Shown here piece after piece: positions 1-64,000 of a stretch of DNA of 64,000 bases. Position 1 is the first letter of the stretch. Each line of letters starts with the position of its first letter. A model generated the notes under the pieces. It saw nothing but the letters and a program-made list of their open reading frames with translations. It did not search any database and was not told the DNA's origin. Source of the DNA: a virus; IMG/VR virus record IMGVR_UViG_3300046501_000246; one strand, written 5' to 3'. Both the position numbers and the translations under genes were made by a program.

Positions 1-49
1 TATACTTCATCGGTGAAGGTTATGGCGTTCCTAAATGGGTTAAGCAAGG

Positions 50-259
50 GTGCGGATGGCGATGAGTAAGTGCTGTTTTAATTGTCGGTTCTGGTTCCCG
101 GTTGTCGGGTATGCCCTTGGACATTGCCAGCAATCAGGCCTAAAACTCTGGATCGATGGCAATTATAAAATGGTACGTCGTGATGCTTGCACCAGAGGGA
201 ATGAATCATGCGGAGAATTTGTGAAATCAGCGCTAAAAAGATTTGACACGGATTATTAA
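50..259 (+). CDS. small Cys-rich hypothetical protein
   Basis: 69-aa ORF with CxxC and further Cys; in line with downstream + strand genes. Confidence 0.55.
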   Translation: MRMAMSKCCFNCRFWFPVVGYALGHCQQSGLKLWIDGNYKMVRRDACTRGNESCGEFVKSALKRFDTDY

Positions 260-303
260 TTCGTTTATCTAGGTCAATATTGTAATAAAAAGGAGAAAAT
301 TAC

Positions 304-2295
304 ATGACAGATTTTAGACCATTCGCAAAGGCTATTCGTGCCAATTTCGACACGCTTTCGAAGCAAGAGCTTTACACCGTGAATATTTCAGGTGACGAAC
401 TTTGGGATTTCTATCTCGATTCGTTTCCGGCTGGCACAAACGAAGTGTTTCGTCAGCGCCGCGAGTATGATTGCTCGTGCTGCAAGAATTTCATGCGCAA
501 CATTGCTAACGTTGTTGCTATCGTTGACAATCAGCTTGTCTCAGTTTGGGATGTTGCTGATGTGGGTCATCCGTTCAATGTGGTTTGCGAAGCTCTTTCC
601 GACAAGGTTAAGGGCCTTGGAATCTCTAACGTCTTCCGTACCAAGGAGAATTCTTTTGGTGCCGAGATGACGCGTGATTTTGAATCCAATATCAATTGGA
701 ATCACTTCAACACGAAGATTGCTACAAAGCACATTTGCGCCGAAGTGGCTGAGTTTAAGGGTAAGAAGGCTACGGCGGCTCAGGTCTTCCGTCGGGCGCT
801 GGAAGAGCTTGATAGCGGTGCAGTTGTCACGGTGCAGGATTTGATCAAAGACGATCTTCTGTATCGAGGCACGGAACACAAGGCGGCTGTGGATGCATTC
901 GCCACGGTTCAGCGTGAGTACAACAAGCTCAATTCAGATGAAGCACGTAACATCTTCATTTGGGCCAATATCGATAGCTTTGTTACTGGTTTTCGTAACA
1001 CGGTAATTGGTACGCTGGTGCAGGACTTGACCGAAGGCAAGGATTTGGAAAAGGCAGTTGGCTCTTTCGAGACAAAGATGGCTGGCGACAATTACAAGCG
1101 TTCAAAGACTCTCATCACGCCTAACATGATTAAAGACGCGATGAAGACAATCGAGAAGTTGAACCTTGAAACGGCATTGGAGCGGCGTTTTGCTCGGATC
1201 GGTGACGTTACTGTCAACAATGTACTTTGGGTAGATAACTCAGTTGTAGGTAAGATGAAGGGTGGCATTGAGTCACTACTCATGGAAGCTGCTGTGACAA
1301 AGAAGCCTAATGTTGATAAGGCGGAAAACATCGGTATCGAGGCATTTATGGCTGACGTGGTGCCGCGCGCTAAGTCGATTGACGTTCTGGTTAAGAATGC
1401 TTTTGCCGGTAATTTCATGAGCCTTACCGCTCCGGTTCACGATGATGTTGAGCAACTTTTCAAGTGGAATAACAACTTCGGTTGGAGCTATGACGGAGAA
1501 GTTGCTGACTCTGATATCAAGGCAAAGGTGGCTAAGGCTGGCGGTAACGTAACTAACGCTGCACTGCGTATCAGCTTGGCTTGGCATAACTATGATGACT
1601 TGGATATCCATGTTATTGAACCAGATAAGACTCATATCTACTTCGGCAATCCTAGAGGTAAGCTTGATGTTGATATGAATGCTTTTGGAGCGCGCTCACG
1701 TGAGCCGGTAGAGAACATCAGCTATACCAAATCTAATCTTGTAGATGGTGTCTATATTGTCAAGGTCAATCAATATACCAGACGTGAAAACATTGATTAT
1801 GGTTTCGAACTTGAAGTGGAAAACAATGGTTCGGTTCATAATTTCAGCTATCCGAAGGCTGTTGCTGGAACGATTGGCGCGCTGAAGATCACGGTCAAGA
1901 ATGGTATTGTTGCTGCTATCGTTACCGGCGAAGGTGTTAGTGGTGGTATGATGCCGCAGGATAAATGGGGCATCAAGACTGAAACTTTCGTTCCTGTTAA
2001 CACAATCATTCTCAGCCCTAACTATTGGGATGATAATGCAACAGGTAACAAGCATTGGTTCTTTATTCTGAAGGACTGCTTGAATCCAGAACCGACTCGT
2101 GGTATTTATAACGAATTCCTCAAGTCGGGACTTGAACAGCATCGGAAGGTTTTCGAAGTGCTTGGATCAAAGACTAAGTGCGAGCCTACCGATGATCAGC
2201 TGAGCGGAATTGGTTTCAGTTCCACGAAGCGTACCGAACTACCTGTTTTGGTCAAGACCGCAACGGGCCAGAAACTTTACAACATCAACTTTTAA
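304..2295 (+). CDS. conserved phage protein with YfaP/DUF2135-like domain
   Basis: 663 aa; SD AAGGAG upstream; N-terminal YDCSCC motif; LRISLAWHNYDDLDIHVIEP...LDVDMN resembles the YfaP/DUF2135 signature (recognised by eye). Confidence 0.7.
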   Translation: MTDFRPFAKAIRANFDTLSKQELYTVNISGDELWDFYLDSFPAGTNEVFRQRREYDCSCCKNFMRNIANVVAIVDNQLVSVWDVADVGHPFNVVCEALSDKVKGLGISNVFRTKENSFGAEMTRDFESNINWNHFNTKIATKHICAEVAEFKGKKATAAQVFRRALEELDSGAVVTVQDLIKDDLLYRGTEHKAAVDAFATVQREYNKLNSDEARNIFIWANIDSFVTGFRNTVIGTLVQDLTEGKDLEKAVGSFETKMAGDNYKRSKTLITPNMIKDAMKTIEKLNLETALERRFARIGDVTVNNVLWVDNSVVGKMKGGIESLLMEAAVTKKPNVDKAENIGIEAFMADVVPRAKSIDVLVKNAFAGNFMSLTAPVHDDVEQLFKWNNNFGWSYDGEVADSDIKAKVAKAGGNVTNAALRISLAWHNYDDLDIHVIEPDKTHIYFGNPRGKLDVDMNAFGARSREPVENISYTKSNLVDGVYIVKVNQYTRRENIDYGFELEVENNGSVHNFSYPKAVAGTIGALKITVKNGIVAAIVTGEGVSGGMMPQDKWGIKTETFVPVNTIILSPNYWDDNATGNKHWFFILKDCLNPEPTRGIYNEFLKSGLEQHRKVFEVLGSKTKCEPTDDQLSGIGFSSTKRTELPVLVKTATGQKLYNINF

Positions 2296-2339
2296 CACAC
2301 GTTTTCAACTCAGATTGAAAATCACAAAGGAGAAAACAT

Positions 2340-2747
2340 ATGACTGACATTAACATTTTTGAATTCGCAACACGTGAAAAACTTCGTTTCGAGTCCTCAA
2401 TTGGCTCGCTCACGGTGGAACAGCTTTGGGACCTACCACCTACTTCGATTGGTTCCAAGGCTAACCTGAATACCATTGGTATCCAGTTCGTCAAGGCTCT
2501 GAAGTCTGTCAATGAGGAATCGCTGGTCAATCCGGCTCCTACCGATGCTCAGAAGGTGTTTCAGATTCAGCTTGATATCGTGAAGCACATCATTGCTGTG
2601 AAGCAGGAAGAAGCAGCGATGAAGAAGGAAGAGGATGAGAAGAAGGTCAGGAAGGCTAAGTTGCAGGAAGCCTTGGCTCGCAAGGAAGATTCTGCGCTGG
2701 AAGAGCTTACGCCAGCTGAACTTAAGAAGATGATCGCAGAGCTTTGA
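2340..2747 (+). CDS. conserved phage hypothetical protein (coiled-coil C-terminus)
   Basis: 135 aa; SD AAGGAG; NIFEFATREKLRF...LTVEQLWDLP motif. Confidence 0.75.
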   Translation: MTDINIFEFATREKLRFESSIGSLTVEQLWDLPPTSIGSKANLNTIGIQFVKALKSVNEESLVNPAPTDAQKVFQIQLDIVKHIIAVKQEEAAMKKEEDEKKVRKAKLQEALARKEDSALEELTPAELKKMIAEL

Positions 2748-3163
2748 TTACCAATTCAGAGATAGCGGTTTACATGATTTCCGGGGGCGCTGTAGCCCTC
2801 GGATTTCTTGTTTGTGTGGCTTATGAGATTGACAGGATGAGGAGGGCCGAGTGCCAGACAATTGCGAAAAAACATTCTTCCGATCTAGTATCTCATAGTG
2901 AGGTACTACCGCTTGAGGCGGATAGCACTGGAAGGATTAATATAATGCAAGAAGATAACTCACTGGTTTACGACAACGTTTGGGAATCATTATTCGGTCG
3001 AGGTTCGGAGAAGGCCAAAGATTGGAAAGACTTGTCGCAGTTAGTAATGAAGTACGATCAGGAGGTACAACTATTCTTCGGAACACCAGAAGAATTGAGA
3101 TACCTGAAAGAACTGAAATTGCAAGAGTTAGAGCGCCAAGGCGTTGAAGTTATCAGAGATTGA
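2744..3163 (+). CDS. hypothetical membrane-anchored protein
   Basis: 139 aa; overlaps previous stop; N-terminal hydrophobic helix. Confidence 0.6.
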   Translation: MITNSEIAVYMISGGAVALGFLVCVAYEIDRMRRAECQTIAKKHSSDLVSHSEVLPLEADSTGRINIMQEDNSLVYDNVWESLFGRGSEKAKDWKDLSQLVMKYDQEVQLFFGTPEELRYLKELKLQELERQGVEVIRD

Positions 3164-3319
3164 ATCAAAAAGACCTTCAGGATTTGGTTTCTGAAGGTCT
3201 TTTCTTTTGTAAAGCTTTTTAGATTTGATGATCTTGCGCCTGAATTGGTTAAGTTCCAATTCTCTCGCCATCGGGTTGCGTCGAGGCGGGGCTTTCTGCT
3301 GCTGCTGCGGCTTGCTCAC
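3128..3319 (-). CDS. small basic phage protein
   Basis: RRNPMARELELNQFRRKIIKSKKLYKRK resembles a recurring RNP-x-A...KK-Y-RK small phage protein type; overlaps the TerL 3' end. Confidence 0.5.
   Translation of the reverse strand: MSKPQQQQKAPPRRNPMARELELNQFRRKIIKSKKLYKRKDLQKPNPEGLFDSISDNFNALAL
3167..3208. terminator. bidirectional intrinsic terminator
   Basis: AAAAGACCTTCAG-gatttggttt-CTGAAGGTCTTTT hairpin with A-tract left and T-tract right, at a convergence of gene blocks. Confidence 0.8.
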
Positions 3320-5015
3320 GTTTTTCCCTTTCTATACGTTTGCGTTCCATTTCTTCTTGGATTGCTTTCTCTACCATAGTTCTTTTAGCATCGCTAGAGG
3401 GTGTAGAGCCGGAACCGTGAAGTTTTTTAGTTCCTAATTTTCTCTGTCTTCCTCTGGCCCATTCTAAATATTGGCTGGTGCTATCGACCATATCGTCATT
3501 CTTGCCATACGGGAATGCCATTAGCTCGCGCTCGTATTCGGCTAGCCAATTGGCGGATTCCGGTAGGTAAACCAAACCGGCTTCGATGGTAGGGGCTACG
3601 GCATCAAATCTAAATTCTTTAGAATTATTATTTGTGCTGATAGCAATGATCGGAACTGATGTTTTGCCTTGGCGTGTTTGGATATACTGAGTGCCAGAGC
3701 CTTTATCTTCGATCAGAATGCATGACACGTTCCAGCGCTGCGCCGTCTCATCAATGAGTTTGCACATTTCTGGAAATTCAACTTTATCTCTAACGCAATC
3801 TAAGAGATAATGCAAGCCAAATTCAGTCTCTAACCAAACTGTACAAACTGTGTAGTCGTGACGCTCTTGCGCTTTCTGCGCCGTATCGACAGACATAACA
3901 ATTCTGCGGATTTTAATCTCAGGGTTTTTCCTTACATCGCCTTTATAGCGATTGAACCAAGATGACTTTAAGAGAACGCCTTCAGCATCTACGGGTACGC
4001 CCTGCATCATTGAGCCCCACATGGCTCCTGTGAGCGTTGCTCTCTTATTTAGGTAATCCTGATGGTAAAAGTCCCAAAGAGGCATGTCGGGCTCTGTGCG
4101 GCCCATAGGATCGTCTTCATCACCTAACTCAGATAGAGCTTTGAGGTTGATGATTTCATAAGGGATAATATTTCCTTTTTTACCTTCAGTCTCAAGTCTG
4201 CCGATCATGTCATCAGAATTATATCGAGTGTTGACCAGAACGATAGGAGCGCGGGGCAAGAGTCGGGTCTGAAAGTCAGATAGGAACCATGAATAGGCGT
4301 CATCTCTGACTTTAGGATTCTGAGCTTCTAAGTAGCTTGCATACAAGTCATCGATGCAGCCAATGTTCGCTCTGATACCCATGATACCAGCGCCAACGCC
4401 TTTAGCGACATATTCAGATTTGTTCGTCAGCGCCCATCTGTCACCGGCTCGCATGTCGGCTTGAAGTGCTACATCTCCGAACACGTCTTTGAATGCGTCA
4501 CCATTGACATAGGCTTTGGTTTTCTTGCCAAGTTCGTTTGTAGCGAACGCGGCGGCATAGCTGGCCTGAAGCCATTTAGTCTTTCTTCGACCCATGCACC
4601 ATACAGCAAAGCGACGGGAAGAGTATTCGCTCTTACCGCCGCCAGCCGGGACGCTTAACGCTAGGCGAGGAATGTCGCCACATTCTACAAGCTGAAGTTT
4701 CTCACACATGAAATGGTGGTGAGGCGCGGGTGGCTCATCCATGTTGAGATATTCAGCGAAGCATGAATAACTATCAAATGCTGAACTTCTAAGCTTTTCC
4801 TTGTATTCGTTCTCGTAGTGTTCTAAATATTGTTGAACAGCTGCAAATTGATTTTCAGGATTAGCTGTCTTCGTCAGGCTCACGATTGCTGATGACAAGT
4901 GTGTCGAGATCGGGGATTTCAATCGCAAATGGTCTTGAAGAGCCTCCTCCATCTTGCGAAGATTCGTTATTGATGACCTGTATATTAATCGGTCGTTCCA
5001 TGTTAAGTTTATCAT
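3249..5015 (-). CDS. terL: terminase large subunit (Terminase_6/6C-type)
   Basis: Walker A SVPAGGGKS, Walker B IGCIDD, NTRY coupling motif, RNase H-like nuclease (SVDTA...HDYTV, LIEDKGSG, NDDMVDSTSQ); real start probably TTG 4898 or GTG 4883, not 5015. Confidence 0.93.
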   Translation of the reverse strand: MINLTWNDRLIYRSSITNLRKMEEALQDHLRLKSPISTHLSSAIVSLTKTANPENQFAAVQQYLEHYENEYKEKLRSSAFDSYSCFAEYLNMDEPPAPHHHFMCEKLQLVECGDIPRLALSVPAGGGKSEYSSRRFAVWCMGRRKTKWLQASYAAAFATNELGKKTKAYVNGDAFKDVFGDVALQADMRAGDRWALTNKSEYVAKGVGAGIMGIRANIGCIDDLYASYLEAQNPKVRDDAYSWFLSDFQTRLLPRAPIVLVNTRYNSDDMIGRLETEGKKGNIIPYEIINLKALSELGDEDDPMGRTEPDMPLWDFYHQDYLNKRATLTGAMWGSMMQGVPVDAEGVLLKSSWFNRYKGDVRKNPEIKIRRIVMSVDTAQKAQERHDYTVCTVWLETEFGLHYLLDCVRDKVEFPEMCKLIDETAQRWNVSCILIEDKGSGTQYIQTRQGKTSVPIIAISTNNNSKEFRFDAVAPTIEAGLVYLPESANWLAEYERELMAFPYGKNDDMVDSTSQYLEWARGRQRKLGTKKLHGSGSTPSSDAKRTMVEKAIQEEMERKRIEREKREQAAAAAESPASTQPDGERIGT

Positions 5016-5430
5016 TTGAAAGCAGCATCTTATTGTTATTATTATTTTGCGGCGGTTCGCGGCTGACTCTATTGAGTTCTGCCATGTCCTTGAGAATTAT
5101 TGCTCCATTCTTCAAGTCATCTAATGAGATGGCTTTATTTAATAGTTTAACATACTCTCGATTGATCCAATCTAGATCAATTTCTTCGTGGTCTACTTTA
5201 CGTAGCGGTAGGGGTGGAGCGACTGAAAGCATATCTTTTTCAGCTGCTTTAAGTTTTAATTCTTCAATTCTTGCTGCGACTTCGGGGGTGCTGGCTAGTT
5301 TTGATGCATTAGCGGCAGCTGTAGTGTTCTTGCAAGTAAAACCTGCTTCTTTATATGCCGCTATTTGAGTATAACCGTTTGCAACGTAGTTAGCAAACTT
5401 CTCTCGTCTTTCTGAGGATAGTCTAGCCAT
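4861..5430 (-). CDS. terS: terminase small subunit
   Basis: N-terminal HTH (REKFANYVANG...AAYKEAGF...ANASKL...EVAARIEEL) directly upstream of and overlapping terL. Confidence 0.8.
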   Translation of the reverse strand: MARLSSERREKFANYVANGYTQIAAYKEAGFTCKNTTAAANASKLASTPEVAARIEELKLKAAEKDMLSVAPPLPLRKVDHEEIDLDWINREYVKLLNKAISLDDLKNGAIILKDMAELNRVSREPPQNNNNNKMLLSNDKLNMERPINIQVINNESSQDGGGSSRPFAIEIPDLDTLVISNREPDEDS

Positions 5431-5752
5431 TTGTTATATACTTAACCAGATCGTTTGTTACTAAGTAGCTGCTGTAGATATTCATGCAATCTAGGAGGCA
5501 GCGGTATAGTTCTACTACTTTAAATGTTTGATCATCCAAATTCTTGATCAGTTCTGGATGTCTTACATGGTATGAAACTAGTAATTGATGAGCTTCGTTG
5601 TGTTCATTCCAAGCTACTGCGGCATCAGCTACCATTTCTTTCAATTTAGCATGATGCTCTTTAGGAAATACTGTAACATCGTAAATATACATTATTCTGA
5701 TAACTCGCCTACTAGAGTGAAGGGCTTTTCGATCCTGTAACCCATGGCGCAC
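5423..5752 (-). CDS. hypothetical protein
   Basis: in operon between the resolvase and terS; start likely at MYIYDV. Confidence 0.55.
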   Translation of the reverse strand: MRHGLQDRKALHSSRRVIRIMYIYDVTVFPKEHHAKLKEMVADAAVAWNEHNEAHQLLVSYHVRHPELIKNLDDQTFKVVELYRCLLDCMNIYSSYLVTNDLVKYITNG

Positions 5753-6216
5753 ATGCCATAGAGAGCGATCAAACAGGCTTCGGCTCTGCCATCATCCATT
5801 TTACGCTTCCAAGCCGTGGCGCATTTTGGAAAATACTGTGAGGCTCGATAGCGTGCCGCGTCTTTGTCAGCCGGTATTTTAAGATTGGCTTTCCAAACGG
5901 CGGGGCGGACCTGAGAGACAGGAATTTGTAATCCGCCGCATGCGCCTAGGATAGTACCAAATGCTCTACCAAAGGTAAAAGATGAGACTACACCTTCACC
6001 GGGACGAGCATTTACTTCTTCAATGTAAAGATGTATGACGCGTTCATCAGCTAGAATATTACCAATACCGACGTGATCCATAATCGTTTTAGACTTAGCT
6101 CCCGGCTTGATCGTAAACGTCGGCATGTCAAAAATCTCAAGAGTGTGTTCGATAGGATCAAGCTTAGCGAATGCACCTTTTGCGCCGGGATCAGCGCCTA
6201 CAATTATTCCTGCCAT
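5692..6216 (-). CDS. RuvC-like Holliday junction resolvase
   Basis: IVGADPGAKGAFA, LYIEEV...GVVSSFTFG, V.PAVWK, DDGRAEACLIA: phage RuvC-type RNase H fold motifs. Confidence 0.88.
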   Translation of the reverse strand: MAGIIVGADPGAKGAFAKLDPIEHTLEIFDMPTFTIKPGAKSKTIMDHVGIGNILADERVIHLYIEEVNARPGEGVVSSFTFGRAFGTILGACGGLQIPVSQVRPAVWKANLKIPADKDAARYRASQYFPKCATAWKRKMDDGRAEACLIALYGMCAMGYRIEKPFTLVGELSE

Positions 6217-6908
6217 ATCTCGTCAACTTCTTTCTGACCACGCAATTGAGCTTCAATGGCGTCTTCAATATTCTTCTCATAACTGTAATGAGTGAATTTA
6301 TCTTTTAATCTTACTTTAACCATGTACAAGTTACGTGGTTTGTGATAGTAGACGCCTAGAACAGGAGTCTCTTTAACATCATCTTTACTATTTGTTTCAG
6401 CTGCGGCTTGCGTAGCGCTGGCATAAAGATTATATTGTTTGAGTTGGTCTCTGGCCCACTTCTCAGCGGAGAGCTTTTTCTTGAAGCTACTGCCGCGATA
6501 GAAATAGGGGTGATGCCATACCTTGACTTGGTAGACGCCATCGGTATAAGGCTTGATCAGATAATTACCGAGTTGTGGCTGTAATGAAGACTTGAGGACT
6601 AGATTGTCCTTGTGCGTGTTCATTAGGTTTCCATCTACGGCAGCTATAGGTTCTTTAGGCCAATCACCATAAATCAACAGCCAAGCAATATTCTGAACTT
6701 CCATAAGTTCTTTTTGGAATTGGCAAACGTATCTGCTGTTGTAATGCATGTTGACACGCTTCGTCACCCTCCATGAATCTCGGAAGAGGCGATAGACGCG
6801 GCCAGTATCTTCATCATACTTAAACTTTTGCTTAAGTAGCTTTTTATCAACCTTCGGATAAAGGTTTAGATACTGATCGACTTCTCTTTTTATTTTCTTT
6901 GCTGCCAT
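6204..6908 (-). CDS. HNH/AP2-like protein with degenerate HNH motif
   Basis: AWLLIYGDWP...IAAVDGNLMNTHKDNL is HNH_3-like without the usual DH histidine; two AP2-like segments (VYQVKV, GVYYHKPRNLYMVKV). Confidence 0.6.
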   Translation of the reverse strand: MAAKKIKREVDQYLNLYPKVDKKLLKQKFKYDEDTGRVYRLFRDSWRVTKRVNMHYNSRYVCQFQKELMEVQNIAWLLIYGDWPKEPIAAVDGNLMNTHKDNLVLKSSLQPQLGNYLIKPYTDGVYQVKVWHHPYFYRGSSFKKKLSAEKWARDQLKQYNLYASATQAAAETNSKDDVKETPVLGVYYHKPRNLYMVKVRLKDKFTHYSYEKNIEDAIEAQLRGQKEVDEIWQE

Positions 6909-9369
6909 TGGCTAAAATTAATTTTTCTAAATATTCAACTTTTAGGAAAAGAGTTTCGACACACTGCTTGAGTGTATCGAGATTGTTTCTATCGATGCGA
7001 ATTTTATTTTCTAAATTTTCAATTTCTTCGTCGTAGTTCATTTAGGCCAATCCACATGGGATTCTTTGAAGGAATAATTGCCATCATCATAAACGGGACC
7101 ATCCGTGGTGCGGACCAAGCAATAAGCAGGGTCGCTATCCAAATGATCTTCCCAATATGAAATGGCTTCGTGTTTAACCGTGAATGCACCATAAGTTATG
7201 AGGCCATGTTCACGACGGCGAATCATATAAATATAAGACGACCTAGCCATCAGTTGTAGTTCCTATAGCCATTGGTGTAAGGCTCGAAAAGGTCATCGAT
7301 CTTGTTTAGTAGTTCGTCGGTCCACACATCACTGGTTGGCACTAAAGCCATTTGATTCTCAGCAATGGTCCACTCAAAACGCTGAGCCCCGATAGCCTGA
7401 TCAACCAATTCCATGACGCCGTTAATAATTTTATCTCTATCTTCATAATGCAAAAGTTTGGAGTATAGTTTTTCTTTATCTCGATAATGCTCGTTTAATA
7501 TCTTAGCACGTTCAGTCTTTTGTTCATCTTCTAATTCACTAATTCTTTTATTAGCTTTCACTACGTCACTATTTAATTCATTTATTATTTTGTAAAGCTG
7601 ATCGTTTTCACTTCTTAATGCAAAGTTTACACTATTTAGTTGTTCTATTTCCCTAATTAATTCGTTTTGATACTTCAATACGTCTCGTTTTTCGTTCTCA
7701 CTTAGCCAGTTCATACTTTCTACTTCCTACTTTGCCGATCCAATTATCTCGGAAACACTAATGGTCTCAACGAGTTAAGGAGTTTGGATCAGGATTATTG
7801 CCGATGTTACTTGCCGATCTTTTATACTTCATAAAATTCCGTAAAATAATTCATCATTTCGCGTTCACGTTCTTTACTTTTTAGGTTAAGCCATGCCATA
7901 ATTCTTAGTTCGAGATTTGATAGGTCTAAGTTTAAAATTTCTATTTCGCTAGTTAATCTTTTTCTTGGGTATAGTTCTTGCATTTCTGGTTCTAAGTTCG
8001 TAATTCGGCCAGTTATAGTTCCAATTTCTTCGTTCATACTTCTAATCCCTGATCCACACCGACTGTTCGGAGACCGCCGCATCACTTAGATGGACGAGAT
8101 TTTTAAGTGCATACTTCATAATTTAAAGGCCATGATATCATAGCTTTTTTCATTTGTCAAGTTTTTTATTGATTTCGTCCAAAATATGTGCGTGGTGTTC
8201 TACTTCAGCCTTGATTATTTGGATTTGGCTTGCCAGAGAGCATACCAAGGCCCAAGTGGCGAAAAGAAAAATCATTGAAAGGTATTTAAACATTTTAATC
8301 CTTAGATTTTGATATGTATGGATCGCAGATATAATCTAGATCGACGCCGATGGTTTTGTTATTATCTCTGGCGTAACCTTCAGCGAAATCCAAGCACTCT
8401 GTCATGGTTTCGAATTGAGACAGGGAAGCGGAGTGGTGAGGATCGATCTGACCATTAACGAGCCAAATGAGGGTGAGATAAACTATCACTGAAAATCTCC
8501 TTTCTGTATTCAGGAATACCATCAGTACATCCGGTGAGGATCAATGCAGCGCTGGTAAGTAAAACAACAATCTTCAATTCAAAATCCTCCACTAAATTCC
8601 CATTCGGCACGCTTATAAGCCGCTACCATAAACAGATTAACCAATCTGCAAGCCTCTGCAAATTTGTCCTGATCACTGCCACACACTTTGATCAGTAAAG
8701 TTGTTACGGCGGGACAATTAGGAATAGACGCTTCAGGGTCTTGCACTGAGAAGAAAAGAGACTCCACTCTTGGGTCACATTCTAATTCGCTCACTTAAAC
8801 CTCCTAAAGCGTTATAGCCTTCGTTTTCCATTCCGTGATATCGTCTTCTAATTTACTTACTTCGTGGCGAAGGTCAAGCAGTTTCTTTTCCTTACGTAGA
8901 ACCACGCCAGCCAGATATCGCTTGGCTTCGGTAATAGTAGATAAGGTGCATTCCTCCATCACGGTATGGAGACTTACTGGAGTCTTCAGTAGATTATCAA
9001 AGCCTAAAATAGTAACTTTGATCACACCTCTGCCACCCTGATCTATGGACGAAGCAATATTCACGATCTTACCGTAAATATCCCATCCACCCATGTAGCG
9101 CTCCGCGACCCAATGGACATAAACACCTTCGACAATTTCTTCCTGCGTCATAGTCATTTATCTTTTCCCTCTTTAAATTCTTCCATGGACTTCACAACCT
9201 GCGTCATGGCATGGTGCCAACCAATTCCGATACCTTGTTTGAACACCCTTTCGCCCGCGACCAACATGGCATAAAGGCTCTCAGCCGTCACCTCTGTCAT
9301 AACGCCATGAACCGCTTCTCGGATCACCATGTCTTGCCAAGGCTCTTTCCTCTTATGCTTGCCGTTCAT
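6847..9369 (-). other. run of small hypothetical genes upstream of the packaging genes
   Basis: contiguous ORFs 6847-7041, 7038-7250, 7250-7714 (coiled coil), 7822-8085 (start likely MNEEIG), 8295-8522, 8579-8794, 8804-9157, 9154-9369. Confidence 0.65.
8132..8160 (-). promoter_or_regulatory. sigma70-type promoter
   Basis: TTGACA-N17-TATCAT on the minus strand. Confidence 0.65.
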
Positions 9370-9414
9370 GGCACGTGCCTCCTTAAGTGATTCTGATTTT
9401 TCTAAGTTGGCCGA

Positions 9415-9443
9415 GTTATACCAGATGTCATAAAATAATGCAA
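9415..9443 (-). promoter_or_regulatory. sigma70-type promoter driving the leftward block
   Basis: TTGCAT-N17-TATAAC on the minus strand, upstream of the SD for ORF 9369. Confidence 0.65.
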
Positions 9444-9464
9444 GCCGTTTGTAACCCCCTACGG

Positions 9465-9588
9465 GGGAGAAATTAGGCTGGTGGATTTTAGGCTGGCAGA
9501 CATTAGATATTGGTTGATGTTAAATGTCCTTGACATCAAAGTTCTCGATGGGAGAAATTAGGCTGGTGGATTTTAGATATTGGTTGAT
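9465..9588 (+). repeat. nested direct repeats
   Basis: 27-bp GGGAGAAATTAGGCTGGTGGATTTTAG at 9465-9491 and 9550-9576; 16-bp TTAGATATTGGTTGAT at 9503-9518 and 9573-9588; TTAGGCTGG three times. Confidence 0.9.
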
Positions 9589-9712
9589 AGGCCTTTTGAT
9601 ACTGCTGACGTGACGCGGTTTCTGGCTCGCTCGGTTTTTGGGGACAGACGTATCGAAACCCCTGTTCCGTAAATAGAATTCAGATTTAATATTTTCAAAA
9701 AAGCTTAAAAAT

Positions 9713-9999
9713 ACCTTCGAAAACTCTTAGCAAATCGTTACTGTTTACTCCTATCTATTCTATATTAGTTAATAAAATCAATAATATAATAAAATATCCC
9801 TCTCTCAAATTCCATATAACTGTTAAAAAGTCCAAAAAATCGTCTCTCAGCTTTTCAGAAATCGTAACAAATCCTAATCATCATTTTAACATATAACTGG
9901 AATTAGAGCGGAGGTTTAAAAATTAAGCCATTGAAATCTTTCACTAATTTAAAATAGATAGGAGTAAACAACAACAGTTTCCTAAGAAGTTTTGAAGGT
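9713..9999. repeat. long imperfect inverted repeat (116-bp arms, 55-bp spacer); candidate replication origin
   Basis: arms 9713-9828 and 9884-9999 align without gaps at 83/116 by manual count, with an 18-bp perfect core (9742-9759 / 9953-9970); AT-rich; origin role is inference. Confidence 0.8.
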
Positions 10000-10031
10000 C
10001 GAAAAAACCCCTCTAACGTAAACTCTAGGAC

Positions 10032-10060
10032 TTGACAAAACGATTTCGTTATGCTATAAT
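10032..10060 (+). promoter_or_regulatory. consensus sigma70 promoter with extended -10
   Basis: TTGACA-N17-TATAAT with TG at the extended -10 position. Confidence 0.9.
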
Positions 10061-10094
10061 CCGTTTTTAAGTCGTCAAATAAGAGTAAATATTA

Positions 10095-11015
10095 GTGACC
10101 AATATTAAACACGAATTACAATGTAAAGCGCCGGATTGCGGTAAAACATTCCTCGCCTCCAAGGCCGAGAAACAAACTTGTAGCCCTAAATGTCACATGA
10201 GATTGAAGCGGTACAGGTTCCGTCCCGCGTCTCAGAAAAAGTGTCTCCTTCCAAATTGTGAAGAGATTATCACTTATTCTACCAAAGTGGTACAGGGTAG
10301 GCCTAAATTATTTTGCTGCGCCGATCATGCCAATCGTCACAATTATAACGAAAAGTATGGCATGACCGACACGGAGCGCAACGCTACCTGTCTCAATCCG
10401 TTATGCGACACTCCCAACTTCATCAAGCATCACGGTAGGCAAATTTATTGCGGCCCGAACTGCGCCGCCGAACATAGAAGAATTAAAAATCTGCCTATTG
10501 CCGAAGATGCGGCTAAAACAATTAATCATAATAAGATGTGCAATTATTGCGGAGACGAGTTTGGCGCTAGCCGCGCCACGGCCCAATTTTGTTCCACCAG
10601 TTGCCGCGTCATGTTTAACAAACAAGATAGAATGGCTGAGTGGGTCCACAAACATGTCACCTATGATGAAGAGTCTTATTTCGAAGACGTGCTTGATGGT
10701 GAAATTTTTATCGAGTGCGAATTCAACGATGTTGACTTTTCCGGCAAGAGCATGACTAAGGCAAAATTTATTCGCTGCGTCATCAATAATTGCGACTTCA
10801 ACAAAACGTATTTTGATGGTGTCGAACTGGTCGATACTGACTTCGAAGGCCGTAACACCTTTGACGGCGCGATGATCAGGTTCACAAAGTTCCCCGCCCT
10901 AGTGACAGAAGTCCTTGACCTTCGGCTCGCTATTGTGTCTAAGATGCTGCGCCGAGAAGTTCTGGCCATGCATTGCGAAAAATTAGAGAAGAGAAGAATT
11001 AGCTATTATGAATGA
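10095..11015 (+). CDS. multi zinc-finger protein with C-terminal pentapeptide-like repeats
   Basis: four Cys clusters (CKAPDC..CSPKC, CLLPNC..CCADH, CLNPLC..CGPNC, CNYC..CSTSC) then FIECEFNDVDFSG...FIRCVINNCDFNKTYFDG repeats. Confidence 0.75.
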   Translation: MTNIKHELQCKAPDCGKTFLASKAEKQTCSPKCHMRLKRYRFRPASQKKCLLPNCEEIITYSTKVVQGRPKLFCCADHANRHNYNEKYGMTDTERNATCLNPLCDTPNFIKHHGRQIYCGPNCAAEHRRIKNLPIAEDAAKTINHNKMCNYCGDEFGASRATAQFCSTSCRVMFNKQDRMAEWVHKHVTYDEESYFEDVLDGEIFIECEFNDVDFSGKSMTKAKFIRCVINNCDFNKTYFDGVELVDTDFEGRNTFDGAMIRFTKFPALVTEVLDLRLAIVSKMLRREVLAMHCEKLEKRRISYYE

Positions 11016-11583
11016 AGACAGATATCAAGTCCTGTGTGGCAATGAGTACCTTAAGACGAGTCAAGTCGTCATCCCGTTCAATATAACGAGCCGTGGCGCG
11101 TACATCGATGATTGCGATATCATTGTCACGATGCGGCACTTGCGCCTCCTGAGCCCCGGAGATGATCTTTATTCCGTTAAACAGTGTTTGTCTCACTTCT
11201 ATGCCAAGTGGGACATTGCCCCTCTCCTATCTGATAGTAAGAAATATATCACCTATGACGGTGAAGATTTGACCCGGATGAAAAAGACCGACAAAAAATA
11301 CCGAGATACAATTTATAATAATTGTAATCTAAACGACGTTTCGTTCCACGGCAGCACTCTTCAAGACGTGATTTTTCTCAATTGTGACATAGACATTCTC
11401 GATCTAAGACATACCAATCTTGTCAATGTCTCATTCCTCCACTGCGACAAGACTTACGCCTTAAAGCTGGATCATGCAAGATTTAAAAACGTCATATTTA
11501 AAAAGACTAGCATACCAAAAGATTTAACTAATTTGGTAAAGAAGTCTGACGGTGATTATTTTGTGTTTAACAGTGCCGCTTAA
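11008..11583 (+). CDS. pentapeptide-repeat protein
   Basis: YNNCNLNDVSFHGSTLQDVIFLNCDIDILDLRHTNLVNVSFLHC periodicity; overlaps the previous gene. Confidence 0.7.
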   Translation: MNEDRYQVLCGNEYLKTSQVVIPFNITSRGAYIDDCDIIVTMRHLRLLSPGDDLYSVKQCLSHFYAKWDIAPLLSDSKKYITYDGEDLTRMKKTDKKYRDTIYNNCNLNDVSFHGSTLQDVIFLNCDIDILDLRHTNLVNVSFLHCDKTYALKLDHARFKNVIFKKTSIPKDLTNLVKKSDGDYFVFNSAA

Positions 11584-12732
11584 GATTCTACTTTAAACAC
11601 CCCGGCCAGCCGTTTAACGAGATACATGTCAGGCGTGCCATCTCTGCCCCGGTCCCAACGTTCTTCAACGCCTACCTCGATACTATCGAACGTGAAGCGC
11701 TCCCCACCGTGAAGCAAGACAATTGTCATCAAAGCAATAATTTCAGTCCTGTCTAGATAATCATTATATGTTATTAGTTTAATTTTTTCACCCCGATCAA
11801 TGATGCAGCCCGTAACGTAAAGCTCCATGTCGAGCAACTTAGAGCCGATATAGAGGACTCTCTTATCTTCCTCTACCTCATTCAAATCTATGATGATCAT
11901 TGAGGAATCTCCTCCATCCGTGGTAGTTGAGACAGAATTTTATCCGTTTCGATCCATCTCTCTGCAAATTCCTTGGTCGCGAAATAGAGCGGAGTATTGT
12001 CATAATTCATGACCTGTTTCCAGAACAGGAATTTCCGCTTCATAACAAAGATATTACCGTACATCGTTCTGCAAATTTTATATCGATTCAGCATGAATAT
12101 TCCTCCCTTTGTAACACGTAGGTCCGCGCCGCATCGAAGTTTTTGAACCGCCGCGCCATCTCCGTTCCGTAACGATCCTGCTCCATCACCACGGCCCAAA
12201 ACAACCATAGCACACGCTCCATTACTATGAAAGTACCCGACTTTTTACCGCGAATTATTTTGAACATCTTTAACGACTCCTGTTGTTGTTCTTGCTAGCA
12301 AGAGCACTAACGTTGCATCTCATTACCCGGATCAATTACGGCACGGTCCCACGCGTCATACGCAGCGTCTCAGTCCTCCTCGGCCCAACCCTCCCACGTG
12401 TCCCATTCCGCCGAGGCGCGATACACGTTGAGGATTTCCTGCAACGTCAACCCTTCCCAAAGGTCTGTGCTCTGGCAGTTGCACCAGTTATTCAGCATTT
12501 CAATTTCATCCATCGTCATATCCATGACGTGAACCGCTTTGACGGCGCAGTGTTCCAGAGCTTTGTCACTCACCTCGATCATCTTCATCCCGGCAAAGAT
12601 TTTTGCACGTGCCTTTTCCACCGTCCATTCATCTACGGGCCAGCGATCCTTAGAAGTCTCAAAGATCGTAACGAGTTCTGCAACAGTGTGTTTCATGGCG
12701 TTGGTGCTCCTTCATCAATGTTTCGTTAGACA

Positions 12733-12764
12733 TATTCTTACATCCGACTCGAAATGAAGTCAAG
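12733..12764 (-). promoter_or_regulatory. repeated early promoter, identical 32-bp copy 1
   Basis: TTGACT-N17-TAAGAA; the 32-mer TATTCTTACATCCGACTCGAAATGAAGTCAAG recurs exactly at 22404-22435. Confidence 0.8.
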
Positions 12765-13947
12765 CGGAAATCAGCTAAATAACCTTATCACTGCATCTTT
12801 CCACGCCTCGAAATGCTTTTCAAGATCGGCTAGTGGCTCAGTTGAATCATAGATATCAACACTGGCGACATGATCCGCAAAGATGTGAATCCTATATCCA
12901 GTCCCTGCTTCATTGATATTCGACATGAAATAAAAATTTGCGTGTCGTTTCAGGTTAGCAAAATAGTGCGTGGCATAGAAAGTTTGGACCGACTGATTAA
13001 GCATATCACTTCTCCTTACCATTCAAAATAAACATCAGTCTTTAGCACTAAGCTAGGCGCATCGATGTTTTTAAATCCTCGCTTCATAAGCTCTGACACG
13101 ATATTGTGTCTAAAACTGTCATCGTGATAGATTCTCATATAAGCACCATTGCCTTGGCGAAAGTTCTTGACCGCGTAAGCGATTCGCTCATCAAGATCGT
13201 CGTCATTACCCTTGCGGGCCATATCAGCTGTGAACATCAAACTTCCTCCTTCGCCGGTACAGAATCAGCAAGATATTCGTTCCACCAAATAGGCTTGTGA
13301 TAACCAGCTAGTGAGACACGTGAAAGATCAACGTTACGCGTCACGTCGCCTCGGTTCGTGCCAGTGACGCGGCCAAAGTCCCTAGTTGTATAGCGATTCA
13401 CGCCCTGCTCGTCTTCCATCGACTCATACGTCGTGCCTTCGTGATGCACCTTGACGAAAGTGACGCGCTCACCATTGAGTAGAGGAATATTCATCATCCC
13501 GACATGGAACGGCGAAGGCCTGAGATAGATTTCGAGAAAATTGATAAGCTTCTTTCTCGCCTCTAGCGCGGCCCAATGACTCGCATCAAATTTATCCAGC
13601 ATCTTACCCAAATCATGTGCAAGTTCGCCATATCGCGCCTTCTGTTCCGTAACAGTGAGAAATGTCATTTTAATTCTCCTTTAAAATTTAAATAACTTTG
13701 ACCGTAGGTTCAGCAGTTTCGACCCGATAAGATTCGACTCTGACATGAACCTCTTGAGAAACGTTGAACAGGTCGAACATGAAATACCCCGCCATACTTA
13801 GCTGCTTAACGACGCGAACCGCTTCTTCCTTCGCCATGGCTTCAGTTTTTTCGAAGATGGCGTGAGCGATGCGAGGCGTAACAGAACTGCCGGAAGCGAG
13901 TAGGACGAATTCGATGTTCATTGTGATCTCCTTTGTTGATAAATATA

Positions 13948-13976
13948 TTCTTACATCAGAATCGCAACAAGGTCAA
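13948..13976 (-). promoter_or_regulatory. repeated early promoter
   Basis: TTGACC-N17(..GATG)-TAAGAA. Confidence 0.7.
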
Positions 13977-14455
13977 TAACTTCCTCAAATTAAATTTGAA
14001 AAGTTAATATCCATACCTGTCACGAATAGCTTTGGCCCGTCTTGATAGTTCCCGCTTGTCCAAATCAGCCTCACCGAACCATAACGAAATACAAGACAAA
14101 TACATGTCCTCGGCATTCTCTTTCGTAGGTTTTTCCATCAAATCTCGAACCTGACCATCAATCTCGACCCAATCATCTAGTTCGCAGATAGTTTCGAGAT
14201 ATTCAAAATCACGTCTAGCCCTACCATATGCCATTACAGCACCTCCACCATCAACATATCAATCACTTTAACAGCGTGTCATAAATTTCTTTATGACCAG
14301 CTAGAAAGCCACCGATGTAACACGCTCTATATCGTCCAAAAATGACAGCAGCATCTTCTGGCCCGCAACACAACTCAAGCTGTTTCAACATGTCACGACC
14401 TAACAAGGCATTCATTTTGGGAACAAACACTTCGTCAAATTCTTTACCGATCTCG

Positions 14456-14863
14456 TCAACTGTTTTCATGCCGGTTCCCCTTCTCCACGTTACAGGTGAA
14501 GCACATGGTTTGATAATTATTGGGATGATTAGCCCCGCCCTTAGACTTAGGAACGATATGATCCTTCGTGATCATTACTTCCTCGCCGTCCAAATTCTTG
14601 CCGTAAAGATTAAAGTGAAACCCTTGCGACATAGGAGTGATACTCCCATCTGGTCGAAGCTTTACGGTGCGCTCCATGGCGTAATAAAGACCCACTGTTC
14701 CGCACGTGACACAACACCGATTCTTGGCAAAAAGCTTATATCTGTCACTGCCGGTTTTCACCAATTCTCCATCCAACACAACCTTTTTATCAGGATTGTC
14801 ATAGTCGATCAACGATGTGATATGTTCAACACTATATGTGCCACGCCGCTCATACATTCTCAT
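14456..14863 (-). CDS. HNH endonuclease
   Basis: CVTC...TKDHIVPKSKGGANHPNNYQTMCFTCNVEK. Confidence 0.88.
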   Translation of the reverse strand: MRMYERRGTYSVEHITSLIDYDNPDKKVVLDGELVKTGSDRYKLFAKNRCCVTCGTVGLYYAMERTVKLRPDGSITPMSQGFHFNLYGKNLDGEEVMITKDHIVPKSKGGANHPNNYQTMCFTCNVEKGNRHENS

Positions 14864-16836
14864 GTACCTTCTTATTATTTAAAAGCTTAGAAAACATCTC
14901 GCCGCGAATTTCATCAAGCGGTTTGAAATATTTATAGCTATAGCCAGATTTAATGCCGCCGATATAAATACCTACTTCATCAAAAGTTAGAAATATTTCT
15001 TTCTTATTTTGAGGCTCCACACCATATCTTATTGAAGTTATGGTATAAATTTTATTCACAACTGGTGTCCTATCATTAACCATTTCAAATTCTTTGACAC
15101 AAACCACCTTCTGCCCCATAACGAATTTGCATTCCATTACCAATTAACCCCTTCTACTTCATCTCTGACCCATGCCTTGACATAAGCACTACAATTTTGG
15201 AGCGCGCATTCATCGAACGCTGTTGCGGCGTCATCAGTTCTGAGACACGGATAAGGACCAGAAACGCCTATATCGCTCATCCTGTCGGTGATTTCGACAT
15301 AGACGGTATAGCGTCTTACGTGCTTCTCACCTATTTTTAGCATCTGCATCCCCTACAATATTTAGAATTTTATCCGTCGCCACTTTCAATTCTGCCATGG
15401 CCCGCCTCAATCGCTCATTCCGCCACGCCTGACCCCTTGCGCTCCATATCATTGTCTTGATAATGTTGTCATCATTTTCCTTGATACGCTTCGCATAAGA
15501 AGTGGCAATGCCCTTATCGGCCCACGACCCGACATACACAATACCATTATCTAGTGTGACTTTTTCAACGATATAGGACATGTAGAACCTCCTCTAAATC
15601 ATTATCTCAAGATGATTCAATGTGCCACGAAATGATTTAGGCGTCAATTACAGAATCACCTATCTCCCCGAATCATCTTGAGATAATGCTTTATCTGTTT
15701 AATAACATCTTCAGCCGTGACTTCTTCCTTATCGATATAGGTATCGATTTCTTTAAAGATGTTAGCCGTTTTCTGCTTAGTGAAGCCGATATGGCTGACC
15801 CATTCCTCCGCGTCGAAAGGAAGATTGACAAAGAGAGGGCTTAAGCCGCGAAGCGCGGTCCAAATGTTATGTCTCAGCATTCTGTCAGCTTCGGCCCGCT
15901 TGTCACTCTCTTCCAGCATCTTCCCGGCCCGCCACTGCGTGTCGTCATCTGAATTGAGGAGCTTATCAATGAAATCTCTATTATTAGCCATCTTCATTCT
16001 TCTCCTGTTACAGGGTTAAGCAGCATGGAAAGAATGGCACCGGTATTGGCCTGAGTTTCGCGAAGCTGCTCCGATTGCGACTCACTAAAACTGTCTCTGA
16101 CACGACATGCCGCTGTCACGATTTCGTCACAGATATTATACAGCCGGTCCGCAACCTTGTCATTGCCTGTGACATGAAAGGAGTGAGCCAAGCGTTCCAA
16201 ACGACGTACCACGTCATTCATATGACTGACATTGTCAAACACGGCGTCGAGATGTTTTTTAGATGCGGTCATTGTTTAAATCTCCTTAAGTGAAAGCGGC
16301 GTCGTTTGATGGTCTTTTATTACATCTCGGTATAAATTATGTCAACTAAATTAATTTCAATGACGTGAATAAAGCCAATTTCATGCGTCACAGTCTCAAC
16401 CGTACCCATAATCCTTTCAATTTTTACCCGATCCCCCTGACGGGGTAGAACCGCGACCCGCGCATCAATGAACCTGCCGATATCTTCTCTGTCAACGAAG
16501 GTAAACATCACGTCAATCATTATATTCCCCTTTCTGATTCGTAATCACTATTCTACCTACGAACCGTTTCGATAGTTTCAGAACTGGCGCACCACGACCC
16601 ACCACAAGTCCTCAGTATGTCGATCAGGTTCTCCCTAGTCATATCGACCGTGACGCACCTATCAATGGCAACTTCATCGAGCCAGTCCACTTCTTTCAAA
16701 GTATTACGGGCCATGACACGTGCCTCACGCAGCGTAGCGGCATAATCAGTTCCGTCAGCCGTTTCGATGGTGTAAATCGTAAAACCCTTAGCCATGACAA
16801 TCTCCCCTTAAGTGAGTTTGAAAACATTATGACTTT

Positions 16837-16865
16837 TTATTACATCTGGTTCGAATCAATGTCAA
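16837..16865 (-). promoter_or_regulatory. repeated early promoter
   Basis: TTGACA-N17(..GATG)-TAATAA. Confidence 0.75.
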
Positions 16866-18726
16866 GCCTTAGTCACGATACCTACGACGAATTGTCCGAT
16901 ACAAACCATGGATAAAAGGATCGGCTTGGAAATTAACATCGCGCCAATCCACATAGGTCCTGCCATACTGCCTCACCAGCACGCCATCGGCAAATATGTA
17001 GGAACAGTCGCTCACGATTGCTGCTCGCTCCCTACGTGGCCGCTTGTTGTGATATGGCTCGTTGTGAGGATTTGCGAGTCTATCTGCCTCACACTCATAA
17101 TCAACCGTCTCTTTCGAAATAACCGCTTTCAGTGCCCATTCATTCCTGAGTCGTTCAAAGTCGTGTTCAATCATATCAATTCTCCTATTTATGATAAGAC
17201 TATTAAAAATACAGAGAAAGATTCTGCCTCGCCGAGATCAATCGGTCAACCTCTTCCATACTGAGCCGAACAATGATGACCTTGTTCGAACGCGCATTTT
17301 CATCTTCATTAGGAATAGGAATAGTGATGCTGAAATGCTTGTTCTGAAGCAGTCCCGGCACGGCATAGTCACATATCCCGAAACTCGGATCGCCTAGGGC
17401 GAGCATTTTCTTCGATCCAGTCTTATAAATTACTGCCATGACTTCCTCCTATTAACCTAGATGGCGATAGAACTGAGCCGTATCACCAGATGCATCAGTC
17501 ATTATAGCGATACCGCTGACGCGGTAGTACGTCCGAACGTCATCGATATGACTCCTGACATAATACAGCCCGTCATACTCAATGAAGCCAGCTGATTCAA
17601 ACGCCATGCCTGACATAGTTATTTTCTTAACCGAGCCGTCGCGTTCCGTGAGTGAGACTTGAACATCAGTCATATCTTAGCCCCTCTCCCTCGCGCCGTT
17701 ATAAAGAATCGTAGCCTCAAACAGGGTGTAAATCAACCCGGTATGCACCACGACATTATTATAGAGCACTTGATAAGTGATAACAATGTTATGGTGATCC
17801 ACGTACATCCTGAGACGTTTGACATTGCCCAAATTATCCTCAAACGTTGCAATATCCTCAAAATGACTATCAAAGTCCGCCACAACGATAAATGTTTTAT
17901 TGATTGGCACCGGTTCAAACTCCTCTAATATTTCCTTACAACAACGTTAGGAAAGTTCGACTCCATTGTCAATCAATAAAACGCTGGACTGATTGAAATC
18001 TCGACAAAGTCTGCCAGTTCTGAATTGTATAACGAGACTACCGTGCCATTTTTTAGCACCGCGACAGGCTCAGAGCCGACCGTTCCCGGCTCAACGTAAT
18101 TCGTTTTGATACCCGCAACCCTTAATGTCATGTTATAATCGAACGGGCTGCGCCAATAAAACGAAGGAAGGTCTTTCCGCTTCACCCTTGCCCTGAAAAG
18201 TTCAATCTCTGGATCGGTCATTGTTAATCTCCCTCTTCCGTTTCGCGGATTGCAACTTTATAATTGCCCCGATCAGCCTGACATTCTCATTCAAAGTTTC
18301 AGGATAATGCTTTCCAAAGTTGGCATACTCATTCATCGGGAACGCAACGCCATCTTCATAGACCACGCCGTCACTAATCCCATTTTCGAGACAATGAAGT
18401 CTGAAGGCTTGAATTTTTAATTCTTCGCCAAATTTGATATGAAGTTCGTTCCGCATATCACTCATCTTCGTTTTCCTCCTCATCTTCTGAATCTTCGACT
18501 TCTTCAGCCTCTTGGGCATCGAATATGTCGGACCATTTGTCCCACTTCGCAGCAGCTGCGGCGCGCTCTTCTTCACGTTGTTCCGGTGTCAGAGCTTCGA
18601 AACGTTCCCGTTCCTTATCTTGCTCAGCGTTCCATTCATTGAGGCGTTTCTCTTCCTCTTCGGCAAAGAATTCAGCCATTGTTTTGGATTTGTTGGTCAC
18701 GGCTCTGTCTCCTTTTCAATAACTTA

Positions 18727-18755
18727 TTCTTACATCCGAGCCGCGCCTGAGTCAA
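18727..18755 (-). promoter_or_regulatory. repeated early promoter
   Basis: TTGACT-N17(..GGATG)-TAAGAA. Confidence 0.75.
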
Positions 18756-19602
18756 TAACTAAATTTTTTAATCTTCGACAGGCTCAACTGTACCCATTCG
18801 AGGAGGTATGATCCAGCAGCAAAATGAAGGGCTATGGCCCATCGGATCATAACCTTCTTCATTATCAATGCTGATCCGATCCACTTTGGGGTGATATCTG
18901 ACATAAAGAGTTTGATCAAGCTTGACCCAATACATGACAGAGACTGTTGTCATTTAACCTGCCTCCTAATCATGTTAAAATACTGTTCCGCCTGCTCAGG
19001 ATCATCAAACACTTTTGTCTCTGTTCCGGGTTTGCGAACGACCCAAACACGCTTATCATTCAGTGTTGCGTTACAGAGGTTGGTCTTAACACCCGCCTTA
19101 TCTATCCCGCAACTCCCGCCCCAATAAGGCTGTTCCAATCTGTGTTTCATCTGCTTGTCGCCGCCAGCGCCATTCTCAGGACTCGGTCGGTCCAGTCCTT
19201 ACCCTCTCGGAATTCGAAAGCGTTCAGGCTCTTGTCCTGATCGTTATAGAACGCTATGAGACTCCTACGGCGAAGGTGGATCACGGCTCGTTTGCCATGA
19301 CCTTTGGTAACGCCAGTGACTGAAACTATTGCATGATGATCTTCTGACATGTCAATCCTCCTTCTTGAAATCCAAGAGATGTTGTTCCATGCTCTCAGAA
19401 AAAGTGATTCCGGTTCTTTCAGCCGCCGATTTGATAGCCTCAATGTCCCAACCGTTGCGCCAAAATCTTTTCACATATTGGTCCGTGTCGAACCAGTGCC
19501 GACGCCATTCCCAAATAAAATTGAAAGCTTCTCGATCAGTCATGACTGGTCTCCTATTTTCATCCCGCTTGCGGGAGGGAAATTATCGTTTCGATGTATA
19601 TT

Positions 19603-19631
19603 TTATTACATCTTATCTAAGGCAGTGTCAA
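19603..19631 (-). promoter_or_regulatory. repeated early promoter
   Basis: TTGACA-N17(..GATG)-TAATAA. Confidence 0.75.
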
Positions 19632-20688
19632 GCATCAAGTGTCACAAATTCCTTCTGAAACTGTGTCACATCCAATTTTTGAAGCGGCTTAAACCTAGAG
19701 GCGCGGAACGCCTGTACGCTCATGCCGATAATTTTGTAGTCTATCGGTTTATTTTTAATTTCAACCAACCGTATGCTATTGGTCTCCATTTTGATACTAT
19801 CGTCCCACCACATCAGAGTTTCCATGACAGTGTAAACAATTCCCTTGACGGGGAATATCACTCCTCTGGATTTTATTTTTTCAAATAATGGAGAAGTATG
19901 ATAACCGGTATCATCAATTAAAACAACGTGTTGACCGATTTGCATCTCACAATCCCCACTTTTCCTTGACGTGATCCGGCAACCGAATATTCGGCATCCA
20001 GCACAGCGGCTCGACATTATCTTTGTTGACAACGTTCCACTGACCATATTGATACGCGCCTTGCAAGGAGTAAATGAATGCGCCCTGTTTCACGGCGAGG
20101 ATGCAATGTGTTCCATCGAGCGGAGCGGTTTCCATGTCACGCCAGCCTTCTTGAAGAGATAAGATTTTCTCCTCAGAATCGTTCTGAGGAGAAAAAGCCC
20201 AAGCCGTAGGTCCATCCCTCATTTCTTTTACCAAGTCAGCCACGATCTTATCAATCGTATCAGGCGTCAAGACCTTGCCGCAATGGCTCACTAGAGCGAA
20301 GAGGATTGTGGATTCTTGTGTCGCTGCTCTGCTCATTCTATTTTCTCCTATTTGCGAATCTGCGCCAAAAGTCCCAATGATTCATATTTTCCAATGCAGC
20401 GAAATCTTCAGCCGAAAGAAGTCCACTCGCCGCCGTTTGTATCCAGATATCCATGGCTAGGTCGTGAGCCTCTTCCGGCGTGATCCTCAGACCTTCTCCA
20501 CTTGCCGCAGCTATCATGATGGCTTGGTAGATATCTCGGCTCATTTATAAGCCTCCGTGTCCATATCGAGCCACCGGCTCCAAGCCTCTTCATAATTGAA
20601 AGAGTCAATGAAGATACGCATAGCATCCACAGAATTTTCGAAACTCCAACCCATGTTGTGATACTGGCGCAGCATTACGATTTGCTTT

Positions 20689-21405
20689 TCATTCATCGTC
20701 AGTATCCTCCTTAATTTGCAACGGCGTTGCACTATTTTCAGGGCCTTGCAACGTGTTAATCCCGGCCCTAGTGATGATATTCATCATGTAGCCGTGAATC
20801 TCTTGCTTGCCCTTCTCTATCGTGCCCTCCACGTATTCACCGAACTGCTGAGCCGCGAAAGGAATGTGATCATCGAGTCTCTTCCGAGCCGACCTGATCT
20901 TTGATGAAACTTCATCTGCCTTTTTCTTGGACAAACCAAGCCCATCCACAGCAGCAAGAGCTTCATCAAGGAAGCGAACCGTTTCGGCCAAGTCTTGATC
21001 GACTTCCATCTTGACAAGCTTGGACCGTTCCAGTGAAGGAATGCCGGGGACAGATTTATTGTTCAAACGCTGCAACGTGCAAGGCGTACCGTCGCCAATA
21101 TTGGGAGCACTAACAAACGTGGCCCATTGAGACTCAGTCATTGCGACTTCGATGTAGCTCTCACGGCCCATGTGCCAGTCTCGGTTCAAGCTGCGATGAA
21201 ATTCCGCTCCCTTGATCCGCACCACCATATAGTTATTGTGATGAAAGTCACTGCCGAACAGATTGGTATGACCAGAGACACGGCTAGCGCCAATCATGGC
21301 GAACGCGGGATGAGACGTAACAGTGCCTTCGTTCCACAAGCTTTCACGTGTCTCAGGCATAACTTCGTTAGCTTTTGGCTTGGCGTACATCATAAGCTCC
21401 TTCAA
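20689..21405 (-). CDS. conserved phage hypothetical protein
   Basis: 238 aa; HPAFAMIGASRVSG..LFGSDF and YIEVAMTESQWATFVS...G.GTPCT motifs; likely start MMYAKP. Confidence 0.75.
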   Translation of the reverse strand: MKELMMYAKPKANEVMPETRESLWNEGTVTSHPAFAMIGASRVSGHTNLFGSDFHHNNYMVVRIKGAEFHRSLNRDWHMGRESYIEVAMTESQWATFVSAPNIGDGTPCTLQRLNNKSVPGIPSLERSKLVKMEVDQDLAETVRFLDEALAAVDGLGLSKKKADEVSSKIRSARKRLDDHIPFAAQQFGEYVEGTIEKGKQEIHGYMMNIITRAGINTLQGPENSATPLQIKEDTDDE

Positions 21406-21442
21406 ATTTATTTGAGGGAGGTTGTCTCCCTGCGTTAACTTT

Positions 21443-21471
21443 TTATTACAATTATTTTATAACCAAGTCAA
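21443..21471 (-). promoter_or_regulatory. repeated early promoter
   Basis: TTGACT-N17-TAATAA. Confidence 0.7.
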
Positions 21472-21858
21472 TCGCTTTCTTTAATAGGCTTCAGAATAAT
21501 TCTGTACTGCTGCAAATAACCTCGTCCGTCGCGCATTTCTTCGAACAATTCAATTCTGTCGCCGTACATTTCCAAGATTTTATCAGCATCGATATAGCTC
21601 GTTTCGGTATAATTGTGGTACACAATAGTACCACCTTCAGGAGTTTCAAGAAGGTCTGAGAGGGTACGAGCCACGTCACGGCTAATCGCTGCGATATGTG
21701 CATCATCGAAGCTGCCCCGATCTTTCCACTGCTTCAAGATTCGGTAAATGTCGGCTGGCGTAATCTTAGCAACTTCTGTCTCCTTCCAGCGCGAAAGGTC
21801 TCGGTTCGGTTCAACAACTTCCATCATGTCAAATCTCCTCAGTGATTTCGTTGTCTTT

Positions 21859-21886
21859 TTATTACATTTTAAAGATCAGATGTCAA
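21859..21886 (-). promoter_or_regulatory. repeated early promoter
   Basis: TTGACA-N16(..ATG)-TAATAA. Confidence 0.6.
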
Positions 21887-22403
21887 TCGAGATAATCATC
21901 CCAATCGCTAAACATTTCGTCGCACCGAGCGTGCCAATCCTTAACGCTCGCCATGTAGCGCTCATCGTTCTTCAATTCTTCGCTATACCTTTGAGCCATC
22001 ATTTTGTTGGTGAAGGCGTAATGGCAAGCCATGGCTGAACTTTCGATGTTATAAGAACCAAGAAGCTCACCATCTTTATTTTCAAAAGGTCCACAGCTGC
22101 CTTCACTCATCGTATTGCTGATAGAATAGTAAGCTGGACCGGAACAAAGCACGGCAGGGTCTTCCTCCATCGCTTCAGGAGCCACCAGATAGGACCGAGA
22201 CGTGATAAGGAAGGATGACAAACAACCGCTCTGCGTCACGATCCAGATCCGAACCTGACCTTCTTCCTTTGCTTCGTCAATGAGATGCAGGATTTCGGCG
22301 CGGAACTTGATAGAACCCTTTGGAGCAGGAGCATCGCTACGGTCTGCGCTATAGTCTGTCATCTTGAAATCTCCTTTATTGTGATTAAATTGTTTCGTTG
22401 ACT

Positions 22404-22435
22404 TATTCTTACATCCGACTCGAAATGAAGTCAAG
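22404..22435 (-). promoter_or_regulatory. repeated early promoter, identical 32-bp copy 2
   Basis: exact match to 12733-12764. Confidence 0.8.
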
Positions 22436-22844
22436 ACCTTTTCTCGTAATGCTCCTCATATGTCTCTCTGAATAATGGCCAATTAGTTTCAAAATCCGCG
22501 ATCCGGCGAAGTTTTATTTCTTTCATTCTAGGCCATTCTTTTTCATTGAAAAATCTGTTATAATTCAAGAGCTTACGTTGTTTCACATAGTCTTGAAACA
22601 GATAAACCATGGCCCAATCTCTCAGTGGTCCGCTCCACTCCCGTTCCGGGATAGGCTCAGGCATAGTGAATAGATGACGTTTAATTTTTGTTAAATCGAT
22701 CATGCGCCGCGCTCCACCCTTTCCACATTGATTCAAGGTATGGATTTAGATAGATCATATTCTTAAACGTTCGATCCGGCGTCATGGTTAGATCATAACC
22801 GAGACCTTTGGCAAACGCCTCGAATTCCATCCTAACACTTCCCA

Positions 22845-23186
22845 TCAATCACCTCTCCCTTTTAGCATGCACCACGGATACATATCATTAATTGTGACAT
22901 AGCCGCGCCGCTCATAATATTCTTTCAACCTAGTTTCAAATACATTTTCGAGATAGAAGATGTGATCCGGCTCGTACCGATCCAAAAATCTGGTCAAAGC
23001 CCCCTTGCCGGGACGTGCCGCATTCATGTTAGCTAGATCGATAGTCTCTTGTATTCCATCTAGCCTCTTAGTTTTGCGGACATATATTTCAAGTCCCGGT
23101 TCCTTGATCCAAGAATTATTCAAAGGGCTGACCAGAAATTTTTCAAACGTCAGCTTCTGCATCACCACCTCCTGTCGGCTAAACAA
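22845..23186 (-). CDS. possible GNAT-fold acetyltransferase
   Basis: IDLANM...RPGKGALTRFL...LENV...YYERRGY resembles GNAT motifs A/B. Confidence 0.4.
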   Translation of the reverse strand: MFSRQEVVMQKLTFEKFLVSPLNNSWIKEPGLEIYVRKTKRLDGIQETIDLANMNAARPGKGALTRFLDRYEPDHIFYLENVFETRLKEYYERRGYVTINDMYPWCMLKGRGD

Positions 23187-24732
23187 AATCTAATTTTCTC
23201 ATTCACATAATAATACCGTTCCGGCGTATCTCGTAAGTGGTCCATAGCTTTTTGGTGATACGCAGACATTCCTCTGAACCCGGTTCCTTCAATTACGCCA
23301 TACCATATCCCTCGCCTCTCCCATTGAAGTTCAAGTCTCAGCATCGCCAAAATACTCTCTCAAACAGGTGTCGCAAATCACGATGGCCAACTTTGTCCCG
23401 TCACATGGATCGAAATAAGTAGAACCGTAATGGCCAGAGGTAGTAAATTCAAGTCCATCAATGGGCTGAAGATATTTCCCTTCTTCTCCAATATCTTTAA
23501 GCCGCGTGCCGCAGCTGAAACAGTCACATGTTCTCACTTCACATTCTCCCTCTTTATCTTTACAAAACGTTGAAGCTCGACGTTGCGACAATACAACCAT
23601 TCACCGTTTGAAGTTCTTCGTACATCAAAAATTTCAAACGGCTTCAATACCCAAGCCGTGCCGTTCCAGTATTCTAACTGGACCATTTCAAAGTTTAACT
23701 TTCTTAGTCTTGACCCAATAACCCAAATCTTTCAAGCTCTTAACAGCGTCATCCGCATCACCATCAAAATCATATCGAAGCCTATCCAAAGCCTCTTTGG
23801 AATTTTTCTTGCCGAAACTGACTTCGTAACAAGATTTTTCGCTATACTTGAACACAACCTCTTTGGTAGTGCCGGTTATGCGCAGAATGCGTACCTTGAA
23901 TTTCATACCTTCCCAAGCCCTAGCGCTGTCGGCTAGCTCCACGGCCCACTTCTTAGCCTGTTCAAGATCGCTAGAAATGACGGAAGATAGCCTTTCAGTG
24001 CTATCGCCCCACACTTGCCACGAATGGCCACCTTTATGTCTGTCTCGGTAATAGCCTTCAAGCTGAAGATAAGATGATTCTGTCATGTCAATATTGTCCC
24101 ACCGTTATGCCAAAAACAATTGAATAATCAACGCCATGATTATCGAGCAGGCGAATCAACTCCCACGCATTGGCGCGTAACTCAGTGATGGCATTCTCTT
24201 TCACCCGATCAACTTCAACGAATAGAAGTGTTTTACCAACATCCTCACCGCTGATATGCGTGTTATATGAAGACCTATAATTAGGAACAATGACTTCATC
24301 TCCATAAGGAAACGTCATGAATTTTTCGCCATCCTCAAAAATTTTATACCCGACATGAGCCATGATGGCATCAGGATTTGTCACACGTGATTTTTTCTCT
24401 TCAACCTTTCTGATAATTGCTGTGCCACAAGTGATGCAATATTTACCACCGAAACGCTCCGTGTTACAAACGGGGCAAATCCTCCGTTCCGTGACCTTAA
24501 CCACTTCTACAGGCTCGTTAAATTTAATAAAAGCGCCGACGTAGAATACAACATCACTGCTCATTGTTCGTCTCCTGTTCCAATCTTACCATCTCCCGCT
24601 GCCATCTCAAGATATAGTAGCACAACGCGTCACGATTTTGACGAAACGTAAAGTCATCGCCACTAAACATGGCGGCATCAATTTGTTCCGCCGCGTCATT
24701 GAGATACGACATGTCAAATAGTTCACTCATCT

Positions 24733-25365
24733 TCAGTCCCACCTTTCCCATGTCGCAAAATTAAGAACACCACGTTCCAACTCTTCCAACTCAGTGCTCA
24801 TGTTAACCCTAGCAGGCCCTTCCCACTCAGGGTGATTCCAATATATCTTGGGACTGTCGAGCATATGTTTCAAAAACTTGATCCTACCTGTTGCGAATTC
24901 AGTAACGGAATAAAAAGACCAATATTCGTGCCAAATCTTAACCCCGCTTCCGCGATACGTTTCACGATCTCTAGCTAGCCCTCTTAGATCATAGTCGAGA
25001 AAATCCTTGGCCCATGACGGCAGGGACACATTATTAGGATTGGTGTGATCCTTGGAAGCCCTAATAGCCTCTTCAATCTGAGCCTGCGTGGTGCACTCGA
25101 ACCCTGTCTTGTGGCTCCAATACACATCGGCGCTTAATGCTTCGTTATAGGCACAGCATGGATAATAGATAATATCGTGATACAGGATAGCCGCCATGAT
25201 AGGATCATCGTCATGATATCTAATGTTTCGAGCCATGTGGATCAACTCAATGATATGATCAAGGTTATGATACTTGCGATGCGGCTCGTTGTATAGCGCG
25301 ATCAGCATGTCAACCGAGTGACTAACACCATGTTCAACCGCGATTTTCTTAATCAGTTCCGACAT
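24733..25365 (-). CDS. HD-domain phosphohydrolase
   Basis: HRKYHNLDHI...AAILYHDIIY...NEALSA...FLDYDL. Confidence 0.85.
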   Translation of the reverse strand: MSELIKKIAVEHGVSHSVDMLIALYNEPHRKYHNLDHIIELIHMARNIRYHDDDPIMAAILYHDIIYYPCCAYNEALSADVYWSHKTGFECTTQAQIEEAIRASKDHTNPNNVSLPSWAKDFLDYDLRGLARDRETYRGSGVKIWHEYWSFYSVTEFATGRIKFLKHMLDSPKIYWNHPEWEGPARVNMSTELEELERGVLNFATWERWD

Positions 25366-25592
25366 TTTCTTCCCTCCTTACGCGGCGCACCTAGACCGGC
25401 TCTTATGATTGATCATCAAGAACCTCATCTCGGTCCTGACCTTCGTCACTGTGCCATAAAATCTCATGCCACCAATGGGCCACGTGATGTACCAATACCC
25501 TTTACCCAAAGGTTCTGCTTGAAAAACATTATCGTCTTCATCAATCATTTCTATCACGTCAAAGGCCTCTTATACTAGATTAAGTTGAGACC

Positions 25593-25633
25593 GTTATGAC
25601 AAAAAAAGGCCAGCTAGTCAATGACTAACTGGC
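25593..25633 (-). terminator. intrinsic terminator with embedded sigma70 promoter
   Basis: GCCAGTTAGTC-att-GACTAGCTGGC plus T-run on the minus strand; TTGACT-N17-CATAAC starts within the hairpin. Confidence 0.7.
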
Positions 25634-25646
25634 GCTTTAAGTGACT

Positions 25647-25907
25647 TTATCTTGTTTTAGATCGTACCGGTTTCAACTCATATCCCAACATTCGGTATGC
25701 CATCTGGATCGTCACACCCATCGGCCTTCGTGTCGTGCCGTCTTGAATATTCTTGATCGTGGCAGGCGCTAATCCAGACGTATTCGCCTTGGCGTAGAAC
25801 GATCTACGATCCATGGCAAGCTCGGTGCGCAGCTTGGTCAGCAAGGGATCAATGTCTGGCTTCACCGGCCTATCCTTGGACCACTTCACCTTTCTAGGAG
25901 CCGCCAT
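25647..25907 (-). CDS. small HTH (XRE-like) DNA-binding protein
   Basis: AKANTSGLAPATIKNIQDGTTRRP...TIQMAYRMLGYEL. Confidence 0.65.
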   Translation of the reverse strand: MAAPRKVKWSKDRPVKPDIDPLLTKLRTELAMDRRSFYAKANTSGLAPATIKNIQDGTTRRPMGVTIQMAYRMLGYELKPVRSKTR

Positions 25908-26263
25908 TATTCGTCTCCTGCTTGGTGACCCAACACGATCACGACGTTTTGCAGCGACTTGATCTTGATGTGCGCGTCTTCCAAACGGGCCAGTAAATCG
26001 TCCCTGACATGGATCAAGGACATGATTTCTTGCCTAGCATCTCCTAGAGCGTCATGTGTGATAGCTGTGGTGATGGTAGGCGTTTCACTCTTTTTCCTCT
26101 TTGTGCCGCCGCCATACATGTCGTGATACTGCTTCACCCAATATGCTATAGTGCTTGGCTTAAGACCCACACTCTCGGCATATTTCTCTTGGCTAACACC
26201 TGATTCGATCTGCGCCTTGGCGTGGCGCATACGCTCTTCCATAGGCAGAGTAGCTTTTCCCAT
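25907..26263 (-). CDS. HTH protein with coiled-coil tail
   Basis: SGVSQEKYAESVGLKPSTIAYWVKQY helix-turn-helix. Confidence 0.65.
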   Translation of the reverse strand: MGKATLPMEERMRHAKAQIESGVSQEKYAESVGLKPSTIAYWVKQYHDMYGGGTKRKKSETPTITTAITHDALGDARQEIMSLIHVRDDLLARLEDAHIKIKSLQNVVIVLGHQAGDE

Positions 26264-26602
26264 TGGCCTCTAACTCCTAAGACTTGGACAACGACTCTAG
26301 GAGTACAGCAGGAGTTAGGCAGATGCAATCCCTACTCGCGGATTTTTACACCTCTGACGTGTCGGATAACGCTGATGCAGCGCGGACAAGTCACTACCTT
26401 CTTCTTGGTATCGATGAGTGCGCTCTCAGGATCAGCCTCTGTCTCACCTATGTCGAAGGAATCGCCGCATAGCGTGAATTCTCCCATCATGAGATGGACA
26501 CCTTCAGCGCTTTCCATAAACTCTTTCATCACAGAACCTTCATAAGGTCCGGATCAAGCTCTTCTTCATTAATTGTCACGCCTAGATCGTTGAGCACATC
26601 GA

Positions 26603-26641
26603 TCATTTGTTGCGGAATCGGCAATAAGACATGTTAGCCAT
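26603..26641 (-). pseudogene. truncated MSYCRF-type small phage gene
   Basis: promoter (26676-26704), SD GAGGGAG and ATG give MANMSYCRFRNK-stop after 12 codons; an unrelated-looking tail follows in another frame. Confidence 0.45.
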
Positions 26642-26675
26642 AAATTTTCTCCCTCTAAAAATGCTTGACAACTTT

Positions 26676-26704
26676 TTATTACATCATGACAAAGTGTCAG
26701 TCAA
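26676..26704 (-). promoter_or_regulatory. repeated early promoter
   Basis: TTGACT-N17(..GATG)-TAATAA. Confidence 0.7.
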
Positions 26705-27040
26705 TTAGTATTTTTCAAACAAGGTCAAAGACCTAATGTGCGTTGCCCCTTGGACAGCTTGACATAGTAATGGTCCATCCAATAGGATGTGAACATCAAG
26801 CCATCGTCGCAGATGTACATCTGCATACTACGCCATGTGAATTGATTCAACACGTTCATTATTAGGTTCCTTTATTCAGAAATCACTGCTGAAATGTCAT
26901 AAATACCGGTCTGATGCCTTCCGCTGTAGTCATAGGTAGGGCTTGCGTTCAGCGTAGCAGTCTTCACATTTGGGTATTTCACTTTCATCGCGGCGAGCAG
27001 TGCTTCCTTTATCTCTGTTTCGTTTAGTTCAATCTTTAGT

Positions 27041-29555
27041 TTAGCCATTTAAATTATCTCCATATCTATTTGATTTCTTATCGGCCCGCCCCGGTTCCGG
27101 TTCACCTTCTTTGACGTAAACGTCGTGACCCATAGCCTTCTTCTGTACCATGAAATGGTCAGCCAAGATTTTGAAATGAAAATCTGCGACCCTAACCGGT
27201 TCGTCTCGATATTGATAATATACTTTGAAAACCATGACGTGCGCCCTCCCTCTCAAACTATTTGCCAATACATTTTATTACATCGAAGATGTGATAGGTG
27301 TCAAGTCACGAATTATAACCAACTATAATCGTTTTATTCTTTAATCTTATCTTTCTTATTCAATTCATCCGCAATATCTGCTAGTCTGTTCAATTCTTCC
27401 CTCGCCTCGCCGCGCTTGAATATGGTACGCCAGCATCTTCCCCGCCGAAGCTAAGCGCTCGTCCCACGTCTCGAATTTATATTGAACATAATCCTGAGAC
27501 ACGTTCACACCGTTTTCAGTGAAAACATAGTCGCCAGTATCGAAATCAACGTCACAAGCTATGACAAAACCTGTGAAAGGAGAGGTAACTTCGGCATGAC
27601 CATCTTCATCCGCATTTGCTTTGCAGAGCAAGTCAATAGGCGTAAGATTTTTGTGATAGCGCATCTTCGAATCTCCTTTTCATACTCGGATGTACATATA
27701 TACCATTAGGAGTATAGAAAATGCAAGCCTCCATAACAAATTCAGAGCCATATCTCTTTATTAATTTTTTAAAAATACGCTTACTTCGGTGTTTAGAATA
27801 TGGAAAATTTCTCACCCAAGTTGGTTGCTGCGCTGCTTCGGTATAGTAAATTTTTAAACCATTAAATTTTTGTGCCACGCTACCGGGATAATAACCAAAA
27901 TTACTGTTCACTCGCGTCGCACTCCCTAGAGACTTCGTCAAACAGCGGCCCGCCGATGAGATGGACTATGTCACCGCCATGCGCGAAGCTAGGGCTCGTG
28001 GCTTCTGATCGGACATAGGAATAGCCGATACCGGGAACCACATCAAAAGTTTCTTCTTCCTTTTTAACTTTCAGAGCGATTTCGAGTTGGAGACAGTAGC
28101 TCCATGTCGCGCTACGTCCATCTATGTCAGAGGTATACAATCCGGGAAAGATGAAACGATTCCCCTTCTCATCAACAAACACTGGAAATTTATACACTAT
28201 TATTCTCCTTCACTGATCATAGCTCTATAGGCATAACCCATTGGTCCGCCTCCCGCGCTCGGCTCTTCTGTCGGAGACTGAGACATGATATCGCTCCGCT
28301 TCCGCCAATACGCATCATTCATTTTATTAATTTTTGTTTCACTCGGCTCAAGCGGGACAATGGCATAGCCCATCTCGTTAAGAATGTGTCGCAAGTTCCT
28401 GATATCTTTGATTTGGTACTCATCAAAAAGCCTGACAGGATTACGATGTTCTGGTAGCGTGCTCCAATGCGAGGCGAAACGATATGTTTCACCCACGCCC
28501 TCAATGTCCTCCACGGCGTAATAAGCAATAACCGTCATGCCTAGGTAGCGCTCCCCTGTCATGGCGAAGCCGTCAGTTTTTAAATCTGAGACGTGCATTT
28601 CCATAGTCACATCCCCCAAATAATATACGTCATGACAGCCAGCCATGTCACGGTTAGGCCAAGAAACGCTGTGATAAAATAAAATTTCTCTGCCGCAGTT
28701 ATGTCTCGACCTTGCGCCAGTAAGTCGTTTCTAGTCCTAGCAACGCTGTAAAACAGGAAGTATTTCGTGGCGAGACAGGCCAGAGCGATGAATTGGAGAA
28801 TTGTAACTGTCATGTAATTAAGACCTCTCAAACAAATTTCTGATGCCAAAAATTAGCGCACTTATCGCCGCAAAATCGGTAACACTGATTTCTGGCGCAT
28901 AATTTTTGTGAACCCAAGAGAATATCCACAGAGATAAAATTGTTAGCGCCACAGTCAAAATATCAAAACCAAGCTCTCTAAACATTAAATTTTTCCTTTA
29001 AACTAAATGAACTCTAAATCACTATGACGCGATTTAGAGTCCAAGTCAATCACTTTCTGTCATGCTTTGCTTAACGCGTCTCGCACCGCTTCGACCAATG
29101 TATCACCAATACCAAGCCTGTTAATATGCTTAGCAGTGACCACGAATTGATCCACTTCTTCCCAAATCACGAACTCGCCGCGATCCTCATGAAGCTCAAT
29201 TATACAACCGTTCACAACTTCGATACGAGTAAAGCTCCCGAATGAGTTGTCGCGTCCCTCCTCGTAGACGGCCTCAACCATCTCAGGTACGGTGACATAT
29301 TCATCCATAGCGTGTCTCCTTCTGCTACTCCAAGCTCATGTGACCGTTACACTCAACCAACGTTCCTATCCTACCAAGGTTCCATTCATAGTTGCCTATC
29401 CCTGTCACGACTGGTTTGCCTAGGTCGGCCATCTCTAGCCCCGCCGCTCTCAGATCAATGCTGAATTGGAGATTCGAATGTAGCCTCGCCTTGTTGCGAA
29501 TCGCGATGAATTTCCTGACATTTTTGGTGTTAAGCATCACTAATCCTTGTCCCAT
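27041..29555 (-). other. array of small hypothetical genes (part 3)
   Basis: ORFs 27041-27268, 27365-27664, 27633-27941, 27901-28197, 28200-28646, 28607-28849 (membrane), 29060-29308, 29325-29555. Confidence 0.65.
27275..27304 (-). promoter_or_regulatory. repeated early promoter
   Basis: TTGACA-N18(..GATG)-TAATAA. Confidence 0.65.
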
Positions 29556-30003
29556 CCGGCTTCAGCCTAACTCCCTCGCCCGTTCCATCGCAAGGATGAT
29601 GACCGTGCACCGCGAAATATTTATCTCTCTTAATGATTTTCCCCTTGACAAGGAATCCCCAACGAAACATTGGAGCACCAGTGATGAGAAAGGTCCACGT
29701 ATTAGGTCTGACGTTTTGAACCGAATGCATGTGATCGGCTGGCCTAAACCGAATCATTCCGGCCCGCATCCGTTCAACGTCTTTTACCAGAACAGCGTTG
29801 TCAATCGTTTCGTATGTCACATCGTCATAGCCGCCTCGTAGCACGACAGTAACGAACCAATAAGGATGATTGTGTGGATGACGGTGATCGTCATCTCCGA
29901 GCCATTGGTGAAGCCTAACGCTCCACTTCTTGAACAGGACGGCCCATAGCCGGAAATATGGACATTCGGGAAGGCCACCGGCACGGTTCCAGATGATTTT
30001 CAT
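29530..30003 (-). CDS. cupin-fold protein
   Basis: LHQW..DDDHRHPHNHPY.F.T.VL.GGY...RFRPADHMH.V cupin metal-binding motifs. Confidence 0.7.
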   Translation of the reverse strand: MKIIWNRAGGLPECPYFRLWAVLFKKWSVRLHQWLGDDDHRHPHNHPYWFVTVVLRGGYDDVTYETIDNAVLVKDVERMRAGMIRFRPADHMHSVQNVRPNTWTFLITGAPMFRWGFLVKGKIIKRDKYFAVHGHHPCDGTGEGVRLKPDGTRISDA

Positions 30004-30203
30004 GATAGTTCGACATATAGCTGAATTTCGGGATCGTCGTGCTCAAAAACAACATCAACGACCTTATATCGAACATTGTTTTTAAAGAAAGTGTTTCCTG
30101 TCTGAGGAACAACAGGTAATGCAACTGAGAAAGAATTGCCATCATTAAGATAGCACTTGAACGAAATCATCGTCATATCAACCTCCTTTAAATTTTGTCC
30201 CAA
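30000..30203 (-). CDS. hypothetical protein
   Basis: short ORF between the methyltransferase and the cupin gene. Confidence 0.5.
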   Translation of the reverse strand: MGQNLKEVDMTMISFKCYLNDGNSFSVALPVVPQTGNTFFKNNVRYKVVDVVFEHDDPEIQLYVELS

Positions 30204-30805
30204 ACCGCGATAACTGCTTCGATGTAGTTATCTCCTATCACAAACGTTTCGCGAGGTAAATGATAAAATCTTACATCAGGGAGAATCTTACAAATTTCGT
30301 CACAGTAAGTTGCATGGAGCAGGGCGACGAGACGGCCACCTTCTGCAAGTTGGTCCGCCGCATGTCTGACATGCTCGACACAATTCTTGTGCGGCGGATT
30401 CATGACGACGCGGTCGAACAGATTGTCAAAACTATATCTCAGGAAATTGGTGTTCAGACATTCCACAGACGGATATGATTCCACCAATTCAGCGAACATA
30501 GGCTTGTTAAGCTCTATCGCCGTGATGTTTTGAGCGTAGACACTAACAGCTTCCACGATAGCGCCAGTTCCAGCGCTAGGTTCAAGTACCCTGTCATGAA
30601 TTATGATATCCGCAAGCGCTGCCATATCGGCGGCGAGCCATGACGGCGTGTTCGTTGCTTGTAAATTAGTTCTTCCCTCCATTAATGGAGGAAGAATGGT
30701 CCGAGGTGAAGGATTCGAACCCCCGACACCTGTAGTTTCACCCCTTATCCCCTTCAAATCATCTCCAACATTACTTGGGCCGGTTCTTGAGTTAATTACT
30801 CTCAT
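30188..30805 (-). CDS. SAM-dependent N6/N4-type (amino) methyltransferase
   Basis: TPSWLA, VLEPSAGTGAI (motif I), VVMNPPH (motif IV variant); start either 30805 (SD AAGGA, inside the tRNA-like RNA) or 30682 (no SD). Confidence 0.8.
   Translation of the reverse strand: MRVINSRTGPSNVGDDLKGIRGETTGVGGSNPSPRTILPPLMEGRTNLQATNTPSWLAADMAALADIIIHDRVLEPSAGTGAIVEAVSVYAQNITAIELNKPMFAELVESYPSVECLNTNFLRYSFDNLFDRVVMNPPHKNCVEHVRHAADQLAEGGRLVALLHATYCDEICKILPDVRFYHLPRETFVIGDNYIEAVIAVWDKI
30670..30696 (-). other. hairpin directly after the CCA of tRNA-like RNA B
   Basis: TTCTTCCTCCATT/AATGGAGGGAAGAA near-perfect palindrome, no U-tract; sequesters GGAGG and contains ATG 30682. Confidence 0.6.
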
Positions 30806-30920
30806 TACTTCATTCCTTTCATGTTATCGACTCATCTCAGGTTCAATTCACTTCTATCGGTGATCAAGCCAGTCGAAATGAATCAGGCTCACAGTGCTCT
30901 ACCAGCTGAGCTAACCCCGG
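30697..30920 (-). ncRNA. tRNA-like RNA B (224 nt) with a 155-nt insert replacing the anticodon loop
   Basis: acceptor CCGGGGT/ACCTCGG-A-CCA; D arm GCTC-AGCTGGTA-GAGC; anticodon stem CTGTG/TACAG; insert 30889-30735; T arm GGGGG-TTCGAAT-CCTTC. Confidence 0.85.
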
Positions 30921-31075
30921 CAATGTGTCTGTCTTTCCAGACTGCCAAATCCCCGGAACCGTCCGGTCCTGCGGCATGTGCCGCTTCGGTAGGGACTTGA
31001 ACCCTACTTTTCCTTACCAAACCTCGATTAGCGAGCCGGAATTGAACCGGCGTTACTCGTAGCCTTTCGGCAAAC
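30921..31075 (-). ncRNA. structured 155-nt linker with two extra T-arms and GNRA/T-loop-like hairpins
   Basis: GCC-GAAA-GGC; GCCGG-TTCAATT-CCGGC (31051-31035); GTAGGG-TTCAAGT-CCCTAC (31007-30989); GCGGC-ACAT-GCCGC; GTCTG-GAAAGA-CAGAC (30942-30927). Confidence 0.7.
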
Positions 31076-31325
31076 TGGTCCAAGAGAATGGATTCGAACC
31101 ACCAGCCCCCACGTTTTCTACCCAATCCTTTTCAATTTTACTGACGCGGTACTAAGTCTTTTTCATGAGTTGATCTGACCCACTACTTAATCCTGTTCTG
31201 CGGCAGTATCCTATCCAATTCTATTTAGTGTCGTAACACGATTTGCCACATCGTTACACTAAATCAGGTCGTGGTGCTCTACCTGCTACCTTTTGACACA
31301 AGGCATACTTTGGAGCTACTCTTGG
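31076..31325 (-). ncRNA. tRNA-like RNA A (250 nt) with a 156-nt insert replacing the anticodon loop and an enlarged D loop
   Basis: acceptor CCAAGAG/CTCTTGG-A-CCA; D stem GCTC/GAGC around a 33-nt loop; anticodon stem CCACG/CGTGG; insert 31269-31114; T arm GGTGG-TTCGAAT-CCATT. Confidence 0.85.
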
Positions 31326-31375
31326 TTAAACTTCTTCAACAACAGTTGAGGAAGATTTAGTTATCTTGTTATTCC

Positions 31376-31404
31376 TATCTAAGACATTCCGTATCAAATG
31401 TCAA
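31376..31404 (-). promoter_or_regulatory. probable promoter of the tRNA-like array
   Basis: TTGACA-N17-TAGATA about 50 nt upstream of RNA A; leader hairpin at 31331-31354. Confidence 0.6.
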
Positions 31405-32373
31405 CAGGTTTTTCAGATTTTTCTTCATATTCAATTTTTAAAATTTCAACTAATTCAATTGAGCCATCATTTTCACGCTCAAAAACTTCATGCGCTTCTT
31501 TTTCTGTATCTTGAATATTTTCCAAGAAAAATAATTCTTTGGTCTTGATTGCGCCTCGCACCACAACAGCGTAACCTACGACCTTCTTAGGCGGCTCGCG
31601 CCACGGCATGAAGTTGTGGATATAGCACCGCGTCACATCGCGCTCATGATCAATGATCACAGCAAGCTCAGAATTATTAGGATCGACGCCAACGAAATAG
31701 ACTTTCTCACCGCCTAGTGAGCAATAAGTTCCCGGCTCAGCCGCGTACTCAAGATCGTCGCTCCTGAACCAGTAACCTTCAAGACCCTCAAAGTTCACGC
31801 AATCCCATGTGCCTTGAAAGGCATAATTAGGGCCTAACCAAGTGTTACGATTATTAATCGCCGAAATGATGTAAGGCGTATCGAGCTTCCATTCATTAGC
31901 TATATCAGGAATAGTTTCACCGTAAAGATCGCGCCGCTGAACCAATTTAACTCTATCACCTACTCTAAAATCCATCACCAACCCTCTTTTTTTAAATCTT
32001 TGATCAACGCAGCCTTCATGACAGGGTCTTGAATGCTATCCAATCTTTCGCGTTGCAACTTAGCATATTCTCTTGCTTGGTCCAGAACTTCGTTCTTCAT
32101 TTCTACTAAATGAGGAGGCATTTCATAAGGCTTAGTACTAATAACAACAGGCTCAGGAATCTCAACCGTCATAGGGTAAACTTCGACAACTTTAAATTTT
32201 CTATCTTTGTTTTTTGCTACCCACTGAACGATCTCTTCATATGTCATGACAAGATAATTCACAGCATTATCACCGTTCCACCATCCCTCGCCATCACAAC
32301 CAATATTCGTGTCAAACAGAACGACGGCAAAATGCTGGTCTGAAGGAAATCTTTTACTAATAGGAATAGTCAT
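31394..32373 (-). other. two hypothetical genes
   Basis: ORFs 31394-31981 (195 aa, DFRVGDRVKL SH3-like start) and 31975-32373 (132 aa). Confidence 0.65.
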
Positions 32374-32440
32374 ATATAAATACCGCCTTGATCAATTATT
32401 AATGGTGTGTTACACATCTTGATACATGACAATTTGAGGG

Positions 32441-32569
32441 CTTCCTTAGTATTTCTCAGTAATCAAAGTAGTAGTTTTAGGTCAGTTACTACTTTGAGAG
32501 GAGTATCTAAGGGAGAAGCGAGCGGGGCGACGTGACGAGAGTTGTAACAGTTTCTTTCGTCACGTCGTC
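32441..32569 (+). ncRNA. candidate structured RNA: two long hairpins
   Basis: nested arms 32441-32474 / 32486-32515 (12-bp core TCAAAGTAGTAG/TTACTACTTTGA) and 32526-32540 / 32555-32569; mismatches read as G-U on the + strand. Confidence 0.45.
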
Positions 32570-32950
32570 TTAAGCTGGTACAGCCAAGCCTGCATACCGC
32601 GCTGCCCCAATGAGGCGTTGTTTCATATCTTCGGGGCTTTTGGCAAAATCATGAGCCTGCTGTAGCTCACGAATAAGTGTGAGTTGTTGGTCGGAAAGAT
32701 TATTCACAAAGTACTTCACGCCATTAACAGATATCCTTTCAAATTCTTCTTTGTAATCAGCATCTGGAAGGATATGCCCCGCAGCGCAGCGGCAGCCATT
32801 AGCGCCTCGATACCTGCACTGAACAAAACTTGGATCAATGTCCCACATCTCATCTACCTGCTCAGGCACGACAGACTTGATAAAACCCTGCTTCTCAAGA
32901 GCGGTAAACACCGCGTCAAAAAGTTCTTGTTCATTCGAAAATTGTGTCAT
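32570..32950 (-). CDS. hypothetical protein, paralog of next gene
   Basis: QELFD...L.KQGF..S...CRYR...CAAG.ILPD.Y. Confidence 0.7.
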   Translation of the reverse strand: MTQFSNEQELFDAVFTALEKQGFIKSVVPEQVDEMWDIDPSFVQCRYRGANGCRCAAGHILPDADYKEEFERISVNGVKYFVNNLSDQQLTLIRELQQAHDFAKSPEDMKQRLIGAARYAGLAVPA

Positions 32951-33272
32951 CTGGAATCTCCAATTTGTGGCGCTGAGCTAACTTTTGAAGCCTCCAACGC
33001 ATTTCCTCAATCATCATTGATTCATCGTGAATCTCTTGAGCTTCTTCAATGAAATCTAAATGCTCCATTCCCATAAAAAAGTCAAGTTCCCTAATGGTTA
33101 AACCTTCCATTTTTCGAGCCGAATACACTTCATCTGGAATTAACCAACCTCCGACGCACTTTAACTTTCTTCGTTTATTTCTGTAACGACAATCGTAGCC
33201 TATAGTGCTTTGACGAAAGCCTTGAGATTTCATTCCGAGGTAGATAGTGTCGAAGATTTCTTGTTTAGTCAT
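32931..33272 (-). CDS. hypothetical protein, paralog of previous gene
   Basis: QEIFD...M.SQGF..S...CRYR...CVGG.LIPD.Y. Confidence 0.7.
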   Translation of the reverse strand: MTKQEIFDTIYLGMKSQGFRQSTIGYDCRYRNKRRKLKCVGGWLIPDEVYSARKMEGLTIRELDFFMGMEHLDFIEEAQEIHDESMMIEEMRWRLQKLAQRHKLEIPDDTIFE

Positions 33273-33725
33273 TTAGTTTGGCTTCCGCGAAGCTCATCTC
33301 GTCTACAAGAATTAGATTTGAATCAGTTTCGATCCACGCCCTAGCGCCACAATTAAGCTGTGAGCCATCATAAACTAGTTTAGATGGGCCATCGATAATG
33401 ACTTCTCTGGCGTATCTCGTCTTGCCTCGGTCCTTAATGGTATAGACAGGCCTATTTCCACCATCTTTTGCATTTGCTGCGATGAAATGTCTGTTGACAT
33501 GAATGATTTTAGTCACTTATCACAATATCCCATGTAATAGGCCCAAACAACGTTCTTTCCAAAGAGAATAGAATTACCTAGTCCGCAGTGGTAACTCGCT
33601 ACGCCTTTGGCATAGAGACCGAAACCGGCGAGAATAATGAATATAGTAATTCCAACAACAGGTAAAATATTACGCATAAGGTTTAATAATACCTTCTGAG
33701 AGTGCTGTTTTAAAGCGGTCAACAT
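33265..33725 (-). other. two small hypothetical genes
   Basis: 33265-33516 (KIIHVNRH.I..N.K motif) and 33513-33725 (membrane). Confidence 0.6.
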
Positions 33726-34548
33726 AATTTTCGTTATACATTTCTAACACGGTAAAGTAATTTTCCCATGCGTAGGTCCGCCACCAACCAGAGGCAATGC
33801 TGGTGCACACTTTTTCAAGCGCTGTAGTAAATGACTTATACCGATCAGGCTCAAAATTAAACGGAATTTGGCTACGTTCTAGCGCGAGCGTCAGGCTTTC
33901 CTCTAAAACAGTAGCTAGCTTAATCTCTTCAGGCTGAGCCATGAATTTCTCTTTCGAGCAAAACACTTCCGCTGCATCATCTTTAATAAGTTCGAATGCA
34001 GGCGTCGAGAATGTTTTTACAGATTCATGAATCGTATCATGATCGTAGATATAAGGAACTTCATCATTACTGAAAAAGTTTTCTTTATTTCTCTTTAAAC
34101 TAGGATGACCGTAATCGTAAGTCACTTTGGATCGGCGCTTGAGCCAATCTGTCAGACTTTCAGGAACTGTAGCTCCAAGCATTCTCAAGTACCAGATATC
34201 TTTCATAGTTTTAAGAAAATGAGGGCTATTTTTAAGAAACCTATGCGACATTTTAAGTGTCAGAAGCAGATTAGGCTCAGCGATCAAATGCCCATCGTGT
34301 TGAAGACGAGCTAAATCGTAATCCTTATCGCTTATAAACATTAATTCTTGACCCGTTTCCGACGTGTCAAATTCCACCGGATCAGACCCTTGCATGAAAA
34401 TCGTCTCGCCAAATTTTGTAGGCTTGACGAGAACGATTTTATCACTATTTACTTCTTTAAAAAGTTCTAACTCACCGGGAGTTGCGATATAGTCGATATC
34501 ACTAGGGACCCGACCGAAATCAAATGCTTGAGAACCGACTAAAAGCAT
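33670..34548 (-). CDS. pol-beta-superfamily nucleotidyltransferase-like protein
   Basis: N-terminal LVGS-x10-DIDY motif; conserved LKMSHRF..SPHF.KT..D and YDHDTIHE segments. Confidence 0.6.
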   Translation of the reverse strand: MLLVGSQAFDFGRVPSDIDYIATPGELELFKEVNSDKIVLVKPTKFGETIFMQGSDPVEFDTSETGQELMFISDKDYDLARLQHDGHLIAEPNLLLTLKMSHRFLKNSPHFLKTMKDIWYLRMLGATVPESLTDWLKRRSKVTYDYGHPSLKRNKENFFSNDEVPYIYDHDTIHESVKTFSTPAFELIKDDAAEVFCSKEKFMAQPEEIKLATVLEESLTLALERSQIPFNFEPDRYKSFTTALEKVCTSIASGWWRTYAWENYFTVLEMYNENYVDRFKTALSEGIIKPYA

Positions 34549-34595
34549 AACATTACTCCTTTAATAACCTTCTTTAAATTAATTTGAGGAAGGTT

Positions 34596-34733
34596 TTAGC
34601 AGCTAGAGCCTTCCCAAGAAGTCCAATCGTCATAAAGTTCAGCGTCTTCGATTGCTTCCGCGATAGTGGTGCGCTGCTCTTCGGTAAGCTCTACGCCGGA
34701 ACGAAGTAGTTCAAGGGCTTCAGTCTTTGTCAT
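34596..34733 (-). CDS. 45-aa paralog of the C-terminal half of ORF 34761-35048
   Basis: read by hand: MTKTEALELLRSGVELTEEQRTTIAEAIEDAELYDDWTSWEGSSC. Confidence 0.65.
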   Translation of the reverse strand: MTKTEALELLRSGVELTEEQRTTIAEAIEDAELYDDWTSWEGSSC

Positions 34734-34760
34734 AATATATTTCCTTTTTAAAAGTTAATG

Positions 34761-37281
34761 TTAGCACATGGATGATGAAGATACCCAACCGCTTCGGTTG
34801 TAATAATTGTTGTCATCTTCGTCAATTATTTTGGCAATATTTTTACGCTGTTCCGCGCTAAGGTCCTTGCCCGACCTTAGAAGTGCCAGTGCGTCATCCT
34901 TAGACATACGCTCTGGATAATATGTACCGCCCATGCCGTAGGCTAAATCGAAATGAAAGGTTTCGCCGGTACTGTTTGCAATTTCTTCTGCCTCAGTAAT
35001 AAGAGACAGGGCTTGTTCTAGTAGTTTTTCAATTTCTGCTTTAGACATTAAATATTTGTTCCATAATTTTTAAAATATTTTCTCTTGGATACTCAGCCAC
35101 TAAGGCGTCACAGTCCATCATATCGTCAACTCTGCGATCAAGAGGAAGCGCCGTAAGTTCAGGCCCATAACCGTTACGGCAGGCATTTTCCCAAGATTCT
35201 TTAATTAATTCAAATAATTCATTCTTCATAAAAATCTTTAAAACACTCTTCACATAAAACTTTTCCATTACCATCCTCGATAAATTCGAGAACGGCGCTT
35301 TCCATCCACCACCCGCAATCGGAGCAGCACTCAATGCTAGGGCGAGCGTTTAAAAGCTCGTCTTCCCAATCCAGACTTTCGTCTAGGTCCAAAGCCTCGC
35401 ATGCCATAACTATGGTCTGACACGTACCGCCAAGGAAGAAGGCCATAAGCTCCCTGTCTTCCTCAAGACTCGGCATGAGCTTCAACTTCTTTCATGATAA
35501 GATCGATCATGTCTTCCTTTATCCGACCGCTGCAATACGCCCGCATCACGATGTATAATTCTTCCATCGTCAGCTTATCCAAGTCTTGGCGATTGATCGT
35601 GCCGTCATGCTTGATAACTATTCGCTTCCCGTTTCCCACGGCAAGCATCGTGCCGTGGTACATCTTCTTGAACGCCATTTATAGCAGGCCTTTTTTGCCG
35701 GTCAGCTTCTCGATGGCGTACTGCTTCTTTGCCTCATCCATCGCAGTGATGGAGCACGCCTCGTTGATCTTATAGACCGGGAGTTGTTTCATATATTTAG
35801 GCATTTCGGTGACGCAGTTGTCGAAAATGTTTTTCGCAATCTGCTGCGTCCTACCCTCTTCGGTCTGCGGCAGGCCTAAACTGTCTCGGTAGACATAAGC
35901 CATCGAACCTAGTAAAGGGATGGCTAATACGACAAACGGCATTACAATCTTTCTATTCATGGCAAGTCCTCCTATGTTATATACTAGAAGGACACTACAC
36001 ATGATTCTTCAACGCAAGTCAAGTATTAAATTTCGTCAATTTGACGATGGCCAATACCAGCAGCGATAAGATCATTAATTAGTTGTTCCTTGGATTCATA
36101 TCCAAGCGTGGTGAAGGCGCTACCACTTTCGTCATCGATTGTAGCGGTAAAGCCATGAAATTCACCCTCTTCATGGTTAAACTCAACCAAGACAGCGACA
36201 GTTTCGACAACAGCGTCTATCTCCATGAGAGCTTCCTCGATCTCATCAAAATTTGCTGGCACTGGATCGCCAAAAAAATTCCTCTTCATTCACCGGTCTC
36301 CTTATCTCTCAGTTCATCAATGGCTTCTTGAACATCATCCATAGATCGATATTCGCCATTTAAAAAGAAACGTTTAAAAGGCCTGTACCACACTTTACAC
36401 ATAATTACGTATCGGCGCGGCGCTAAGGCATGGATAAAATATTTTACCATGATACGCGGATTACGTAATTCCCTTCTTCGATCCAACCCATATTGGCGGC
36501 ATAAGTCATGACAACCCGACGACTACGCTCCATGCTAAGCCAACCGGTACTTAAGAATTCATCAAGAACATTTTGATCCCATTGATCAAGTTCTTTTCTC
36601 TGAACCAAAACGGCATAATCTGAATAATTATTTGTATCGCCAACCTCAACAGATTTGCCAATTTTCTTGGAAAGATAAAGAGCTAGGTCGAATGCATTGA
36701 CGTAACTCGTTACCCTAATCTCCATCTTCAAGCCGTTACCCTCCACGACTCGCCCTCCTCTGATTCTTTAAACAGGTCGAAATCCATGGCATCAAGATAT
36801 CCTGATTCCCAATCTTGATATTCGTCCTGAGACATTTTGTAAGGATTTTCGCCCCGGTCAGACCCAAAGAAATATGCGTCCCAACCTTCTTCAAACGCTT
36901 TGCTCTCCACTTTCCAATTCCTCCTTTTCTTCTCCTTCAACTGAAACGATGTTAACGTTTTTAGCAAAGTATCTGATTCCATTTGACAAGTCAATAGTTA
37001 TACCGTCTGGATAACGCTTAAACAAAGTGCCTTCATATTGGTCTCGATGATAAGCGTCCCAAACGATTGCAGTGGCCATGTCAATAACGCCTCGCTAATT
37101 CTAGTCTAATAATTTCTATCTTAGATGAAGAAGCTAGGCTCTCACCAATTTCAGCGCCATGATCCTCAAGAGCCATCTGCCATTCCAGTGCTGACCGCAG
37201 CTGAGCCGTCGTCATGTCGGAAGCTTCACGACTAAGCCTCTGGCGTCGTTCTTCCCTTGTCTTGTCGTAATAACTCATCAA
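34761..37281 (-). other. array of small hypothetical genes (part 4)
   Basis: ORFs 34761-35048, 35041-35334, 35219-35485, 35463-35678, 35679-36002, 36026-36289, 36286-36486, 36444-36746, 36891-37079, 37081-37281. Confidence 0.65.
36728..36994 (-). CDS. ribosome modulation factor (Rmf)-like small protein
   Basis: AFEEGWDAYFFG....NPY......DWESGYLDA parallels the Rmf G-Y-x-A-G...CPY...W-x-x-G-W pattern. Confidence 0.45.
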   Translation of the reverse strand: MTCQMESDTLLKTLTSFQLKEKKRRNWKVESKAFEEGWDAYFFGSDRGENPYKMSQDEYQDWESGYLDAMDFDLFKESEEGESWRVTA

Positions 37282-37739
37282 AGCATCCCCTTCACAACTT
37301 TCGAAGCAGTTTTGCCGTCATATTGACCGGCATAATGATCTTTGAGATATTTCATCAAAGAACCCATTACCTTCTCTGTACCACTTTTTTCGAGAATGTC
37401 AAGGATTTCTTGCTCATTAAGTTGCTTAGGCAGGAAAGATTCGATGATAGCCTTCTCCTTAAGTGACTTAGCGTTCTCAGGCACGACGAGCAAAAATTCA
37501 ATTGTCTTCTTTTCAAAAGATTTAAGAACCTTGACCACGTCCTCTTCTGTCACGACCTTTATGCCATCAACCATTTTAGCGTTAGATTCGATCTCACCAA
37601 TGATGGTTGACAGGAAGGCCGATGTTTCAGTGTCGCGAGCCTTGCGACTGTCCAGAAAATGTGTACGAATTTTGGTCAGAGTGTCAGACATTGTTTTCTC
37701 CTCTAATGTTGTGATCAGCCACGGCACGTGCCGCATCAT
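37278..37739 (-). CDS. GatB/YqeY-domain protein
   Basis: RKARD...LSTIIGEI...VVKVLKS...EKAIIESFLPKQL.EQEI...MGSLMK.LK...GQYDGK.AS; start likely MSDTLT. Confidence 0.85.
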   Translation of the reverse strand: MMRHVPWLITTLEEKTMSDTLTKIRTHFLDSRKARDTETSAFLSTIIGEIESNAKMVDGIKVVTEEDVVKVLKSFEKKTIEFLLVVPENAKSLKEKAIIESFLPKQLNEQEILDILEKSGTEKVMGSLMKYLKDHYAGQYDGKTASKVVKGML

Positions 37740-37920
37740 CAGCGTTTAAAAAGATAGCAACAAGTTCTCTGGACCGACCCTCGTCATAGGGATAAAAATG
37801 TCTAAAAACTTTGCGCTTCTCTTCCCTGTCATATTCCTCCCACGTATTTTTATCAAACTTTCGGGTAATATTTGTGACAAGGAGACTTCCTTGATACCAA
37901 ATGTCTTTATTTGTCGTCAT
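37684..37920 (-). CDS. hypothetical protein
   Basis: 78 aa, abuts flanking genes. Confidence 0.55.
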   Translation of the reverse strand: MTTNKDIWYQGSLLVTNITRKFDKNTWEEYDREEKRKVFRHFYPYDEGRSRELVAIFLNADDAARAVADHNIRGENNV

Positions 37921-38666
37921 TTATCTTTCAAACCCTCGCCATTTACTGGATTACATGTAGCACTCAACAAATGAGGATAAATTTCCCAATTGCGCATCAG
38001 GAGCTTTAACCTGAAGCCGTATGACGTTGTGGTGCAGATATTAAGGCCGGGGGGAACGGTGGCACTGACATAATCGCTGTAGAACAGACCATGGCTATGC
38101 ATCAAGCTCCACAGGTGGTTGAACAGCGTCCCTTCGATTCTAAAATAGATGGTGTCATTCTCATCCAACGGTAGGCGTGTCGCGCCTTGCACTGAGTGAA
38201 TGTTATTTTCCGAATCAATTTCTTGACTATTGTGCAAGTAAATTTTTTCATTGACTTTTGCGGTCAAACCATAACTCACCGCCTCACCGGCAAAGAATAT
38301 CATGGGCCACAGGAAGAACCAGACAAAGATCACTGAACCAGTGAGAAGCATCCCGGCCCTCACCTTGGAGAACCGGAGATTTTCAAATTCGTCACGCTGA
38401 TACACGACAAGGCTCCAAAGGCGTCTGTACTGCTTCAGGAGCTTCCAGAACGGCCAACGAACAACTTTCCATGTCGGAATACCAACGTTCCAGAACGACC
38501 ACTGGCACGCCGCTACGACCTGAAGAATGAACCTGTGGAACATGTTCAAATCTTCCGACATGCGCTCGACGCGAGATTCCGATTTTACCTTGGCCCTGTC
38601 TAGCTCAATTTTTTCCTGAGTCTCGCGAGCCCTGCGCATTTGCTCAAGAAGATCATTGTCAGCCAT
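37917..38666 (-). CDS. membrane protein (possible DUF1523-like C-terminus)
   Basis: hydrophobic segments GMLLTGSVIFVWFFLWPMIFF; C-terminal SYGFRLKLL...IYP; coupled to the AAA gene by TAATG. Confidence 0.65.
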   Translation of the reverse strand: MADNDLLEQMRRARETQEKIELDRAKVKSESRVERMSEDLNMFHRFILQVVAACQWSFWNVGIPTWKVVRWPFWKLLKQYRRLWSLVVYQRDEFENLRFSKVRAGMLLTGSVIFVWFFLWPMIFFAGEAVSYGLTAKVNEKIYLHNSQEIDSENNIHSVQGATRLPLDENDTIYFRIEGTLFNHLWSLMHSHGLFYSDYVSATVPPGLNICTTTSYGFRLKLLMRNWEIYPHLLSATCNPVNGEGLKDK

Positions 38667-40663
38667 TATTGCTCCTTCTCCACCTTAAATGATTTTGTTT
38701 CAGTATCATACTTTACAGAGAGATTACCTGTAAAGCCATCGATGGCAAAATCAGCGAAAATAGGCTCAAGATTGGTTTCGATGTATCCCGGCAAGCCGCG
38801 AGCCCCAATGACAGGGTCATAGTGATCGGCGCAGAAATTCGTGATCGTTTGTCCCTGAATAGTGATAACAATCCCTTCCTCGCCATAGACGCCAGAAATT
38901 TTATTAATTTCGCGCATAACAATATGTTCGATATGTTCCACTTCAAGCTTTCTGAAGCAAACAATGTTCTCACGGCCCGCAAATCTGTTAAGGAATTCAG
39001 GACGATAGGTATTGTTTAGGTCTTCATACGCAAGAGTTTCAGCCTCCTCCCACGTCAATTCCTCATTGAGGAAATGGGGCTGACCAATATTCGTTGTCAT
39101 GATAATGATGGAATCTGCGAACGATACGGTACGGCCCAAGTTATCAGTGAGACGCCCATCAGAAAGAATCTGAAGGAAGAGATTGAAAATCTGAGGATCA
39201 GCCTTTTCAATTTCATCGAAGAGAAGAATCTGATTAGGATTGGTTCGCATCAAGTTGGTCAAAACACCACCAGCCTCAGCCAGTTCATAGCCGGGAGGCG
39301 CACCGATAAGCTTTGCCACGGCATGCTTTTCCGAGTATTCCGACATGTCGAAGCGAGCCAGCGATTTCTCACTACCTAGGAGGATTGAGGCCAAAGCCTT
39401 TGCAATTTCGGTTTTACCAACGCCAGATGGACCGAGAAACATGAACGAAGCTTGCGGAGATTCCTTATTACGACGCACGGCGCGAGCCACTTTGACCGCA
39501 TTTGCCAACTTACCAACGGCCTGTGCTTGCCCGAAGATACGCTGACCCAAAGCGTTCTCAAGACCCTTCAGCTTTTCACGCTCGTTTTCATTAAGCTTCG
39601 ACGCCGCAATTCCTGAAATCGTGGAAAATTCTTCCGTCACCATTTCTTTCGTCAAGCGTAGATCGGCATTAATTTGAAGTTTTAACTTATCAAATTCTGC
39701 CTTATTCGCATCAACTACTTTTTGGAATTCTTTAATAGTTTTGCGAAGTTCCATAACGGCGGGAGGCTCAATCCCGATATTGAAACTGTCGCCCTTGTCC
39801 TTGATTTCCTTCAGCTTTTGCTCAATATTTTCTTCAAGATTGGCGATTTCGATTTCGCCGTCTCTTTTGTTTTTATTAAATTCTCGTAGCTTTGCAGAAA
39901 CAGTTTCGTCTAGACCGGCGTGAGCCTTGAGACGATAACTGGCAAGTGCACGATCCAGAAGTGTGACGCTACGCTCTGGCTGAGCACGGCTGAGACCCGG
40001 ATCGCGGGTACGATATTTGTTCGTAAGTGTAATCGCCTCAAGAATAGCGTCATCGTTGATTACAATCTCGTGATACTTTGACAGACCTTCAGCTGTCTTC
40101 GTGACGATTTCATGAAGCGCCTCTTTGACAGGCTCAATCACGTCCATCATTGTGAAACATTCCTTCAGGTCACTATGAACCCTCATGACAGTTTCAGCAT
40201 CTTCGTCGCGCGTTTCAAAGATAACCTGAGTCAGGTTCCGCTTAACGGACGACATTAGGTCATTAATGAAATGAACCGCGCCATTGTTACGGCAAGCCTC
40301 AATGAAATCACGCGTATCTTCGATGATCAGAATAGAATCAGGCGTCTTTTCGAGACGAGCCATGATCTTTCGGAAATCTTCACTCGTCTTGTTGGAATCG
40401 CCGGATGAGAAAAGACCATCGGTATCTAGCCAGAACAATCGCTTCGCCACGATATCAAATGGCGCGTCTGGATCAGCCTTCCTCATCTGAAGTCCAAGGC
40501 ACAGCGCGGTAATACCTACACCACCGGGACCGACAAGCACGACAGAGTTAGCCGCGCTGCGCATCAAAATAGCGCTGAGCCGGTCCAAGTCGTGATTTCG
40601 ACCCACGAGATTGAATCCTACGTGCTGTGCCAGATATTCAGAACCACGAATCAGGTAATCCAA
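38666..40663 (-). CDS. ClpA/ClpB-family AAA+ ATPase, no N-domain, first AAA module degenerate
   Basis: D2 intact (GPSGVGKT, DMSEY, LIGAPPGY, LLFDEIEKA, RPEFLNR, GARGL); D1 Walker A GPGGVGIT and Walker B IIED. Confidence 0.88.
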   Translation of the reverse strand: MDYLIRGSEYLAQHVGFNLVGRNHDLDRLSAILMRSAANSVVLVGPGGVGITALCLGLQMRKADPDAPFDIVAKRLFWLDTDGLFSSGDSNKTSEDFRKIMARLEKTPDSILIIEDTRDFIEACRNNGAVHFINDLMSSVKRNLTQVIFETRDEDAETVMRVHSDLKECFTMMDVIEPVKEALHEIVTKTAEGLSKYHEIVINDDAILEAITLTNKYRTRDPGLSRAQPERSVTLLDRALASYRLKAHAGLDETVSAKLREFNKNKRDGEIEIANLEENIEQKLKEIKDKGDSFNIGIEPPAVMELRKTIKEFQKVVDANKAEFDKLKLQINADLRLTKEMVTEEFSTISGIAASKLNENEREKLKGLENALGQRIFGQAQAVGKLANAVKVARAVRRNKESPQASFMFLGPSGVGKTEIAKALASILLGSEKSLARFDMSEYSEKHAVAKLIGAPPGYELAEAGGVLTNLMRTNPNQILLFDEIEKADPQIFNLFLQILSDGRLTDNLGRTVSFADSIIIMTTNIGQPHFLNEELTWEEAETLAYEDLNNTYRPEFLNRFAGRENIVCFRKLEVEHIEHIVMREINKISGVYGEEGIVITIQGQTITNFCADHYDPVIGARGLPGYIETNLEPIFADFAIDGFTGNLSVKYDTETKSFKVEKEQ

Positions 40664-40692
40664 AATTTTTCTCCTTATAAGTTTAGATGTAA

Positions 40693-40731
40693 TTAAGGCG
40701 CTATTTAAAGCGCCTTAAGTTACTTTGTCAA
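40693..40731 (-). promoter_or_regulatory. hairpin overlapping a TTGACA promoter upstream of the ClpB-like gene
   Basis: TTAAGGCGCT-atttaa-AGCGCCTTAA; TTGACA at 40731-40726. Confidence 0.5.
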
Positions 40732-40744
40732 GTGAAAGAACGTT

Positions 40745-42391
40745 TTAAATCTTGAATGATGCGTTTTCGGCAGGCTTGGGCTCTTCCGGCTTCTCAACCT
40801 TGATCGAAGAGTGGACCGCAGCGTTATCCTTGACCGCATCCTGAACCGACGAAGCGATTTCGCGGATCGCGACAAGGTTCTGTTCAAGCTCAGCTACGTT
40901 TTCGCGGGTGATTTCGGTAGCCTTCTGAACCACCTCACCATATGCACCAAGGTCTTCCATGGCTTTGACAAGTTCGTCATTCACATCACCCGTTGCCAGA
41001 GCGACACGCATGCTTTCCTTCATCGCGATTTCGTTCGTCGCATCGCTCATCTGAACCATTGTGTCACGCGCAATGGCAGAGCTTTCAGCGATTGCGGCTT
41101 GACCCACGGCCTGAAGCACGACAGAAAGTCGATCAGCGACACCAGCGACACCTTGGGTATGCATCTTGCGCACCTTTTCGACCTGAGACGAGTTGGCATC
41201 TGCCATGGTCTTGATACGCACGGACTGAGACGAAAGATCGGCAAAGGTCGTTTCGGTATCGACGGCAGAACTGGACAAGACAGTGAGATGATCGTCAATG
41301 TCGCGAAGTTCGTTGTCGCGCTTCATCTTTGTGATCATCGATTCTTCTTCGGCAGGGGTCGCAAGAGTTTCGCGCTTCGTCTTGATTTCCGAGCCAGCTT
41401 CCTTAATGCCTTCACCTAGAATGGCATATGCAGAAATCATGGACTGGTTCGCATCGGTAAGATTGTCGATTTGCTCACCCATGCCGCTAAGACTACCGCG
41501 AATACCACCGAGAGCAGACTTAGAAACTTCAACGAATTTCTTAGCCTTTTCAACAGTGTTAGCTGAATTCCGCTGATGTTCTTCCGCCGAAAGGTCAAGC
41601 ATGGCGCGGATCGTTGCCTTGGCCTTGCCAAATTCCGAGTCATCTGCCACAGAGACCGGAGCTTGAGCCGAGACAGTTGTCAGTTCCTGTTCCAGCCTGA
41701 TAAGATTGTCCTTGGCCTGAATGATAGAAATTTCATTCAGTGCAATCTTTTCGCGCGAAGACTGGCGAATCCCAAGCAGGCCGAACAGAGCTTTGTCTTC
41801 GCTGAGTCGTGCATTTTCGTTGGTCAACTCATCGATTAGCTGCTGCGTTGATGTGAAACGCTGTTTGATATTTTCGACCTTTAGATTATATTCCGTTTCA
41901 ACGCTGCGGTCGTTACGGATATCGGAGAAGATTTCATTCGTCTTCCCTTCTTTGCGCACCACGTGCATAGCATTAATGATTCCAAGAATTGGCTCCATCG
42001 CTTCATTGAATTCGATCAGGCCGTCATTCATTGTGGTATAAACTTGCTGAAGCTGCGCCGTTGTGTTGGTATTGGTCACATCGATGATGTTACCAGCCAT
42101 TTGCTCGCGCTTAAGCTGAAGGAATTCCTTGAATTCATCCAGAGCCTTAATCGTAGCCTTGTTTTCTTCCTTCGTACCAACGGTAGCAAGCGTTTTCGCT
42201 ACTGCTTTCTGCTTATCTTCGGGTGAAAGAGCAGGATCGAGCACGATCTTATAGAACGTGTTCGTTGCAATATTTTCGGCGCGGGTATCTTTTGCCGTTT
42301 CGGTCTGAACCGTCTTAGCCTTGACGCCGGTAATTTCCGCGATTCGTGCCTGACGTGCTTCCTTAAGCTTTGCTGCTCCAAAATCACTCAT
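40745..42391 (-). CDS. long all-helical coiled-coil protein
   Basis: 548 aa, heptad-rich, Cys- and Trp-free, with short hydrophobic stretches (ALFGLLGI, VLQAVGQAAIA). Confidence 0.75.
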   Translation of the reverse strand: MSDFGAAKLKEARQARIAEITGVKAKTVQTETAKDTRAENIATNTFYKIVLDPALSPEDKQKAVAKTLATVGTKEENKATIKALDEFKEFLQLKREQMAGNIIDVTNTNTTAQLQQVYTTMNDGLIEFNEAMEPILGIINAMHVVRKEGKTNEIFSDIRNDRSVETEYNLKVENIKQRFTSTQQLIDELTNENARLSEDKALFGLLGIRQSSREKIALNEISIIQAKDNLIRLEQELTTVSAQAPVSVADDSEFGKAKATIRAMLDLSAEEHQRNSANTVEKAKKFVEVSKSALGGIRGSLSGMGEQIDNLTDANQSMISAYAILGEGIKEAGSEIKTKRETLATPAEEESMITKMKRDNELRDIDDHLTVLSSSAVDTETTFADLSSQSVRIKTMADANSSQVEKVRKMHTQGVAGVADRLSVVLQAVGQAAIAESSAIARDTMVQMSDATNEIAMKESMRVALATGDVNDELVKAMEDLGAYGEVVQKATEITRENVAELEQNLVAIREIASSVQDAVKDNAAVHSSIKVEKPEEPKPAENASFKI

Positions 42392-43409
42392 AAATTTTCT
42401 CCTTTAGTTCGTTAACTTTCATCTTCTGCCCATGCATCCAATGTTTCGTGGTCTGTATATGACCTTTTCTTACACACTTTGCAACATATTTTTTGAATTC
42501 CCCGAAAGAAAATTCACTTGCAGTCCGAACGACATAACCTTCATGATCGTCCCACGATAAGACTATGTTTTTAATGAGTTTTTCGTCATATACGCCTCGG
42601 TACAGAGTAGGCACTGGAACAATGTTTAAAAGTTTAAACCATTCCAAAGTCTCATCCCACGAAAGGCAAACATTTTTATCGTTCCAGATAGAGAAGCCGT
42701 AAAAATAAGTTTCGAGATTATCGTAACCGATGGAGTGCTTGGCAAAGAGGTTTTCACCGCATACTCTCCAACGCTCAGGAATGTCTATGGCAATGGAACT
42801 CCAAAAGTTTTTAACCCAATTGCGACTAGGATGATTTCGACCATCAAGACTTCTGGCGTGAATATAATCATTATAAAGCGTAGTGTTTTCGCCATCCATT
42901 TTCTCTGTTACAACAACTTCCATACCGCTGAAAGCGGTCATGTCTTTCAACATTCTGTCATCCTCATTCATCCCCGGTGACCAAGGAACATGAGTCGTGC
43001 GAGGATATTTGACATAATGGGTGAACAATGGGAGCTTATCATGTAGAATCTTTTGAACCGATTCATCAAAGAAAAGCTCTCCGATCAACCTAGTTCCGTT
43101 AGGCAGGATAGGATTTCCCCATTTGTCGTAGACCTGATCGTCATAGAAATGTTCAGGGATAACTTTCTTTGTGATCCCCGCGTATCCCCTGATTTCTTCC
43201 ACCGAAATGTCTGTAGCCTCACAAGCGATGTGATGGATTCCACAGACGCTGGCACCATTTTCTAAGTAGTAACCACCCTCGGCAAACAATCTGCGTTCTA
43301 AGATGTGATGAGCATCAAGTTTTCCGCCTATTCCGCATACGACACAGCGATGACCATCTCTGGCAAAGACGCCTTCTCTGAAATCATCTCGTGTCAAAAG
43401 CTTAGCCAC
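42384..43409 (-). CDS. RNA ligase (Rnl2-like nucleotidyltransferase) with N-terminal HNH-like domain
   Basis: KYPRTTHVPWSPG, TEKMDGEN (motif I), CGENL, FYGFSIW, EGYVVR, AKCVR; N-terminal CVVC..DAHHI..N...C..HH. Confidence 0.88.
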   Translation of the reverse strand: MAKLLTRDDFREGVFARDGHRCVVCGIGGKLDAHHILERRLFAEGGYYLENGASVCGIHHIACEATDISVEEIRGYAGITKKVIPEHFYDDQVYDKWGNPILPNGTRLIGELFFDESVQKILHDKLPLFTHYVKYPRTTHVPWSPGMNEDDRMLKDMTAFSGMEVVVTEKMDGENTTLYNDYIHARSLDGRNHPSRNWVKNFWSSIAIDIPERWRVCGENLFAKHSIGYDNLETYFYGFSIWNDKNVCLSWDETLEWFKLLNIVPVPTLYRGVYDEKLIKNIVLSWDDHEGYVVRTASEFSFGEFKKYVAKCVRKGHIQTTKHWMHGQKMKVNELKEKIYE

Positions 43410-43736
43410 TTAATCTGCCTCCGTTGGATATTTAAAATTCATGTATCCGTCTAGATATTCGTGAATGTTTGCCGCCCCGATAGGATTTTGACTATGGACG
43501 TACCACTCAAAATCTTCTCCGATCACTGTTCCGCCCCGATCTTCGTCTAGATCAACAAGATACTTGGCACACTCGTAACCGTCAAGACTATCGTCACCCA
43601 AGTCATGGTCAAAGCTGATAAAATTGATAGGCTCCTTGGCATAAAGAAGCGCATCAACGAATTCACCATAGCTCCTCACAATGACAAAGTCACGATAGTT
43701 TGCAGGAAGCCGTTCGTCATCAAGAAAAATATTCAT
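43410..43736 (-). CDS. cyclic-phosphate-processing receiver-domain protein
   Basis: IFLDDER...ISFDHDLG...GYECAKYL...VHSQNPIGA. Confidence 0.75.
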   Translation of the reverse strand: MNIFLDDERLPANYRDFVIVRSYGEFVDALLYAKEPINFISFDHDLGDDSLDGYECAKYLVDLDEDRGGTVIGEDFEWYVHSQNPIGAANIHEYLDGYMNFKYPTEAD

Positions 43737-43739
43737 AAT

Positions 43740-45809
43740 TTAAGTCACCGCGAAGTAGACGCACCAAGTCAGAAGTGAGACGATGGTAGCAAGCATTCCA
43801 AAAAGCAGAGTATAAAAACCTTCCGTAAATTCATCCACCTTAGCAGCGATCGGAAAGATTATAGCGAATGCGTAGAAAAGTATAGTAAGCAGGGCAGGAA
43901 TGCCCCAATAACCAATAACAATTGTCACTTCAAAAGTCCCTTCTTCCACTTTTTATATTCTTTAATATAGTTCTCTGGTACGATAGCGACCATAACGCCT
44001 CTAGCGTCCCGAAACAGAGCGTCTAGCTTTCCGTCAATGACTTTGGCCTGAGAAATCTCCCCGCCTTTGTCGCGCTCCAATGCTTCTACTCCACCATCTT
44101 CAGTTACGAGCCAGATGTATTCAGGACTGGTGGTCAAGGCTTAAGCTCCAAAGTTCTCATTAAACGTGCATAAGGATTTTCGGTCTTCAATAGATTAAAT
44201 CCCTCCGCAGCAAGAGCCATAGTAGCATAAACCTGACTAACGAAATACTGCTGATCTATGTTTCCGTCGTAAACTAAATTTACAAAACCTCTGACAGGAG
44301 GAGTGATTTCCTTAATAAGCCCTTTTTCAAAGTCTTCGTCAGAGAGGTAAACCGCACCAAACGCAGGCGTTTTGTCATACCTAGTGGTATGATGAACAGC
44401 CACACCGCCAGCTGCGTAACGCGCCAAACACTGCATTTCAAGTGGATTAGCAGAATAAGTATAAAACTTATTAACCTCAATCATGTCCAATAAACTCCTT
44501 TAATTCCGAAAGCGTCGATAGCTTTCTGGCAACCTTGACAGGGTTTAGACATACCAATATTGCCTCCACCCGTCAATCTCATAACGTATAGGTCACACCG
44601 TTTTAAAACGTCGGAACCATATTGATTAATAGTTTTGATAATTGCGTCGATCTCGGCATGGAGATAAATTTTATATTTATCAGTTTGATATTTCAGCATA
44701 ATAGGATGAGTTTTTAATTGATTCCTACCGATGGAAAGGATTTGTTTTTTGTAAACAATGGCAGCGGCATGCCTGTGCTGATCGCAGTCTGTAACAGTTT
44801 CAGCTGCCTCAAAAAGTTTATTAAAAACAGTTTCATTCTTGGCCTTAGTATTAAAATAATTCACTTCGCGAGCCACGTCCCGACTTTATAAGGAATGTAA
44901 CAGACCCACCAAATTGGCCAAACAATCATTATGAAGAGAAGCCCAACTAGAGGAATAGGATCACAGTAGTCATTCCAATTTAGATCGAAAATATTCTTCA
45001 TCATTCCGAATGAGAAAAAATAGCCAGCGACATAAGCCACCAAAATAATTAAATTTGGCAAATCCATTAATATCCACTCCATTCCGCAATCTTCTTACCG
45101 ATAAAGTAAGGCAACGCAGCAACAATTACGACGGGCCACAATACCGAAGCCCAAAATACGTCTGGCAAGCCTTGCCGATTTAGGTAACCGGCAGAAACAA
45201 AGATGCCAAAGGAATATATGATAACGAGTATCCAAAAGGTCATATTAGACTCCAAAATAGAGACGGTCGTAAATCGAAGCGGCGCGGAACTTGGTGAAGT
45301 TAAAATCACAATCGATTTCTTCTTCCCAATAACCGGTTCGATAAAAATGAATGGTAAAGCCTTCGATGACGTACCATTCACCCTCGACCAGCCCATCATC
45401 CTTGACACTAAAAATTTCTTTTAGAGTGTAATCCAGCCCGCAGCCATAGCTGTTTTCATATTCTGCCGCGCCACCTTCGTATTGAATCTCATAAATATCC
45501 CAATCATCGCCGTCAACATATTCTATTTGGAACAGGATCGTTGAAGGCTCGGCAGGATTAGGGCACTCATATTCATCTTCGTCAATAGGTTCAAACACTT
45601 TAATTTTTACTTCGACCACTTACTTCTTCTCCCGGCATGATAATGCCCCAATAAACTGTAAATATGTCTATATTTCCGAGTCGTTCCATTTTAAGGCAGT
45701 GAACCTTACGAATCGTGTTCGCCGTGCCTACCTTAAATTCAAATCCGGGTGCAGCGATGCAGTTACCGATTTCGCCACGCCACTGCTCATGCTTGATTTG
45801 ATAGACCAT
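43740..45809 (-). other. small hypothetical and membrane genes
   Basis: ORFs 43740-43949, 43925-44137, 44134-44490, 44861-45082, 45067-45408 (real part MTFWIL...), 45245-45619, 45600-45809. Confidence 0.6.
44481..44876 (-). CDS. zinc-dependent cytidine/dCMP deaminase-family protein
   Basis: HAAAIV...SIGRN...LHAEIDAI...SKPCQGCQKAI. Confidence 0.85.
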   Translation of the reverse strand: MAREVNYFNTKAKNETVFNKLFEAAETVTDCDQHRHAAAIVYKKQILSIGRNQLKTHPIMLKYQTDKYKIYLHAEIDAIIKTINQYGSDVLKRCDLYVMRLTGGGNIGMSKPCQGCQKAIDAFGIKGVYWT

Positions 45810-45923
45810 TTATTACTCCATCATAATTTTATAGGTTGATCGTGCAAAGTTTTCAAACTCTCAAGGCTCACTTTGTCATTCCTTTCCCAACCTTCTTCTA
45901 GGGCGAGAATGTACAACGAAAGT

Positions 45924-46361
45924 TTAAGTTTTTTTGGCTATGATTGCTTCCATAGCTTCTGCGTCACCTTTGACAGCCATACGTCTTTTTAAATCGTGAT
46001 TACCCGGAGCAGGAGGCGGAAGTTTACCACCATGTTCAGCTATCCTAGTTTTGAATGTCTCAAAATCTTCGACGCCTCGATGATGATTACAACGTGAATG
46101 GCTGAGAGGAACGTTACTACAAGCATTAGTACCGCCTTCGGATTTTAAATGCTTATGCTCAAATGTAGCATCACTTTTCGAAGGCCTACCTTTACTCGTA
46201 CCGAGCCGGATCGTCATAGGCTTGTGACACAAGCAACACAACCCATCTTGTTGCTTAAACAGCTTGGCCTTTTTTCTGTGCCGATTTCTCGCCCATTTTG
46301 TAGGTATGGAAGGAATAAAGGCAAGATAGTCTTTAAGCTGCTGTTTCTGTTCCGGCGTCAT
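45924..46361 (-). CDS. HNH endonuclease
   Basis: CCLC...ATFEHKHLKSEGGTN..SNVPLSHSRCNHHRG. Confidence 0.8.
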   Translation of the reverse strand: MTPEQKQQLKDYLAFIPSIPTKWARNRHRKKAKLFKQQDGLCCLCHKPMTIRLGTSKGRPSKSDATFEHKHLKSEGGTNACSNVPLSHSRCNHHRGVEDFETFKTRIAEHGGKLPPPAPGNHDLKRRMAVKGDAEAMEAIIAKKT

Positions 46362-46372
46362 GTCACTCCTCT

Positions 46373-47014
46373 TTAAACTTCGTCCGCCTCTGCGAATGGT
46401 CTTGTTCTTAACGCGGCGCAGACACCTTCAGTGATTTGCCTACCAGTTGCGCCTAGGATAATACGTTCAACTAATTTCATCATATTATCATTGGATCGAT
46501 ATGGCAAGCCTAAATTCACACAAAGTGACACTAATTCGGCCTTCCACAGCAAATTAAGCATGGCCCTCGTATTAGGAGTGTTATAAAGTCCTTTAATTTT
46601 CCACGTCTGATCCATATAACGATTTGAATTCCTTAATGGCTCAGGATAAGGCCAGACAAAGTCTTTGACATGACTGCCCAAAATAGCGGTAAGTGCATCA
46701 CTTGGATCATAACGCGAACCTGCACCGTTGGCATAAATTTTCTCGACAAAAAACTTTTTATCGAGGACAAGGAACGTCTGATGTGAGCATTGACTAAATG
46801 CTTTCCATTGATGATCCAAACGCTTCAACACGTCCTTCTCACTCTTGATTTCAAATAATAAAATTTCAGAAAGCCCTACCACGGCTAAATCGGCGCGCGG
46901 GCTACCAGTTCCTGCCGTATTCAATTCGTGAATGATTCGGGAATTGGGACGAAGCTGTCTGACTTTATCAATTACTGTATTTCTAATTTCTCGCTCTACG
47001 AAGCTGCCTGACAT
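46373..47014 (-). CDS. PD-(D/E)xK nuclease-like protein (sce7726/MmcB-like)
   Basis: IIHEL..RADLAVV..LFEIKSEKDVLKRL..Q. Confidence 0.7.
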   Translation of the reverse strand: MSGSFVEREIRNTVIDKVRQLRPNSRIIHELNTAGTGSPRADLAVVGLSEILLFEIKSEKDVLKRLDHQWKAFSQCSHQTFLVLDKKFFVEKIYANGAGSRYDPSDALTAILGSHVKDFVWPYPEPLRNSNRYMDQTWKIKGLYNTPNTRAMLNLLWKAELVSLCVNLGLPYRSNDNMMKLVERIILGATGRQITEGVCAALRTRPFAEADEV

Positions 47015-47240
47015 GTTTTGGATAAATCTCTTTTTGATATTTTGCGTAAAATTGCATTATGTTATATGAAGTGACTTTGGAAGTGTCTTCACCTATAACG
47101 GTTAACCAAGTGGCTAAGTGTCTTCCGATCTCGTAACGTGGCCCTGTGAAATAATCATAATCATCAAGGCGGGAAGGTAAATCATTTAACTTGTCGTTAA
47201 AGCCAGCGAACATGGCGTCATAAACTGAATGAAGTGACAT
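46983..47240 (-). CDS. hypothetical protein
   Basis: first gene of the leftward block. Confidence 0.55.
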   Translation of the reverse strand: MSLHSVYDAMFAGFNDKLNDLPSRLDDYDYFTGPRYEIGRHLATWLTVIGEDTSKVTSYNIMQFYAKYQKEIYPKHVRQLRRARN

Positions 47241-47251
47241 TAAAAATCCTA

Positions 47252-47301
47252 TTGACTTGCTAATAGAAAGGTGTCATAGAGGATGAATAACAAAAAGTCA
47301 A
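47252..47301. promoter_or_regulatory. face-to-face promoter pair with overlapping -10 boxes
   Basis: +: TTGACT(47252)-N17-CATAGA; -: TTGACT(47301)-N17-TATGAC. Confidence 0.65.
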
Positions 47302-47320
47302 GCCGAATTAAGGGGTATAA

Positions 47321-48610
47321 ATGATTTTGAAAGTTTCACAGCATGCCCTATATCGGTACATGGAGCGCGTCTTGAAGTTTGATTTTTCCGAACTTCGACT
47401 TCTGTTTATGATTGAGCGTGGTCTTCCGTCATTAAATCACATTATAGATTCAGATTTCATCTCGTGGTGCGAGCATGAAATTGAAGGCCTCGGAATCTTC
47501 AGAGATAAATTGTCTAAGCGCGTCTGGAAGTGTATGTCGGCGCAGCAGAAAAACATGGCAAAAAATAACGGACATGTCGAAGAGCGCGTACCCGACCCCG
47601 AAAATAAGGTAGGCTACGTCGTAAAAGATAATACCATTATCACCGTTCTCACAAAGGGGTAAAAATGTACGTTTCAAGCATGGGACCGAGAAGCAAACTT
47701 AAGGAAGTTTATATCGATGGAGAGCGTTATATTAGTGACGAACTTGAAAATCAGCTAAAATGGCTCAAGAGTAGGAGTGAAGAAATTTTTCACGGCTCGC
47801 TCGATGACCGCCAATCTCTTACAAAACTTTATCAAATTATAGGGATGATCTCAATTGAAAATAATTAATTATTTTTGTTACGGTGTTACGCTTTCTATTT
47901 TAGGTGTGCTGCTTTATAACTACCAACTTACTTGGGCGATTGTGCTCCTTTTGCTAGGAGCAAGTTAATGACCGTACCTGAATTACTCGCGCCCGTATTT
48001 TTCGTTATCTCTATGTCATTGATAATGATTTGGTTCTGCATCAAACTCGAAAATATGATTACCAATGAGAAAGCCCTTAGCGCCTTGTCGTGGGCTTCCC
48101 CACTCTTTATCGTGGTAGCGCCAATCAGTTTAACTTTTTATTATTTTGGCGCAAAATGAAATACCGTTTTAGAAATTCTAAACCTGTCGGATTTGTTGAA
48201 GTCAAATACGGCAGCATCACTCTTTACAGTAATAAAGATATTGAAAAAGGCGCTGCATGGGTAAAGTTGCATTGTAAGTTGACAGACACGGAATTAGATG
48301 CAATGATCGCTGAATATGAAAAGGAGGGTTGAAAATGAATGAAGAGCTAACTCTGGATCGTTACGCCGTTATGGATGATTTCGCAATTCCTCATCCCACT
48401 GGCAAGTTTGTCCTATTTTCGGACGTTGCTGTTTTGATCGACCGTCTCTGCAAAGTGATTGAGGCGCACAATGGAGCGGCAAACAGCCCTGCAAATGCTG
48501 TATTCTTTGACGAAACAATTCCTCCTGAAGTCTGGTACGCCGTAGTTGATAGAGACCTCGCTATTTCAGCCGAAGTCTGGACCGAGTTTGCCAAGGCAAA
48601 CGGAGTTTAA
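47321..48610 (+). other. small hypothetical genes
   Basis: ORFs 47321-47662 (HALYRYMERV), 47665-47868, 47932-48159, 48090-48332, 48329-48610. Confidence 0.6.
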
Positions 48611-48620
48611 ACTCTAGCCT

Positions 48621-48968
48621 ATGTCGAAGCAATATAATTTATCAAAACTAGATAGAGCTTTTGTCAAAGTCTATCGAGAGGAAGCTCTATTGAGCCAAGA
48701 CAAGAAGTGCTGCTATTGCCACGATCTTTTAACGTTTAAAAGCGTCACAGCGGAGCATAAGCAGCCAAGAAGCAAGAATGGGTCCGACGCTAAGGAAAAC
48801 ATCGCAGGCTCTTGTAGGGCTTGTAATGAGGCAAAGGGAGCCATTACAGACGCCAAGTTCAAGAAACTTATTAAAAGTTTCCCATCCGGCATGAACTACA
48901 AGATAATTTTGACATGGTCGCGCCGAAGGATCAATTTGGCACTAGAAAGGTTTGAAAAGGGATGGTAG
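48621..48968 (+). CDS. HNH endonuclease
   Basis: CCYC...TAEHKQPRSKNGSD..ENIAGSCRACNEAKG. Confidence 0.85.
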   Translation: MSKQYNLSKLDRAFVKVYREEALLSQDKKCCYCHDLLTFKSVTAEHKQPRSKNGSDAKENIAGSCRACNEAKGAITDAKFKKLIKSFPSGMNYKIILTWSRRRINLALERFEKGW

Positions 48969-49462
48969 GGATCAGAAATGCAACCATTGTCACGGTAAAG
49001 CCTTTAATTCCCAACTATGCCAAAGCTATTTTAGGGCCGTGTGCATTTGGCATCGAGCCACCTGCTGACACAGAATATAGGAGACCTGTTATGACAAAAC
49101 GTACCCACGAAGAAGTAATAGAAGCGCATCGTATCGCCATTGGCGCGACAAAGATTCACGTGGATTACAACCTCAACTCTGATCCAGAAGAGCTTGCGAA
49201 GGAGTTGGAGCGAGGTAACAACGTCATTCAGATGTTTAATGCAATCGACCCTCTCACCAAAGCAGAAGCTAAGATTGAGCGTTACGAAAAACTCTTGCGC
49301 AGTCTCACTAAACTAGGTCAGGCGAGCTTTGACGAATGGGATAAAATGTCTGAGGGCGAGACCCTTTTGAGGCAAAAATTGTTTGGCATGACAGAATTTG
49401 CTACGCACGAGAATACAAAGCATACCATTGAATTTGCTAAGAGAAAAGGTGTAATCTCTTGA
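48962..49462 (+). CDS. hypothetical protein
   Basis: real start probably MTKRTH (49091). Confidence 0.5.
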   Translation: MVGIRNATIVTVKPLIPNYAKAILGPCAFGIEPPADTEYRRPVMTKRTHEEVIEAHRIAIGATKIHVDYNLNSDPEELAKELERGNNVIQMFNAIDPLTKAEAKIERYEKLLRSLTKLGQASFDEWDKMSEGETLLRQKLFGMTEFATHENTKHTIEFAKRKGVIS

Positions 49463-50301
49463 CCAAAATTTCATGGCTAATCGACAATTACATGTTTGAT
49501 CGCAGTCCGCTGTATCGGAACATGGATGAAAATTTTAAAGAATTAGGCATTCCTTATTACTATGCCCAATATATTCCTTTCGCTGACGCGAAAGACCAAG
49601 ACTATGGCCCTTTCAAAGATGGCGATCCTGTCGTCATTTATGGAACAATCAACTTCGTCAAGAAGTGCCCACGAGTTTTCGCCCCCGGCGCTTATGGCTA
49701 CACTCAGAATCGTCAGTGTAATGTCTACATGACGAACATTCCTCATGACTGGTTCCTCAACTCTGACTATATCATGCTGACATGGGGCGACCTGAAGGCG
49801 AGATGGCAATCGATTTACGAACTGCTTCAGTGTTATGAAATTTTCATTCGCCCCATGAGTGGCGATAAGAGTTTCACTGGCCAAGCCATCTTCTATAGCG
49901 ATTTCCTTTTCGAAGCTAATTCGACGCAGCAATTAACTGCTGTTACGGATGAAACAATCGTCATGATTGCGAAATCGAAAAAGCATGACATTAAAGGCGA
50001 ATTTCGATTCATCATAGGTGCTGGCGAAGTTATTGCCGGTTCGGAATATCGTTGGGATGGAAATCTGGATATTCGCAGAGATTGGCCAGCGGAATGTGAA
50101 GAAGTCGCAGCAGCTGTGGCACGCCTGCCATGGCAACTCGACACGGTCTACACCTGTGACGTTGCACTAATGGCAGATGGTGTTCCTAAAATTGTTGAGC
50201 TAAATGGATTTGCAAGCGCCGGTTGGTACGCCGCAGATCAAAAGAAAATTATATCAAGAGTCACAGAAATTGCAGAGGCTGAATATGGCGAAAACATTTG
50301 A
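49459..50301 (+). CDS. ATP-grasp domain protein (DUF4343/R2K-like)
   Basis: FIRPMSGDKSFTG, EFRFII..GEVIAGSEY, YTCDVA...KIVELNGFASAGWY. Confidence 0.8.
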   Translation: MTKISWLIDNYMFDRSPLYRNMDENFKELGIPYYYAQYIPFADAKDQDYGPFKDGDPVVIYGTINFVKKCPRVFAPGAYGYTQNRQCNVYMTNIPHDWFLNSDYIMLTWGDLKARWQSIYELLQCYEIFIRPMSGDKSFTGQAIFYSDFLFEANSTQQLTAVTDETIVMIAKSKKHDIKGEFRFIIGAGEVIAGSEYRWDGNLDIRRDWPAECEEVAAAVARLPWQLDTVYTCDVALMADGVPKIVELNGFASAGWYAADQKKIISRVTEIAEAEYGENI

Positions 50302-52102
50302 TTACGTTATAGCTCGCCATTGGGACAATGGTTCTAAGTGCATCTATACCTATCATACTCAGGTTCACCACGGCTCGATAGAGAGTGCCAGAATTTTACT
50401 GGATTACGTCAAACTTAGAAGTCCAGAACACAACGATTACAAAATTTATAAAATTAATTATGAGGAAGTGGAATAGTGAAAAAGATTATTTATTATAATA
50501 GATCGTGGCGCGGTGAATCTATAAAAGAACTAACGGTCCAAGAGGCTGTGGAAAAGCTAATAGATGACAAACACGATACCTATTCAGATTTGGATAGTAA
50601 TAACAGTAGGCAGATAGAAGCATTGACAAGCCTTGTCGCGTATATGGCTCAAGCCTTGTACGACGCAAAAGTTTTTAGCGATGAAGACATTGGTGTACTA
50701 TTTTCACATTACCCTTTTGAAACGAGTGATATTTAATGGGAAGTTTTAATAAAGTTTGCGGTATCACTGGTATGACGATTGGATGGGGCGAGCCGTGTTA
50801 CGTGACACGGTTGGAACGCCAGAAGCATGTGTATCGTACCGGCGCTATAGTTTTCAACCCGGATCAGGAATGGCAACCCATTTCTTTCCCACAGCTAACG
50901 TCATATTATGACTATGGCTCAGTGGCGGAAGATTTCAAGCCTAATCCTCTCAATGAATTCCTCGGCCTCAAGATTGAAAATGATGGAGAAGATAGGACCA
51001 TTGATACGGATGACCTTGGCGCGAAGTATAGCATAGCTGATACTCTATTCCTTATTCATCCACAGGTCTACGAGAAATTTAGCTCTAAAGTGATCGATTC
51101 TGGCGACCTGTTCAACTATCGGCGCGAAATCTTCGAACAAGGTCCATCTTATTTCATTGACGCGTTCGAAGACGCTAAGAAGATGACGGAATCCGAACTC
51201 CCTGACAATCCTGTCAAACATCACATGTTCCATATGTATCTAGAGAATTCTCACGCCTTTGGCTGGACTCATAGCAAGATTGGTTGGAAAATTTTTAATA
51301 AAATCACCGCTGCTAAATCCTACGAACCTCTGGATCATGCCGTGAGCCTAGGGCTCGCCCATGAGCTTTATAAGCAATTCATTTTTGAGACCAATATGGA
51401 TCAGATGTGGAAACACTACAGGCCTTCGAATTATGGTGGCCAGTACGACAACTATGAGACCTATCTCGAATTGGCTGATGTGATGATTGAAATCGCGGCA
51501 GAGAAGCGGCTCAAGATCGATGCCGAAGATGGCGATTACGAAGATGGCGAAGGCTTGTAATGGCTAAGTGGTCGATACAGGTTCACTATCAAGCTCAAGA
51601 CGACGCTGGCAAAACGTTTCGCGCCACTGCCGTTTTCCAATGCGAAGCGGACGACATACCAACGGCATATCGAGTCGCGGCTGACGCGTTTGGTTCAGAC
51701 AAGAAGCTAGGCGCTATCATCCCCGGCCATCATTTGAGGTTCCCCTAACAATGACGAATAGTAGACCAAAACCATGCCCTCCCGGAAGGAAGGGTATCCC
51801 TAATATTTTTATCACTATATGGAGAGTGTTGCGTGGCAGTTCCTGTTGATTTTCCCGGTGCGAATCTAACTCTTGGCCCGCCGAAAGGTATGACTGAGGA
51901 AGAGGTTCGAAGCATGCCGGTCCATCACGTCGATAATTACTACATTTCTTGTTGGTATTTGTCAGATGTAGAGATAGAAGAAATAGTCAGGACGCGTTGC
52001 GTGTGGCAAAGTTTGATGGGTCAAGGTGCGCAACCAAGCTTCGTTAGCGGTTCCTTAAATGATGTAATCGAGCTGGTTTACGACCAAAACAAGGCTGATT
52101 AG
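50204..52102 (+). other. hypothetical genes
   Basis: ORFs 50204-50476, 50476-50736, 50736-51560 (274 aa, MGSFNKVCGITG), 51560-51748, 51833-52102. Confidence 0.65.
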
Positions 52103-52199
52103 GCGAAGTTCCAGATATCTGTCGAAAATAAATCCAAGCATTTTCAATGGCTTATAAAAAAGTAATCAAAAGAGGTTACTTTTCACGGAACATTTCTTT

Positions 52200-52688
52200 A
52201 TGTTATCCATTATTCCGTCAGACAAACGCAAGGGGCGGTGTCACAAACAACGGAAACGAAACAGGAGAAATGTCATGGCTAATGTTAATAACGAACTCGC
52301 AACGATCAAGGTTAACGAAATTGCTTGGGGTGGCCGTGCCGCCGCTGCACTGAAGAATGGCGGCTTTCTGGACAAGACGCTTGCCGATCTCGATAGCATG
52401 AAGGATGACGAACTTCTGTCGATCAATCGCATGGGACGTGGTTCTCTTGGTGAAATCCGGCAGAAGATTGTTCAGGCCGGTGCGAGGGCTCGCGAAGAAA
52501 AGATGAAGCAGGAAATGGCACGTAACACCACGTCCGCCTCTGCTGTCAAGGAAAATGCAGTAGAAGATCGCCAGATCAGGGTGAAAACGAATACCTTGGA
52601 GGATAAGGTCATGGAATTCGCCAAAACACACCCTTCGATCATCAACTCGATCATCAACGAAGAAGTGATTCTGGTTCCCAAACTGTAA
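52200..52688 (+). CDS. RNA polymerase alpha-subunit C-terminal-domain-like protein
   Basis: VNEIAWGGRAAAALKNGG...TLADL...DELLSINRMGRGSLGEIRQKI aligns by eye with alpha-CTD (VDDLELTVRSANCLK...IGDL...[20 protein letters not shown]); start likely 52275 after SD AGGAG. Confidence 0.75.
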   Translation: MLSIIPSDKRKGRCHKQRKRNRRNVMANVNNELATIKVNEIAWGGRAAAALKNGGFLDKTLADLDSMKDDELLSINRMGRGSLGEIRQKIVQAGARAREEKMKQEMARNTTSASAVKENAVEDRQIRVKTNTLEDKVMEFAKTHPSIINSIINEEVILVPKL

Positions 52689-52696
52689 CATTTCTA

Positions 52697-52758
52697 TTGA
52701 CATTCACGATACGTTCTGCTATTAAACCTCCTTATTGCAAAATAAGGAGGTTTTTCTT
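52697..52758 (+). terminator. promoter followed by a terminator-like hairpin that contains the next SD
   Basis: TTGACA-N17-TATTAA; AAACCTCCTTATT-gcaa-AATAAGGAGGTTT plus T-run. Confidence 0.7.
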
Positions 52759-53791
52759 TGGCTACAAAATTCTTTTTCAAAAACCTCCCGGCCTACCAAG
52801 AAGGGCATTTCGCCCTAGTCAAAAATCCAGACGATGGATTGTGGTATAATTATCACATACAATCAGGATTAAAGGCGATGTGGATCATCGCTCCTTTCAA
52901 GCAAAAGCGTGATGTACTTGTTTATGCTCAGAGTTTGAACGAATCACCGATAGACTGGCATGTCAATAGTGAGATTCAACTACTTGAGAAGAATGATGTA
53001 GATCGTGTACACACTATTATGTCGCGAATTTCTCGCGCCATAAAACAAGACCTTGGCCTAGATTAACGGGGGATTTCTGAGAATGGCTCGCTTTACTGCA
53101 TTTGTGACCTATAGAAAAACAGACGACGTAAATGGTAACACTGTCATTGACTATGACGAAGACGGACAACTAAGCGCGGAGCTAGAAAAAAGACACATAA
53201 GCCTATTCAACATCGTTGGCGAAATCAGGCTTATGTATAACGGTCATATGGGAATGCCTATCTCAATGGCTCAATGCTTCGCAGATGGAGATTTTGTACC
53301 CACTGGCATGCATCACTAAAATACCAGAAATCCCCCTCTCCTTTGCAGCTGTTAGCAGGGAGAGGGTCTTTTTATTTAAAGGATAACATTTTATGACTAT
53401 TAGAAATAATTGTGAATGGCTTTGGAACGGCGTACTTCATGCAACGGCTTCGGTGGATGAAGATGGCGTGATTCGCCTTACAATGACTGGCGGCTATGAT
53501 CCAACGGATAAATATACCAGACTTGGAGATAGTTGGATTTGGGGCGGTTCGGTAGAAGATTTTCTTGAAGCTTGGGTTTTTGTCAAAGAAATCGAGCCAG
53601 AAGTGGAACAGACACCTTTAGCTGAAACATGGCTCATTGTTTGCCGATTCCGCGACGGCGTTGATTTCAATGATGGGCTTTATTTCAGCCGTGAAGAGGC
53701 GCAGAAAGCTTATGACGAAGAACCTTACGACATTGCCACAGGCGAGCGCGTAGAACTACTCGACATTGTCAGGGTGCCATATTATGGCTAG
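52758..53791 (+). other. three hypothetical genes
   Basis: ORFs 52758-53066, 53083-53319, 53393-53791. Confidence 0.6.
53334..53375 (+). terminator. intrinsic terminator
   Basis: CCCTCTCCT...AGGGAGAGGG then TCTTTTTATTT. Confidence 0.65.
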
Positions 53792-54428
53792 GCAGCTGAC
53801 CCGCGTCATTGGCGATTGTCATGGCAAATATAGACGTTTCAAAAATATCATCAGAAACGCATCTAGGTCTATTTGTGTGGGCGATATGGGTGTCGGATTC
53901 AGATATTATGACGCGGGCCGCGAACTTAGGCACGCAGCCAATCCTCCTCATGATGCAATGGTGAAACGCAACTGTCGATACATACGTGGAAACCACGATA
54001 ACCCTAACGTGTGTCGTAATCAATCTCAGTGGATTCCAGATGGCACGGTCGAAAATGATGTAATGTATATCGGTGGCGCTCTGTCTATCGATATCCATCT
54101 CAGAACTGAGGGCTTGTCGTGGTGGGCCGATGAAGAATGCTCGCTGGCTCAGCTGAATCATTTTGTAGACGTGTACGACATGGTCAGGCCTCGCGTCATG
54201 ATTTGCCACGAGTGCCCCGAAAGCATCGCGGACACGATCATGAAAGGTCACAACAAAAATAAAATCTTAAGACCGTCGCGGACTAGGCAGGCCCTTCAAG
54301 GAATGCTGGAAATTCACAGACCAGAAATATTTTTATTCGGTCATTGGCACGTCGATATCGATCAAGTCATTGATGGCACTAGATTTATTTGCTTAAACGA
54401 ACTTAGTTATATAGATTTGGAACTATGA
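53766..54428 (+). CDS. calcineurin-like metallophosphoesterase
   Basis: IGDCHG, VGDMG, IRGNHD, ICHECP, FGHWH. Confidence 0.9.
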   Translation: MSGCHIMARQLTRVIGDCHGKYRRFKNIIRNASRSICVGDMGVGFRYYDAGRELRHAANPPHDAMVKRNCRYIRGNHDNPNVCRNQSQWIPDGTVENDVMYIGGALSIDIHLRTEGLSWWADEECSLAQLNHFVDVYDMVRPRVMICHECPESIADTIMKGHNKNKILRPSRTRQALQGMLEIHRPEIFLFGHWHVDIDQVIDGTRFICLNELSYIDLEL

Positions 54429-54994
54429 AAATAGAATTAACTCAAGATATCCTAAAAGAACTGATACATTACGAACCTCATACTGGCCATTTTTATTGGA
54501 AATTCAGAGACAAAAAATGGTTTGACAACCCAACTGGACCGGGATCAGCTAGTTGGAACAGTCGTTATGCCTATGCTAGGGCTTTTACTTCAAATGATAA
54601 AGATGGTTACAAACTTGGGACCATTTTCACAAAAGGGTATAGAGCGCATAATATTGCTTGGCTCTATGTTTATGGTTCATGGCCGAATGGAATCATTGAT
54701 CACATCAATGGGAAACCTTGGGATAATCGAATTGAAAATCTACGAGATGTGACTAAAATTGAAAATGACCAAAATAAATCTTTAGCCAGAAATAACAAAA
54801 GCGGAATTATAGGTGTAGATTTTTGGCCTTCTGCCTCCCCTCCTAAACAATGGGTAGCACGTATTTCAACAGGAGACGGCAAACGCAAATTTTTAGGTTA
54901 TTTTCTAACTAAAGAAGAAGCAGCTGAATCCAGAGCTAAAGCAGAAATCGAGTATGGCTATCACGAAAACCATGGAAAACGAAAATGTCAGTAA
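54425..54994 (+). CDS. HNH homing endonuclease with AP2-like domain
   Basis: RAHNIAWLYVYGSWP..IIDHINGKPWDNRIENLRDVT; C-terminal WVARI...FLGYF. Confidence 0.9.
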   Translation: MKIELTQDILKELIHYEPHTGHFYWKFRDKKWFDNPTGPGSASWNSRYAYARAFTSNDKDGYKLGTIFTKGYRAHNIAWLYVYGSWPNGIIDHINGKPWDNRIENLRDVTKIENDQNKSLARNNKSGIIGVDFWPSASPPKQWVARISTGDGKRKFLGYFLTKEEAAESRAKAEIEYGYHENHGKRKCQ

Positions 54995-55205
54995 TTGATT
55001 TTAATCTTTTTAAAGCCAAAGTTGAAACTAATCCTAAACTTTATAACAAAGAGACGGAAGAATTTTGCTACACCATTGAGTATTTTCACGACGGCAGGAA
55101 ATTTGTGACCGACCTGTGGGCCAAGACGTGGACCGACGCGGAACTTAAATTGAAGTCAATTCAAGATACAGCGGTTGTGGTAGGAAAATTAGTTGAGCGA
55201 GAGGA

Positions 55206-55234
55206 TTGACACGTGCTCACAATCATTTTACTAA
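55206..55234 (+). promoter_or_regulatory. sigma70-type promoter upstream of the PnuC-like gene
   Basis: TTGACA-N17-TACTAA. Confidence 0.6.
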
Positions 55235-55302
55235 GCATCATTGTCTATTTATTGGTTGAGATAAGAGACAGAATGAAAAAGTAAACCGCAAAGGAGATTT
55301 AG

Positions 55303-55950
55303 ATGAATAAATATTGGGCTAGCTTGGGTTGGGGCACAAACCTTACCATTATCACTTATGTAATGGGCGCGGCACTTGGTCTCGTTGATGTGCATAATTT
55401 TAACTATGTCGAATTCTTTGCAATTTGGACCAGTTATGTCTGCACTCTGATGTGCGTGTTCCAAACGAGATGGAATTACCCGCTCGGCGCGGTTTCCACC
55501 ATTCTTTATGCCATTTTGTCTTACAGAGCCGATCTACCTGCGGTCGGCCTGTTCAACATCCTCCTATCGATCAACCTGATTTATGGCTGGTTCCGCTGGC
55601 GCAGCGATGACGTGACCCGCCCCGTTACTAATCCGAATGCGGCTTGGTGGCTCGGATATGTCGGAATCGGGCTTGCCACTTATTTGATCCTGACCATCGT
55701 CAATGGATATTTCGGCTACGAGCAGACTTGGGTAGATGTTACGACAGCTGTAGTCTATGCCGTGGCTCAAGCCATGCTCGACAATAAGCATCGCACATCG
55801 TGGGCCGTATTCTTTGTCCTCAATGTCTTGTCGATCTACCTATACTTCAAGCAGGAAGCTTATTTCGTGGTGATCCAGTACATTTACTTCCTCGGAAATA
55901 CACTTTATGGTCACTTTGAGTGGCGTAAATCTGAAGAAGTCTTCAACTAA
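55303..55950 (+). CDS. pnuC: PnuC-like nicotinamide riboside transporter
   Basis: multi-TM; WNYPLGAVSTILY, LIYGWFRW, AQAMLDNKHRTSW..F.VLNVLSI.LYF, YFLGNTLYG..EW. Confidence 0.85.
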   Translation: MNKYWASLGWGTNLTIITYVMGAALGLVDVHNFNYVEFFAIWTSYVCTLMCVFQTRWNYPLGAVSTILYAILSYRADLPAVGLFNILLSINLIYGWFRWRSDDVTRPVTNPNAAWWLGYVGIGLATYLILTIVNGYFGYEQTWVDVTTAVVYAVAQAMLDNKHRTSWAVFFVLNVLSIYLYFKQEAYFVVIQYIYFLGNTLYGHFEWRKSEEVFN

Positions 55951-55954
55951 ATGA

Positions 55955-55983
55955 TTGACAGTAGCCCCTAACGGGGCTACACT
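55955..55983 (+). promoter_or_regulatory. promoter whose spacer is a perfect hairpin
   Basis: TTGACA-N17-TACACT with GTAGCCCC-taac-GGGGCTAC. Confidence 0.6.
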
Positions 55984-57370
55984 TCTATCTAGAACAAAGG
56001 AGGGTGTTATGAAATTTCTAATAATTTATGGCCTTATCGCTTTTGGGACGTGGGCCGGATATGACAGAATTTATAGAGAAGCTTGCCCGTCAGAAAAGTT
56101 TTCATACGGGCCGGTCATGGCAGGGATTGTGTGGCCCTTCTTCGCCGGTCTAGCAATTACTAGCGCCACGACCGATAGAATTTCAAAACCAGTCACATGC
56201 GGAAATCTTTTTTAAAAGGAGGAATGTCATGCGTTTGAATAAAAAATGGACCACGGCGCATCTCCTGAATGTTGCCCTATCATCTCCCAAGTTCAGCGCT
56301 GATGTGAATTCCGGTGAAGATGTAATTTCCGTTGACGTTGATAAAAACACAGGCTTCGTGACTTGGTGGCATAATTATGTCAGAGTTACGGAAGGCGATA
56401 TTGCGAATGTATTGGCTCGATGGGCCGTGGAAGGAGTTTAAATTTTATGACAAGAGACGAAGTTAAAGCGAATCGAATCAAGTGGGCCAATTTCCTTCTA
56501 AATAAAAAGAGGAAGAAAGCTATTAGTGTTCTTGATAAAGGCGACGGTGCTAGATGCTGCTTAGGTCATGGCGCGTATTGCTTAGGCGTGCCGCGCCGCA
56601 ACATAGTTAATGGACTGGATAATGCGTGTTTCGAATATGGAGATGAGGACGCAGCATATTCCGCTCCTTCTGAATTGGTAGAGCTTGTCGGACTGTGGGA
56701 CAGTGATGGCATGACTGAAGGCGAGGATTTAGTTATTAATGGTCTTAACTTTTCTTCATTAGCTGGTGCCAATGATGCTGATAGACATTATGCCTTTGAA
56801 ACAGGCGTTGAAAGCAGCGAAATAAACATCACTCCTCAAATGATTGGGACATATCTCCTCACCGTGATCGAAGGCGGCGATGACACTCCGTTTCGCCCAC
56901 TGTCGGAGTACCCTGAATGAGCGCTGGTAAAGCATCGATTTGCCATTGGGATTTGAGGGCCAGATTCTTCACCAAAGAACAAGCCGTTAAAGCTATTAAA
57001 CTTTTACTTGAGGAAGATATTGATTTCGATATTGCGTATTCAGTTGAAATGGGTGATAGTCTGAATCGAACTGCTTATATCATCGATATTGACGGAATGT
57101 CTTGGGCCAATAATCTTGAAACCGTGGCACAAATTTTAAAAGAAGTAGATCACAAATATGAATGAGTCTGAGCTACGCGAAAAGATTATTAAAGTTTTAG
57201 GACCAGAGCTATATGGCGCGTATGACTGCATCCGAGTTTGGGAAGCTTGGTCATATGGTACGATGAGTCAGGATGATTTTGTTCCAGTTGAAGATCGGCT
57301 AGGCGAGATTGCTGAGAGCTTATTAAAGGAGATTTTGGGTGACAACTACGACGGGACTGACAGTAATTAG
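55955..57370 (+). other. small hypothetical genes between pnuC and the NadR-like gene
   Basis: ORFs 55955-56215 (start likely MKFLII), 56229-56441, 56420-56920 (CCLG motif), 56917-57165, 57158-57370. Confidence 0.6.
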
Positions 57371-58355
57371 CGGCTTGCTTCCAACTCGTGGTCATCAATA
57401 TCTAATTGATTTTGCATCTAAATTCGTTGATCGACTCCACGTCATAGTCTGTATCAGATCGTTTGAGCCTCGTCTCACGCTGGATCGTGCCGAAGTTTTA
57501 GCAAAACATTATGCCGGTACGAATGTAACAGTTCATGAGCATTACGCCGACGATGCGCCTCAAAATGACGATGGCACGACGGAGTTTTGGGACTATTGGG
57601 CCAATCTTGTAGATAAAGCCGTCACTAAACGCAAAAAGATTGATTATTTCTTCGCCTCTGAAAAGTATGGCGCTCGATTTGCTGAAGCTCTTGGCGTCAC
57701 TTTTGTTCCTGTCGATATTGGCAGGGAAATCCTGAGCGTCACAGGAACGCGTGTGAGACAAAATCTCGCTGAGAATTTTAAATATATCCTCCCCGAATAC
57801 CAAGGCAAATTGGCAAAAACGGTTTGCCTCTACGGACAAGAATCGGTAGGCAAAACCACAATGTCAAAGTGGCTCGCCACGAAGCTTGAAGGCCGTTGGA
57901 TTCATGAATGGGCCAGACCTTATCTTGAAGAAGTCGGCGCTGAAGTCACGGATGAAAAAATGTTAAACATTGTGCGTGGTCAGTACGCTGTCATGGTTTC
58001 CGCACCTACTGCATTGTTTAATATAAGAGATACTGATCTCCTTTCAACCATTGGATATTATAAAATCTACGGCGGTAAAATGCCTGAAGAACTTATCCAA
58101 AAATTTAACTTGACAAAAAGCGATCTTTATGTAATGTTAAATGACAATATCCCTTTCGAGCCCGATCCTTTGAGATATGGCGGAGATAAGAGGGAAAGTG
58201 AGATGCAGTTCTGGATCGACCTTCTGGACGAATATGACTGCAAATATCATGTCGTGGAAAGCACTGACATTAAGAAACAGCGCAAAGAAGTTGTAGAAGC
58301 TGTTTACGATTTTTTCACTGATCTACGAGAGATAGAGGAATTCATTCGTGACTGA
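57339..58355 (+). CDS. nadR: NadR-like bifunctional NMN adenylyltransferase / ribosylnicotinamide kinase (no HTH)
   Basis: N-terminal LPTRGH (HIGH-like), FFASEKYG, VTGTRVR; C-terminal GQESVGKTT, HEWARPY, RDTDLL.T, PFEPDPLRYG. Confidence 0.85.
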   Translation: MTTTTGLTVISGLLPTRGHQYLIDFASKFVDRLHVIVCIRSFEPRLTLDRAEVLAKHYAGTNVTVHEHYADDAPQNDDGTTEFWDYWANLVDKAVTKRKKIDYFFASEKYGARFAEALGVTFVPVDIGREILSVTGTRVRQNLAENFKYILPEYQGKLAKTVCLYGQESVGKTTMSKWLATKLEGRWIHEWARPYLEEVGAEVTDEKMLNIVRGQYAVMVSAPTALFNIRDTDLLSTIGYYKIYGGKMPEELIQKFNLTKSDLYVMLNDNIPFEPDPLRYGGDKRESEMQFWIDLLDEYDCKYHVVESTDIKKQRKEVVEAVYDFFTDLREIEEFIRD

Positions 58356-58861
58356 ATACAAAAAAGGTGACAAAGTTATCTTTGTCGATCCAAATCACAG
58401 GTACGGTGGCTGGAATTTTACGGTAGGAAAGATCTACACCGTTGGTGGAAAGTTTTTCCAAGATTTTCCTGACATGTTGGGAATTGAGGCTGACGACTCT
58501 GGTAATCCTAATGGACACGAGTTTGAGTTTTTCGTCTCCGCTCCTGCCGATGAGCAAACGTTCTGTTCTTGGTGGAACAGCTATTATCCTCAAGAATATG
58601 GCCACAACGCCGAATTTAGAAACATTGTGGAACGCCACGCCGAAGCGGCATATCTGGCGGGAAAGAAGTCAAATGCCGTCACATAGCTTATTTTTTCTTT
58701 GGCTTAAGTTACTCTTTATCGATCTCGTATTCTGTGCCGGTATTTTCTTTGGAATATATGGTCTCGCCTTATATTTAGATGTCACGGTTCGTGACTTCGT
58801 TCCACTACTAATCACCGCATTCGCAGTCTATAGCGCAACGGCGCGTTACAAGGAACTTTGA
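58348..58861 (+). other. two small hypothetical genes
   Basis: 58348-58686 (YKKGDKV SH3-like start) and 58673-58861 (membrane). Confidence 0.55.
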
Positions 58862-58862
58862 T

Positions 58863-59270
58863 ATGAACTACAAATGGCTTACCTTCAACTGCGTCTCGCT
58901 CTTCATCATGGCATTTCTGATCCAATTTTATGACGCAGCTAACTTTATCTGGACCATGGATAAGACTCACATCACGCTGGTAATTCTGGCACTTTATGTG
59001 ACCTGTTCGGCCTATTTAGGGATTATGGGTGATAAAATCAACTTTAAAAAAATTAGATTTCATCTAAATCGCTTTACGATGTGGGGCCTGATTGGCACCA
59101 TGACAGGCCTTATTCTAATGTTCATGGGCGCTGACGATATGGAGGCTTTTAGACAGAATATCTTGACCGAAGTTGGTCCAGTTTTCCTCACTGGCTTGTT
59201 TGGCCTAGCCAGCAGCATTGCCCTTGATTATCAGATCGCGCTATGCTTCGATAATTATGACGAAGTTTAA
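58863..59270 (+). CDS. short MotA/TolQ/ExbB proton-channel-like membrane protein
   Basis: four hydrophobic helices; TMWGLIGTMTGLILMF and FLTGLFGLASSIAL match the channel TM motifs. Confidence 0.65.
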   Translation: MNYKWLTFNCVSLFIMAFLIQFYDAANFIWTMDKTHITLVILALYVTCSAYLGIMGDKINFKKIRFHLNRFTMWGLIGTMTGLILMFMGADDMEAFRQNILTEVGPVFLTGLFGLASSIALDYQIALCFDNYDEV

Positions 59271-59290
59271 TTTTTGAAAGGAAGAGCCTA

Positions 59291-59875
59291 ATGAAAGGCC
59301 CTGTCAAAATTGCATACATTGATGTACTTCAATGCCTTATAGCAGTATTTTTCGTTGTAATTATTCTCTCTACGCCGAAGAAGGAAGAATCAAAGGGAAC
59401 GATCATTGATCCGTCTCAATTCCTAGTCGAAATGACGTGGACCGATGATAGTCCAAACGATGTTGATCTCTGGATGAGTAATCCAAATAACGACATTGTC
59501 TACTATCACACCAGAGAAATCGGCGGCATGACCCTAGACACAGATAATCTAGGCAGAAATAATACTTTTACTGACCCTAGCGGCAACCTAATTGTTAATC
59601 ACACACGCCGAGAGGTAGCCAGCATTAGAGTAGTCATGGCAGGCACTTACACCGTCAATGTAATGCTTTTTGATAAACCAACTAAAGGACCAGAAACGGT
59701 CAAAATCAGGGTCTTCAAGCTAAATCCTTATAAAGATATTATTGAAAAAGTGGTTGTACTGGAAACTGTTAAACAGGAATCCACTATTTTACAGTTCGAT
59801 ATCGACAAGGATGGCAACTTTATTAGTAAGTCTGAAGATGAACAGATTTCTCTCTTTGCGAGGCTAAAGGCATGA
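59291..59875 (+). CDS. MotB/TolR/ExbD-like single-TM protein with YfaP-like soluble domain
   Basis: AYIDVLQCLIAVFFVVIIL (Asp in the TM) followed by VEMTWTDDSPNDVDLWM...LDTDNLG. Confidence 0.6.
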   Translation: MKGPVKIAYIDVLQCLIAVFFVVIILSTPKKEESKGTIIDPSQFLVEMTWTDDSPNDVDLWMSNPNNDIVYYHTREIGGMTLDTDNLGRNNTFTDPSGNLIVNHTRREVASIRVVMAGTYTVNVMLFDKPTKGPETVKIRVFKLNPYKDIIEKVVVLETVKQESTILQFDIDKDGNFISKSEDEQISLFARLKA

Positions 59876-60339
59876 TCATTCCATCTATCATCATTCTTGG
59901 ACTTCTACTTGTTACAGTTTTTGTCGGCTTCCGATATAATTGGAAGCTCTCACTGGCTATTTTCATTCCAATGCTTTATCTCGGTTATTGGACCGTAGCC
60001 ACTCAGGTTCCAAAATACTTTGGCTATGCCGTGCCAATCAATTTCGCTGAAATGGAAAACCAAGCCCTAATGATCAGCGGTTATGACGGCGGTAAGTCTA
60101 TCTACCTTCTCATCATAGAGAAAGGCGTCAAGGAACCACGTCTCGTCAGCATGCCAAATAATGCTGAAAATAGGGCAATATTTAACCAGCTTACCAAAAA
60201 AATCAAGAACGGCCAAGCCGCCATTATTAAGAAAAACAATAAAAAAGGTAAAATGGGCAAAGGTGAAGGTCAATCCAGTATGGGCGATATCGAAGGCGTA
60301 GAGATGAAGGATCAAAATATCCTTCAGAAGGAAGGATGA
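59872..60339 (+). CDS. membrane protein, third gene of the module
   Basis: two N-terminal TM helices, IYLLI...EPRLVSMP; overlaps the previous stop. Confidence 0.65.
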   Translation: MIIPSIIILGLLLVTVFVGFRYNWKLSLAIFIPMLYLGYWTVATQVPKYFGYAVPINFAEMENQALMISGYDGGKSIYLLIIEKGVKEPRLVSMPNNAENRAIFNQLTKKIKNGQAAIIKKNNKKGKMGKGEGQSSMGDIEGVEMKDQNILQKEG

Positions 60340-61048
60340 TCGTGAAACCTGCATATTACTTGATTGAAAACTGTAAGTGCGAAGCCTATGTCCAAGAAAT
60401 TGCGGTCTGTATTTTCTGGCGCAGATGGTATTGGAAGGCTAAATTTTATTACGAAGGCGAATGCACTCCGTATGACATTTTTGATGGAACAGAATTAACA
60501 GAGCAAGAAGCAATCGACTCTTGCCTCAGTAAATATGGGGAGTTGTTTCCTTCCGATGACTAAAGCTGTTGTAGTTTATCAAGCTGGCGACGAGAAACAT
60601 AGTATTCAAGTCGCCTTAAGTAGGCGAGATGGAAAGACTTTTGTTAGAGAATTTAAGCGCCATACCAGATTCGGAAAGAAGTGGGATACATGGCGCGAAA
60701 CATCTTTTCCTGAAGTGATTGCACTAGGATTTGAAGAATTTAAACGCGTCGATAAAGGTGTCAAAGTTGTCTTACCTATTCCCATTACTACTTAGTGTTG
60801 GCGTCAATATTACATGTTTCATGGCTTTTGCGGCATGGAAGATGGGCCAAACCCCTCGTGACAGAGTAAGACATAAAGTCCGAGGCTCTTATTACGAAAT
60901 CATAGGTTTTGCCACGGTCCAAACCGCTGATGCACTTAAAGATGACGATAGAGTTTTTGTTTATCGAGATATTGACTCTGACGAAATGTATGTTAGAAAA
61001 GATAGTGAATTTGCAGATGGAAGGTTTGAATTAATCAATGCCAAGTAA
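60336..61048 (+). other. small genes including a DUF1653-like protein
   Basis: 60336-60563, 60535-60795, 60731-61048 (VRHKVRGSYYEIIG.A...VFVYR...MYVR...F...RF). Confidence 0.6.
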
Positions 61049-61532
61049 TTTAAAAACTATGATCCTCGTCAAAGCTGCTCTATCTGGCCAATACGACAAG
61101 CAGAAAGTATCTAAGTACGATCACTGTGTCAGGGTTTCTAATAATGCATTAATGCTGGTGAAGCGTTACGACATTGCGGACGAAAAGCTCGCAAGTGATA
61201 TTTATCAAGTCGCACTGCTCCACGACGTACTTGAAGATAGCGATATTACGGCTTATGATCTCCATCTCTATGGATATAGCAATGCCATTATCGACGCGGT
61301 AGAGCTTTTGACTCACTATAACGAAGATGGAAGTTATTCAGACTATATCGATACGCTCTGCGCCAGCGGTAATATCACTGCTCTGATCGGCAAGCTGGCC
61401 GACAATATGGATAATACATCAATTGGACGCAATGCTGATCTTGATGATAAGTTTAAAGCCTACCTCAACAAGAGGTACGCTGGTGTGAGAGAGAAGCTTG
61501 AAGCAGCGATTGAAAAGGTTTTATCAGCATGA
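61038..61532 (+). CDS. RelA/SpoT-type HD hydrolase (small alarmone hydrolase-like)
   Basis: YDHCVRV, ALLHDVLEDS, AVELLTH, KLADNMDN. Confidence 0.8.
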   Translation: MPSNLKTMILVKAALSGQYDKQKVSKYDHCVRVSNNALMLVKRYDIADEKLASDIYQVALLHDVLEDSDITAYDLHLYGYSNAIIDAVELLTHYNEDGSYSDYIDTLCASGNITALIGKLADNMDNTSIGRNADLDDKFKAYLNKRYAGVREKLEAAIEKVLSA

Positions 61533-63688
61533 AACTTTTAAAGGAACATATCGAGTATTTTTTGGCTCAGGGCGCATTAAGCCCCGGAACTATACTTAAA
61601 ATTTTTACTGATTTAAACTTCAATAAAAGAGATGTTCAAACTATTATTCACAGTGGTTTTGATCGCGGTTATTGGCACTTAGATAAAAACATGTACGTGT
61701 CACTAGGGCCGTGGATTGGCGAAGTAAATGACTGAAGCTCAGATTAAACACATGGTTAACCGGTTTCTGACATGGAAACTGCCTGAAAACTTTAATCCAG
61801 ACGCAGGAATTAGCTTTAAGCCAGATTTTAATGAGAACACTCCGTGGCCCAAGAAGCATCAACCCTATGGCACCAATCTGCTCGACGCGGTTCAAGCCGA
61901 AGCAATGGTCCGTCACCTTCTTGAAGGAATTGAATAATGTGGCCCTCCGATCCTCTGACACAAGTCTTCGCCGTGATAGCATTGTATTTCACTGTGAAAT
62001 GGATTTTAATAATTATTAACAACAAAATTAATGGTACGAAAGACACATTCGAATGACAAATAATGTAAGTTCTTCATCTTCAAGTGGTATTGGTTTCGTC
62101 GGTCTCCTCACCATTCTTTTCATCGCTCTGAAGCTAACCGGCTTCATTGCTTGGTCTTGGCTATGGGTACTGTCTCCGCTCTGGATCGCGCCCCTAGTAA
62201 TTATCGCAATTCTCGTTCTTCTATTTCTAATCGCTCTTAAAATTGATGGTTCAAAAAGACGATGACTCTATTAGATTATTATTTACTTTGGGCCGGTTCG
62301 GGGCTTTTGGGCTGTGTCATAGGATTCTATATAGATTATTATCTAGGGAATGACTCTAGATTAAAGGATTTGCTAGGATTTATCACTCTTGCTCTAATTA
62401 TTGGACCTTTTGTTGCCGTGATGGCTATATCGTATTTCTGCTCAGAATTTAAAATTTTAGACAGAGTAATCATCCGTGGAAGGAAGAAAAATAATGACTG
62501 AGCATAACCACAAAGAATTGCGCGCCAAGTGGACCGCTGCGCTGCGATCCGGCGAATATGAGCAGGGCAAGAAAGACCTATGCACCCCTGACGGGGCATA
62601 TTGCTGCCTCGGTGTGGCTGGTAAAGTCATTGGACTGAGTGACTATGAGTTACGAGATATCCGCAATATGTCTGTTAACCCTTACGCGCTTGTGGCTAAA
62701 ACTTTTGGCCTTCGTGACGTGTTAGGGGAGTACAGCACGAATGCTTTGTTCCGTCACAACGACGTGGAAGGCTTGACCTTTGCCCAAATCGCGGATATAA
62801 TCGACGCCGAACCAGAAGGTTTGTTTGTTGATTAAAGGAGAACCAGACATGATTATCACAGCCCTCGTGCTAAGCGCTAACATCCTCTTCATCCAGAACG
62901 GGGAAATTAAGGTTGGTAAAGTGGTCAAGAAGTCTGGCTCTATTACTTACGTGCAAGATTGTGAAAACGAATCTCAGATTTACCGCATCCCTGTTCCTCG
63001 CGGGCAGGTCGTAGGTGCATATCGCGGCACTTGTGCCGACTTCAGATCATTGAAAAGGGAACTTAGGTGACGGTGGATTTTTGGAGCCTTTTTGGCTGGT
63101 GGTTTTTTGTAGGAATTTGTGAATATTTAGGCCTTACATTGTATGCCTTTGTTATGTTCGCCGTCTCTGAACGTTATTTTGGACTAGGCGGCGCAATTCT
63201 TGTCGGTTACACGGTTTGGTGTTCAATTTTTATTCTGCCAATTGCTTGGCTATGTTACGGATTTTATTTAATTGGTACACAATTTTAGATTAAGGCTTCG
63301 GCTACTGGTTCGCCGTTGGGCCTATCCATATTACGACTGTGAAAATTGCATCGGCATGATAGAACATGGATGTTACTGTTCGTATTACGACGCTTATAGT
63401 CCCGGCTCAGGTGATATTCCTTGGTGGGCCAAAATTTTAAGAAAGATTTAGTTTATGAAAATTGTTTTAGTAAGTGGCGATGATTGGGAAGGTCTGTATA
63501 TAAACGACTGTCTTATCACCGAAGGTCATAAAGTCACTGTGAGAGAAGTTGTTCAGGCTATTTCTGAACGCTTGATTCGTCTAGACATTACGTATGAATG
63601 GAAAGAAGCTGACTATGAATGGCTTCATGTCCGAGGCGACTTACCCCAAGAACTTAAGAAGGTTAAATTTTTAAATGACAACGTATAA
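61529..63688 (+). other. small hypothetical and membrane genes
   Basis: ORFs 61529-61735, 61728-61937, 62053-62265 (GIGFVGLLTILFIALKLTG), 62262-62501, 62476-62835 (CCLG motif), 62825-63070, 63067-63288, 63455-63688. Confidence 0.65.
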
Positions 63689-64000
63689 AGAATATCTAGA
63701 ACTTGCGGACAAGTTTTTCGCCGCGAAACGCGAACTTAAAGGTAGCCTCATCGAAGAAGGCATTACCGGTGTCCTGACCAATGTTCATTTCAAGACTCCC
63801 GGCCTTCCCATGAATGGCGCTCGTTATCCGAATCTTGGTGGCACGATTGAGATTGACACGAAGGGTCGATTTCTCGGCGGCGAGGTCATTTCTACAAGCA
63901 AAGTAGAAAAGATTTATGTCGAGAATGGCAGAACTTTTGCCAAGACCCATTATTCACTTTATGAATTAATTGATTTTGATCCCGAAACTATTCCAGAGGA
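63675..64000 (+). CDS. hypothetical protein, 3' end truncated by the window
   Basis: ATG 63675 (MTTYKEYLELADKFFAAKREL...) overlaps the previous stop and stays open to the window end; absent from the track because it has no stop. Confidence 0.6.
   Translation, partial: MTTYKEYLELADKFFAAKRELKGSLIEEGITGVLTNVHFKTPGLPMNGARYPNLGGTIEIDTKGRFLGGEVISTSKVEKIYVENGRTFAKTHYSLYELIDFDPETIPE

Follow-up and report, generated by a model that had tools for sequence, protein, structure and literature searches.

Mimicry of tRNA is known from the ends of plant-virus genomes, from tmRNA, and from Y RNAs. The operator of Escherichia coli thrS mimics only the anticodon arms, lies in the 5′ UTR, and is bound by threonyl-tRNA synthetase, and HEARO, or omega RNA, accompanies IscB, a nuclease. 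Introns also occur in tRNAs: the group I introns of tRNA anticodon loops contain a P3–P9 core and are about 200 nt or more in length, and archaeal and eukaryal tRNA introns are marked by a bulge-helix-bulge, usually at position 37/38. In plant RNA viruses, pseudoknotted 3′ ends of the genome form tRNA-like structures that can be aminoacylated, as in TYMV TLS-Val and its relatives (PMC7749636). In engineered tRNA scaffolds, following the approach of Ponchon and Dardel, the anticodon stem-loop is artificially replaced by a cargo (PMC3753655). Lak megaphages carry "enigmatic" tRNA introns, the splicing of which has been assumed rather than shown (Devoto et al. 2019, PMC6784885).

The RNAs described here, found in a 64,000-nt stretch of viral DNA (hereafter, the window; IMG/VR record IMGVR_UViG_3300046501_000246), have a different design: a full cloverleaf that carries a large conserved domain, merges with the beginning of an enzyme gene, and is always accompanied by the same two enzymes. 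No description of an insert-bearing tRNA-Phe RNA family was found in the literature searched.

Two tRNA-Phe-shaped RNAs with inserts in the anticodon loop

All features described below lie on the minus strand. Direct reading of the sequence revealed two complete tRNA cloverleaves, RNA A (31325–31076; 250 nt) and RNA B (30920–30697; 224 nt), with 156 and 155 nt, respectively, inserted between the strands of the anticodon stem. The original prediction of two full tRNA frameworks with inserts of ~155 nt was borne out by this reading and by the covariation of 18 copies. In RNA A, which is defined by direct reading, alignment, and covariation, the acceptor stem CCAAGAG/CTCTTGG (31325–31319/31086–31080) is followed by A73 (31079) and CCA (31078–31076), and both U8 and A9 are present. 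The D stem GCTC/GAGC (31316–31313/31279–31276) encloses a D loop of 33 nt (31312–31280), which contains a hairpin that covaries among the copies of the window and loci L098 and L099. The anticodon stem CCACG/CGTGG (31274–31270/31113–31109), a 5-nt variable loop, and the T arm GGTGG-TTCGAAT-CCATT (31103–31087) complete the fold. RNA B, which is defined by reading, intron-aware ARAGORN, covariation, and RNAalifold, has the acceptor stem CCGGGGT/ACCTCGG (30920–30914/30707–30701) with A73 (30700) and CCA (30699–30697), a normal D arm (30911–30896), the anticodon stem CTGTG/TACAG (30894–30890/30734–30730), the variable loop GUGUC (30729–30725), and the T arm GGGGG-TTCGAAT-CCTTC (30724–30708).

A candidate sigma-70-like promoter (31376–31404) is located 5′ of RNA A, with a −35 hexamer TTGACA (31404–31399), a 17-nt spacer, and a −10 hexamer TAGATA (31381–31376). 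The pattern TTGAC(A/G)-N17-TAnnnn was found upstream of the first RNA copy at 10 of 12 loci; these promoter-like sites were called with a regular-expression search, and a stricter consensus scan listed none at RNA A. Between the promoter and RNA A is a leader hairpin (31331–31354; given on the plus strand in the stem–loop listing), which lies in the A–B spacer instead in the closest relative (L002). The spacer between A and B (30921–31075) contains two orphan T-arm-like hairpins, GCCGG-TTCAATT-CCGGC and TAGGG-TTCAAGT-CCCTA, and gave a weak mascRNA-like Rfam match (E = 0.73). Its length of 155 nt is specific to the window genome, the spacer measuring 39–42 nt in relatives. No terminator was detected between the RNA and the downstream methyltransferase gene by sequence reading or a feature scan.

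Across the family, the inserts are 136–207 nt long and contain two or three hairpins. The insert exits the anticodon loop between nucleotides 32 and 33 via a short closing helix, CC(N)(N)/(N)(N)GG, which covaries (CCUG/UGGG, CCA/UGG, CCGC/GCGG, CCGU/ACGG, and CCGGG/CCUGG), and G34-A35-A36 stay in the single-stranded 3′ segment of the insert-bearing loop. The insert of A (31114–31269) consists of a 9-bp hairpin with an inner 5-bp hairpin, a long irregular hairpin, and a tail ending in GAA (31118–31116) and AA; its coding content is one short GUG-initiated frame of 6 codons. When it is compared with L002, both the first hairpin and the second, in its outer helix (UACUG/CAGUA to CAUUG/CAAUG), carry double changes, and no change is disruptive. 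The insert of B (30735–30889) consists of the closing helix, a 9-bp hairpin with a UUGAUCA loop, a long irregular hairpin, and a tail ending in GAA (30739–30737) and AC. It also holds a conserved Shine–Dalgarno sequence, AAGGA (30818–30814), and an AUG (30805–30803), the U and G of which are paired within a small conserved hairpin. The proposal that each insert opens with a covarying 9-bp stem is supported by one double change and G–U-compatible changes in L002, whereas the proposed shared motif GTC(A)GAT(C)AAC(TC)ATGAAA joined non-homologous positions, and the segment in A aligns instead with ...TAATTAACTCAAGAA... of B. GUGNCAA hairpin loops were considered as extra anticodon loops and ruled out, L099 having a GCGA tetraloop. 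Loop-E-like AGUA/GAA pairs in the long hairpin are a by-eye impression, for which we make no claim.

Detection by standard tools

Default ARAGORN called no tRNAs in the window, and nothing in the window matched Rfam 15 at the gathering score. In the window, no match to tRNA, tmRNA, group I intron, YrlA, GOLLD, or ROOL was found in Rfam at E < 10, and eight further loci gave no tRNA or group I intron match at E < 0.1. The expectation that standard tRNA finders would miss A and B therefore proved correct, and the Rfam check proposed with it placed them in no Rfam family; three normal tRNAs of the same genome were detected, unlike A and B. When introns were allowed, ARAGORN called B a tRNA-Phe(GAA) with a 148-nt "intron" at position 32, and 11 of the 14 non-A copies were called tRNA-Phe(GAA) with an insert at position 32/33. 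This agrees with the predicted placement of GAA in the register of a Phe anticodon.

Comparison of the region with 50,697 phage records using blastn produced no match; the DNA sequences of the family members have diverged too far. A neighbouring 195-aa protein, used as a search anchor, retrieved no relatives. DNA-pattern scans with the A/B motifs found one close relative and otherwise chance matches in the viral collection, and two chance matches in a metagenome. Standard annotation is blind to the RNA, and recognising it would correct gene models. The annotated methyltransferase gene of Rhizobium phage RHph_Y1_11 spans the RNA, and in Caulobacter phages CcrPW and CcrColossus, the RNA lies within a 670-bp stretch without an annotated feature. 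In L102 and L104, the gene caller placed frames of 239–240 aa over the entire RNA; we discount these as artefacts, since their start ATG falls between the −35 and −10 hexamers.

Conservation and covariation of the RNA

We identified 18 homologous copies at 11 loci, including those in the three phages named above. In these copies, 96.9% of the cells in the four tRNA helices are paired, compensatory double changes occur in 14 of 20 tRNA-stem pairs, and all four stems covary. None of 500 shuffles reached the observed values, and slid controls were 33–50% paired. GAA and A73-CCA were present in 18/18 copies each, and C1–G72 in 17/18. The CCA is retained even where it is non-coding (CcrPW and CcrColossus), and G18G19 and TTCRA are conserved, with the exception of the A copy of L099, which lacks GG. 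The identity elements G34, A35, A36, A73, U20, and G10 are conserved across the copies. On the other hand, position 33 varies among the 18 copies (U in 11, A in five, and C in two), and position 37 is G in 5/18, which makes a fixed A37 target unlikely.

The minimum-free-energy z-scores were weak (A, −2.1; B, +0.4). De novo RNAalifold analysis of five B-type copies recovered the cloverleaf; a run on four sequences gave a non-cloverleaf fold and was set aside for the 5- and 18-sequence analyses. The fold design has been kept from phages with 44% GC to the GC-rich Caulobacter phages. A and B are thus real, conserved, structured, tRNA-framed RNAs, far beyond chance.

A module of RNA, methyltransferase, and cupin

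One or more insert-bearing tRNA-Phe-shaped RNAs open a strictly conserved three-part module, which continues with a small amino-methyltransferase and a cysteine-dioxygenase-like cupin; neither this module nor the overlap of B with the methyltransferase frame was part of the original prediction. All 18 cupin-bearing loci had the RNA, and the sole RNA locus with no cupin match lies on a contig of 981 bp, the sequence of which runs out after the methyltransferase. Among 75 fetched methyltransferase loci without the RNA, none had a cupin match. The window has the same arrangement, with a tRNA-Phe body directly upstream of a small methyltransferase of the TP.WLA...NPPH type and then the cupin.

The methyltransferase frame (30188–30805; 205 aa) begins at the AUG inside insert B, and the conserved core of the enzyme extends from ~30652, with motif X TPSWLA, motif I EPSAGTG, and motif IV NPPH. 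Its best scores, which were weak, were to RNA amino-methyltransferases such as Erm, KsgA, and RsmD. PHROGs lists the domain type as a DNA methyltransferase, large DarB-like proteins also contain it, and a sequence search against solved structures indicated only a generic Rossmann fold, with a phospholipid N-methyltransferase as the best match (E = 0.003). The cupin-fold protein (29530–30003; 157 aa) resembles cysteine dioxygenase, carries the His-rich motif HRHPHNHP...H.H, and matched phrog_4786 (E = 1.6e-33). Its fold is closest to those of thiol and thione dioxygenases, and its sequence is 51–77% identical in L102, CcrPW, and L099. Between the two enzymes, a small conserved gene of ~56 aa (30000–30170) is found only in the clade of the window; its product shows 30–34% identity to equivalently placed genes in L099 and L095.

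Overlap of RNA B with the methyltransferase frame

From its start in insert B, the methyltransferase frame crosses the 3′ strand of the anticodon stem, the variable loop, the T arm, the 3′ strand of the acceptor stem, and the CCA, which is read as Thr. In most lineages, the ribosome-binding site and start codon of the methyltransferase lie within the insert of the last RNA copy. The CCA is in frame with the methyltransferase at nine of 10 loci, with linkers of 30, 42, 60, or 69 nt, and likewise in L117, and at five loci there is no in-frame start after the CCA. All five B-type copies (5/5) have conserved the GAAAGGA-N8-AUG spacing and an AUG-to-CCA distance of 109 nt. Counted by codon position, the values from AUG to CCA were 0/3/7 and 3/9/11 in the window clade and 7/7/7 between L095 and L098; the bias is suggestive in the window clade but absent between L095 and L098.

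The A-type copies and both CcrPW copies lack the long frame and have retained the fold. The place of the start codon varies, from the insert to the 3′ strand of the anticodon stem, to upstream of the whole RNA (RHph_Y1_11), to downstream of it (CcrPW). In CcrPW, the start is 25 nt downstream of the RNA and has its own AGGAGG. Any maturation of B at the CCA would cut the methyltransferase message, and most lineages have no CcrPW-like downstream start that avoids this cost.

Relationship to known RNA classes

The RNA has the canonical cloverleaf of tRNA-Phe, with acceptor, D, anticodon, and T stems and an elbow of D and T loops. However, the anticodon loop is not the canonical 7-nt loop with an invariant U33, as it is broken by 136–207 nt and U33 is variable, and neither default ARAGORN nor the Rfam tRNA model detects the RNA. 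The suggestion of a tmRNA-like hybrid was not supported: the G3–U70 pair is missing, the D stem is intact, and there was no tmRNA match. Throughout the 18 copies, position 3–70 is G–C or A–U and the D stem is invariant, and instead of a tag frame ending inside the RNA, the frame of B continues into the methyltransferase. The RNA also differs from YrlA and other bacterial Y RNAs in that its termini form an acceptor stem with CCA, and it has no Rfam match to them.

Proposed function and rival explanations

We consider that A and B are paralogous, non-decoding, unspliced tRNA-Phe mimics that form the RNA component of the methyltransferase–cupin module, and we assign this reading a probability of roughly 45%. 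The tRNA frame would recruit host tRNA enzymes, and RNase P and 3′ trimming would yield a stable, CCA-ended RNA. Judging from the sequence, this RNA is likely to be charged by PheRS because GAA, A73, and U20 are retained, and its decoding on the ribosome would be excluded because position 33 is variable and the insert is bulky. For its putative partners, the methyltransferase and the cupin, the mature RNA may be a substrate, a cofactor, or a carrier. Cleavage at the CCA would destroy the methyltransferase message, and a translating ribosome would unfold the tRNA, so any one transcript would produce the enzyme or else mature RNA B. A constitutive supply of the RNA may come from copy A, which lies upstream and lacks the long frame. 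A more specific version, in which the RNA is cut out by tRNA processing and is a non-ribosomal carrier or substrate of Phe, charged by host PheRS and modified by both enzymes on the RNA or the amino acid, with the RNA and enzyme outputs balanced by the contest between maturation and translation, and in which the recurring palindromic UGAUCA loops might also pair copies A and B, seems unlikely to us.

A purely cis-acting role, in which the RNA stays in the operon mRNA as a tRNA-mimic operator or leader and controls the translation or stability of the methyltransferase–cupin message, is somewhat improbable. Such control could possibly take the form of an enzyme with host tRNA-Phe as its substrate binding its own leader, as in thrS, or of cleavage of the leader by RNase P. 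It is consistent with the ribosome-binding site and start codon in the insert, where the U and G of the AUG are held in a conserved hairpin, with the frame held through the tRNA 3′ half at 9/10 loci and the five loci without a downstream start, with the terminator-free interval between RNA and gene, and with the weak resemblance of the methyltransferase to RNA amino-methyltransferases such as Erm, KsgA, and RsmD. The message-cutting cost of B fits a cis-acting element at least as well as it fits a matured RNA. However, the position of the start codon relative to the fold differs widely among the loci, and the A copies have kept the fold ~400 nt from the start codon and with no long frame. Furthermore, A73-CCA is invariant even where it is non-coding, although an operator should not need a CCA, and GAA is invariant amid varying loop neighbours. 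The conserved anticodon bases and tRNA shape, combined with an inability to decode, would also suit a decoy or sponge that soaks up a host tRNA-targeting defence nuclease, PheRS, EF-Tu, or RNase P and to which the enzymes are only loosely related in function. An RNA ligase and a cREC protein, both phage-encoded, form an RNA-repair pair that suggests a conflict over RNA cleavage. Nevertheless, these genes are 11 kb from the RNAs, a decoy requires neither a structured insert of 136–207 nt nor its conserved closing helix, and the strict linkage to the methyltransferase and cupin across distant phages would be left unexplained; we regard this role as quite unlikely.

We are very doubtful that the insert is a new kind of intron, excised by an unfamiliar ribozyme activity, or by phage or host proteins together with the phage RNA ligase, to leave a decoding tRNA-Phe(GAA). 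The tRNA-Phe(GAA) calls of intron-aware ARAGORN are what such an intron would give, and a loop of 7 nt, with the sequence AUGAAAA in several copies, would remain once the closing helix and a single nucleotide beside it were removed. The phage RNA ligase has an HNH domain and adjoins a cREC domain, and Lak megaphages have unexplained tRNA "introns" (PMC6784885). Yet the loop restored by excision would have A or C in place of U33 in 7/18 copies, and copy A would retain a 25-nt D-loop hairpin. A group I intron is not supported, given the lack of an Rfam match (E < 10 in the window and E < 0.1 at the eight further loci), the absence of a conserved U at the 5′ splice site (the nucleotide after the 5′ anticodon-stem strand is A, G, or U, followed by CC), and the lack of room for a P3–P9 core. 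Nor is there a bulge-helix-bulge: the insert is at 32/33, and its junctions are opposed at one helix base, with 1 nt versus 7 nt. No EndA-like match was found among the window proteins scanned, which were part of the set. The originally suggested protein-spliced intron, in a simple form, is not supported either, given the ribosome-binding site and start codon of the next gene within the "intron" and the frame that continues through the "3′ exon". The probability of decaying tRNA pseudogenes with random insertions, or of a chance resemblance, is negligible. B has no advantage in minimum free energy over shuffled sequence, in keeping with either; however, the compensatory changes in all stems and in the insert helices, and the recurrence of the same design in 44% GC phages and GC-rich Caulobacter phages, contradict this case, which had been put forward as one that would overturn the original prediction.

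Whichever function applies, the RNA would add one more family to the RNA catalogues, and it may reveal a new use of host tRNA machinery by phages. If the carrier version were true, it would constitute a phage-encoded, tRNA-dependent modification pathway. The relatives with the RNA include cultured phages on genetically tractable hosts (Caulobacter and Rhizobium).

Comparison with known systems

Like the tRNAs of Lak megaphages, A and B are encoded by phage tRNA-type sequences interrupted by conserved sequence, detectable only by intron-aware methods and belonging to no Rfam class; the Lak report (PMC6784885) describes neither a linkage to a methyltransferase and cupin nor a gene start in the insert. 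Like tmRNA (SsrA), the RNAs combine a tRNA-like body of acceptor stem and T arm with a large structured domain with a reading frame in place of the anticodon region. Unlike tmRNA, they have no G3–U70 and an intact D stem, receive no tmRNA call from ARAGORN or Rfam, and in B, the frame has a ribosome-binding site and AUG and, after leaving by way of the tRNA 3′ half, encodes an enzyme of 150 aa. Similar to TYMV TLS-Val, they are viral tRNA mimics that appear, from their sequences, to keep synthetase identity elements without decoding, whereas A and B are RNAs of a DNA phage (as predicted transcripts) in which the cloverleaf is a true one, the CCA is encoded, and the insert is large.

As in the thrS operator, the protein of which binds tRNA, a tRNA-like structure lies at or overlaps the ribosome-binding site; in contrast to that operator, the structure is a whole tRNA with CCA, often in two copies, and is partly translated. 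As in HEARO/omega RNA, a structured RNA is located directly upstream of, and overlaps, the gene of a protein without its own target-recognition part, but the scaffold here is a tRNA, and the partners are a methyltransferase and a cupin rather than a nuclease. Finally, engineered tRNA scaffolds share with A and B a cargo RNA in the anticodon arm, and the scaffold route leads through host tRNA processing to a stable product; unlike the engineered versions, A and B keep the anticodon stem and GAA, both of which are conserved.

Two tRNA-shaped RNAs with long inserts

Two complete tRNAs could be read directly from the minus strand, RNA A (31325-31076) and RNA B (30920-30697), in agreement with the original prediction. 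Both show a 7-bp acceptor stem followed by A73 and an encoded CCA, together with U8 and A9; the D stem is GCTC/GAGC, the anticodon stem has 5 bp, the variable loop has 5 nt, and the T loop reads TTCGAAT. Inserts of 156 nt in A and 155 nt in B separate the strands of the anticodon stem, and the D loop of A measures 33 nt and contains a hairpin. The source phage record (IMG/VR) is 119.6 kb long, with an estimated completeness of 65%, and the three ordinary tRNAs of the phage genome all lie outside the window.

As had been anticipated, standard tools missed A and B. ARAGORN at its default settings reported no tRNA in the whole window, and Rfam 15 gave no match at the gathering score and no relevant match at E < 10. 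With introns allowed, ARAGORN identified B as tRNA-Phe(GAA), placing a 148-nt insert at position 32, and under that setting 11 of the 14 non-A copies in the family described below were called tRNA-Phe, consistent with the predicted placement of GAA in the Phe anticodon register.

The 155-nt spacer between A and B (30921-31075, minus strand) contains several small GC hairpins and two orphan T-arm-like hairpins, the latter extended by short acceptor-like segments; one spacer hairpin has a weak mascRNA-like Rfam match (E = 0.73). Because the spacers of relatives are 39–42 nt long and lack these hairpins, the 155-nt spacer is specific to the window genome. A tRNA-like element of 98 nt that lies outside the window adjoins a tRNA-Met in locus L094 (~817-914, minus strand; 92530-92627 of genome C1). 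It has the acceptor CTACACG/CGTGTAG, a perfect T arm, GCCA, and an aberrant middle, and was not called by ARAGORN, whether or not introns were allowed. In the same region, tRNA-Leu, tRNA-Lys, and the next gene are set apart by long non-coding stretches.

Distribution and structural conservation

DNA-level searches yielded a single close relative, L002 (~90% identity). Further relatives were reached by using the gene directly downstream of B as the search anchor. This gene (30188-30805, minus strand) encodes a small SAM-dependent methyltransferase (motif X TPSWLA, motif I EPSAGTG, motif IV NPPH), and the contigs of its homologues carried the same type of RNA immediately upstream, often covered by the methyltransferase frames of gene callers. 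Among cultured phages, the RNA lies within an annotated 'DNA methyltransferase' CDS in Rhizobium phage RHph_Y1_11, and two tandem copies occupy an unannotated 670-bp gap in Caulobacter phages CcrPW and CcrColossus. A profile search added another RNA-bearing lineage (L117). The collected set comprised 18 copies from 11 loci, with inserts of 136–207 nt and a G+C content that varied from low to high.

In the alignment of these 18 sequences, the four tRNA helices were 96.9% paired, with compensatory double changes at 14 of the 20 tRNA-helix pairs. None of 500 shuffles matched the observed pairing and covariation values, and pairing fell to 33–50% in a partner-sliding control. The structure is under selection. 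De novo folding of the five B-type copies with RNAalifold recovered the cloverleaf as well as the first hairpin of the insert and a small start-codon hairpin. The short closing helix of the insert, CC(N)(N) with (N)(N)GG, covaries between lineages and is typically flanked by one unpaired nucleotide on its 5' side and by two nucleotides, GAA, and two further nucleotides on its 3' side. All insert-helix substitutions between the window and L002 were compensatory or G-U compatible. GAA, A73, and CCA were invariant, the C1-G72 pair was present in 17 of 18 copies, and the RNA body resembled tRNA-Phe in its D arm and GUGUC variable loop. Position 33, a nearly universal U in real tRNAs, was U in only 11 of 18 copies.

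GAUC occurred 20 times in the inserts (9.6 expected) and in 16 of 18 members; since the copies are related, this excess does not amount to a formal test. It often lay within a palindromic (U/C)UGAUCA in hairpin loops (e.g., 30862-30868 and 31172-31178, minus strand), and the loop UUGAUCACC was found at equivalent positions of RHph_Y1_11 and the window's B copy. Such loops could be kissing-loop or protein sites.

Overlap with the methyltransferase gene

The ACC of the CCA was in the methyltransferase frame at 9 of 10 loci, and the CCA was likewise in frame in L117. The linker was 30, 42, 60, or 69 nt, always a multiple of three, and the peptide following the CCA (TNLPAT.TP.WLA) was conserved, with synonymous variation; at five loci, no in-frame start codon was present downstream of the CCA. 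The window's clade has a conserved GAAAGGA-N8-AUG within the insert, and its distance to the CCA is exactly 109 nt in each of the five B-type copies. In L102 and L104, GGAG-N5-UUG lies at the insert end, and the ATG chosen by gene callers falls in the spacer separating the -35 hexamer of the promoter from its -10 hexamer. Methyltransferase models of 239–240 aa, deposited or called, span the whole RNA in L105 (1746-2465; MN988558 EVC30_106), L102 (2501-3223), and L104 (1084-1803); such models are probably too long, since in both L102 and L104 the ATG used sits within the promoter spacer. RHph_Y1_11 has a strong AGGAGG-ATG upstream of the entire RNA, and the CcrPW gene has its own AGGAGG-ATG downstream of the RNA, out of frame with it. 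The overlap is thus common but not universal. The RNA fold was retained whether or not the overlap was present, and A-type copies contained only short frames.

A module with a cupin-type protein

Downstream of the methyltransferase, a 157-aa cupin-type protein is encoded at 29530-30003 (minus strand). It shows 51–77% identity to its positional counterparts in L099, L102, and CcrPW, matches phrog_4786 'cysteine dioxygenase' (E = 1.6e-33), and has a predicted cupin fold (mean pLDDT 79); B. subtilis cysteine dioxygenase, ergothioneine dioxygenase, and 3-mercaptopropionate dioxygenase are among its closest structural matches. Of all the loci fetched, the 18 bearing the cupin all carried the RNA; conversely, only one RNA-bearing locus lacked the cupin, a 981-bp contig ending after the methyltransferase. 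The cupin was absent from every one of the 75 methyltransferase loci that have no RNA. In RNA-less relatives, a protein N-terminal region precedes the methyltransferase domain in place of the RNA. In L121 (241-1971) the domain is the C-terminal portion of a 576-aa protein, and in Vibrio and Shewanella phages it lies inside giant DarB-like proteins (>2,600 aa). The methyltransferase and cupin genes flank a small gene of ~56 aa (30000-30170, minus strand). L099 and L095 have a weakly conserved counterpart in the equivalent position (30–34% identity), and the alphaproteobacterial-phage loci lack it.

Interpretation

The possibility, raised in the original prediction, that these are decayed tRNAs struck by random insertions is excluded by the compensatory changes in the tRNA stems. 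A group I intron is very unlikely: no model matched, the splice-site U is not conserved, and the insert is too small for a catalytic core. A protein-spliced intron, also proposed earlier, is unlikely given the absence of a bulge-helix-bulge, the non-U position 33 in 7 of 18 copies, the additional D-loop hairpin in A, and the gene start within the insert. The RNAs also lack the defining features of tmRNA, contrary to the suggestion of a tmRNA-like hybrid, and those of YrlA.

This leaves a tRNA-Phe mimic that is linked to two enzymes. The main rival is a purely cis-acting operator. We favour instead a released, CCA-ended RNA, probably chargeable, that would work with the methyltransferase and the cupin, because A73-CCA and GAA are invariant even where they are non-coding, non-coding copies retain the fold, and the start codon has no fixed place relative to the fold. 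On this reading, the RNA would be processed, probably charged, and in contact with the enzymes. If the RNA is released, its overlap with the gene means that any single transcript would either yield a mature last copy or be translated into the methyltransferase, never both.

Elsewhere in the window, an RNA-repair pair (42384-43736, minus strand) consists of a 341-aa protein that joins an HNH-like N-terminal region to an RNA_ligase domain (PF09414, 1.9e-31; phrog_24030) and an adjoining 108-aa cREC_REC, a cyclic-phosphate-processing receiver domain (PF20274, 2.9e-22). The phage also encodes a ClpB/Hsp100-like two-ring ATPase (38666-40663, minus strand; AAA_2, 7.8e-51) and a NadR-like nicotinamide-nucleotide adenylyltransferase/kinase (57339-58355, plus strand; TIGR01526, 1e-40). 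The literature searched held no description of this RNA family, and its nearest published counterpart is the 'enigmatic introns' in the tRNAs of Lak megaphages (Devoto et al. 2019, PMC6784885).
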